A stretch of DNA of 64,000 nt, from assembly GCF_009914755.1 (NCBI RefSeq), contig NC_060926.1. The stretch is one strand, 5' to 3'. A program made the position numbers and the translations under genes. This document shows, one piece after another, positions 1 to 64,000 of the stretch. Source of the stretch: the human T2T-CHM13v2.0 reference genome, Homo sapiens. The notes beneath the pieces were generated by a model. The model did no database searches. It saw only the letters and a list, made by a program, of their open reading frames with translations, and was not told where the DNA came from. Each line of letters opens with the position of its first letter. The stretch's first letter is position 1.

Positions 1-3000
1 AGTTGCAATCCTGGCAACCTCAGAGATCAGATTTTTCTCTACTATCTTCTCCACAGTAGAGATTTGTTGTGGCACTCTGCCACCTGTTATTTTTTGTCTA
101 TAACACAAAGAAATAGAGACAAAGTTTTTGCCTCAAAAATGTTTTTCTTGTGGTAGGACCTTGTCTTTATAACCCTCACCCCAGTCTCAATCAAGTGGCC
201 CAGTTTCTGTTTTAGACCGTTATTTAAAATCCTGACTGTTCCAATATACTAATGAGGCACCATTATCTGAGGGCTGTTTTTCAACTGCCCTGGTTTCTTG
301 TTTGTATTACTACTGTCATCTCTTGGCCTAAATATTTTTTATATTTAATGATGCCTTAGTGCTTCTATCCTAGGCTTTTTAGCAAAGGCAGCTAATTTAA
401 AAATCAAATAAATGAGTCTTTCTGGACTTCTAATTTCTAGCTCAAGGCCAGAACTACTAGACAATTAACTCCTTTAGATTTAAAACAAATAGAATATGAA
501 GTTTAATCATGTATTTAATATAATTCAAAATATAAATGATCAAAATAACGTGAAAGCACTTGTTTTGTTGTTCCATGGGATCACAACAATTAAGAATCAA
601 AGTTTCTCTTTCTTTAACTTTTAGAGAAGAAGAAAGACTTCTTAATTCCCAAAGGTAAAGTCCTCATGAATCATGACTTAAAAGCCAGTTTCTTCAACAC
701 CACGCAGGACTATGACTCATACCTTGTCTTTATTTCATGTTGCGATTCCTTAAGAAGGTATAGGTTGGCCAACAGAATTCATCTGGGTAAAGGATGTGAG
801 CCCCAACCTAATCAATATAATCACTATTTTTGTCAGCACTGCCTTTTGTTTTCTTAACATCTACTAATCAGAGGAAGATGGTTGTTTATTTCCACTGGTT
901 CCATCAGCATTTAACTTTCTAAGGACTTACTACTGTGGGCCAAATTTGACTCACTATTTGAGGTTATTAATAGTCTCCATAATGCTACTTCCTGATTGGC
1001 TTGCTACCCTGAACTAACATGGAATTCAATCAATGTTTCCGCACTAGAGTGCATTCATAATTTCAGCGAATGTATTTTGAAGCAAGGAATGGAAACCATA
1101 TGTAAAGTGTAAGAATCAACAAAACTATGTATTTCCTTGGTCTTTGGGTTTGTTTATATCCCTTCTCATCTCAGAAAGAATTCATAGTGCTTCTGTGGCT
1201 GTATTTAAATTAGGATCCTTATACAGGGAACATGAGTTGAACCATCCACATTGTCTTTTGAAAAAGGGATTAAACATACCTCTCAGAACCAGTGCATTCC
1301 ATATTGAAGCAAAGATCACAAAGACTTGTTTCAAAGCTGAACAAGTTTCCACAACTATGCTATTGTCAGGCTACTTCCCATGAGCCACCCTAAGGTCTGC
1401 ACTAGCAAAAAGCCAGCAAAAGCAAACCATGTCCGGCTTTCTCAATACAGATTATCCAACCAACAGCTTAAATAGGTATCATCTGAGTTTTGTTACTTTA
1501 CAAATGTAAGTAGAATATATCATAGTATATTTTTAATTTCACAGTAAGTAAATCAACAATTACTCTAATTCTACTTACATGTGAAATTATTTTAAAATAA
1601 AGAATTTTTGACCAATCAATTTATATTTCAGCTTTATTTCTTTCTTCTCCATTTCATTTTAGTATTCAGATATCTGGTTTCATTTCTGAGAATAATATTA
1701 TGTAGTTGGACTTAATGCCATCATAGCCAATGGAGAATAAAATATACCCAAACGTTTCTATAGGATTGCTCAGCAAATGAATTACCTATAAAAATAAACA
1801 CTAGTATTGTTTTGTCCTAACTACACTGTGAAAATGTGTCTTTCCTCACTCAATAAGGGTATTTTCAGGTTCATTATTTCTGCTGAATAATCTAATTCCC
1901 TGCTTGTGCCCCAAACTTAAACTCAGACAAATGATGTTCTATTGAAGGCATTTGAGGTTACATTGTGATGGGAACATGGAGAGATAACAACACCAACCAA
2001 TATTTGAATATTGCTTTATAATTCACAATGCTTTTCACAGACATTATGCTATATGATACTCTCAAATCACATGATTTTAGCCCAGGGAGAAACTTTAGAT
2101 ATAATATGGTCTAACCTCCTCATACTGAATCCCGGAGAAGTTAGTGATTTGAACAACGACTCAAGGTGCATAAGTATGAGAGCCAAGATTGGAATCCAAT
2201 CCTTAACAATAAAATAGTGAAAATAATCTCACTGAGGTCTCGTGATGATCATATATTCTATCTGTAGTATTTTCACATGTTGTGACATTTTTTTCAACTA
2301 TTCCAACATAACTGTTGGGTTTTTTTTTTAATAAGAAATTATAACCAAGTGCATTGTAGGAACATGCTTAGCCATGATGATCTGAGCCTCAGGTCCCTCA
2401 TCTGTAAAAGATGGCTAATTTGAACATATGCCCTCTCAGGACATGCTGGGCCTTCGTAGCTTGTGTGCTGCTGTCATTTCTTTCAGCCCATTTTGGTGAA
2501 GTATATTTAGTTTACTGACTTAGAATATAAAAGATGCCCAGATGATGGAAATAAAGAGACATTCTTTCCAGATCCGACAGGGGGTGTTATCATTAGAAAT
2601 GGGAGGTGGTTCTTCAAATCTATCTGCCAATATCTGGCTTGATCTCACTTTTGGTTTAGTACAGGCAAATAAAATAGTAGGACAGACACAAATCTCTAGG
2701 TCAGAGGCAGAAACTCTCGAGAAGGCCATATGGTTATTCATACCAGTAAAGGTAACTAATGAAGTACAAATAGCTTTTCTTGTTTACCCTGGAAATCCCT
2801 TCATAGGCAGCTTGTTAGTTGGTCTCAGATTGTTTGGAAAGTCCAAGAACCAACACAGATGAAGTGCATTAATAGACAGTGGTGGCAACAGCCAGGGTTG
2901 AAATGCTAGTGTGTTCTTAGAGTGACTGAACTGTGCTTGTCAAGGAGGGAAGGGTTGTGGAGACCCATTCACCCATTGACCCATCCACCTGACCTTCTCT

Positions 3001-3617
3001 GACACCTCAGGAGGTATATCTGGGCCCTGTCCCCCAGTGAAAATTCTGCTTAATCCCAAAGTCTTGAGATGTGAGGATTCCTACCCACTGATGTTTGGTG
3101 TCTGTCATAAGGTAGGCACTGAAGGCATCCCCTCAACACACATCCAGAGTGCAGGTATTCCCCTCCCCTAACTTTCCTGCCAAGAGTCTCAATTTACCAG
3201 CAAAGAAGTTCAACCTGGGCCACATGGCTGATTCATGATAAGAAGTGTTCTTCAGGAAGAAGCCTCTCCCTACTGTTATTCAGTGATGTGAAATTATAAA
3301 ACTGGAATCCAAGAAATCATGAGTGGCAAGACCCAGTGTATAAATCAGTCCCTGACTTCCATATCTGTGCTTTCCATAAGATGTCACCAGCTCTCTTGTT
3401 GCCTGACATTTAACACTCACAGAGCAATGAGTCAGACAGGCTGGAATAAAACATCAGGCACCTGGGTTTCCTTGTTAACTGCCTGGTAATCATTTGAAAC
3501 ACCACCTCCAGTACCAAGAAACAACAGTCCCTGATGGTGGAAGAATTGGGGCACAAAATCTTGGTATGGAGCATTATGTTAAAATCCCAGCCTTCTATCC
3601 CCATATGAACAGTGACC

Positions 3618-3741
3618 TTAAAAAGAAAATCATGAGATTGAGTCATTATTAACATCCAAGTCTTGTAAACTCTTATTTATTAAAAAGAAAATCATGAGAT
3701 TGAGTCCTTATTGGCATCCAAGTCTTATAAACTCTTAATTA
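3618..3741. repeat. 62-bp tandem duplication (2 copies)
   Basis: TTAAAAAGAAAATCATGAGATTGAGTC...CATCCAAGTCTT.TAAACTCTTA starts at 3618 and again at 3680, with about 5 substitutions. Confidence 0.95.
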
Positions 3742-4266
3742 TACTTTAAATTCTAAGTCCAGCAGCTTAATCACCTGTTTTTAGATTTAGCTGTTGGCTA
3801 CTGAGAGCTTAGAGATTGTGTGGTTTGTTCAGGCAGCCCTAGTAGATTAAATGCCACTTATCATCAGAGAAAGATTGAGAGAGGTACAAAAAAAAAAAAA
3901 GGAGAGAGAGAGATTGGAAAGAGAAGTAATTGTTGTTTGAGCTTACTATTTATATTTCCTGACATTAATTGGTAGCACCATAGAAAGTACCAAAAAGTCA
4001 ACCATGTACTGATGTTAGAAATATAATTTCCAAGTGTAAGTACCACAGTATTCTGGATATCTTGTGTTTCACTTGACGTCTTCAGAATTATGCAAGTGAT
4101 TAACAAAAAAGCCCAATAATATACCCATCTTTTAGTCCATTAGTTTTTGTTTTCAAGTATCAGTTATTAAGCGCTCACTACATGCCTAGTACTGTGGTGA
4201 GAAATTTACTTCCATAATCTTACCTAATCCTCACAACAATTATTTAAGATAAGTATTATTATCTCA

Positions 4267-4567
4267 TTTTTTTTTTTTTGAGACAGAGTCTCGCTCTGTT
4301 GCCCAGGCTGGAGTTCAGTGGCGTGATCTTGGCTCACTGCAAGCTCTGCCTCCTGAGTTCACACCATTCTCCTGCCTCAGCCTCCCGAATAGTTGGGACT
4401 ACAGGCACCCGCCACCACACCCGGCTAATTTTTTTTTGTATTTTTTTAGTAGAGATGGGGTTTTTCACCGTGTTAGCCAGGATGGTCTCGATCTCCTGAC
4501 CTCATGATCCGCCTGCCTCGGCCTCCCAAAGTGCTGGGATTACAGGCGTGAGCCACTGCGCCCGGCC
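4267..4567 (-). mobile_element. AluY
   Basis: Poly-T then full antisense Alu dimer with Y-type diagnostics (GCAAGCTC, TTCACACCATTCTCC, GTGTTAGCCAGGATGGTCTCGATCTCC). Confidence 0.95.
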
Positions 4568-4577
4568 TATTATCAGA

Positions 4578-4940
4578 TTTTTTTTTTATTATACTTTAAG
4601 TTTTAGGGTACATGTGCACAATGTGCAGGTTTGTTACATATGCATACATGTGCCATGTTGGTGTGCTGCACCCATTAACTCATCATTTAGCATTAGATAT
4701 ATCTCCTAATGCTATCCCTCCCCCGAAAATGTGGCACATATACACCATGGAATACTATGCAGCCATAAAAAGTGATGAGTTCATGTTCTTTGTAGGGACA
4801 TGGATGAAGCTGGAAACCATCATTCTCAGCAAACTATCGCAAGGACAAAAAACCAAACACCACATGTTCTCACTTATAGGTGGGAATTGAACAATGAGAA
4901 CACATGGACACAGGAAGGGGAACATCATACACCAGGGACT
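4578..4940 (-). mobile_element. Short L1PA (about L1PA2-4) 3' end with 5' inversion
   Basis: 4578-4724 is antisense L1 3' UTR with poly-T; 4725-4940 is sense ORF2 end (KMWHIYTMEYYAAIK...SLIGGN); flanked by TATTATC(A/T)GATTTT. Confidence 0.95.
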
Positions 4941-5640
4941 ATTATCTGATTTTAAAGGAGAAAAGTGAGACAACTTTCTGATCTCACACAGTAATTAGGA
5001 ATTTAAACTCAGAGTTGTCAGATGCCAGAGGCTACCCTCTAAAGCAGTACACTAGACATCTACCCCAAGATGAACCTGATATTGATAGAATCTCAGTTAT
5101 TGCATTCTGGCATTATTGATTATCTTTGTAAACACTTATTATTTTCACTGCTTTTTCCTAGTTATTAAAGAAAATCTTGATGCTAATGAAGAACACTGCA
5201 CTCCAATTCGTCACTGAATTAATTTCCTGAGTAAGGAGGAGAAGGCGGTATTATTTTCAGGACAAAGATTAGCTTCATCGCTGCCAAAAGCTTGGTGTTA
5301 CACTAGGATGTTAACGATGTGTCATTTTGGAAGTGAATCACGGACATAATCAAATTCCACTTCTGGCAGCAGAGAAGAGAATACAGCTGTGTATAACTCT
5401 GAGCTGGTTCTCTTATTCACATACACCATCTGCTTTCTGTTGCTTTAGATAAAATTTTTTATTTCAGGATTTAAAAATGCTTTAAATTCAATAATTATCT
5501 AACTAGTGAATCATGTGAAAAAAAAACAAGATAGAGACAGCATAATGCTTTGTCTTCTAGTCTCTTCTTGTCTAATGGTATTTCAGTAATGAGGTCTAGA
5601 TACATGGTGACATAGCAGGTATTCCTTTTAATTATCAGCC

Positions 5641-6245
5641 TGAGACAGAATAAGAATGGGACTTTCCCCCAACCATGTCCCATCAAGGACTGCAAGCTGG
5701 TGAGGGGAAGGGCTCCTGGCCAGCAGAGACCCCAATCAGATCATTCAGACCCTGCATCATAATCTTGTGCATGGTGCCATAGCCACTGACTACAGGAAAT
5801 TGAAGAAGCTAAAATAAGCAATTCCCACCATAAATCTTACTCAAGAGAGTCCACCCTAACTCCCACATATGCACAAGACCAGGAGATGACCAACCCTTAA
5901 CCTCAGCTTCATTACTAAAAATCACATACTAAAAATCACACCCAGGGGTAGAGACTTAACATGCAAATGAGACATGCAACATATGAAGAAGCATGTTATC
6001 AAACTGCCCAAGTGCTAACAGTTCCCTGCCTCTGCATACCCAAACACCATTCCTTTCCCTCTGCAGCCCTTTTAAAACTGTCTTTTCATCTCCCTCTGGG
6101 GAGCCAGCCAGAAAATTCTCTCTCTCTGTTGCTGCCTCCTTTATGCCCTGGTGTAAGTTCCAATAAAGACTTGTCTGGGCAAACTCTTTGGGCCTCATGT
6201 CAACTTATATTGCATTGAAGGTCCAAGAACCCAGGGTCAGTAACA
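5641..6245 (+). mobile_element. ERV1-class solo LTR
   Basis: TG...CA termini (TGAGACAG...CAGTAACA), 4-bp TSD AGCC (5637-5640 and 6246-6249), AATAAA at 6162. Confidence 0.85.
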
Positions 6246-7068
6246 AGCCAGCCTTTAGAGTCAGTTGCTCTGGCAAGACCAGGCATTTTGGGGAAGACCT
6301 TAACTCTTCCAGTTCAGTCCTGGCAACTCCTTGGGATATTCACATAAATGGTTCAATGCACTGAGCACAGAGACAGCTTGAGCCAGGGGGTCTTTGCCCT
6401 GGCCAGCTGTAAGGTTATAAGTCACAGTTCAAAGTGAGTGTGAGACTCTCTCAAGCCAAAGTTGGTTTTATCCAATCAAGAAGAACCTTCAATGGAGATC
6501 TCTGGTCTCTACCAAGATAAATTCAGGTCATTCAGAGCAGTCCAGCAATTTCAGGAGCAAAAATAATCAGGCTAGCTCTAGTTCCTAAAAGACGTGAACT
6601 TCTGCAAGGTATTTCATCTCTCTGGGTCCTGATTGCTCATCAGTGAAATGAAAAAAAATACCTTCCTAAACCTCTTATGAATTTAGGAGGCCAAGATGAA
6701 ATAATAAGCGGGAAACACCTTTGAAAGTGCTTTATTCCAGGTGGTGGTGACATCATTAGTATTGTCTATTTGCTGCTGATGACCATCCCCTTACAGGCGA
6801 TCCCTGGACAGCTGTGGATTTTGAAAGTTCATTATATTCTCCCAAGGTTGCAAATTCAGGTAAAGAACCAATATGCATTAACTGGTCACAGGCAAAGAAT
6901 CTTTGTGGGCAGCAGCTTTCAATCTTTTCACCACTCCGACGTGTGTATCAGATGACTTTTACATTTTACACATAGCTAGATTCCTATAGATATAAAACAG
7001 CAACCTAGTTGTACACACATGCCTTTCTTTCCCACTTCAAAAAGTAAGTGGGTGAAAATGAATCCATC

Positions 7069-8790
7069 TGTGATATTGTGAAATATATATTTGGTCTTCT
7101 TTCTTATTTCCTGGCATAGAACTTCTAAAATCCTTGGAATCCCTCAAGTGCTATCTTTTTGTATGCTAATGGTGACTGACAGCTTTAAGATGAGGGCTGG
7201 TCACAGGAAAAACAAAAATATGAATGGGGGGTGGGACTGACAGTCCCCTCCCCAATCTCTCTTCTGGGGATAGGGGAGGAGCTGAAAGTCAAGTTGGTCA
7301 CCTATGGCCAATGGTTTAATCAATGCCTAATGAATCCTCTTTAAGAACTCAAGAGAACAGGGTTCAGAGAGCTTCCAAATAGCTGAACACGTGGAGGTTA
7401 TTGGAGGGTGGCGCTTCCAGGGAGGACACGGAAGCTCCTTAACATACTCTTTCACTTCTACTGAGAGAGGCAGGATGCAGAGAAATCCTAGGCAGACAGG
7501 GGCAGATCCCTGGTGAAACCCCACCTTCAAGCTGAAAAGCCTGAAACCCGTGGCCCAAAGTGAGAACTTCTATCACTGTTTGCCTGCTGTCTCCTGATTG
7601 GCTCTTTCCAAATGATGTCTTTTTACCAATCAAACGTTGTCTTTTCCAAAACTACCTAAGGCCTTCCCCATTCCCCATCCTGTGCTTATAAAGACCCCAA
7701 ATTCAGTCAGTAGAGAGACAGAAGCCACTTGACTGGAGAGAGGTAACTTGACTTCAGAGGGGCAACTGTACTTCGGAGGAGAGATGGTTTAACTTTGGAG
7801 AGGTGGCTTGATGTCAGGGAAGAGCCAGCCAGAGCCAGCTGGACTTTGGGGAAAGATTACCTGCCCACCCCATCCTCTCTCCAGCTCTCCTCTCCTCTGA
7901 AAGCCATTTCCATTGCTTAATAAAATTCTCCACCTTCACCATCCTTCAAGTGTTCCAGCAACCTCATTCTTCTTGGACACTGGACAAGAGCTCAGGACCC
8001 ACCAAGTTCAGGTACCAAAAAAAGGAAGTCGCACTGGCCCTTTGCCCTCACTGGCAGAGGCCAGCTGCCTCACGTGATGAGGCAAGGGGCCCACTGAGCT
8101 GGTAACACACTGCTGTCCACAGATGGTGGAGCTAAGAGAACATTGTACATGTGCTCTGGGGTTTCGGGGGTTGCAGACACCTCCACCTGGGTGCCACCAT
8201 GGGGCCTGCATGGAGCTTGCTTCTGCTGGTGCCCAAAGCAGCCAGCTAGATCCCACACTCACTCACGAGCTCCCTCCTACAAGAGGTTGAGCATGATGGG
8301 CCATATAGATGGGGTATCCCCATCACAAGTCCAATAAAGGGGTTGAGAAAAATCATGCATTACTACCTCTCCGTGTGCAACACTTCATCTATATCCTTTG
8401 TAATATCCTCTATAATAAAACAGTAAAACATAAGCATTTGCCTGAGATTTGTTCCAGTAAATTAACGAAACCCAAAGAGGAGTCATGGGAACCCCAACTT
8501 GAAGCCAGTGGGTCAGAAATTCTGAAGGCCCAGACTTCAGACTGGTGTCTGAAGTGAAGAGGGCAGTTTCGTGGGACTGAACCCTCAATTTGTGGGACCT
8601 GATGCTATCTCCAGGTAGATAGTGTTGGCACTGAATTGGAGGACATCCAGTTGGTATCTGATGCAGGATTAATTGCTCACTTGGTGGTGGAGAGAAACCC
8701 TCCCACACACACACATTTGGTCACAAAAGTCTGTGTTTATTGTGTGTTGTGAGGGCAAAGAAAAAAACATTTGAGAGTTTTTTCCAAACA
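7069..8790 (+). mobile_element. MER21-type solo LTR interrupted by a nested LTR
   Basis: Starts TGTGATATTGTGAAATATATATTTGGTCTTC, ends TTCCAAACA; TSD CCATC/CCATT. Confidence 0.85.
7462..8362 (+). mobile_element. ERV1 solo LTR (LTR1/LTR27/LTR28/MER52 group) nested in MER21
   Basis: TGAGAGAG...AAACCCCACCTTCAAGC...GAGAAAAATCATGCATTA; 4-bp TSD CTAC (7458-7461 and 8363-8366); TATAAA and AATAAA inside. Confidence 0.85.
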
Positions 8791-9687
8791 CCATTCTATC
8801 TATATTTTAAAAAAGAAATACTTCAACAACTTTAACAGTTATTAACAGCAAATTATTTGTGGCACTATTGTGTTATTAACCCTGGGATAAAAGCATTACT
8901 CTAGAGAATAAATTGAACTTTCCTGACTTGGAAGTTCAATTGTTTCTTTCTAATTAGGAGGCATAAAGCCTAATTTAATGCTAAATTACAGTAATTTTGT
9001 TGGCTTGAACTTTTTTCTGTTTTCACTTTTCCCTCTTCTTCACGCTTCTGTAACTATTTTAAACAACTTACTATATATTCATTTTATTATAAATGACTAG
9101 GATCTCTTTTTGAAAAAAGGTGGGATTTAAATCATAGCTGACAAATATATATATTCTGAGATCCTCCAGTTTAATAGTCCAAGCAGTTCATTTATTGCAA
9201 ATGACTTACAATGCAAATCATGTTCTCAAGTAGGAGAAATAGCTAAATTTGAAATTTTCCACTCAATATGTTTACCATAGAGGAACATAAAATTGACCAT
9301 TTTCAATTATTTTGAAAACAATGAAATGGAAATAATAATGGCCTTCTCAAGAAGGGAAAGAATAAAGTGTACACTTTTCATTGTGTTTATATTGCAACTG
9401 TGAAGTATGCCACATGTGGTTTCTAATGGAACTCTTAAAATTTCCCCTGAGTCATCCCAAATTTTATACTTTTAAAAATGCAGTATCTTTTCAATTAGAA
9501 GTGATAGAAAACACCAAATAGTAACCTTACAGAGTAAGAAGCTTATCTGCGTGGTTTCCACGTCTAAAAAGGGCAAGAAACTAGAATCAAATCATGGGAA
9601 AATGTTTTACTGTGTACATGGAGATTCTAAGAAAGACAGTGGTCACAAATTGTATGGGAACAATGGCCTAATTTTTCAGTTATTTTT

Positions 9688-10300
9688 GTGATAGTAGATG
9701 GTTTGCAAAATGGCCCCAATCTGATTTTGCCTTGTGTCAACACTCAGTTTCAAATGATTTTGAAGCTTCTCTAGTCAAGAATGGAGTCTTCTCTTCCTAT
9801 TCCTCCAAGACAGGGACAGTGGTAGGGAAGCAAGTGGCTGTAGAGATAACAGAAGAAGAAGAGATGGAAAGTGACATAGCAGAAGGGGAGGGCCCATATT
9901 TGAATTTGAATTTTGGTAGGCAGTAGTGATAAAGGCTACAACCAGCAGAAGTGATCATGACCAGGAAGAGGTAGGCTTAGGGCTGGAGTTGAGATTTCAA
10001 CATAACGCTGGCTGGAGAATCTGGGCTGGCTTGTCACATGTTTTGCCCAATGCAATGAGGAAGAAGTGATAGGGCACTAGTTCTGAGCCAAGGCCTCCAA
10101 ATACCTTGATTCTATTCTCTCCTTCTTGTTCCTGTGTCTTTGAGGAAACTAGCCTGTTGGAACACAAGATCACACAAGGAACAGAGCTGAGTTGTCCACC
10201 TGAGATCATCCTAGACCTTTCACAGCTGACCATAGACCCATGAGCAAGCCTAGATGACAGCAGCTGACCAGCCCGCTCTTAAACTTATTAAAAATAACAA
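9688..10300 (+). mobile_element. Old MLT1 (MaLR) LTR fragments
   Basis: TTGCAAAATGGCCCCAA, GGAGTCT..TTCC, TTCTGAGCC.AGGCCTC motifs. Confidence 0.55.
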
Positions 10301-10947
10301 ATTCTGTCAGTTTGTATTTCACACTATCCAAGAGTTAAGAATGGCAGAAAATCATTACACTAATTGCTGACTTCAAGAATTAAGACTCAGAAGTGGTGGA
10401 GTTAATTTCCCAAGGTCTGAGCCTACCTGTGACTTAAGCTCTGATCTTCTAGCTCCAAGAGTAGGACCTAAGTTGAAACATGAACACACTAAACTCATTT
10501 GCTGTTTCCCGAATGCCATTGAAATAATACCTTTAACTCAAAATATGGAAGCCTTTTTCTTAACAGTTTCCTTGGGCTTAAAATTCTCTAAGAGACTCCA
10601 AAATGATTTAAAGAACCTTAGATGGGAGAGCTATAATGGGTTGTTCAGGGAAACACAGCTGTTAAGGCAATATTTTCTGCCTTCTTTTGTCATAGTTATC
10701 AGAAATTAAATACCATGTTGAATGGATCATGGCTTTCTCCAGGTATGAGAAGGGTCAAGCATTTTTATACATTTTATACATTTACCTCTGAGCATCAGGT
10801 AAACAATATGGAATATACTTCCAAAAGAGCAAGTGAAATGCTGTGTTTCAAACCAACAGAATCCTATTCAGAGCAAAATGTTGCCATAAGGCCAAGAATG
10901 ATTTTGCTCATCAAAAACACACTATCTGTATTTTAGGTTAGAGCCTC

Positions 10948-11033
10948 AAAGTTCCATAAAGATTGAGTGGAAGTCTATATAAAGTTAGAGTAAAGTCCAT
11001 AAAGTTTAGAAAGTCTATAAAGTTGGAGTGAAG
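10948..11033. repeat. Degenerate ~21-bp tandem repeat, about 4 copies
   Basis: Recurring AAGTC(C/T)ATAAAGTT.GAGT unit. Confidence 0.7.
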
Positions 11034-11240
11034 CACATCTTGGTAGATAGGCATAAGTACTGACTAAACTGCAAAGATTAGCTTCTATTTCTTGTATTAC
11101 TAATATCACTTTTGAATCCCACCTTACCTATAAATCAGCTGAGTACAGATGCAACTTCTCAGGAATGGAGGGTGAGCAGTAAGCACTGTGGTGCACAGAA
11201 ACAAGATCAAGTTGGGAATTGGAGACTTGTGCTTCCTGAA

Positions 11241-11618
11241 TCTTATAGACTGAATTGTGTCCCCTGAAAAGTCATATGTTGTCATCCTAACTCCAGTATC
11301 TCAAAATGTGATTATATTTGGAGATGGGTCCTTTAACAAAGGGATTAAGTTAAAATGAGGTCATTACGATGGGCCTATCCAATATGACTGGTGTCATGAA
11401 AAGAGGAGAATAGGACATTGACATACAAAAGGAAAATCAAATGAGGACACAGCAGAAGTTGGCCATCTATAAGCCAAGGACAAAGGCCTCAAAAGAAATC
11501 AATCCTGCTAACACTTTAATCTCAGATTTCTAGCAATCCAGAACTGCAAGAAAATAAATGTCTGTTGTTTAAGCCACCCATTGGTACTTTGTTCTGGCAG
11601 CCCCTGCAAAAGAATACA
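11241..11618 (+). mobile_element. MLT1A/B-type solo LTR
   Basis: GACTGAATTGTGTCCCC...TTAAGTTAAAATGAGGTCA...AATAAATGTCTGTTGTTTAAGCCACC...AATACA; TSD CTGAA/CTGAG. Confidence 0.85.
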
Positions 11619-12034
11619 CTGAGTTTGAAAGAATACACTGAGGAGATGGTTGATTCAACCACAGCTTCATAACGGAAACACTTAAGGTGTGTAGGTGCAA
11701 ATAAGTTTTTAAGCAATCAATGTTCTAAGACAGACAAAAATAAAGTGCTGTGAGAGTTTAGAGGAGGGAAAGGTTGGCATTTTTCCTTTACCCAGAAAAT
11801 TAAAGCCAAAAGGAAAAATTACAAAGAACATGAGTTTTCAGGAATTGTTCAACCTGACTTGGAGTATTTAACATTTTTATCTACAGGGCTGTCACCTTCA
11901 GCATGTCTATTTTAAAGTAATTTAGAGGGCTCAAAAGATGTAACATTTGGGAGTTGTGCATTGCATTGTAGGAATTCAATATAGGAATAAATTTGCCATA
12001 AATAGTGAGGTATGGATGCTAGATGCTAGAAATA

Positions 12035-12112
12035 TAGGTTGGTGCAAAAGTAATTGTGGTTTTGACGTTACTTTTAATAGCAAACACTGCAACTACTTTT
12101 GCAGTAACCTAA
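12035..12112. mobile_element. MADE1 (Hsmar1 mariner-derived MITE)
   Basis: About 80-bp palindrome TAGGTTGGTGCAAAAGTAATTG...CTACTTTTGCAGTAACCTAA with TA flanks. Confidence 0.92.
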
Positions 12113-12426
12113 TAGAAAGGGGTCTTGAAAGGGATCTCACTCACGTGACCCCTGAGGTTTGGACGGGTAAACTGGAGTCCAGAGATGTTTAGTGACTTGC
12201 CAAATGTCACTCAATGAGTCCAATAATCCAGGGCCAGAACTGGAAACAACGTAGCTTAGGTTGTTAGAAAAACAAGGTATAGAGCCAGTTATTCTATATG
12301 ATAAAAGCAAAATGAGATACATCAATTCACTCCCCAATATAATTAGCAGCCCAATATCTTCGTTGTCTCAATCAGAATAAAATTAATCTCGGTTTACTAC
12401 TAGAATTTCCTACTATAGCATTTTCA

Positions 12427-12485
12427 TTTGTTCAACAATTAACAGTAAATTATTCTTTTGTTCAACCATTAATAGTAAACTATTT
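12427..12485. repeat. About 30-bp tandem duplication
   Basis: TTTGTTCAAC(A/C)ATTAA(C/T)AGTAAA(T/C)TATT twice. Confidence 0.85.
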
Positions 12486-12899
12486 AGCTAACGTCTATAA
12501 AAAATACTGCAATGCCTTCTGCTGTTAAAAATCTTACCCTGTAGTCTCAAAATCAATTCTTCCCTCCTTGATGTAGCACCAGGATAATTGAGTTTCCTCC
12601 TTTCCAGAAATACTGGAGTAGATTCATGAGTCAGACATAGCTTTGGACTATGGAGCTCAAAAACCTGGTTATAAAACAAAATGCTTTTTTGTGTTTCCAC
12701 CTCATGAAGGTAACCCTTACCTCTTCATGACAGGCAGTATGTATAATGGTTAGTAGCATGGGCACTGCTACATACCAGCTATGGAAACATGGATCCACTT
12801 TTTAAAGAGGTGATGATGGTAACAATGATGCCGTCCTCAAGGAATTTGTGAGGACTCCACTCTTTTCTTGGTTCCTCTGCTACATGGCTACTTCTCCTT

Positions 12900-14450
12900 C
12901 TTAGAATTAATAAAGGGATATTCCTCATTTCTTTAGCCTTAAGACACTGGAGTACTGTTAGTTCCATTCTGGAAACTTCTACATCTTCCTTCAATCAGTA
13001 AGTGAGCTCACAACATTCATGTTTGAAATGTCATCTATATACTAATAATTCTTAGATGTATATATACAGCCTTGGCTTCCCCTTAAACTCCTGATTCAAA
13101 TCCTCTGCTCTCTACTTAATATCTACTCAATATTAGTAGATAGCTACTAATCTGCTTATATCCAATTTGCTCAGGCCAAACTCCTGATCCCTCCACACCC
13201 ATTCCTTACACAGTTTTTCCCAACTGAGTTATGTCACCTACATTCTGTTATTATTCAAGGCAAAAGCTTTGCAGCAATTGTTGGCCTTTTTGTTTCTCTC
13301 ACTTGCCCTATCCAGCCTATCAGCAATCCCACTGGCTCTGCCTTCAAAGTGTGTCCAGAATCTGACCCCTACTCACCGCCTTCATCACTGCCACCCAGGT
13401 TTAACCCACCTTCACTTCCCCCTTGTATTATTGCAAAAACCTCCTGACTGCTCTTCGTGATTCTGTCCTTGTCTTTCTAAAATCTATTCTCTAGAGAGAT
13501 GTCTTAGAAAAATAACTGAGACGTAGTGACTTTCGTACTCAAAACCCTCCAATGGCTGTTATCTCATGAAGAGTAAAACCCAAAGTCCATCAAATGGCTG
13601 GAAAGGGTCCAGCTCCCAATCATCTCTGACCTCACTCTCTTCTAATTTATTCCTGCTCATTCTGTTCTACTGTACTGGCCTCCTTGGTCTTCCTTGCATG
13701 GGTTCCTGCCTCAGGGCCTTGGCATTTGCTGGAATGACATTGGCTGGACTGACTTTCCCTCGGACATACATGATTCACTCACTCTGTCACTTGTTTCAGC
13801 TCGTTCACCAAATGACATTGACTCTGAAAGGCCTTCCCTTACCACAGTCCTATCTAAAATAGCACACTTCTTCACTCTACTGTGTTGTGTCTATTTTCTC
13901 TTTGCTTCTTATCTGTCTTCTCTCTCCTTGAGTACAAGCCAACAAGGGCTTCTTTTTACACTGCTAAGTCAAGCATGCCTGTGATTAATGCACATGGTAA
14001 GTACTCAATAAATATTGGTAAAGTAAATAAACAAAAGAATCCTCTTATTCCTGATGAGAAACTTTCAGTGACTTTTCATTGACCACAAAATGACATCCAA
14101 ACTGTTCCTTTTAGCTTTCAAGGCTTTCCATAATTTACCGTTCCAATTTCATTTTCCCACTAGACACCAAACCTCAGCCTGGCTATTTTCCGAACTCTAA
14201 GCCTCTCCTCCTGCACTCTACCCAGATGGTTCCTCACCATCTCAACATGCCCCTTGCTACCTGTCCATCAAAGCATGGCTCACCTGCTATAAACTCCCTT
14301 GAACCTCCCCTGATTCCCATAGCCCATGCTGTAGTACAGATGTTCATAGACATGTTTTTCCTTTTTGAACAGAGACTCTTCTTAGCTACTCGTGTCATCC
14401 ATGCTCAGAGCTGGAACTCCAGTTAAAAATGAGCTCATTAAATAAATGAA
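12900..14450 (+). mobile_element. L2 fragments
   Basis: GCTCTGCCTTCAAAGTGTGTCCAGAATCTGACC, AAAACCCTCCAATGGC, CCTCAGGGCCTTGGCATTTGCTG, 3' end GTACTCAATAAATATT. Confidence 0.75.
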
Positions 14451-15487
14451 TTCTAGCCAAGATTCACTTTAGCCAAGAACCTGACAACCTTACAAGCAAC
14501 ATTATGGTTTCTAGATATTTTTCTCATTCCAGTGTTGTAAGAAGGATTTGAAATTTTATTTTTCTGAAGATACATTTTTTGCTCATTATATACACAAAAA
14601 GTGGCTGGTCTCCATATTGTAGATTAAGGAAGCTCATTGAATTAAAATGAGATCATAGGGTCTGTTTTAAGTGACTGGGAATTCAAATGTTAGGATTAAA
14701 TCTTCAGAGAAAGACTACAAATTAAAGAGCCATTATCCAGATGTTTCTGAATATCTATCTCTACCTATGTCTTATTCAGCTGGTCATTTAGTTAAGTGAA
14801 GGGTGCATGTGGCTTCAGCTTTTGACTACCGCTGTCTTTCCTTCTCTAAAGGAAGCCTCACTGAGTACCCAGGCCACACCTAGTTACCTTATCTACTCCA
14901 CAAATAACAAGCAATACCTCCAACCCCATAATTCCAGCACTGCTGGAAGGTGGGCTAAGTGGCTCACTCAGTGAGTTGATAGTCTGTCCTGCCCCCCACA
15001 GATGGGACTACAAACCAGGCCATGTCTCAGGTGACAGCCAATTTCCAAATGAGGCCAAGAATATTTAGAAGTGGTTACAGCTCTGATTTGGGATTCGTCT
15101 CCTGGAGATGCCATGGTGCCTTTTTAATTTCCTGACATTTTCAGACATGGAGAAAAGAATCTGGCTGATGAGTCACCAATATTAATGGGTTTTTGAATCC
15201 TATTCGCTGTGGCAGCTGCCTCTTCTTTAGTTATTCACACACAAAAAAAAGAAAAAGACTTTCAGGCAAACTCCGAGAAAGAAGCAGTGTTGGCAGCCAT
15301 TCAATTGTCATGTGTATTCTCAGACCTTGGCCCCTGTTTCATGGGGAGGGGAGTTGTTTGTTTTTTTGCCTTGTGTGTGACTGTTTGAGAAGCTGAAGAT
15401 AATTGTTATATACATACTACCTTGGTGGAGTGGGCTTCGTTTGTTTGATGGACAGAAAACACCTCCAGAGCTCAAATCTTGTGATTC

Positions 15488-15498
15488 TGCTGAGTCAT
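15488..15498 (-). promoter_or_regulatory. ARE/NFE2-type motif (ATGACTCAGCA)
   Basis: Exact consensus match in non-repetitive sequence; another AP-1 site TGAGTCA at 15169; motif only, no functional data. Confidence 0.35.
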
Positions 15499-16695
15499 AA
15501 CAGAATAGAGGGTTGTATTACATTACAGCACTTCTTGTTTTCCTGGTTCCTGAATTCTGCTTTTACCTGCATGCCCTGATATGAAAAAGGAAAAATATAA
15601 AGTGAAATGTTTGTGTTTAGAATAGCTAATTATACTTCACAAACTTCCACACAAGTCCAAGGTTTGAAGCCAAAATATTAAAATAGTTGCATCCTTGCTA
15701 CCTTTAGGGTCCTCCAGTTCCCAACATCCCAAGTGTATTTTAAAAGCAGCCCTAGCTGGCTCCCAACAGTGACTGTGAGCTTGCTAGATAACCAAGTCTC
15801 TTCTTCCTAACAGAAAAACATAACATTACCTATCCCTCTGTAAGTATGTGGTAAGAATTCTCTATTTCCTATTCTTCCTGTGCTTTTTAAACTAAAAGGA
15901 GTATATGGGCCAAGACAGCCCCTTTTGTGAGTTAACAGAGGACATTTTTTTCTTCACAGACCAAGATCTCTTGAGTTCTATCATAAATCATGAAACCCGT
16001 GCCAGGGTCCAAACTAGTTCTTCACAATCAAACAAACAATTAGCTCTGAGGTCACATTGTGGGGATAATGGGGGTAGGGAGGGAAGAAAGAAAATTAGCA
16101 CACACATTATCTGAGATTTTATTTCACAGCACGCGTACAAAGAAGTGCTGCATCCAGGGCACAAGAGATTACTGATGAAAGGAATTTACAGTGAAAGATA
16201 ACGAGGGAGCTTTCAGCAAGCCATCAATCTGTGGGCTGTTCCTGGAAGCCCCTGGACAGTCGGAACACAGACCGTGCTGAATGGAAGCAAGGTGACATTT
16301 AGAGGACATGGTTCACTGAAAAGAGCAAACGTATGCAAACCCAGGAATATCATCTTGTGAGGAAATAAACCTTGCTGCTGTGAACACCAGTGTTGTAGCT
16401 GTTGAGTCTTTCTCAGCTTACAGAGCAGAGCCTTTTGGCAGCCTGGGAATACTGCAGAAAACGAGAATAACTGCTGGCGCTCACTAGAACAGCAGACCCA
16501 GCTGGGAGCAAAGCAGAGAGTTGCAGACACTCTCTCTTAATCAAACTTTGTACGAAGAGCTTGAGAGATTATTTCTTTGTCTTACCCATTTCACATCCTG
16601 TTATTTTTTTTTCTGCGTAAGTTTCAGTATGAAAGAACTGTGGATATTCTCTGAATTTAAGTAAATCCATTTAAGAACAGAGGTAATTAAAATTA

Positions 16696-16991
16696 GCCCA
16701 GGTGCAGTGGCTCACTCCTGTAATCCCAACACTTTGGGAGGCAGAAGTAGGCAGATCACCTGAGGTCGGGAGTTCGAGACCAGCCTGGCCAACATGGTGA
16801 AACCTTGTCTCCACTAAAAACACAAAAATTAGCTGAGTGTGGTGGTGCATGCCTGTAATCCAAGCTACTAAGGAGGCTGAGGCCCGAGAAGCACTTGAAT
16901 CTGGGAGGTGGAGATTGCAGTGAGCTGAGATCTCACCGCTGTACTCCAGCCTGGGTGAAAAGAGTGAGACTCCATCTAAAAAAAAAAAAAA
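16696..16991 (+). mobile_element. AluS
   Basis: Full dimer with A-tail. Confidence 0.95.
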
Positions 16992-17050
16992 GTAATTACT
17001 CTTAAAAAGGCTGTGTATATCATTGTTTCATTAAAGAAAATCAAGTTTCT

Positions 17051-17488
<438 letters not shown>

Positions 17489-17910
17489 AAAGAAAATCAA
17501 GTTTCCAAATGCCAGTCTCTTTATTTCCTTGAGGGAAAGTGTCCCGAGGAGGACTCATGTGTGCAAAGACTGACAGTGGCATGGAATCCCTCTCACACCA
17601 TTGCATGTTCCTTTACTTTAACCATTTTTATTGGTTATGCCTCTATACACAAGACCACATGTTTCTTATAGAAATTACTTGGGGAAAAAAAGTCAATGAG
17701 AGCTTAATCTTCTGTGATGCTACCTATCAGTAATCACATCATTCATGCTTTAGCTATAATCTTCTGGACTTTCTTTAGTCAATATATACTTGTACCTATA
17801 AACCTATAAATGTGTATACACCTACTTATATTCTTTTCACAAAGGGAATCATCTTGAAATGTATTAAATATTTTGTAATTTGCTTTTCTTCACTCAACAA
17901 TGAAGTATGT

Positions 17911-18328
17911 TGGTGTAGTTTGAAATGTACTAAACCTCATGTTGAAATGTAATCCCCAGTGTTGGAGGCAGGGTGTGATGGGAGGTGATTGAATCATGGG
18001 GGTAGACATCTCATGAATGGTTTAGCGCCAACCACCTGGTGCTGTCCTCCAGATACTGAGTGAGTTCTCATGAGAGCTGGTTGTTTAAAAGTGTGTGGCA
18101 CTTCCCCTCTCCCCTCTTCTTGCTCCCACTCTGCCGTGTGAGATGCCTACTCCCCCTTCACCCTCCACCATGATTTAAGTTTCCTGAGGCCTCACCAGAA
18201 GCCAAGCAGATGCCAGTGCCATGCTTCTGGTACAACCTACAGAACTATAAGCCAATTAAGCCTCTTTTCTTTATAAATTACCTAGCCTCGGCTATCTCTT
18301 TATAGCAATGCAAGAATGGCCTAACACA
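17911..18328 (+). mobile_element. MSTA/B (MaLR) solo LTR
   Basis: CTCATGTTGAAATGTAATCCCCAGTGTTGGAGG...TATAGCAATGCAAGAATGGCCTAACACA; TSD TATGT/CATGT. Confidence 0.9.
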
Positions 18329-19077
18329 CATGTACATCTTTTCATGTTATTAAATATACATTTGCATCTTCATTCTAAATATCTGCACTGTGTTTTCTAG
18401 TGTAGATATCCATTAATTATTTAACACCAAAATCAGAGACATGTCTGAAATAAAACTACAAGTCCCAATTTCCCTGGATACTCTACTCAAAATGTAGTTT
18501 GGCATGCATCCATGCACACACAGCCATGCATTTTGTCTCATAATATAGTATTAGAGAAGGCTGAAGTGAACCTGGGAAGTTATAGAAATCCTGGAAGAAT
18601 TAAAAAACTGGGCTAAATGCTTGCAGCATTTTTCCAAATTTGATGGAGCATGGATTCACTATAAACCACTGTAGATGCCTTTGCCTGCTGTAACCCCTAC
18701 CACTGTTGTTTTTGCACATAGTTGATCTTCAAAAGCATTTGTTGATTTTAAAGGAATGAAGGAAGAGAGGACACATGTGATCTTTACCATGAGCTGGAGA
18801 GCTCTGCACTTCAGCAATTGCTCTTTATATCCTCATATAGCTGCGGGTAAAGCATAGTTCTCTGGAAGGAAGACAAAGGGGAAAACAGGAGGCCTCAGGC
18901 ATTACTAGATGGAAACTCCTTAAGAAACCGTAAAACAAGGAAAGCAACTTCTCTCTCAATACTGTAAAGAAAGATATTGGAGAGAAGGTGAGATTTGGCT
19001 TAGTGTGAACAAGCCACAGCTGAGGAGATCATAAGGCCTGAGTACTTAAACATTTAAGTTCCATGCTTTAAATGTTA

Positions 19078-19172
19078 ATTGAGATTAGCTTCAATTTCTG
19101 TGCAAAATAAAAAGGTTATCTGGCCAATGTGTACATGGTTTCCAGAATCAATGAAAGAAATGTATGAAATTG
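19078..19172 (+). repeat. Dispersed repeat A (second copy at 20719-20812)
   Basis: About 95 bp; 5 substitutions and a 1-bp indel between copies. Confidence 0.95.
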
Positions 19173-20686
19173 GCAGGTGAAGACTGCAATTTCTATTTCA
19201 TAAAGAAAAATAGGTAGGAAATAGGTAGGCATGTGTGTGCCTCTAAAGAGTGAATGATGACCAGTCCTGTCAAAAACAAACAAAAAAAATCGTTCAAAAG
19301 GTTTTAAGGTCCCTGTGCGACGTAGAAAGAAGCTAACCTTCGGTCTTCATGATAAGCCATCAAGCCAAGCTAAGCCTGCCCACATTTCTTTCCTGTAACA
19401 GCTTAAAAATATATATAAAATCTAACAGGAATATCACTTTACAAGCAATCAGTAGCAGGACTCCAGCTGATTCCAAAATCATCTTTTTATTGTAACATGT
19501 CTGCTAACCTTCCATTTTATAAAATATCTTCTATACTACTTTCAGTACTTCAGAATATTCCTAAATGTATATACACTGTGGATGGATTTCAGATCTTTTT
19601 GGCCACAAAGGCCAACAGCAAAAGCCAGCCATCGCGTTCCAGGAACGGAGGTGCAAAATGCCGCTCAGATCACACACTCCTGCCTTGTGTTTGGTGAGAA
19701 GCAGCTGCTTCTATGTCAAGTTTATCTGTTTGAAATATTTACTGTATGTAATTATCACTTGGCTGGTGGGCCTTTGCCATAGAAACTGTCTTAGCAAACA
19801 CGATGAACACCAGCGGGAAGATGAGCGCATATTTGGAAGGACAGAAACCCCTCTGCAAAACACCCCAGTCTTGAGAGGAACAGCTTCTGTGTGTGAAAAC
19901 TTGAGAAACAAGTACTGGTTACATAAACAGGAACATGATGGAACCAAATGCTATTCCAGCCTTTTGCCATCATGCTTGGTTTTTGGCATAGAGAGCCAGA
20001 ATAAACGTCCCAGTCTAAAGAGCTCACCAATTGAGGTAACTGGAATTACAATTATAGGAGTTCCTCAGACCCTTCCTACTCAGCCCTGCCAGCTTCTGAC
20101 CATAAGCTGCAACCAACTAACTCAGTCCTATCCACTTTCTAAGATAATTTATTTCTTCTTTCAACAATTATTTTCACTACATATATGTAAGGTGTACAAC
20201 ATGATATTTCGATATCCTTAATTCATAGTGAGGTGGTTCCTATAGTGAGCACCAACTAATGCCCGGCATTCAGCTAGGGGCTGAGGATTCAGTAGTGAAT
20301 GAGACAGGTAGGATCCATAGGGTCAGACACTGTTCTAATGGTCCCTAATGCTGGTTGTATCCTATTTTAGCCAACAACTGTAGCTATTCCTGCTCCCCCC
20401 TTCAGAAGTTTCCACCAACGTGTTCTCACTGCCCTGGAGGTCCCGTGCTAAGCCCACAACCCACCTGATCAATTTCTCAGAAATCTGATTACATCTCTTT
20501 AGTTATCACTTTTTAGATTGCTGGCCAACTGCTCCTGATCCATTACTACAGTCCTGAGCATGTCCGGTCAAATCTTCTTCCCCCTTTCCCACCAGCCAAG
20601 GATACAGTTCTAACATATTATACAGATATTTTGTATCTATTTTGTTTACTGAGGTTCGTATGCATATATATATTTATCTATTTTGT

Positions 20687-20959
20687 TTATTGAGCTTTGT
20701 TTGCATATACATATATGCATTGAGATTAGCGTCAATTTCTGTGCAAAATAAAAGGTTATCCGGCCAATGTGTACATGGCTTCTAGAATCAGTGAAAGAAA
20801 TGTATGAAATTGTGTACAGTGAAAATGAGTACAGTAAATAGTCAGTTTCTCCAAACCAATTCAAGTTTATGTTGCTCACCTATCCTCATCACGCTGACCA
20901 AACTAACCTCCAATGGAAGGAAAGAAGGCGTATACATATATGCATACAAAGCTCAATAA
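20687..20959. other. Composite templated insertion inside a palindrome
   Basis: Copy of 19078-19172, 14-bp linker, copy of 22889-22984; flanked by 32-bp inverted repeats (28/32) and an 18-bp direct repeat (17/18). Confidence 0.9.
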
Positions 20960-20974
20960 GCCCAAATATGTAAG

Positions 20975-21884
<910 letters not shown>

Positions 21885-22293
21885 AATGACTATTTTTGGA
21901 GCTAGCAAGTGCATTTTTATGTTAATGGAATGAAGATTAAACCTGGAATTCAAGGCACACATTTGAAACTAATAATTTTCACAGCTTTAGATAAATTCTG
22001 TCATTATTTTTTAACTCCTTTCCTTGTCTATGAACATGGATTATCATCATTCACAGAGTCATTTCAGTGTAACATAAGCTAACTATGGGAGAGCCTTATA
22101 AAATGTAAATTATTAAACTCTATTATAAATTACGATTATATTACATTATTATTACATTTTGTTACAAATCTATTACAAATGAGAGGTCACTGTTGTGTTA
22201 TGATGCATGTTGAATGTGGTTGACACAAAACTGAAGTCACAGGCACCCTCTGCCATGCATTTGTACCCTTTGTCCTTTTAAAGATTCTAGGGT

Positions 22294-22494
22294 TGCTGTG
22301 TGTAATACAGTAGCCACTAGCCACATCATTTAAATTTAAATTAATTAAAATTAAATAGAGTTAGAGATTCAGGTCCTCAGTTGCACTAGCTGCATTTCAG
22401 GTGCTCTGTAGCCTCATGGGGCTAGTGACTACCTCACTGGACAATGCAGACTATAAAACATTTCTTTCATTACAGAAAGTTGTAGATGGTGCTG
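22294..22494 (-). mobile_element. MER3 (hAT-Charlie)
   Basis: GTAGCCACTAGCCACAT...TTTAAATTTAAATTAATTAAAATTAAAT...CCTCAGTTGCACTAGC...ATTACAGAAAGTT. Confidence 0.85.
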
Positions 22495-22888
22495 ATCAAA
22501 AGGGCAGATACTATGCCCTTGCCCTTCTCAACAAACAACCTGGAAAAAAAATCCTAGAACCCTTTTACAACTCAATATTAAAAATTTGTTGTGACCACTA
22601 TTATCTGTTTTGATCTTGAGACTCTTAGTCAGCCCTATAAGCCCAAATACCCAGGCATCCACTGCCTCGTAAAAGTAAGGTACATACATCTACCCATGAG
22701 TAATGAAATCATCATTCTACACATTTCTGGCCTGATCCTATATTGATCTACCCTTTTCTGGGTCCTTACTCACGACTGTTTCTGTTTATTATCTTGTTCT
22801 TGCTCCTTTTAGCATGACCTTTGCACCTAACATCTCTGACTTCAATTCTGGATTCCTTCTCTGCTTTTCTGGGGTATCCATCCCAAAA

Positions 22889-22984
22889 GAGTACAGTAAA
22901 TAGTTTCTCCAAACCAATTCAAGTCTATGGGGCTGACCCATCCTCATCATGCTGACCAAACTAACCTCCAATAGAATGAAAGAA
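22889..22984 (+). repeat. Dispersed repeat B (second copy at 20827-20926)
   Basis: About 96 bp; about 8 substitutions and a 4-bp indel between copies. Confidence 0.95.
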
Positions 22985-24043
22985 CTGCACCATAAGGGCA
23001 GCAGCAGCTGTTCAGGTTAGGTCAGTGTTGTGAACCTTTGACAGGGGTCATGAATTTCAATGCCTTCAGGAGCCACGCAAGCCACGTAAATGAATGAAGC
23101 AGGCTGAGAGGAACAGGAGGCAGTGGAAGAGATAAGGCAGATGGAGAGCATATGCTCTACCACAGAAAGCAATTCAAATATCAATAAATAAACACTCTGT
23201 GGCAATTGCAGGCACAGAAATTAGAAAAGAAGACATTACACTATCTATGTTTGCAGATGATGAAATAGTGCCCTGGAAAAAAAGGCCAAGAGTATCAATG
23301 CTAAAATTAGTAAAAACAGAAAAAAAAATTAGTAAGCTAGAAAGATAGAATACCAGCATACAAAAATTAGTAATCTTATATATACAAACTTTAATCAGCT
23401 AGAACATAACCCTATTTATAACCACACATGCAAAAAAAGAAAAGATGAAAAATTTGAAACAGTCAAATGAAGAAGGCTTTCAAATATTTCCCCCAAAAGA
23501 CAAAATTAGATTGGGATAAATGCAAAAACATCCTTATTCTTGAACAAAACAATTCAACATCATAAACTTGTCAGGACTTCCCATTATATAAATTTAATGA
23601 GACCCCAATTTTAAAAACTAAGGCGTTTGCTTTTCTGGAACTAAATAAGTTGATTGTAAAGATTACATGCATTTTAACCATTCGAGAAAATCTAGGAAAA
23701 CCCTAAAAAGGAGAAATGAGTAGAGACGAATTCTGCCAGATTAAAACTCAGTATGCAGGCTGCATAATTAAAACAGAGTGGTCCTGGGGCCCAATTAAAT
23801 GAAATAGAAAGTACACAAATAGAAAGAAAAAGATTGATACATTCAACTACAGCAGTGTAAAATAAAACTTTTTGCATGGAGAAAAATGCTGTCAGAAAAG
23901 TAGGAAGGTAAATTATAAACTGGGAGAAAATATTTGCTTAGACAAATTTGGTTAGACAAAGTACTAACCTTGTTAATTTGTAAATAAGTCCCTAAAAATA
24001 AGAAAAAAGAAGCACCAAAAACCTAATACAAAAATGGACAAAA

Positions 24044-25200
24044 GGGGAAGCTCTGTATTGTTGTCCACAGCTGCAGCATTTACATTTCCATCAACTGTGC
24101 ACAAGGGTTCCAATTTCTCAAAAAAATTAAAAAAAGAATGACCATCCAGTAATTCCACTGCCAGTTATATGTCTGAAGGAAATAAAATTTTTATCTCAGA
24201 GAGATAACTGCACTCCCAAGTTCATGGCAGCATTATTCACAATAGCCAGTACATGGAAACAACCCAAATGTCTATGAATGAATGAATGAATGAATGAATG
24301 AATGAATACAGAAAATGTGGTATAGACATACAATGAAATTAATCAGACTTAAACAATAAGGAAATTCTTCCATTTGAGACAACATGGATGAATCTAGATG
24401 ATATTATGCTAACTAAAACAAGACCAGTCAAAGAAGGACAAATACTGCATATTTCCTATTATATGAAGCATCTAAAATAGTCACACTCATAGAAGCAGAG
24501 AGTAGAATGCTGCTTGCCAGGAGCTGGGGAGAAGGGGAGATGAGGAGATGCTGTTCAATGGCTCTAGTCTCTGTTATGCTAGATGAATAAGTTCTAGAGA
24601 TCTCCTGTACAGTACAATGCTGTAGTTGACAATATTGTTTGTGCACATCAAAATTTGTTAGGAGAATGGATCTCATGTTATGTGTTCTTACAAAAACAAA
24701 ACAAAACAAAAGGACATAGGGAAACTTTGGGAGATAGATGTTGGATGTGTCTATTACCTTGATTGTAGTTGACGGTATCAGGGATGTTTACATACATCTA
24801 AACTCATCAATTTTTTTTTTTTGAGACAGAGCCTTGCTCTGTGGCCCAGGCTGGAGTGCAGTGGGGTGATCTTGGCTCACTGCAACCTCTGCCTCCAGGG
24901 TTCAAGTGATTCTCTTGCCTCAGCCTCCTGAGTAGCTGGACTACAGGCATGCACCACCACATCCAGCTAATCTTTAGCCCGTCTCTCTTTTAATAGAGAC
25001 AGGGTTTCACCATGTTGTCTGCGCTGGTCTCAAACTCTTGACCTCAAGTGATCCACCTGCCTTGGCCTCCCAAACTGCTGGCATTACAGCCATGGGCTAC
25101 CATGCCCAGCCTAAACTCGTCAATTTTTATGTACACATTAAGTATGTGCATTTTTATGTACCAATTATACCTCAATAAAGCTGTTTTAAAAATTAAAAAT
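24044..25200 (+). mobile_element. L1MA/MB 3' end with 5' inversion
   Basis: 24044-24119 antisense piece contiguous in L1 coordinates with the sense piece starting near 24118; ends CTCAATAAAGCTG plus A-rich tail; (GAAT)n at 24275-24307. Confidence 0.8.
24811..25111 (-). mobile_element. AluS
   Basis: Antisense dimer; TSD TAAACTC(A/G)TCAATTTTT. Confidence 0.95.
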
Positions 25201-27891
25201 AAACAAGTAAAAATTAATTACATTGCACCTAAAAAATGAAAAAAGACTTGAACACATAGTTCAGAAAAAAAGACACATACGAATTGACATGTAAGCAAGA
25301 AAAGAGGCTCAATTTTTCTCATAATAAAACAAATGCAAAGTACAACACCGAAATACCATGTCTCACTTACAGATTGACGAAAACCAAATGCTTGAGAAAA
25401 CATGCTGCTGGCAAGGTCGTGAGGTAGCAGACACTATGGTCATTCCTGGTGAATGTACAAAATCGTACAAATCTAAGCTGGACAATTGCAAATATCTTAC
25501 AAAATTATATGCATTTTTATCCTATGACCTAGCAATCCCATTTCTAGAAACCTACCTGAAACTATTTCCCACAAAAGGAAACAACATAGGCACAAAGTTA
25601 TTCACATAGGCATCATTGATAGCTGTAAAAGATTGAAAACCATCCAAATATTCAACAACTAGAGACCTATTGAATAAACTATGGTTCATCCTCACAATGG
25701 GGTACTTTGCAGCTATAAAAAAGAATGAGAAAGAGCTTCATGAATGGGTATGGAATGAATTTCAAAATTCCGTATATATTGCAAAGTTATAAGCATAAGA
25801 TGCAAAACAGTGCACATGGCATAATATGATACTTTTGTGTATATATATTTTAAAAACTGATAAAACAAATGAAAATTGTTACTTACAGGGCTGAGTAGCA
25901 ACAGGGTCAGGGGAATAGGGATAGAAATGAGAATTCTATGAGTACACCTTTTGAATCACATATTCAAAAAGTAAAATTAAATCAAAAGGACAAAAAAATT
26001 CATGTCAGACAAACGCAAAATATCAGCAGGTTGAATTTACCCACCTTTTCTGCAACCATTGACCTATGCAATTACATACAGTCTTAAGGACTTCCTTGGC
26101 TTTCTAAGGTGCATTCTGAGGCTGTGAATAGAAAATATGGCTTGGGGAAGGAGAATTAAGATTTAAAATTAGGTTAGGCTGATTGCATTCACCTTCATAA
26201 AGACTAATAGCCAGTTACATTATAATTAGCTGCTCAATTCCATTACCTTCACAATGCATAGAGAAATATTACTCACAAGTTTTTCATTCTGTCTTTTCAT
26301 CTTTCTCCCAAAGTGATTTTGATCACATACCAAGTTCAAAAACTTATTATTCGGTTTCTAAGATTTCAGGAAACAAGGCCAACTTTATCCTCATTTCCAT
26401 CATCTGACTCACACACCAAGCCCCTGAGGCAGCAACGCCGAACATATTGGTATCAGCAATTACAGGCTGACTCATCCAAGAACGTGCACAATTAACCTAT
26501 TGAACATCTCTCCACCGGGCTTTTCATCCTCAGTAGGACCATCTGCACCACATTCACCCAGGGCAGGAGCCCAGCCAACCCAGTGTGCATTCCCACGCAT
26601 TTCCGCTTTGATGCCAAGCCAGAAGCAATTCATAACCCCACAGTGCAGTGCCGCATCAGCAATGGATCTCAAGCTCAGAACATTCACTCTAAGCTGAACA
26701 GACCATTTCTGGGTTCTCTGCTCCTACCATGCTAACCCTGAAAGCACCCCAAAACTTAAGAAAGGGATTTCCTACTGTTGCAATGCTTCATCTAACAGTT
26801 AACAAAATATTAATACTATAGGGCTTAAGACTCCAAATTCCAAGTTTTATTTGGATATAGGTTTCACCACCTGGTTCGGTGAAGGGCCATAGGAAAAATC
26901 ACTCTCACTAAATTTCAGTGTCCTCATTTGTTAGACACCCAGGTAACAATTTTTTTGGTAAAAATTTAAATGAGGTACTTGATAGGTACTAGAGTTGCAA
27001 ATAAGTATTCTGGCCCCCTAGTCAATGTACTGAGAAAAATTAGTTCTTATTTCTAACTGATGACATCTTCTCCCTAAGAATTCCCACCCAACCCACCAAG
27101 AGTAGAAAAAAGAAACAACACAAACAACAAAACCCTGAACTCTGCCGTTTAAGAGCTCTCAATTCCTTCCAGTTAAGAGTATCCTTGGGGTAACACAGCG
27201 TATTTCATGTACACATTCACCTTGTCAAATCTTCCACCCTACTTCTCTTCTGCAAGGAGGATTACTAGGATGACTTAACGGTAGCAGGGAAAAGGGATAC
27301 AACTCCAGGTGCCAACTCTGGTATTCACTGATCTCTACTGCAGAGTGGCTGGCTGGTCTGGTTCTGCCCTGGCCTGGGTTCTGTGAAGGTCCAAGTGACA
27401 GGGTTGTACCTGGTTGGGAGTGGTCATTCTATGCTGCCCACTGCTCAAGCCAGCAGCTGACACAATGATGATCTATTTATTTGGCTCGATCAAGACTTGC
27501 CTTGCCCACTGGGTCCCAATTCAGTGTGCAGGTGTGCCAGGACTCCTGTCTTTCCCTGTCCCTGGCAATTCTACCCCCAGAGAATTCTTAGCTACTCTCC
27601 TTTCTGCCACCAGAAAAGGCTTTTAGGAACTGCTGGGTCCCTTGATATCCCACTGGAGATAAGTGCAGCTCAACAGAGCTAGCACGTGTGGCCACCTCTC
27701 TACTCCCTTTTTATGCTATCACTCCCCTGAACACTGGAGCCAATAGCATTAGCAGTTGTCTCTCAGGGTTTCAAAGAGGGAATGGGATCAGAACCATTGT
27801 TTCCAATATATCTCGTTCTGCAATAACACTCTCCTTACTCTGGCCCTCCCTGGAACTTTGGTTCAAAAAGAGGTATCAAAACATTTGTTGT

Positions 27892-28732
27892 AATCATATG
27901 AAAAAAGCTCAGCATCACTGATCTTTAAAGAAATGCAAATCAAAACAACAATGAGATACCATTTCACACCAGCCAGAATGACTATTATTAAAAAGTCAAA
28001 AAATAACAGATGCTGGTGAGATGGTGGAGAAAAAAAAAGAATGCTTATACACTGTCGGTGGGAGTGTAAATTAGTTCATCCATTGTGGAAGACAGTGTGG
28101 CAATTCCTCAAAGACCTAAACACAGGAATACCATTCGACCCAGCAATCCCATTACTGGGTATATACCCAGAGGAATATAAATTATTATATTATAAAGATA
28201 CATGCCCGTGTATGTTCATTGCAGCACTACTATTCACAATAACAAAGACATGGAATCAACCTCAATTCCCATCAATAACAGACTGGATAAATAAAATGTG
28301 GTTCGTATACACCACAGAATACTATGCAGCCATAAAAAGGAATGAGAACATGTCCTTTGCAGGGTCATGGATGGAGCTGGAGGCCATTATCCCTAGCAAA
28401 CTAACAAAGAAACAGAAAACCAAATACCAACATGTTCTCACTTATAAGTGGGAGCTGAATGATAAGAACACATGGACACATGGTAGGGAACAAGACACAG
28501 ACACACTGCGGCCGTTTGGAAGGTGGAGGATGGGAGGAGGGAGAGGATCAGGAAAAAATAACTAATGTGTACTAGGCTTAATACCTGGGTGATGAAATAA
28601 TCTGTACAACAAACCCCCGTAACACAAGTTTATCTAGGCAGCAAACTTGCATTAGACCCCAAACTTAAAATTAAAGTTTTTTAAAAATAAAAAAAGATGT
28701 CCACACAAAACAAACAAATAAAAAAAAAACAC
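27892..28732 (+). mobile_element. 5'-truncated L1PA13-16-like element
   Basis: ORF 28041-28565 translates to the L1 ORF2 C-terminus (HCRWECKLVHPLWKTVW...DPAIPLLGIYP); 3' UTR GGAAAAATAACTAATG; TSD AAAC(A/G)TTTGTTGT. Confidence 0.92.
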
Positions 28733-29076
28733 AAACGTTTGTTGTTTTCCAACAATGCTGTCTTCACACAGGCTCTTTTCTTTGTCTGGAAGGGACGTTG
28801 CAATGTTATATCCTTCTTCTGGTAGTGGCATCCAACAGGCCCACTTCTCTGAGGCCATAAAAGTGCATGGGGAACAAGAAAGGAACCAGTTTACTGATAA
28901 GGGAAGTTCCAAAGTAGAGTTTCTTTGTTATTTATGTACAGCATTTAGCATTGTGTCTGGTACAGAACATGCGCTCAATAATGGCAGCTAGTACTAATAA
29001 TAATATTCTGTATTTGTTCGAGGAAGGCTCTCCTTCTCCACACTTTTTCAAACTAAGTCAAATTATGAAAAGTCTA

Positions 29077-29374
<298 letters not shown>

Positions 29375-30244
29375 TCATGTGTCAGTTGAATTTGCCTTTA
29401 TTGATACTAAAGGCAACCAGAAGGTCCATGTTTGTCTTGTGAGTGTTGTAAATGATTATTGATTCAAATGTACATACAGGCTTTATCTCTATTTTCACAT
29501 TGCCAATAGCCCTATTACCCTGGTTTTATGATGCCAATGAAGGAGAATTGTATGAAAGTCTCCCTGTGGAAAGATATTTCTAATACTTACTAATTTGTGC
29601 ATTCATCTGTGCAGCATATATGTCTGGGAATACACGAATAAAATACAGTTTCCGTACCTTCTGGACATAAGACAAAGAGCTTATTCCTTAATATACAAAG
29701 AGCTTTTACAAATCAATAAGTGAAAAAACACAAAATTTGAGCAAGGATGTGATCCACACAAACACATACACATACACACACCCACACAAATCCTATCAAT
29801 ATTTTTTAGTGTTCAATCCACTCAGAGAAATGCAAATTAAATTTCTAAGATATTACCTAAGAGGATGTTATAATGAGACTGTTTCTGTGTCAGTTTCAGC
29901 TGAGGCAGGAAAACATTAAATTCAAAGGAGACCACACTGCTAAACTTTCTAATTCAATGATCCAGATCAGCCATCTTTTAAACCTTTCATCCATAATAAG
30001 GAGGGAAAAAGGGCTAGAACACTGGAGATTGAGGGAGGATTTCAGACGAGTGTTGCTCGAAAGCTACTAATTTCCTGTGTCCCTCTCCATTAGGGAGCTG
30101 TAAGGGGAGTCTTTGTCTATCACCTTAAATCTAGAGAGAAGAGTTTCAGTGGGACTACCAAGAGCATTTGACACATGCCCCTGAAGTTGGGAAACACAGA
30201 CAATTGATGTCAAACTCCAGCCTGGAAAACCTCCTTAACCTATT

Positions 30245-30370
30245 GGCTCATTCAGCACATATTTATTGGGTGCCTACTTTGTGCAAGTCACTACTGTACA
30301 AAGAGCCGGGGATACAGCAATGAAGAAGGCAAATGAGGCAACACCACCATAGAGCATACAATTTCATGAG
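30245..30370 (-). mobile_element. L2 3' end
   Basis: CATTCAGCACATATTTATTGGGTGCCTACTTTGTGC. Confidence 0.7.
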
Positions 30371-31161
30371 AACCAACGACTTTGCGTTCTGCTATCCAAA
30401 TTTAAATGGTGATCATTCATAAAGATTAGATTTGGGGGAATGCTCCAAGTGAATTGTGGATAAATCTATGCCATTGAGGCATATATTAGTTCACCCCCTT
30501 GGGCAACTAGCTTCCAAAACTCCTGTAAAAAGAAGAGCTTCTAACTACTTGCTTTGGTGTTTTGTTTTGCTGTTTCTGCAAGTGATACGCATTCAACTGA
30601 TCTTTTCCTTCTTCATTTAAAGTCCTTTTTATCAGACTGCTTTTGCTATGAAAAAAGAAAGCTCTTCATTGCTGATGGATAGTTTTTCGTTTTTGTTTTT
30701 TTTTTAAAAAAAAGGTCAAAATAAAACTCTCAACAGAACATCAGCATTTAGTCTGGCTTCAAAGAATAAATAATTTTTTTCATGAAAGTTTTCACTTGGA
30801 GCCTGATTTTCCCTGGAAAGTAATCTTCTAACCAATATTCAGCCTGTGCCCTACCGTCAGTACTTTGTGAGCTTCAAAGTGGGAATTCAGTGAAATTTGA
30901 TGGGCAAGCAACATGCTCAGAGCTGGACTTGGCTCTGTTCCCCTGGTTGTCTCCAGCTCAGCCCTCCGATTTAGGATGTGACAGAAGGAGTTGGAGGTTT
31001 GGGCTTAGCCTCAGAGAAGGGCAGCCCCTGCTTCTCTCCCAGGGACATTGAATGTTCTACTTCACCCACATCCTCTTAGGAATCGTCATCACTTAACAGG
31101 TCTTCTTTCCCTCCACGTCGGTATTCAGCCGTCTCACTGAACCTAATCTTCCTCCCTGCCA

Positions 31162-31345
31162 CCATGGTGTGCTGGTAAAAGTTTAACCACCAACTCTGGA
31201 GTGGGAGAGCCCTGATTTGTAACATTTACTGATTACTGTGGTGTAAATACCCTCACTGTGGTCGATTTCAAGCTACCAACCTGCCACCACTGAATGCAGA
31301 GTTGGAAAGAGATGCTAACAGGATACCACGTGCCAGTCCCACGTG
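31162..31345. mobile_element. MER63-type hAT MITE
   Basis: GGTGTGCTGGTAAAAGTTTAAC...GTGGTGTAAATAC...ATTTCAAGCTACCAAC...GAGTTGGAAAGAGATG. Confidence 0.75.
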
Positions 31346-33499
31346 TTTACTTTTCTCATTCCTCGTTTCTAGACTTCAGATAAGGTGACTGTGGAACCAC
31401 GCCACCTCTGTTTTATGCTTTGTTTTGTTTTCAGAAGAAACCATCTTTTTCCTGCTATTTTGGATTGTGCCTCACTGTCCTGGTGTCTGCGTTATCCTTG
31501 TCACCACCTGGCATCCATCTGTTTTCTTTCCCTGGCATTCTTTCAGATATCATGTCAACCTCTGCCATCTTTTAGTTTTCTTTAGCCACCCTTTGCTTAT
31601 GGTAGCTGTCTTTGTTCCTCTGAGAACCTAGCTATGGTTGATTCATCTCATTTTTCCTTGCTGCTGGACCTCTAAGGATGGCGTGGTTGTGCCTGCTGTC
31701 CCTTCCCAGTGGCTTGATACTTGATCCATGGAACGGCTGGCATAGATAAGGCCACCTAGCAGCCAGTGACTTCTCATCCCCCGTTTCCTTATTTTTGCAC
31801 AAAGCCCTTTTGCAAGATTATTCTTCACATGTACACATCCACCCAGGCTATGGGTAGACACGTACGGCACATTTCAAGTGTGCTGGGAGATGTATACCTC
31901 CGCCTTCTCCTTGATATAGCTAAGAGTTCAGAAAAGATCCACTTCAAGTCTCCACCAACAGCTTTGTCTCTGAGGAAGCAATTGCTGCTGCAGCACTTCG
32001 TAGGAAGCCATTAGCTCTGGCACAGCTTCATCGCTTTGGAAATAGGAAGATTAAATGGGAAGAGTTGGGAATGTATTGTGATACCCAGGGAATCTATAAC
32101 ACAAAAATAACAATATGTGGGAAAATATAATGCATTCTGTTATTTCAGATGATTCTCATTTCATCACAGAACCTCCTTTTACTGAAGGGAAATGCTTCTG
32201 AGGTCAGATAAAAAGGGAAGTGTTTTTACCAGGGAGTATTAACCTTGTTATTCTCAAGAAAGCTTTCTGTGTCTCCTGATCGCTTCCCTGGTGGTTGCAC
32301 CTGGGAAGCCTGGGACCAACCTCTATCTTACCACATAACAACAGCTGGTAACACATTCCAGGAAGATGCGGATGAGTGGTGAGGAAGAAAAGCTCTTCCA
32401 GAATAACTGATATACTCAAGATTCTCTGTATGCATGCGCTTACACGATTTTTGTTTGCTTGTTTTTTAACTTTTTACTGAGATGTAATTTCAAATGAACA
32501 GAAAATTTGCAAGAATGTATAAAGAATACCTGTATACACTATACCCAAATTCATTACCCATTTATATTTCTGTGTATTTGGTTTTGGTCTGTGTGTTTAC
32601 TTACTGGCTTGGTTAGTTGTGTCTTTTCAAATAATGCAACCTTTTGGTGTCCTCATTCCCTAATTTGGGAATTTGGGGTTTTTTCTTTAATGATTAGAAT
32701 AAAGCTATGTTGTTTCTGACCCAGGAGTTAAAAAAAATAAAAATCAATAAAAATAACAGAATAATGCTTCGGGAAGTTCTGACCAATCAGTAACGTGCAC
32801 TTTTCAGTTTGGAATCCAGATCTGATCACACTGTAAAGGGGCATGACATTTGAAGACATGGATGAAGAATGATGTGAGAAGTTGGGGGCAGAGGAAACTT
32901 ATTGGACAACACTGAAAGTGAGGAGAGTCCTACTGCAAAGGAGTGAGAATAAGATCATCAAGAAAAGCTGAGACAATTAGGGGCTATAAAGAATTAAGTA
33001 ATAATGAGTGTTAAACCTTTCAATGGAGTTACCTTTTTTGTATGTGACTATCTAAGAACTGTGGGGAGGGGAAAGAATAAACGAAAAAGAAAAGGCAAAT
33101 ACTGCTTGAGGGAAGAGTGTGTCATTATCCCTAGGCATTAATGCCACCTGAAGGAGCTCATGGTGCTCCACCGCACACACGACGGAGTGATGTTCACAGA
33201 CCGCCAGCTCAAAGTTGCTAACTAAATAAGTATTCTCTGTCCCAAGTCCCATTACAATTCCAGAAGAAATATAAAAATACAGTCACTACAGCTCTAAAAA
33301 TGCAGAAAAGTTGTCAAAGATGAAACAATCGATATTGATCTACAACTTTTACTCATCAACAAATATTAATGAGTGCACACTCTGTGTTAGGCAGGCAGAA
33401 GTTCCTGCTCTTAATGCATTTGCATTCTTGTGGAAAACAGTTCCCATCCTCATGGGGTGGTTGACATTTGAAGAAACTCCATGCAGACCAACAAGGGAG

Positions 33500-34770
<1,271 letters not shown>

Positions 34771-34875
34771 TACCTTAGGATTCAGCCATCCCACTTTTGC
34801 ATATATATCCAAAGGAAATGAAATCAGTATGTTGAAGAGATGTCTTCATGCCCATATTCATTGCAGCATTATTTA

Positions 34876-35224
<349 letters not shown>

Positions 35225-35240
35225 TCAATAGATAAATGAA

Positions 35241-35548
<308 letters not shown>

Positions 35549-35605
35549 AGATGAATGAATTTTTAAAATGTGATATAAACACACAATGGACTATTGTTCA
35601 GTTTA

Positions 35606-35907
35606 GTTTTGGTTTGGTTTTTTTGAGACAGGTTCTTGCTCTGTGGTCCAGGCTAGGGTGTAGTGGCACAATGATGGCTCACTGCAGCCTCAGCTTCCCT
35701 GGCTCAAGCTATCCTCCCACTTCAGCTTTCCGAGTAGCTGAGACTACAGGTGCCTGCTACCACCCCTAGCTAATTTTTTGCATTTTTGGTAGAGACGGGG
35801 TTTTACCATCTTGCCCAAGCTGGTCTCTAACTCCTGGGTTCAAGTGAACTGCCCGCCTCGGCCTCCCAAAGTGCTGGAATTACAGGTGTGAGCCCCTGTG
35901 CCCATTC
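35606..35907 (-). mobile_element. AluJ
   Basis: CACTGCAGCCTC...GGCTCAAGC.ATCCTCCCAC; TSD TTGTT(C/T)AGTTTA. Confidence 0.92.
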
Positions 35908-37789
35908 TTGTTTAGTTTATAAAAAGAAGAAAATTCTGCCACTTGTGAAAACATGGATAAAGCTAGAGGACATCACGCTAAGTGAAATAAGCCACTCACA
36001 GCAGGGTGAATACTGCATGGTTCCACCTATATGAGGTATCTACAATAGTCAAACTCATAGAAGCAGAGAATTGTTGCCAGAGGCTGGAGGGGGTGGGAAA
36101 TGGGAAGCTGTTGTTTAATGAGTATAAAGTGTCAGCTACACTAGATGAATAAATTCTAGAGAGCTGTTGTACAATATAGTTCCTGTAGTTAATAACATGG
36201 TATTGTGCACTTTAAAAGTTATCAAGAGGGTAGATCTCATGTTGTGTTCTTACCGAAAATCAAAAATGAAAGCAAAAACAAAGAGACACAAGGAAACCTT
36301 GAGAGGTGTTGGATATGCCTATTACCTTGATTGTGACAATGATATCATGGGTGTCTGCATATTTTCAAACTCATCAGATTGTACATATTAAATATGCACA
36401 GACTTTGCTTTATTAAAGCATCATTGGACAAAATACCAAGTCCAATTAGCATGTGAAAAGATACCTAACCTACAAAGTAATCAAGTAATCTCACAAGTTA
36501 AAACAACAATGGATGCCAAGTTTTGTCCATCAGACTGGCAAAAATAGAAAATGCTGATAATAACCAGTGCAGGCATATATATAGGTAAATTGGGACTTGT
36601 AGGCTTGACAGAGAGTACAAATTAAACTTTGCAACTGTAACTTGGTGTCATATGACAAAATTACAACATACATGTCTTTTAAATTAGAAATTCCAGCAAA
36701 TCTATAAAACTGTCCAAGATACATGCAAACAGATATTTGTATACGGAAGTCAATAGTTAATATTATCTGCAATATAAAAAATTGTTGTAATCTAATTATT
36801 TATAATAGTCTAAGCATTATACAGTGTATGGCAGATGTATTCTGTGAAATACTACTCAGTCATGGAAAACAATGAGGCAGCTATAATAGTCTGATATTAA
36901 TCGCCAATCATGATTTTTGTTAGAAGGTAATCAACATGCATTTCTTTCTTTTCCCTCCTGACTGAATTCCAATTCACTTAAAGTAGCAATGTGCCCAGAT
37001 GAAGGTTTTCTTGAGAGATGGGTAGGTAATGTTGTGCAAACGGAAGTCGATGGGTTTCTGGAAAAGCTAATTAAGAGCGACTGGCTGATTAAATTACATT
37101 CTCCCCATCAATTTCTTCGTCACTCTTGTCTGTATTAGTGATACAATGGCTAGCTCCTGTAGCTATCTTGAATTATGAGATGATCTGGAAGGTGAAAGCC
37201 ATATGCTAAGAATGGCATATGGAAAGGGTAAAAACGGAAGGAGTGGAAAACAAAAAGCATTTTTCAGAACAATATGTGTAAAATATCTGATCTGTGTTTT
37301 TAAAAACCATGTAAATGTGTTTGTATAGAAAGAAAGTCTTTAACAATATACTCAAATTGGTATGAGTGGCTTTTTTATGGAGAGAAGAGTGTATTGTTAT
37401 AAGTTTAATGTTATGCGTTATGGGGAACTTCCTTTTTTGATCTTACTTTTGAATGGTTTTAATTTTTAAAAGCTTATTGCATGCTGTATTTGAAACTTTT
37501 AAAATAACTAAATATATGTAGCCTTGTGTTTTTAGTACAACTTTAATTCTGAATACTCATTTATATTTGATTATTTCAAATGCTGCAATTTTGATAAAAT
37601 GGCACTAAGGCCAAAAGAGACCTTGTAGATTTTCCAATTCCATCTCAAAATTTGACAGGTATGTCCATCAGTCTAGAAAGGTGAATAACCGACCTCAAAG
37701 AAATGCAGCTACCTTACAGCATAGGTCTGGAGGAGCCAACTAATTAAAAACTTAATTTGGAAGCACTAAATTAATTAAAAACCTAATAT

Positions 37790-38000
37790 AATTCAGGTGC
37801 TCTGTTATATATGTTATCATTTATTCTTCACTTAAACCTTATATGATACCTATAATATCTCTATTTTACAGATGAGGAAAGTAAATTTTGAATAGTTTAA
37901 CATAATCAATTTCCCTGAGAATATACATCAATTAAGGAAGGAACCTGGATTTAAAATCTGATCTACTTGCTTCAGCCTCTTTCCACTTCACCACATTGCC
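37790..38000 (-). mobile_element. MIR
   Basis: ATTTTACAGATGAGGAAA core. Confidence 0.75.
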
Positions 38001-39640
38001 GCCCACACAACCCCTTGTGCAAACATTGTAAACAATAGCGTGGCCTAGCAGCTCCCAAGTTAATTTCCCCCATTATTATTTATTTGCTAAGTGTTATACA
38101 ACAGCCACCAGAGAACCCCATCCCCAGGGAACCTGTCACTGTAGACTGTGCACCTAGACTGCTCACGTGGACTGCCTGATTTAAAATTGGTCCCACGTTG
38201 CCAAAGGAGGAATGTCAGTTGTTCCATTAATTGAAATGACATGACATAAAATATCAGTGATGCATGGCCAAAAGGCTCCCAGAAAACAAGGAAACATTGA
38301 TGAGAGATAGGCCAGGGATTTCAAAGTTTCAAGAGACAGTATCCTCCACTGGGTTTCTGTAAATCAGTCAGCGCTTAGTCATCAAGAAAAGTAACAACAA
38401 CTTCAGGACCAGAGACACTGATTTTCTCCGTGAAAGCCAATCCAGTGGCAATGCGAAGACATTACAGGACAAAGGACAAGCCTAATGGCAGAGAAGCAAC
38501 ACAAGCCCCAGAAGAGAGATCTCACAGCAAAATGAAAAATTCAAGAAATTCTGAAATTCTTTGAACTTATTTTCTTTTGTCATAGTTTTTTTTTCATTTA
38601 TATCTGTGTTTAACAGTTTTTAAAGCTTTCTTTTCCCAAACCTTCACTCAAAATGCATACCCAGGAAGATTTGTCACATTCAATTTGGAGTTTCCATAGA
38701 ATACCTGAAAATTATACAGAATTGAAAACAAAAGATGAATTATCAGATTCAGAGTACAACAGGTCTTAACCAGGGTAAATGAAAATGTTTCCACACTGAT
38801 GCAACAAAAATAAACCATACATACTGTTTTAGGGTAAAGATTCTGACAGAGTATTAGAATATCATATCTTTCTGCATGAAGGGAGAAGAAATGAATTCCA
38901 AGATTCCACTGGCTAACAAACCAAAGAAAAACTATTTAGCATATCTTCCAAAATTATCGACATTAATATGTATATTGTTATCTATAACAACCAATTTATA
39001 TAAACACAATTGACAAGCTTGATCTAACAGATATACATGAAACTCTGCATGGAATAATCAGAGAATAAAATTGATTAGGTCACAGAACAAGTCCCAATAA
39101 ATGTCTAACAACTGTATTTTCACCACCAGGCCATAAAGTTTGAAATCTAGTTTTTCAATGATAACTTTCTTTTAAAAAAATTATACATACTTAGAAACTT
39201 AAAAACACGTGTATAGATAATGTATGGCTCAAAGAAAGAATCATAAGGAAAAATCAGAAAATACCAGAAACTGAACTACAAATGTCCCAGAGCTCTACCT
39301 CACCTGCATTCCTGTCTCCTCTTTGAGAAGAATCTTGTATTAGTCATTTACCCCTCAACATGAATCTCAGGCAATGAGCTCTCTGCCTTGGGGAAATTTC
39401 CACTTAAAGTACATCAGTGTCATAAGGGCCTAGACAATGAGCCAGTCTTGTGGGTTCAAATTTTGTTTCTGCTCTTTACTAACTATGTGACCACAGATAA
39501 GTGACTTGTCCTCTTTGTGCCTCGGTTGCCTCATCCATAAAGTAGAAATAACAATAGCTATATCAAAAACTGTAATGATGATTGAATATATCTAGCAGTG
39601 TGTGTGTGGTGTGTTTATACTGTTAGAATAGTGCCTGACA

Positions 39641-40000
<360 letters not shown>

Positions 40001-41861
40001 CTATTCATTACTAGCAGAATATCAGTAAACAGGTAGAGATGGTATTTAGGGAACAGGGACTTTGCAAAAGCCCCAAAATCCTGTTTTCAGGCAGCTTTCT
40101 CTCTACCTATCATTGAATCCAAACCTACATTTTAGTTCAACCAAATTAAAAATTGTCACTTTTCTCGCCATCTCATACTACCACGGTCTTTGTCTAGGAC
40201 TTAGCAATGTTTCCTTGAATGATTAGCAGTTCTTCCACTCTGGAATTTTCATCTGCAAGCCCTCCTCAAGTCAGGGCCAGAGGAGACCAATAAAATTGGG
40301 GAATTCTAGGATCATCCCATTCAACAAACTCCCTCCACAATATACTGATGTAGCATAAAAGATTAATCCCATTAGAGAATAAAGAATTATGTTTCATTCA
40401 AATAAAATTTAAAATTGAGTTGGACAAAACTACCTTGGTAATACACATGGTATTTGTTTGTAGTAACCATCCTTTCAATTAAGAGCAAAACATCTCCTAA
40501 GTGAGAAGGAGTTCAGATTGTTGCCTTTGCTTTGCCAAGCCTGCAAGAAGAAAATCTGCAGCATCTGGAGAGGTGAAATTTGCTCTTTATTCTCTTTACA
40601 TGGGCCATGAAGGGCTAGACCTCTCATTTTAAAGGTGGTGGAGCTTTCTCTCTTCTCCCTGCAGGTGTCATGTTGTAGTGGACACTTCCATCATCTATGT
40701 TTAGTGATTACTCACTGCTTCCCATGTGTGGGAGGAAGAATGACTCATCAGGTTGTTTAGAAAGAATCCAGGACAAAGGGACAGGTTCTGTGCCTTTCCA
40801 TCTGCCTTCCAGAGACAGCCTGATATTCCTTCTCAATCTCTCTTTCTCTCTCTCTCTCTCTTTCTGTTTCTTTCTCTCTCTCATTTTCCCTCCCTCCCTC
40901 CTAGCTTCCAACTTCACTGCCTATAAACATGTGAGGAAATCAGGCTGCCCCTGCTCCATTTGTCTGGTTGTCTTCAATTTGGGGCGAAAATCAGGGAAGG
41001 GACCTTTTTTAATATAGCCAGGGACCCTGCCTTTCACAGTAAAAAGCAACTTGATGGGCCATTATAAGGGCTCCTGTGAGGCTTTCAGTTCTTTGTGAGA
41101 ATAAATTACTACCAAGAACTGTGAAGGAAAAGGGGTGAGTCTACACTTCTAATATATTCATACTTACCCCTAATTTAGAATTAGGAATATTAAGCAGTTT
41201 TTACTAACTGGGATTTTTTTCTAATATATAATTATTTAACTTGTAATGTTGAAAAGATGAGTAATAAATAGCTTCACTATAATAGCCTTTCCTGGGATGG
41301 TCTCTTTTTGAACTCAAGATATCATTTGAATTATGTTCCTTGAATCTAGTAATTTCAGACCATTTACTATAACATAATTGAAAGAAACATTGTCATGAAT
41401 CTGGCCTAACTAGATATTGACATTTCTTAAGGAAATGCCAAAAAAAAGAAAAAAAAAACTGTACATGAAACAAACAAACAAACAAAAAAAAAACCATAAG
41501 TGAAACAATGGGTAAATACACCAATGATAGGAAACCTGGGCACCCAGTGAAGGTAAGATGCGAATCACTAGAGTTTTAAACAAAACTTATTCATGCCTCA
41601 GGTCCTCCTCAAAAATAATAGATTAAAAAGAAATTATGCAGTTGAATAAGAGCTTTATGGGAATGTCCTCTAATGGAACAATTTTTTTTTCAGAGTAATT
41701 GCAAAGAAAGCAATTTGGTGGTTTTTACTGAATAGCACAGAATAATTTAAGGACGCAAGAGCACGTGCCCTCCATAAGGGATGACCCTCTTACTGGGAGG
41801 GCTGCCTTAGCATTGCAGTCATGGCCAGGTGCATTCCAGATGCCCACTACGGCTTTGATTA

Positions 41862-42288
<427 letters not shown>

Positions 42289-43029
42289 GGATAAAAATGG
42301 TTGTAATGAGTATCTCAACAGCTGTTTTTACAACATGGGATCACCTAAAAACTTGTGTGCTTCACCCCAATTCTTAAGATAAGAGTTCAACCCACATTCA
42401 ATTCTTCTTTAACTGCCTGATCTGTACAGCCCTCTGTGAAAAGGAAATGAGAACTTTAGAAAAGCAAACAGATGTTTAATAACTTCATGTAGTCCCTGCT
42501 AGTTAGACTAGTTAGAGAAAGTAGTTTTGTATAAGCAACTGTCACCATTGGAAGGGGACAGTTTATGGTGTTTTATATAGACTGGAAAAATGTGGAGGAT
42601 ACTTAACGCTTAGATTGGCTTGAAGAGCAGTAAACAGTAGGAATCCACATGGAAATTAATTAGGGTGTAACTCTCTACATGTAGCTGTCCCATATCCTCT
42701 TTTGCCCTCACTGACCTCCTGCTCTTTGGCTTCCAGCCACAACACAACTCTTGGTGATCAGAACCCCCAGGCCGAGCATTTGGTTAATGCTGGTCATTCA
42801 TTCATTCATTGACTAACTCAGAAAATAAAGATGGAGGTTATGTACCAAGAATTGTTGGTTCCCAACTTCTCACTAATTGTTTTGTTCCTGCTATCATCCC
42901 AGCTAACCTAAAGTTCTTCAGAGGCCACAGAACAAATTTTTCACTTTGTTATGATTTCCCACAGTGCCTGGGCAGTGCTGAGCACAAAAGAGGTGATCAG
43001 CACCAGTGCCCAGAACGTTGCTCCACAGT

Positions 43030-43545
43030 GTCCGCAGAAAAAAAGTCAAATCCCTTAGCCTGACTCAAAAAGGACCCTTCGCCCTACCCTGCCTTCTTTC
43101 AGCTTCATTTCTCATCTCTGACAGAACCCACCTTACCAACCCTGTGTTCCCAGCATACTAAGTTTCTTGCAGCGTCAGAATTTGGGTCACACTCTCAATT
43201 TGGAATTTTGCACATGCTATTCCCTCTTGCAGCAACACTCTTCCCATCTTCCCTGTCATCTGGATAACACTACTATTGACTTGACTCAAATATTCCTTAT
43301 CTGGGAAGCTTACCCTGAGACCAAAAAATACAGTCAGCACTCCTCCTGGAAACCTCTATAATGGCCTACACCCACCACTGTGGTATCACTGCAAGATAAA
43401 GGCTTTATAAATACCCATTCAATTAAACTGCCTGAAGTTATGGGCTATGCCTATGTCACAGTTGTATCCCTGAGAACCAACAGTTCTTGGTACCATAGCC
43501 AGCCTCCATATTTACTTTTTGAGTTAGTCAATGAATGAATGAATG
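43030..43545 (+). mobile_element. L2 fragment
   Basis: TTTTGCACATGCTATTCCCTCT...CTCAAAT...; ends in (AATG)n. Confidence 0.6.
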
Positions 43546-43784
43546 GCCTAGCCTTGGTGGGTGGTTCTCAATGATCTCTGCTAACAGAAATTCTCATTCT
43601 TGAAATATTTTAAATATTTAATCTCTCATCCCAGATATTCTACTTTAGGAAGTAGGTTGCTCATTGTGACATATTGTGGCACCATCTAAAGGTTGTCCTG
43701 GCAGCTGAAAATTAGAATACAATTCTTTATACAATTGCAGGATGTGGTGTTAATGAAGCAATGTGCCTGCTACAGAAATAGATT

Positions 43785-44072
43785 TTTGCTTTGTTTTGTT
43801 TTGTTTTTCTGAGACAGGGTCTTGCTCTGTCACCGAGGCTGGAGTGCAGCAACTCACTACAGCTTTGACCTCCCAGGCTCAAGTAATCCTCCAACCTCAG
43901 CCTCCCAAGTAGCTGGAACCACAGGCATGTGCCACCACTCCCAGATAATTTTTTTTGAGAGGTGGGGTCTCACTATATTGTTCAGGCTGGTCTTGAACTC
44001 CTGGCCTCAAGCAATCCTCCCACCTCAGTCTGCCAAAGTGCTGGGACTACAGGCATGAGTCACCACACCCAA
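43785..44072 (-). mobile_element. AluJ
   Basis: GACCTCCCAGGCTCAAG, CTCACTATATTG, CCTCAAGCAATCCTCCCAC. Confidence 0.9.
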
Positions 44073-44550
44073 CTTATAGGAACCATTTTTTTAAAGTCCC
44101 TATATACCTTCACATGGAAGTCATCATAAAGCTTTTAATGAGATATCTTATACACAAAAGTTACTTAATAAATGCTTATTTTGAATGAATGAATGCCCAA
44201 AATAATTCTTGCTCAGGAAAACACTTTGCTAATAAAATTAGCAAACACCCATGAAGTCCTCACTTATAGATGAAGAAAGCTGAACAATTTGAGACAAACT
44301 TGGAGGTTTACATTGAAAATGACTTGCAAAATAGATATCCGAGTGCTTGATTTAAATGACTTATTTAGCTTAGCAACCAATTTAATGTGTTTTTTAATTT
44401 CTAGTGTTTGTGTGTGTATTATAGTAAATATACAATAGTTAATTACAGTTGTCAATTGATTTTTTTTTTCTACTAGCCACTTTGTAGTCAGGTAGCCAGG
44501 TGGAGCATCTAGGCCCATGGCCCTGCCCAGCCTGATGAATTGCATGCTGA

Positions 44551-44805
<255 letters not shown>

Positions 44806-45037
44806 TAAACATCCCGGAGTGTTTACTCTACAAATAACATTTCTGGTATGGCCCTGATTTTCTGAAATCGGCAGGAAACATTGGTCTAATCAAAGCTTAT
44901 TGAACTCTGTTCACATTCTGGAAATCACCACTCATGATTCAAGAATCCAAATGATGCCAAAGGGAGGACAGTAATCCAAGCAAACTCATCCTTTAAGGGC
45001 TTTGAATTAAATTTTCAAAATGTGAGAGATAGAATAG

Positions 45038-45517
<480 letters not shown>

Positions 45518-47019
45518 TGAATTGAAATTTTTGAAACTCTTAAATTTAGAAGAATATGGAAGGCAGATAACTATGTCATGCACTACTAAAACTAAACAAA
45601 GAAAATCATAAATATAAAAGCCTCAGTAGTGGTATAGATGGAAACTAAACAATCTTTTCAATCCCCTGTAAAGCTCAAGAAGAAAAACTTCTTCATACCT
45701 GGTCAAATGAAGTGAAAAATGATCTCAATCAATGTTTTATGGAATTGATAGACTTCAAATATCAATATTTTGGAAAAGAATTTGAGAATTTAGCTTTAAA
45801 TCACCTCAGTGATAATTGATAACAAACTGTATTTGTGTAACTCTTTTAACAAAGCCATATATTTCATAAACTCATGGACTAGTCTGAATATTTTTCCTAT
45901 TTCTCAGATAAAGAAACTTTGAGTTAGACAGGAAGGTGAAATGAGTGGCCAGAGTTGTATACATGCTTTGCCTCCTCCCACTCAGCCCAAAGAAAACAAA
46001 TTTTCCTCTGGCTACCAGTGTAGTATAAAGCAAAATACATTAATTTTTTGCCAATGTCATTTTAATGCAGTTTAGTGATAATCTAAAATCATTTTGCACT
46101 AGGGAACTGAGTTTCTATGAAAATAAAATAAATTGTCTTTCTTGCTCAGAGATGGGAAGACAGAGAGAATGAAGTGATAGATTCCTTTACCTCAGGCTCT
46201 GTGAGTGAGCTCGTCAGCCTCCCAGGCTCCACATGTGAATACAGGAAGCACCTGCACAGCCCAAAACATCCTGGCCATACCTAGTATGTCCTGGATTGAT
46301 GCATCAAATCTTTAGATTATTCATTCTTATGTGAAATGAACATCTTCCAAATAGCTTTCTTCATTTCATCGCTTGATCAGCAGTAAGTAGCAAGTGCTTC
46401 TGATGTTCTGGTGGGAAGAGAAAAGGTATTTATTTTAAAACTATTCAACTTAGGAAAGTCTGACCTTTAGAGACAGATTCAAAGCATAAATAACTATCTG
46501 AGAGGAACTTCTCTTCTCCATCTCTGGTTTCCATGAAGAGGAATTTTCCCTAAGCCCTTTAAGCTTCTGGACCAAAACTTCTGTCTCCCTGGAAATATAT
46601 TAGGTTACCTGTAGGTGAGCAATGCCATTGGTCTTGGGTGGAATTAATCTATCAAAAGCTATACACATGGCATTTCATCTTCCTCCTCCTCCCTAGATCA
46701 GTGTGAGGCAATGATTTTTTTACAGATTAAAGCTTGCCCTGAACTGAGCCCCAGACGCTAAATTGGGTGTGCAGAGGAAGTAACAGCACTTTTATTTCAT
46801 CACTAAGCTACATTGCCGTTAACTTTATCAGTAATAAAGATAAATTTTTTTCCTGCAAATGCTGGCTCCTTTGTTTACATTCTCAGTTTCATTTTTTAAA
46901 ATTCACACAGGAGGGAAGGGTTCTATTTATTGGACTTTCCTCAAAAACTCCACCAGGAAGAGCACACACTGTATTCAAGTATTCAAATAGGGGGAAAGTG
47001 GTTTAGAACACAAGCCGAC

Positions 47020-47483
47020 TATGCTGGGCAGAATTTTAGGATGGCCCCCACATGTGGTAGCCCCTTGGTGTTCCTGCAGTGTATCGTCTCCTTCCCTTGA
47101 GAATGGGTGGCACTAGTGAATATTTTGGGTTATTATTCCTGAAATTAGGTTACTAACAAGTTAGCTGGAGTTAATAAAAACGAAGCTTATCCTCGGTGGG
47201 TCTAACTAATCAGGTGTTCTCTCTGCAAGAACATGAAGCTTCAGAGAGATGTGCTGCTGTTGGCCTGGAAGAAAAGCAAATAGCCATGTTGCAAATTGCT
47301 AATGGAGGGGCCACATAGCTAGAACCCAATGGAAATGCCTAGGAGCTGAGAGCAATCTCCACCCCAAAGCTGGCAAAAAGAAAGAGAGAGAGAGAGATAA
47401 AGAAAGAAAGAAGGAAAGAAAGAAGGAAAGAAAGAATGAAAGAAAGAAAGAAAGAAGAAAGAAGAAAGAAAGAAAGAAAGAAA

Positions 47484-47540
<57 letters not shown>

Positions 47541-47823
47541 AGGGAAAGAAAAGAAAGAGTGAGAGAAAACAAGGACTACACTTCTGCAATTGCAAATAAT
47601 TGAATTCTGCCAACAGCATAAAGGAGCTGGGAAGAGTACCTCAAACTCCAGGTGAGAATACAGCCTTAGCTGACACTCTGACATCTGCCTGTGAGACCCT
47701 AACAGAAAACCCAGCTGTGCCATGCCCGTATTTCTCACCCATGGAGAGTGTGACATAATAAACATGTTGTTTTATCGACTAAGTTTGTGGCACTTTGTTA
47801 TGAAGCAATATAAAACTAACACA
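47020..47823 (+). mobile_element. MLT1D/E-type LTR
   Basis: GCAGAATTTTAGGATGGCCCC...TGAATTCTGCCAACA...AAGTTTGTGG...AAAACTAACACA. Confidence 0.8.
47375..47566. repeat. Compound (GA)n/(GAAA)n microsatellite
   Basis: 13 perfect GAAA units at 47487-47538 inside a ~190-nt purine-rich tract. Confidence 0.97.
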
Positions 47824-48334
47824 GCCATTGAATATTGACCATTCCCTTCAGATGGTTCTGTCTAAAAAGCTTGCAAGCCAATTGTTTTGAGTTGAAAAGC
47901 AACTTCTAGAGGAGCAAACTAATGACTCCTAAAAAGCATAGTTTGGTATTTTACATATATAGTGAGATTTAAAGGGGGACATCTGAGAGGAAAAGGGCAG
48001 AGCAGGGAACTGACGTAAATGTCCTAGAGCTGTGTGCCACGAGTCCAGATCAGAGGCCTTAGAGTGGCATGTAAGTGCATCATCAGCAAATAACAGAATG
48101 AAAGCCCCATGAAGGCAGAGTGCTGTAGTATGGGAAGGATGACCTCTCTACTCAACATCTCAAGCCATCAGTAAAAATATTAAGAAACAAGGGGCAAAGC
48201 TTGGGAATGGAATTGTGCACCAATCTGACATAAGAGGAGAAACTCAATGGCCTGTAAGTAGAAAAGAGATCAAAAGGGCAAAAGATTCACCCAAGTTAAG
48301 ACAGCGAAGATTTCAGCTAAATGTAACTTAACCT

Positions 48335-48494
48335 ATTATTTTCTTGTTTTTATTTATTTTTTTAAATAGAGATGAGTGCTCACCATATTGCCCATATTGC
48401 CCAGGCTAGCCTTGAACTCCTGGGCTAAAGCAATCCTCCTGCCTCGGCCTCCCAAAGTGTTGGGATTACAGGTGTGAGCCACCATGCCTGCCCC
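48335..48494 (-). mobile_element. FLAM_C / Alu monomer
   Basis: Single left-arm monomer; 16-bp TSD AAATGTAACTTAACCT. Confidence 0.88.
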
Positions 48495-48689
48495 AAAATG
48501 TAACTTAACCTCTAAGGAGTAAAGAAGAATCTAGTTACAGTCATACAGCCAGGGCAGAGGAAGTGCTATGTACTTCAAATTCAAATGTGACTCAAGTGTT
48601 TAGCCATCAAAACCCCAGATCGCTGAGTGCAAGGGGAACCCAAGTCAATTTGGTGTGACATTGCAAAGAGAAAAGATGAACTAGTTAAC

Positions 48690-51300
48690 TAAAAAGGGAT
48701 AAGTGAATAGCTACATGCAAAAGATAATATTAGGTCCCTGTCTGACACCACATTATTATAAAGAAAAATCCACATGAACTAAAAACCTATGCAAGATTTT
48801 TTAACTTTTGGGAGAAAATATAGGCGATTTCTGTAATGAGGACAGAAAAGGATTTAGTAAACAAGTATTAAATTGTACAAACTATAAAGAAAAATATGAG
48901 ATTAAACTACCTTAAAAATGAAAGAGCTTATGCACAACATAAGACATCATAAGGAAAGTTAAAAGACACACTGTCTGAAAGAAGAGATTTTAAAGCCATA
49001 TAACTACCAAGACTGAAACATAAACAAATACAAAATCAGAACAGACTAATAAGTAAAGAGATTGAATCAGTCAAAAACCTTCCGAAAAAGAAAAGGTCTG
49101 ACCCCAGATGGCGTCACTGATGAATTCTACCAAACATTTAAAGAAAAATGAATGCCAATCATATTTAAACTCTTCCAAAAATTGAAGAGGAGAAAACATT
49201 TCCAAATTCATTTTATGGGGCTGGTATTACCCTTATACCAAAGCCAGACAAGAACACTACAAGAAAGGAAAATTCCAGGCCAAATCCCTCATGAACATAG
49301 ATCCAAAACTCCTCAACAAAATACTAGCAAACCAAATTCAACAGCACATTAAAAGAATTATACACCACAATCAAGTGGGATTTACTATGAGATGCAAGAA
49401 TGGTTCAACATACACAAATCAATGAAGTGATATATCACATTAACAGAACGAAGGATAAAAACCATATGATCATCTCAGTAGATGCAGGAAAAAAAAATTT
49501 GACAAAATTCAACATTCTTTCATGATTAAAACTCTCAATAAATTACGTATAGATGAAATGTACATCAACATAATAAAGGCCACATATATCAAGCCCACAG
49601 CTAATGTCATACTCAATAGTGAAAAGTTGAAAGCCTTTCCTCTAGGATTAGGAACAAGAAAAGGATATCTACCCTCACCACTTCTAGACACATGACTGGA
49701 AATCCTAGAGAAAGCAAGCAAGATAAAAGTCATCCTAATCAGCAAGAAAGAAGTAAAATTATCCCTGTTCACAGTTGAGGTGATTTTGTATATAGAAAAT
49801 CTTAAAGACTCCAACAAAAAAATTCTTAGAACTAATCAGTAAGTCCAGAAAAGTTGTAAGGCAAAAAATCAACATACAAAATAGGTAGCATTTCTAGACT
49901 CTAAATAACTAGCTAACAGGAAAAAAAAATAAGAAAATAATCCCCATTTACAATAGCATCAAAAAGAATAACATATTTAGAAATAAATTTAACTAGAAGG
50001 TGGAAGAGCTGTACATTGAAAACTATAAAACATTGATGAAAGAAATTGAGGACACAAATAAATGCAAAAATACCCCCCAGTGCTCATGGATTGAAATAAT
50101 TAATATTGTTAAAATGTCCATATTGCTCAAAGTGATCAACAGATTCAGTGCCTTCTCTGTCAAAATTTCCACGGCATTTGTGATGGTTAATTTTATGTTC
50201 AACTTGACCAGAAAAAGGGATACTCAGATAGCTGGCAAAACATTATTTCTAGACATGTCTGTGAGGGTATTTCCAGAACACATTAGCATTTGCATCAATA
50301 GACTGAGTAAAAACAATCACTCTAACCAATGTGGGCAGGCATCACCCAATTCAGTGAGTATATAGCTACCAATACTGTACTGTATACTTGAAATTTGGCA
50401 AGAGTGTAGATCCTGAGTCCTCACCACCAAAAAAAAGGTAACTATTTGAGGTGATGGATATGCTGATTAGCCTGATTGTGTTGATTATTCCACAATGTAT
50501 ATGTATATCTGACTATCACGAACACCTCAAATACATACAATAAAAAAAATAAATCTTACCAAACCAATATGAAAAAGACAAATACACATATAGAAAATTG
50601 GACAAAAATATAAACAGGAAATTCACAGAGAAGATGAATTGACTACCAGTAAACAATATTTTCAAGTCACCGATGACATTGGAGGAAAAAAAATCACTAG
50701 GGTATTGGTGATGATGTGGGGAAATGGGAATCATACACTGCCAATGAGTGTAAATTGTCCCAAACACTTAGTAGAGCAAGTCCTAGAAGTTGACATTGCT
50801 CCTGTCCTTTAGCTCAGCAATTTGTTTGTAGCTGTCTAACAGAAACTCATATGAATAAAGAAGCATATTCAAAAACGTTCATGCAATTTTTGTGATACCA
50901 AAACAGTAAAAGCAACCTTACTATCCACCAGTCAACAAACAACATCGCTTCAAAAATGGACTAATACAATAGTCATTAAGACCAAAAATATTCAGATCAG
51001 GATCTCAAAAAGTAGGGAGACCCTCCAAATAATTGGAGAAGGGAATACTGATTAAAGGTAAATTTAGGATCACCTGTGGTCCTAGCATATAATGAAATAC
51101 TATAAAATAAATGAACTAAGTAGGATAAACAAGGAAAATCACAAAATGTAACTATAAGTAAAAAAAAAAGTTGGAAAAAGATATCCTGATGGTATACCAT
51201 TTATGTCATTCAATATAATATATACTAAATTTATATATTAATAAAAGTATATAACCTTTAATTTATATAATATATACATAATATTTACTAATACATACAA
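48690..51300 (+). mobile_element. L1M composite (old L1ME host, L1MA ORF2 RT region 48995-50178, L1MA 3' end 50360-50550)
   Basis: GAATTCTACCAAACATTTAAAGAA, AAAATTCAACAT, AAAACTATAAAACATTGATGAAAGAAATT, GGTAACTATTTGAGGTGATGGATATG. Confidence 0.88.
50179..50358 (+). mobile_element. MLT2 LTR 5' fragment
   Basis: TGTGATGGTTAATTTTATG.TCAACTTGAC...AACATTATTTCT...CCAATGTGGGCAGGCATCA. Confidence 0.85.
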
Positions 51301-52139
51301 TATATGATAAATGTATAAAACCATACCTTGATGTGATATACATCAACTTGGAGAATGGAGCTTACAACTACAATCTAGACTGGGCATTTCACGAAGAAGG
51401 AACTTATTTACAGCTATTCCTTACACCTAGAAGACTGCCCAAAAAATAGTAGATGCTTAACATTTATCTTTGAATAAACCAGTGAATGAATGAATGGTTT
51501 CATCTGGGAGGAGAATGAGATGAATAGAACAGCGGTGGGGAAAAATTTAGGTGTATTTTTAACATTTTCTTTGTAGAATGGTTATGATTCATATAAAACA
51601 AAGTCATATTATCAATTAAGCCTAAGTGATGGGCTTTCTATTTTTTAATATTATATCATTTCAATTTAAAAATTTTAAACATGTCTGTAACAGTTTTTTC
51701 ATATAGATAGAATTAGTGCCCCCTCCCCCTACCGAAGAATTCTTTAGAGAGCCCATTTTTTAATCTCATAGGAAAAACCTTTCAATGCACAAATCAAAGA
51801 ACTGACCTAAATTTTAAGTGTTGTAGAATAAAACTTGAACTAAAAAGTTGAGGTATTGCTATGCTTACTACCACAAGTAATAATCTTCTTTATTTAAAAA
51901 TTGCATTATCACCTCCTTTGATAAATTTAAATCAATTTCTAGAAGTGATAGGTAATTACAAGGGAGAAAATAGGTATACTTCAAAGCAGAGTTAATTTAA
52001 ATTGTCTGCCTTTTGTGTAATTACATTTATTCTCTATGGAAAAAGATCACAACACAAATATACTACAGGCTATACGCTACTGTAAGATCTAGATAATCAG
52101 AAGTCCAAATATAGTTCCTCTATGACTTTGCAGCAAGTT

Positions 52140-52823
<684 letters not shown>

Positions 52824-52959
52824 TCATAGAACTGGGGAAGGGAATATTAATTAAAGGCATATTTAGGACACATAATCTATAGTATTTATAAGCATAATGT
52901 TCTTTGTTTTCCTTCCAGTAATGTGGAATGAGTATAATTTTCTAGGGGAAAGATGTATA

Positions 52960-53105
52960 GCTGATTGTTAAGATGGTCATAGTTGTCTTCCTCTTTATAC
53001 CTAGGTATCTTTGCAATGTGACTTTGCAGCTCCTTCCATGAGAATATGGAGTCTCTTTCCCCACCTCTCGAATCTAGGCTAATTTTGTGCCTTGCTTTGA
53101 TCCAG
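52960..53105 (+). mobile_element. MLT1 fragment
   Basis: TTGCAATGTGACTTTGCAGCTCC...GGAGTCTCTTTCCCCACC. Confidence 0.7.
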
Positions 53106-53894
53106 GTCATGAGAAAAGCATTTATAAATGGGCTTAAACACCCAGGGGGATCAGGGGAAAAAAACATCAGAAATGGCAAAAATATTAAAATGAATTAATT
53201 AATTTTCTACAAAAATATCTAACAACACTGATATTAAACTGGCATATTTTGCTTGAAAAGTCCTTCTGCTTATGAAACCAACACATTAATGGCTATCATT
53301 TACAATTGAAAATGAGTTAAATTAATTTATAAACACAGTAATTTGATCTAAATAAAAAGTCATCATATGTAACTAAGCCTTCTACCACTACACATATTAA
53401 GTCATTGCCTTTGGGCACAGTTTCCACAAAATAATGACTGACTTTTGAAACTTTAGAAGATTTACATCTTCTTATTTTCTTATGGTCAGCTTTATTACTG
53501 GAGTTCCCATAGTGGATGACAAATGTAGCCAACATCCACAATTAAGCCAAATTAAAATTTCATCATCAACTTTCGTGAGAAAGAGAAAATTAGCACATAA
53601 TTTTTTATTAAGCATGCACTATTATCACTTTAGCTTATTTCTGTGCCAAAGGTTTATTGTAAAATTAAAAAAAAAAACAATATCTTATGAGATAATAAAA
53701 TTAATAATTAGCTATTGACTTGCAATGTACAACAAATGATAGAATCACCAGAGCAAGAATGTTTCGATAACTCTCAAAGCACTCTATGGAAAAATAGTTT
53801 AGTCCATATGCCACATACAGTTTATTTTCACCTAACCTGTAATTTCTGAAGTTTCCCACTGACTCCAGTCCCCGCCAACTGGCAATCTGGCAAG

Positions 53895-54198
53895 TTTTTT
53901 TGTCTGTTTGTTTTTTGAGATGGGGTCTCACCCTGTCATCCAGGCTGTAGTGCAGTGGCGTGATTATGGCTCACTGTACCCTTGACCTCCCAGGCTCAAT
54001 CGATCCTCCCACCTCCGCCTCCCAAGTAGCTTGGACTACAGGCACATGCCACTACATCCAGCTAATTTCTGTAGTTTTTGTAGAGACAGAGTCTCACCAT
54101 GTTGCCCAAGCCAGTCTCAAACATCTGGGCTCAAGTTATTCGCTTACGTCAGCCTCCCAAAGTGTTGGGATTACAGGAATGAGTCACTGCACTTGGCC
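53895..54198 (-). mobile_element. AluJ
   Basis: TTGACCTCCCAGGCTCAA, ATGTTGCCCA. Confidence 0.92.
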
Positions 54199-54968
54199 TC
54201 TACAAATGTCGGAATCTCACAGGTCACAGTAAAAGTCAGGGCATAACTTGGTAACACAACAAAAACTAGCAAAGGCAACAGCCTCAAATATTTCTCCCAC
54301 CACCATCTGAAGCTGGGAAGAGTTGGGTTTTCCTAACCCCTTATGTCTGAGTGTCCTTGATTTTATTCTTCCTGCTGTCTTTGAGGAAAGTGTCTTTTAC
54401 CATCCATCTTTAAGGAGCTGGGGAAAGAGAAGTTACTGCTAATTGTCTTTCAGATTTAACCCTATATTAAAGTAAGAACTCTGTTCTCTGCACAGGAATC
54501 TCAAAACCATGTGACCAAGGCAGAAGCTGGAAGTACAGAGTCAAGGTCTATAAACCCTTTCCAACTTATCTAAATGTAACTACTCATTATAAAAACATGT
54601 CACTAAAAAATGAAAAATCAAAAAAAAAAATGTTAAGCAGATGGGACATCAGGACAATAGACTGAAACCTGCACTGCTCTTGGCAAGCAGGCACATAGGG
54701 TCTTCTGTTTACTTCCTTCCTACAGTCCACCCCATGTGTTGATCCATTGGCATAGACCAAGGACTCAGGCTCCAGTGGCAGGGAAGAAAATGAGGTGGAA
54801 AGTGCCATGCAAGTCAAGGGGAGGGGCATTACTCTTGGCTCTCTGAGGGCTCTACATCCTAGCTGCCTTCTCTTTGAAGACTAGCACTTTGGTTACATAG
54901 GATACAAGACCTCAGTATCAAGGTTCTCTGGTTAATGCTACATTCCATATAAAATGTTTGAGGACCTA

Positions 54969-55394
<426 letters not shown>

Positions 55395-55408
55395 TTAATG
55401 TTTCTTCA

Positions 55409-55900
<492 letters not shown>

Positions 55901-56979
55901 GTAATGTCTCTTCAAATTGGATAACCCCATATTCTTCTTACCTTTCCTATCGCTGGGAGAATTGTTCCCAGTGATCCAAGGAAGTTGCTCATCAGAATGA
56001 GGCAGAGAAGACTAGAGACAGAGAGCATGTCAACTTGTAGAATGTTTGATTGGATGAATCAATTTCATTAACTTTGTAGCAGAAAATGCTGTGCTTCCTG
56101 ATGCCCAATGACCTATTGAAGATTTCATGAGTCACCTGTTTGTTTCTTTTGCAGTCAATGGATGTGATTACTATAGAGCCAGGATGTTGCTCTGCATGCA
56201 TGAATACATGCCCTTGGGACCTTTTCACCTTCCTACCATGACCTCTGTACCACTCTCAAAAGGCTTAAGCTTGAATGATGCTATTTCTTGATAGACAAAT
56301 GACTTGTTCCCTCTTCTTTTGTTCCCACTCAAAACCACATATGGCACCTTATGGAGGAAGAGAAAGCTTTTATACTTAAAGTTCCTCACTTAAGCTTTTA
56401 TACTTAAGTTATGAAGTACAACCTTCCCTATTTGCCACCTATATGCTATTTAGGGTAGTCTATTATCAGGATCTAAGCCTTTCATTCCACCATTTGAGTT
56501 AAGTATAAATCCAATACGATCCTCAGAGTGGAATCAATACCACCATAGAAAATGACAACAGTATCTTCATGAACAAGGCGTTCCCAGGCTCGTAAATCCT
56601 ACTGCTGCAGTGGATGAGTCCTGTAAATCATCTGGTCACTGACTATTTTTACAAATGAAGAAACTGGGACTGGAGCAATGTAATTATCTGACATATACAG
56701 TTAATTTGGGCCAATATATGGAGCCGGGTCTTCTGATTCCTCACCTGCTGTTCTTAGAGGAAGAAGATAATGATGAGTATATAAGGATACTGGGGTCCAG
56801 TGGAAGCCAGAAACAGGTCCCAGGAGGAGAAAACAGAAAATTCAGTGATGACAAAGAGAATCCATTTATGTCTCAATTGCTCCCAACTAAGTATAGTGTC
56901 CGGAGGAACAATAGAGTTACAGGAGTGTCACATCTGCTCTACCTAACCCTAGCCCTAGCCCCACTCAGAGACAATACAT

Positions 56980-57460
56980 CCCTCAGCTTTGCTACTCAAA
57001 GTGTAGGGCTCAGACAGCCACATCAACCTCATCCAGGAGCTTGTTACACATGAACAATCTCAGCCCACCTCCCATGACCTATTGGACCAGAATCTGCATT
57101 TTTTTTTTTTTTTTAGATGGAGTTGAGCTCTGTCTTCCAGGCTGGAGTGCAGTGGCATGATCAGCACAACCTCCGCCTCCTGAGTTCAAGCAATTTTCCT
57201 GTCTCAGCCTCCTGAGTAGCTGGGATTACAGGTGTGCACCACTGGGCCTGGCTAATTTTTGTATTTTTTTTAGTAGAGGCGGGGTTTCTCCATGTTGGCC
57301 AGGCTAGTCTTGAACTTCTGACGTCAGGTGATCCGCTCCCATTGGCCTCCCAAAGCGCTGGGATTGCAGGCATGAGCCACCACACCTGGCCCAGGATATG
57401 CATTCTAACAAGATTTCCAGGTGACTCGTGTGCACAGTCAAGTGTGAGAAGCACTGGGCT
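56980..57460. mobile_element. MER5A split by an Alu
   Basis: CTACTCAAAGTGT...CAGAATCTGCATT[Alu]...TAACAAGATTTCCAGGTGA...GAGAAGCACTG. Confidence 0.8.
57099..57391 (-). mobile_element. AluS
   Basis: Antisense dimer; TSD CAG(A/G)AT(C/A)TGCATT. Confidence 0.95.
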
Positions 57461-59018
57461 AGGGTGCAAGTCCACAGGAAGTAAATCAGGCTCCTAGCCT
57501 CAAGCTCCTCTCCTGCCATCATCTTTCCAAAGCACCTGTAGAAATCAGAGCCAGCGTCAGGGCTGACACAGCACCTTGTGATTTCCAGATCCCAGTTCCC
57601 AGGATGTTTTAGATAGTTCCAAAATCCTCAAAGAAGATAAAGAGGATATCATGATGCATGAGGTGTGGGGAGGGGGGCACCAAAACGTGCCTGGATAGTT
57701 TGAATAGAAGCTACTAGGACTTCACAGGATGCCTGTAACCTAGTTCTGCTTTATGTGTTTTTTATTTTGTTTTTATTTGATTTGATGCATTTGTTTTGTT
57801 GTTTTGTTTGTCCATTTCAGGTATCTGGGTCTACTGTGCAAAGCAGGGAAATCCAAGCTGTTCCACAGACAATTCTCTAAATGTCTTACTCCTCATGCAT
57901 CTCTAATAGCTTAGATGTAGCTTTATTTTATAGTTTTTTCCCCCAAATAAGCATTTTTATAAGGCAGTTGCCCTAACTAGACTGTCACCAACTCAAAGGC
58001 AAAATTCAATGTTTATTTTTCTTTACCATGCTAACCATTAGTGCCCTGCGTTTAATAAGCAACAAATAATGAGTGATTTAAAAAGCAAAATGAAAGTGAA
58101 AGAATGAATGAATACATAAATGAATGAACGGGTTGAAGTGGTATGAAATAGAATGAATTCAGTAGAAAACTAAGCTCCCGTTCTCCTGACTTCAGCTCCA
58201 ATAGCCTGCTGTTATTTCTCTTGTAGCCTGGACGAGTCACATGACTCATGGCTTTGAGCTGTGTCTTCCATTACAGAGAAGTCAGCCAGACTGTCTGAGT
58301 GTTTGTGTCCTGCAGTGCAGAAAAAAATACATGAGCTACAATATGTAACATGCAACCAATAAACTGCATTCCTTTGAAATCCTCAGATGAAAGTCACCAT
58401 CCAACATACATTCACTGCGAGGACGCAATTTTCCTTACTCTCTACTCTTGATTTAAAATGTAAATGCAAGGGAAGAAACACATTATCAAAGGAAAGAAAA
58501 AAGAAGGAGCAACTGCTTTTCTTTCCAACAACTCTGCCCACTGTCAAAAAAGGAAAAAATTACAAAATATATAAAATCTTAAAAATAACTATTTCCTGGA
58601 AGTACTTTGCTCAAACTCACAGCAAAAGTATTCTCTGTAGCTATTTGCTGGCACTACATTATGAATCCAACAGTAATAATAATACTGATGACAGTGCCAC
58701 AAAATTCAACTACTACTTATCTATAAAGAGAAAAATATAGTATCTTTATTTTGCCTGTAACGAAAGCAGTTCTTCTCCTGCGCTTTCATCACTGGATTAG
58801 TAGAAAAACAAATTAAACCACAGAACAATATATTAAACAGTCTCTTTAGGAAATAGCTTTCCATTTGTTAAAAATACTAGGTCTCTTAATCTCCCATCTC
58901 CTCTGCTTTCCTCCTTCAAATAGGGTCAGGATAGGAGGAAGACTTATGTGTCCTCATAACCCCAGGAAAGAGTGGGTGTTCCCTGATGAAATGTCACCAT
59001 CTCACTCTGGTCTCTGGG

Positions 59019-59486
59019 TGTTTCAGACTTAAAAGTGCATCTCTCAAATCCCCCTTCAAGAAACAACCCCCTGCCCAACTGCAAGGGGTTGTCTGAGAGC
59101 CTCCACCTGTTAGTTCCTTCAGGGTCTGCCTCAACTTTCAAGCCGGGCTCACACTCTTCCTGTGCGGGGCCCTATCCAGTGTCTGAGCAAGGACGTGATC
59201 ACCCAGCCATATTCTTCCTGTGGTGGCGTATGCCATGCCTGAGCAAGTGGGATGGGGCCTGGCCATTTCCATGCACAGCAGGGCCATTCTTCCAGATGAA
59301 GAGAGCATCTGGAGCATCCCATGGGACTGCCAGTGACTTCCGTGTCTGTGTCTCTGTATCTCATCTCAGAGCTTGCCCCTTCCATCCTGCTTCCTCCCTT
59401 TTTCTTTCAGGGGTGTTCCTTTCCAATGTACATTTCATATTCCCACCTTCATCTTGGGGTCTGCTTCCCAGAGCATCCTACTGGCA
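59019..59486 (+). mobile_element. LTR16-type (ERVL) solo LTR
   Basis: AATCCCCCTTCAAG...CCTTCAGGGTCTGCCTCA...ATCCTGCTTCCT...GTCTGCTTCCCAG. Confidence 0.75.
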
Positions 59487-60170
59487 CCCTGAGACGATGT
59501 CCCTTGTCCAACTGAGGGACCCTTGTCCTGCTGGCTTTTCAAGCTGAAGTCTGTGCCTGACCTGACCCACAGTCCATTCCCTCTCAGCTTTGTCTGTGCT
59601 TGTTAGTGGATCCTGGCAAATCCAGCCTCACCTCAGTTTCCCCAGGAGCCCTTTACTCTAAGTACAGTCACGTGCCACAAAACCACATATGGACCACACC
59701 TACAACAGTGGTCCCATAAGATTATAATGAAGTTGAAAAAGTCTCATCACCTAGTGACATTATACCTCATACCACAATACATTATTCATGCATTTGTGTT
59801 GATGCTGGTGTAAACCCACCTACTATTCTGACAGTCATGTAAAAGTATAGTACATACAATTACATACAGTACATGATTCTTAATGATAAGAAACAACAAT
59901 GTCATCAGTTTATGTATTTATTATACAATATTTGTATCAGTATTTTAGAGTGTATTCCTACTTATTTAAAAAAATTAGCTGTAAAACAGCCTCAGGCAGG
60001 TCCTTCAGGGGGTATTCCAGAAGAAGACATTGTTATCATAGATGACAGTTCCATGCATGTTATTGCCCCTGAAGACCTTCCAGTGGTACAAAATATACAG
60101 GTGGAAGACAGTGATATTGATGATCTTAACCCTGTGTGGGCCTAGACTAAAGTGTGTGTTTGTGTCTTAG

Positions 60171-60468
<298 letters not shown>

Positions 60469-60891
60469 TAATTTATTATTGAAGAAGGAAAAATCTTTTG
60501 ATAAATATAGTATAGCCTAAATGTACAGTGTTCATAAAGTCTACAGTTGTGTACAGTCCTAGGCCTTCCCATTCACTCACCCTCACTCATTGACTCACCC
60601 AGAGCAGCTTCCAGCCCTGCAAGCTCTATTCATAGCAAACGCCCTATACAAGTGTACCATGTTTAATCTTTTATACCATATTTTACTCTATCTTTTTAAT
60701 GCTTAGATATGTTTGGGTACACAAATACTTACCATTGTGCTACAACCACCTACAGCTATCAGCATAGATACATGCTGTATGGGTGTGTAGCCCAGGAGCA
60801 ATAGGCTACAGCATATAGTCTACATGCGTAATAGACTATACATACAGGTTTGTGTAAGCACACTCTATGGTGTTCACACAATGATAAAATA

Positions 60892-61206
60892 GGCCAGGTG
60901 CAGTACCTCACACCTGTGATCCCAGCACTTTGGGAGGCTGAGGCGGGTGGGTCACCTGAGATCAGGAACTGGAGATCAGCCTGGTCAATATGGTGAAACC
61001 CCATCTCTACTAAAAATATTAAAAAATTAGCCAGGCATGGTGGTGCGTGCCTGTAACCCAAGCTACTCGGGAAGCTGAGGTAGGAGAGGATCACTTCAAC
61101 CCAGTGGGGCAGAGGCTGCAGTGAGCCGAGATCACACTGTGGCACTCCAGCCTGGGCAACAAGAGCAAAAAACTCCATCTCAAAAAATAAAATAAAATAA
61201 AATAAA
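60892..61206 (+). mobile_element. AluS
   Basis: Dimer with (TAAAA)n tail; TSD GATAAAAT. Confidence 0.95.
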
Positions 61207-61344
61207 GATAAAATCATCTAATGCTGCATTTCCCAGCACATGTCTCCCTCAGTAAGTGACACATGACTACATCTGCCATGCCCTTCATCAGCCTCAAGCC
61301 TGGCCATCCAACAAGGCAATAGATATATTCAGGCATAAAATATT

Positions 61345-61620
61345 CAAAGTCTCAAGACATTCTCTCTTATAACATTCATATTGATTAGCCCAGCTTGGGC
61401 CATATGACCATCCTTGAACCTTCCCTGTGGTTGAGAGGATGAGCTACCATGATTGATCAATCTAGAGGCTCCATGTGGCATTGCGGTTGTAGGTTGGGAG
61501 ATGCTAAGTTTACCAGTCCTGATGTGCGTACATGAGAGAGGCAGGTTTCCAAAGCAAGGTGTGGTGATATGACCAGAAGAAAGGTGGAATGAGATGCTGA
61601 GCATGCCAAAACAAAACAAA
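61345..61620 (-). mobile_element. Old MLT1 (K/L-like) fragment
   Basis: TGATTAGCCCAGCTTGGGCCATATGACCATCCTTGAACC. Confidence 0.6.
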
Positions 61621-62393
61621 AAGTTACTTAGTTCTTCACTACATGTTGCATGTTCTCAAAGAGCTCAATGTTTTATCCTAGAGTTACATATACACAGACA
61701 ATTGCAATAGAATATGGTAAGTGCAGTTGGAGTAGTTACTGTAAAGAAGGAAAAGATTTCATTGTTTCTTTTTTTTTTCTATTAACTAGGCTGTAAAAGG
61801 CAGGGTGTTTGGAACAGGAAGCAATGTGGGAAAAGAGTTCACAAGTCATATCTTAAAAATGAACAAAAAAGCTTGGCAGAAAAATAAGAGTGGAGGATCA
61901 TGCAGGTGGAAGGAATGAAATATGCCAAGTCATTGAGGCACAAAACATCCTGGTAGAACATGCTTCCTCCCCTGAGTTCCCCAATTGGAGCATCTCCTTG
62001 GAGATACATCAAGTTTCAGAATGGACTAGACCCTACACATCTCTAATCCTAATGCAGCCCAGTCCCAAGATGCTCCAAGTCATAGCAAATAAGAATAAAC
62101 TGTGCACTTATGAAATCAGGCTGACCTATTGGCTTAGCTATTTTTCTTTAATTTTGTGGTTATAGCTGCATCCACAGAAAAGGTTAGGATTTCAATTGGG
62201 TAAAGGAGAGATAATAACTCTATATGGGAGAAAACAGGGAGGGTATATTAGACGGTATTAGCAATTATTAAACTTAGGACTTTAAATAGCGAGGCTAAAT
62301 GATCATATATATTTACATAGGTGTATAAGTAATATTAATACATGTGGAGTACTTCATATGACTTTGTTATATCAAAAATGCCTTTTAGTATAC

Positions 62394-62421
62394 ATATATT
62401 ATGCACATGTGCATAATATAT
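62394..62421. repeat. Perfect 28-bp palindrome
   Basis: ATATATTATGCACA|TGTGCATAATATAT. Confidence 0.95.
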
Positions 62422-64000
62422 ATTTATAATATCTTCACATATTATGTATCATATATTATGTATATGTGATATTTACGTATATATTACCTTATATTAGGAA
62501 GGCATTTTTCACATAATGAATAGATGCAAAAGTGAACATTTCATACTGAATTCTGTGTTCCAAGGGTTCTAGTTATAACACAGTTTCAGTGTGTCTGAAC
62601 ATACACATTTAAAAAAATTAAACCGTTAGCTTCTCTCTGACTGGAAATGAATAGAAACCTAGAACACGTAATTAGAAGCCCTTCTTGTTCATTTTTTGTT
62701 GCATGTAGCTTTTCTTTAATAATATGAGTCTTACTGGGATCAAGTCTTAAACTCAGTAAATAAAAAGCACAGATCACAGCTTACTGCACTTGGCACCCTG
62801 GAAAAGCTGCTAAATTATTAAAGAGGCTCAGGCTGTCATTGCCACCTTGTTATTTTTATTTTCTTAAAGATGCAGGGAGCCTGCAGTTTAAAGCACAAAA
62901 TTGCTCTCACCACTGCCATGAATTTTGAAGCGCCTCCTGCACTGCACTGATGTCACATTGTAGAACGAATGGTTCAATGTTGTAACCCTGAGTCGCCTGC
63001 TACCATAGCAACCTGTTGGTTCAGAATGAATTGAATTATGAGATTATCACTAAAGAGGTAGGGTGGGGCTTCTGTTTTATTTACTTTTTCATCAGTTCAC
63101 TGTGCAATGCCTACGAATGGGAAGAACAGAAAGCAATGATTTTTTTGTTTCTTTCAAAATATATGTTGTATTTTAAAACTATCAGGATTATTAAATATCC
63201 ATGTTAAATGTATAGGGGTTAGTTTATCACCGTATCAGCTAAGGGCAGTAGAGAACAAATAAAAAAAAATCTTCATTATCTCATTGCAAATTCATTTCTT
63301 TTTAAAAATAATGGAATTTGGGCAGTAGGTAGATAGGAAAATCATATCAAAATGAAACTTGATCTCATCTGTTTCCCCTGTCCATATGGGATAATTTTAG
63401 CATAAATTGGGATTTTTAAACTTAAAATAAACCTGAAGTGTTGGTTCATACCACCCACGGGCTTCTAAACATTCCAATTCCCGTGAAATGGCCCCAGTTA
63501 AATTGTATCCCATGACAGATGGAATCAGAACTTGTTGCTTCATTACAAACCACTTTCCCAAAATAGCTGCAGCATGAGAAATAATCCTGTTTGTAAATGG
63601 AACAAAAGTGCTTTCACAATGTGGTCTATTTATGGGGAAACCATTATATGCATGCCTTATAGCTCTCTCCCTATTTAATGCCTAATATTAAGATTTACAT
63701 AGTGCAAATGATTAGCAGTAGTTGTTGGCTAATTGATTGGACAAATTTACCTTATATTTGACAACACTTTGTTCCAGGGACTGTAAAGCCACTTCACACA
63801 CATTGTCAATAAATCCTTACAACAGCCCTGAAAGGTAAATATAATTCTCACCTTAGACCCAGCTAGATCCCATGCCTGTCAGGTAAATAGGAAAACCAGG
63901 ATTTTACTCTTGCACTTTTTTATTATCCCCAAAATATATTCTTTAAAAGCTCCAATGCATCAGATCAGAGAAGTTTTTGGAATGAAAATCTGAATGCTTT

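What the first reader, a model, noticed from the sequence alone, without database searches (positions are those of the whole stretch)
20687..20959. Two-donor templated insertion in the centre of a 48-bp palindrome
Seen: 20719-20812 copies 19078-19172 (1.6 kb upstream, ~94% identity) and 20827-20926 copies 22889-22984 (2.1 kb downstream, ~90%). Both are in direct orientation, joined by a 14-bp linker TGTACAGTGAAAAT that echoes the start of donor B. The cassette is bracketed by an 18-bp direct repeat GC(A/G)TATACATATATGCAT (20703, 20928) and by 32-bp inverted repeats (28/32). Removing the cassette and one direct repeat leaves TTATTGAGCTTTGTTTGCATATA-CA-TATATGCATACAAAGCTCAATAA, a hairpin with 22/23 paired arms and a 2-nt loop. 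There is no poly-A and no transposon I recognise. Inference: a staggered break at a cruciform was repaired by serial template switching (MMBIR or Pol theta-like) that sampled both flanks, then became fixed in the primate germline.
Basis: partly seen in the sequence, partly recalled or inferred. Interest (0 to 1): 0.85.

Follow-up and report, generated by a model that had tools for sequence, protein, structure and literature searches.

The report
Two-donor repair patch inside a palindrome
A 207-base patch copied from two nearby single-copy stretches was inserted long ago at the centre of a short hairpin-forming sequence, which is a tidy example of a known kind of DNA-break repair scar, not a new mechanism.

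Summary
20719-20812 copies 19078-19172 (89 of 95 columns) and the right half copies 22890-22984, both in direct orientation. A whole-genome search of the T2T assembly finds only these three places, so the pieces are not an interspersed repeat. The patch is bracketed by a direct 18-mer (17/18). The 18-mer is followed outwards by perfect 14-nt inverted arms. Removing the patch and one 18-mer gives a 48-nt hairpin of -18.8 kcal/mol, against -1.9 +/- 1.3 for shuffles.

One correction: the "linker" is a 15-bp tandem duplication of the A/B junction. Each unit is one mismatch from 19165-19172 followed by 22890-22896.

There is no poly-A and no L1 cleavage motif. The implied intron would be GC-AG and would skip a canonical GT site 4 nt downstream, so an RNA origin is unlikely.

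The closest known class is the chimeric proximal repair-mediated duplication of Pace et al. 2009 (PMC2671141). That study reported over 1,000 cases in human, 20 of them with two donors, and flanking duplications of 4-21 nt. The palindromic target is the unusual part. Cruciform cleavage is plausible but not shown.

Divergence of 6.9% suggests an age of about 16-33 Myr. No outgroup genome was available, so the empty allele remains untested.

The parts
19078..19172 (+). Donor A, the single-copy template of the left half of the cassette, 1641 bp upstream (start to start)
   Evidence: 89 of 95 columns identical to 20719-20812. The genome search with 18700-19600 finds only itself and the cassette.
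22890..22984 (+). Donor B, the single-copy template of the right half of the cassette, 2062 bp downstream (start to start)
   Evidence: 8 substitutions in 95 aligned bases plus one 4-nt gap against 20828-20926. Local alignment extends it to 22885. The genome search with 22500-23400 finds only itself and the cassette for this stretch.
20687..20702 (+). Outer part of the left palindrome arm. It is also part of the second unit of a 41-bp tandem duplication at 20626-20714.
   Evidence: 20687-20700 is complementary to 20946-20959 at 14 of 14 positions. TRF reports period 41, 2.1 copies, 85% matches.
20703..20720 (+). Left copy of the duplicated target (16-18 nt). It is the self-complementary core of the palindrome. 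The last two bases, AT, could equally belong to donor A (2-nt microhomology).
   Evidence: 17/18 direct match to 20928-20945, against 9 mismatches in the inverted sense. Donor A homology begins at 20719.
20721..20812 (+). Copy of donor A (homology starts at 20719)
20805..20835 (+). The inferred original junction is 19172 joined to 22890, with 1 nt (G) of microhomology.
   Evidence: TRF reports period 15, 2.1 copies, 87% matches. Each unit is 1 mismatch from 19165-19172 followed by 22890-22896. The alternatives give 4 and 6 mismatches.
20828..20926 (+). Copy of donor B
20927..20927 (+). One untemplated filler base (G) at the right junction. Donor B continues with C at 22985.
   Evidence: Read directly.
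20928..20945 (+). Right copy of the duplicated target
   Evidence: 17/18 direct match
20946..20959 (+). Outer part of the right palindrome arm
   Evidence: 14 of 14 complementary to 20687-20700

Best explanation
This is an old chimeric 'repair-mediated duplication'. A double-strand break, or a stalled and collapsed fork, occurred at the centre of a short AT-rich palindrome of 48 nt (arms 22/23, centre at 20710-20711). It was mended at the DNA level by copying two nearby single-copy stretches of the same chromosome.

About 95 nt came from 1.6 kb upstream (19078-19172) and about 95 nt from 2.0 kb downstream (22890-22984). The two copies were joined head to tail at a junction with at most 1 nt of microhomology. 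The left junction uses 2 nt of microhomology (AT) and the right junction carries one filler base.

The 16-18 nt self-complementary core of the palindrome ended up on both sides of the patch. This would happen if the break had 16-18-nt overhangs that both survived, or if synthesis re-entered the original template 16-18 nt behind the point where it left. A 15-bp stretch spanning the A/B junction was duplicated in tandem, either during the same error-prone synthesis or later.

Shown: the copies, their uniqueness in the genome, their orientation, the junction anatomy, the direct duplication, and the hairpin potential of the reconstructed site. Inferred: the break itself, the polymerase route (two-ended SDSA or serial switching by one end), that the palindrome pre-existed, the role of a hairpin or cruciform, and the age of about 16-33 Myr.
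For: - The cassette and both donors are the only three places in the 3.1-Gb assembly that match (3 candidates, 3 scored).
- Both halves are direct and in the chromosomal order A then B.
- The cassette, and neither donor, is bounded by a direct repeat of the target: 17/18 direct against 9 mismatches inverted.
- No A or T run of 5 or more lies at either end of the cassette, and the sites that would have been nicked do not fit the 5'-TTTT/A-3' L1 motif (sequence; motif as quoted in PMC5110952).
- Junction anatomy: 2-nt microhomology, a 16-18-nt flanking duplication and 1 filler base. This is the 'MH+TSD+Filler' class that Pace et al. list for 2 of 39 inspected proximal duplications (Table 1 of PMC2671141).
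- That paper reports 1,136 single-donor-copy insertions in human, 824 of them within 5 kb of the donor, with a mean length of 162 bp. Twenty are chimeras of two donors, five of these with the second donor within 3.5 kb of the first. Flanking duplications are 4-21 nt, and none of the 39 inspected proximal cases has a poly-A/T tail.
- The reconstructed empty site folds at -18.8 kcal/mol against -1.9 +/- 1.3 for shuffles. Palindromes of this quality are rare locally: 1 other in 64 kb and 0 in 5 shuffled windows.
- Breakage at the centre of AT-rich palindromes is documented for the much longer human PATRRs (PMC4940405, passages read).
Against: - No outgroup genome could be examined. The empty allele, the direction of copying and the pre-existence of the palindrome all rest on parsimony.
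- The genome search is heuristic and its counts are lower bounds (tool text). Very old, highly diverged family members could have been missed.
- An inner junction with only 1 nt of shared sequence is weak for the annealing step of two-ended SDSA. The 15-bp junction duplication needs an extra step.
- The implied deleted interval 19173-22889 begins GC and ends AG and is preceded by a pyrimidine-rich stretch. A spliced RNA template is therefore not fully excluded.
- PATRR breaks give small deletions at the centre, not a duplication of the centre. Those palindromes are also far longer than 48 nt.
Confidence: 0.7

Rival explanations
1. The same templated repair event took place, but the palindrome did not exist beforehand. 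After copying A and B, the growing strand re-copied the 18-nt core. It then paired through that self-complementary core with the left copy and copied the left arm backwards (fold-back synthesis). This created the right arm 20946-20959 before the strand rejoined the right flank.
For: A fold-back extension from the core along 20702-20687 would give the observed right arm at 15 of 16 positions; the one mismatch is the same one counted in the 22/23 arms (sequence). The site shows other local copying in both orientations: a 41-bp tandem duplication that includes the left arm, and a second small inverted repeat at 20952-20985.
Against: It needs two more template switches than a simple insertion with a flanking duplication. 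A pre-existing palindrome also explains why a break occurred at exactly this spot and why the duplicated stretch is the palindrome's own core.
Confidence: 0.18
2. The patch was templated by RNA. A transcript of the + strand, spliced from 19172 to 22890, was reverse-transcribed and inserted into its own intron. This happened either by L1 target-primed reverse transcription or as a cDNA patch at a break (class 1 or class 2 templated sequence insertion).
For: Once the 15-bp junction duplication is removed, the A/B junction is clean. The removed interval begins GC and ends AG, with a pyrimidine-rich stretch before the AG. An 18-nt flanking duplication lies within the range seen with L1-mediated insertions; class 1 TSIPs have duplications of at least 5 bp (PMC5110952).
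Against: There is no poly-A at either end and no 5'-TTTT/A-3' target (criteria). A canonical CAG|GT site lies only 4 nt downstream of the A end and was not used, and GC-AG introns are a small minority (recalled). By my estimate, a random junction with 1 nt of ambiguity would show GC...AG about as often as a true intron would be of the GC-AG type, so the splice-like ends carry almost no weight. No exon is annotated here: the hub table lists only a lncRNA ending at 6186. In Pace et al., 0 of 39 inspected proximal duplications had poly-A/T tails and all were classed as DNA repair.
Confidence: 0.08
3. The direction is the reverse, or the pattern is left over from larger duplications. On this view 20719-20926 is ancestral and contiguous, and the two distant pieces are derived copies or remnants.
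For: Without an outgroup, polarity is not observed directly. At the three differences that fall in a CpG context, it is the cassette that carries the CpG. This is neutral as to direction.
Against: It needs two separate copying events that split the cassette at exactly one point, with no overlap and no gap, and land on opposite sides in the matching order. No homology extends beyond the donors on either side. The insertion-type flanking duplication is at the cassette and not at the donors.
Confidence: 0.03
4. The 273-nt unit 20687-20959 is a small non-autonomous DNA transposon with 32-nt terminal inverted repeats that had captured host fragments.
For: There are 32-35-nt inverted repeats at both ends.
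Against: The arm 23-mer with up to 3 mismatches gave 29 genome matches (13 forward, 16 reverse). Only the two local arms match at 0-1 mismatch; the rest have 2-3 mismatches. The reversed-pattern control gave 6. The cassette has no other copy in the genome. There is no direct repeat immediately outside the inverted repeats. The inner ends of the 'inverted repeats' are in fact a direct repeat.
Confidence: 0.01

Closest known systems
[quoted passage not shown]
   Same: - The insert is found at only one other genomic place per piece.
- The donors lie under 5 kb away on the same chromosome.
- Each piece is about 95 nt, against a mean of 162 bp for proximal duplications.
- Two donors are joined at minimal microhomology.
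- There is no poly-A, and there is microhomology plus filler plus a flanking duplication within their 4-21-nt range.
- The estimated age falls in the period when their rate was highest.
   Different: - Their pipeline only finds acceptors inside annotated transposable elements. Here the immediate flanks (about 20250-21040) are unique sequence, so this locus is probably not in their list. Their Table S1 could not be opened.
- Their main text never mentions palindromes, hairpins or staggered breaks (0 occurrences each).
- Here the acceptor is the centre of a 48-nt palindrome, and the duplicated target is its self-complementary core.
Templated sequence insertion polymorphisms, class 1 (L1 ORF2-mediated) and class 2 (cDNA patch at a break) (Onozawa and Aplan 2016, PMC5110952; abstract and section 9 read)
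   Same: An insertion of a unique genomic sequence at a break. A flanking duplication as in class 1. No poly-A and junction microhomology or filler as in class 2.
   Different: Those insertions come from distant regions through RNA. This one has donors 1.6-2 kb away on both sides. It lacks the class 1 poly-A, polyadenylation signal and TTTT/A site, and it has a flanking duplication, which class 2 lacks.
Palindrome-mediated breakage at palindromic AT-rich repeats (Inagaki, Kato, Kurahashi 2016 review, PMC4940405; passages read)
   Same: An AT-rich palindrome with the rearrangement exactly at its centre of symmetry. Non-B DNA is the proposed cause.
   Different: PATRRs are much longer (recalled: hundreds of bases). 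They give translocations with small deletions at the centre, through diagonal cruciform cleavage and hairpin-tip opening. That route should not leave a direct duplication of the centre.
MMBIR / FoSTeS and Pol theta-mediated templated insertions (for example PMC8421209 and PMC2943611, seen only as search listings and abstract openings; the mechanisms are otherwise recalled)
   Same: Template switching at 0-3 nt of microhomology, short stretches copied from nearby DNA, and small duplications at the junctions.
   Different: Pol theta inserts are usually much shorter and copied from within tens of bases of the break (recalled). MMBIR is usually invoked for larger complex rearrangements. Neither route can be told apart from two-ended SDSA on this sequence alone.

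Membership tests
Proximal repair-mediated duplication (Pace et al. 2009) | The inserted sequence of 50 bp or more is found at only one other place in the genome | tested here: met
   3 candidates and 3 matches (the cassette itself plus one place for each half). Searches confirm this from the donor side. The search is heuristic and its counts are lower bounds.
Proximal repair-mediated duplication (Pace et al. 2009) | The donor is on the same chromosome, more than 50 bp and less than 5 kb from the acceptor | tested here: met
   1641 bp for A and 2062 bp for B, start to start
Proximal repair-mediated duplication (Pace et al. 2009) | No poly-A/T tract of 5 or more at an end; breakpoints show microhomology, filler, deletion or a target duplication | tested here: met
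   One search shows no such tract. There is 2-nt microhomology (AT) on the left, 1 filler G on the right, and a 16-18-nt duplication.
Proximal repair-mediated duplication (Pace et al. 2009) | An empty pre-insertion site in an outgroup species, or in a transposable-element consensus | not testable with these tools
   No primate genomes are held ('It has no relatives here'). The flanks are unique, so no paralogous copy can stand in for the empty site.
Chimeric RD (two donors) | Two different donor sequences are joined within one acceptor, at least one of them within 5 kb | tested here: met
   The inner junction is 19172|22890 with 1 nt shared, and was then duplicated in tandem (15 bp).
L1-mediated processed retrocopy / class 1 TSIP | Poly-A tail at the 3' end | tested here: not met
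   the cassette ends in a purine-rich stretch with no A-run of 5 or more, and there is no T-run at the other end.
L1-mediated processed retrocopy / class 1 TSIP | Insertion at a 5'-TTTT/A-3' type site | tested here: not met
   Read: the strand that would prime ends in ...ATGC before the nick (+ orientation) or ...GCAT (- orientation).
L1-mediated processed retrocopy / class 1 TSIP | Target-site duplication of at least 5 bp | tested here: met
   17/18 direct repeat
L1-mediated processed retrocopy / class 1 TSIP | Intron removed at canonical splice sites | tested here: not met
   The implied interval is GC...AG, and the canonical CAG|GT site 4 nt downstream was not used.
DNA transposon / MITE | A multicopy family sharing terminal inverted repeats | tested here: not met
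   of 29 matches at up to 3 mismatches, only the 2 local arms match at 0-1 mismatch; the cassette is unique.
PATRR-type cruciform breakage | A long AT-rich palindrome, breakage at the centre, small central deletions | tested here: inconclusive
   The position at the centre is met. The length (48 nt) and the outcome (duplication, not deletion) differ from the description in PMC4940405.

The most novel reading that the evidence does not exclude
The flanking duplication may be exactly the symmetric 16-nt core of the palindrome: 7 + 2 + 7 nt around the dyad at 20710-20711, with the extra AT being microhomology with donor A. On that reading the break was made by a structure-specific cut at equivalent positions on the two hairpins of an extruded cruciform, or by a nascent-strand hairpin that left the core to be copied twice. 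The locus would then be a germline fossil recording the cleavage geometry of a short (48-nt) cruciform in a primate ancestor. It would also suggest that short palindromes are preferred acceptor sites for repair-mediated duplications. That can be tested genome-wide by reconstructing empty sites.
Probability: 0.25. Interest if true: 0.55.

Novelty: new member of a known kind. Interest (0 to 1): 0.3.

Why it matters
On its own this is one more scar of imperfect break repair, a class with over 1,000 catalogued cases in human (PMC2671141). Its value is as an unusually legible example. Both donors are unique, they lie on opposite sides of the break, all three junctions can be read to the base, and the target is a near-perfect short palindrome whose own core was duplicated.

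If outgroups show the intact palindrome, the locus links hairpin- or cruciform-prone short inverted repeats to germline templated insertions. That would justify a systematic scan for palindromic empty sites among such insertions. The published catalogue could only see acceptors inside transposable elements, so cases like this one in unique DNA were outside its reach.

Tried and rejected
1. Interspersed repeat or transposon. Rejected: the cassette, the donors and the arms are not multicopy.

2. A paralogous 'empty site' from repeat copies. The flanks 20100-20720 and 20928-21560 were searched genome-wide, and 18 fetched loci were aligned to 20000-21600. Only old repeats at 20151-20246 and at about 21044-21560 match, and nothing spans the insertion site. 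This route led nowhere.

3. The linker as a continuation of donor A, or as upstream sequence of donor B. These give 6 and 4 mismatches of 15, against 1 of 15 for the junction-duplication reading. Rejected.

4. The 10-of-11 match between the start of donor A (19073-19083) and the outer arm motif, as a possible invasion site. 98 of 1500 random 30-nt windows do as well, and four boundaries were tested. Treated as chance.

5. Structured RNA genes. Rfam at E<=1 over 18500-23500 gave 5 matches, all inside the Alu at about 21600-21910, and none in the cassette or donors.

A second call, sent in the same turn, failed on a missing field.

7. Table S1 of PMC2671141 could show whether this locus is already listed.

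8. A difference in substitution load between the two halves, as a sign of two events or of error-prone synthesis: 5 of 94 against 8 of 95, Fisher p = 0.57. No signal.

No paper on this particular locus was searched for. The five literature searches were about mechanisms, so I make no claim that the locus is undescribed.

Full report
WHAT IS THERE.

The stretch 20719-20812 matches 19078-19172, with 89 of 95 alignment columns identical (5 substitutions, one 1-nt gap). The right half matches 22885/22890-22984. Local alignment gives 91 of 104 columns with one 4-nt gap. Counted from the junction I infer, there are 8 substitutions in 95 aligned bases. Both copies are direct and lie in the same order as the donors on the chromosome. 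A self-comparison of the whole 64-kb window lists these two pairs among only 7 low-copy local repeat pairs.

NOT A REPEAT FAMILY. The window's own 3.1-Gb assembly can be searched.
- The 208-nt cassette gave 3 first-look candidates and 3 matches: itself and the two donors.
- 901 nt around donor A gave 2 matches: itself and the cassette.
- 901 nt around donor B gave itself, the cassette and five 69-77% matches, all confined to about 23200-23390, outside the donor. That shows the search does see old, diverged repeats.
- A 23-nt pattern of the palindrome arm, allowing 3 mismatches, gave 29 matches. Only the two local arms have 0-1 mismatch, and the reversed-pattern control gave 6.
- The tool states that its counts are lower bounds, so RepeatMasker/Dfam remains a worthwhile check.
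- Rfam found nothing in the cassette or donors. Its five matches at E<=1 all lie in the Alu at about 21600-21910.

THE TARGET.
- 20703-20720 and 20928-20945 agree at 17 of 18 positions in the direct sense but have 9 mismatches in the inverted sense. For the 16-nt core the figures are 1 and 3. The asymmetric CA centre is kept in the same orientation on both sides, so this is a true direct duplication of the target and not simply the inner part of an inverted repeat.
- Outside the duplication, 20687-20700 and 20946-20959 are complementary at 14 of 14 positions.
- I took out the cassette and one copy of the 18-mer inside a script. The resulting 48-nt site folds into a single hairpin at -18.8 kcal/mol with DNA parameters. 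500 shuffles gave -1.88 +/- 1.29, with a minimum of -6.9.
- The window holds one other palindrome with arms of 16 nt or more and at most 1 mismatch (62392-62423). Five block-shuffled windows hold none.
- The duplicated 18-mer spans 7 nt left of the centre, the 2-nt centre, and 9 nt to its right. Donor A also begins with AT, so the last two bases are ambiguous. The duplication may be the exactly symmetric 16-nt core.

THE JUNCTIONS.
- Left: 2 nt (AT) are shared between the end of the target copy and the start of donor A.
- Right: one base (G, 20927) is not templated, because donor B continues with C.
- Middle: Tandem Repeats Finder reports 20805-20835 as 2.1 copies of a 15-nt unit at 87% matches. 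Each unit differs at one position from 19165-19172 followed by 22890-22896. Reading the second unit as sequence upstream of donor B costs 4 mismatches. Reading the first unit as a continuation of donor A costs 6.

DNA OR RNA TEMPLATE. A clean junction invites the idea of a spliced transcript copied back into its own intron.

For this idea: the removed interval begins GC and ends AG, with a pyrimidine-rich stretch before the AG.

Against it:
- A canonical CAG|GT site lies 4 nt downstream of the A end and was not used.
- There is no A-run or T-run at either end.
- Neither possible nick site resembles 5'-TTTT/A-3' (criteria from PMC5110952).
- No exon is annotated here.

By my own estimate, a random junction with 1 nt of ambiguity shows GC...AG about as often as a true intron is of the GC-AG type. 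The GC-AG frequency is recalled, not computed. The splice-like ends therefore carry little weight. I put the RNA route near 8%.

CLOSEST KNOWN CLASS. Pace et al. 2009 (PMC2671141; abstract and sections 4, 6, 7 and 8 read) searched for insertions of 50 bp or more inside human transposable elements that have exactly one other copy in the genome.
- They found 1,136 such insertions, 824 with the donor within 5 kb and 753 within 3 kb. The proximal ones have a mean length of 162 bp.
- Twenty acceptors are chimeras of two donors. In five of these the second donor is within 3.5 kb of the first.
- Of 39 inspected proximal cases, none has a poly-A/T tail. Six carry a target-site duplication, with a range of 4-21 nt in the table. 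Two are of the class 'microhomology + TSD + filler', which is what I see here.
- Their model is synthesis-dependent strand annealing. Either one end copies and returns, or each 3' end invades its own template and the two new strands join.
- The present locus meets every sequence criterion that I could test (see Membership tests). The exception is the outgroup empty site, which these tools cannot provide.
- Their pipeline needs the acceptor to lie in an annotated transposable element. Here the flanks from about 20250 to 21040 are unique, so this case probably escaped it. I could not open their Table S1.
- Their main text does not mention palindromes, hairpins or staggered breaks.

HOW IT MOST LIKELY HAPPENED (inference).
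1. A break arose at the centre of the palindrome. Breakage at the centre of much longer AT-rich palindromes is documented in human (PMC4940405). Those events show small central deletions, though, and the proposed route there (diagonal cruciform cleavage followed by hairpin-tip opening) would not duplicate the centre.
2. A direct 16-18-nt duplication needs one of two things. One is nicks offset by 16-18 nt, with both overhangs preserved; nicks at equivalent positions on the two hairpins would give exactly this, leaving 3' overhangs that can prime synthesis. The other is a replicative event in which the nascent core folds on itself, the 3' end wanders to A and then to B, and it re-enters the still-unpaired template at the start of the core.
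3. The sequence cannot separate these two routes.
4. It also cannot exclude that the right arm was made in the same event, by fold-back copying of the left arm. That would give the observed arm at 15 of 16 positions. I give this about 18%.

AGE. There are 13 substitutions in 189 aligned bases (6.9% raw, 7.25% Kimura two-parameter). Three of the 13 are in a CpG context, and in each it is the cassette that carries the CpG.
- At 2.2e-9 per site per year, the rate used by Pace et al., this gives about 16 Myr.
- At about 1.1e-9, a hominoid/catarrhine rate that I recall, it gives about 33 Myr.
- Poisson limits stretch the range to 7-50 Myr.
- The event is old and surely fixed, but whether it predates the split from Old World monkeys is open.
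- The two halves do not differ in substitution load (Fisher p = 0.57).

CHECKS THAT CAME TO NOTHING. The 10-of-11 similarity between the start of donor A and the outer arm motif looked like a possible invasion site. However, 98 of 1500 random windows match the acceptor equally well. No paralogous copy supplies an empty site.

VERDICT. In kind this is a new member of a known class, and its one unusual feature is the palindromic target with a dyad-centred duplication. Interest is modest.

Noticed in passing
window 20626-20714: A 41-bp tandem duplication (2.1 copies, 85% matches). Its second unit is the left arm of the palindrome and the first 12 nt of the core. The site had therefore already undergone, or later underwent, another small local duplication.
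   Followed up: partly
window 20952-20985: A second small inverted repeat. The outer end of the right palindrome arm, plus 4 nt, can pair with 20974-20985 (26 of 34 columns in the self-blast row). The motif GTTTATTGAG occurs 10/10 in direct orientation at 20685 and 20976.
   Followed up: partly
window 42792-42864 and 43471-43548: A low-copy inverted pair, 84.6% over 78 columns, with starts 679 bp apart. This may be another local repair-type duplication.
   Followed up: no
window 3618-3742: A 63-bp tandem duplication at 92% identity.
   Followed up: no
window 62392-62423: The only other palindrome in the window with arms of 16 nt or more and at most 1 mismatch (spacer 0, 78% A+T).
   Followed up: no
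window about 21567-21888: An Alu on the minus strand, lying between the cassette and donor B (Rfam SRP-type matches at 21602-21883; masked in the hub table). If it is younger than the insertion, donor B was about 320 bp closer to the break at the time of the event.
   Followed up: no
window 20151-20246, about 21044-21560, about 23200-23390: Old interspersed repeats at about 70-85% identity to many genomic places (2470 first-look candidates for the 21241-21560 part). None of them reaches the insertion site or the donors.
   Followed up: partly
window 4726-4924 / 28293-28492 and 24352-24809 / 35921-36376: Two-copy direct matches within the window at 81% and 73% identity, 23.6 and 11.6 kb apart. 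These are probably members of low-copy old repeat families.
   Followed up: no
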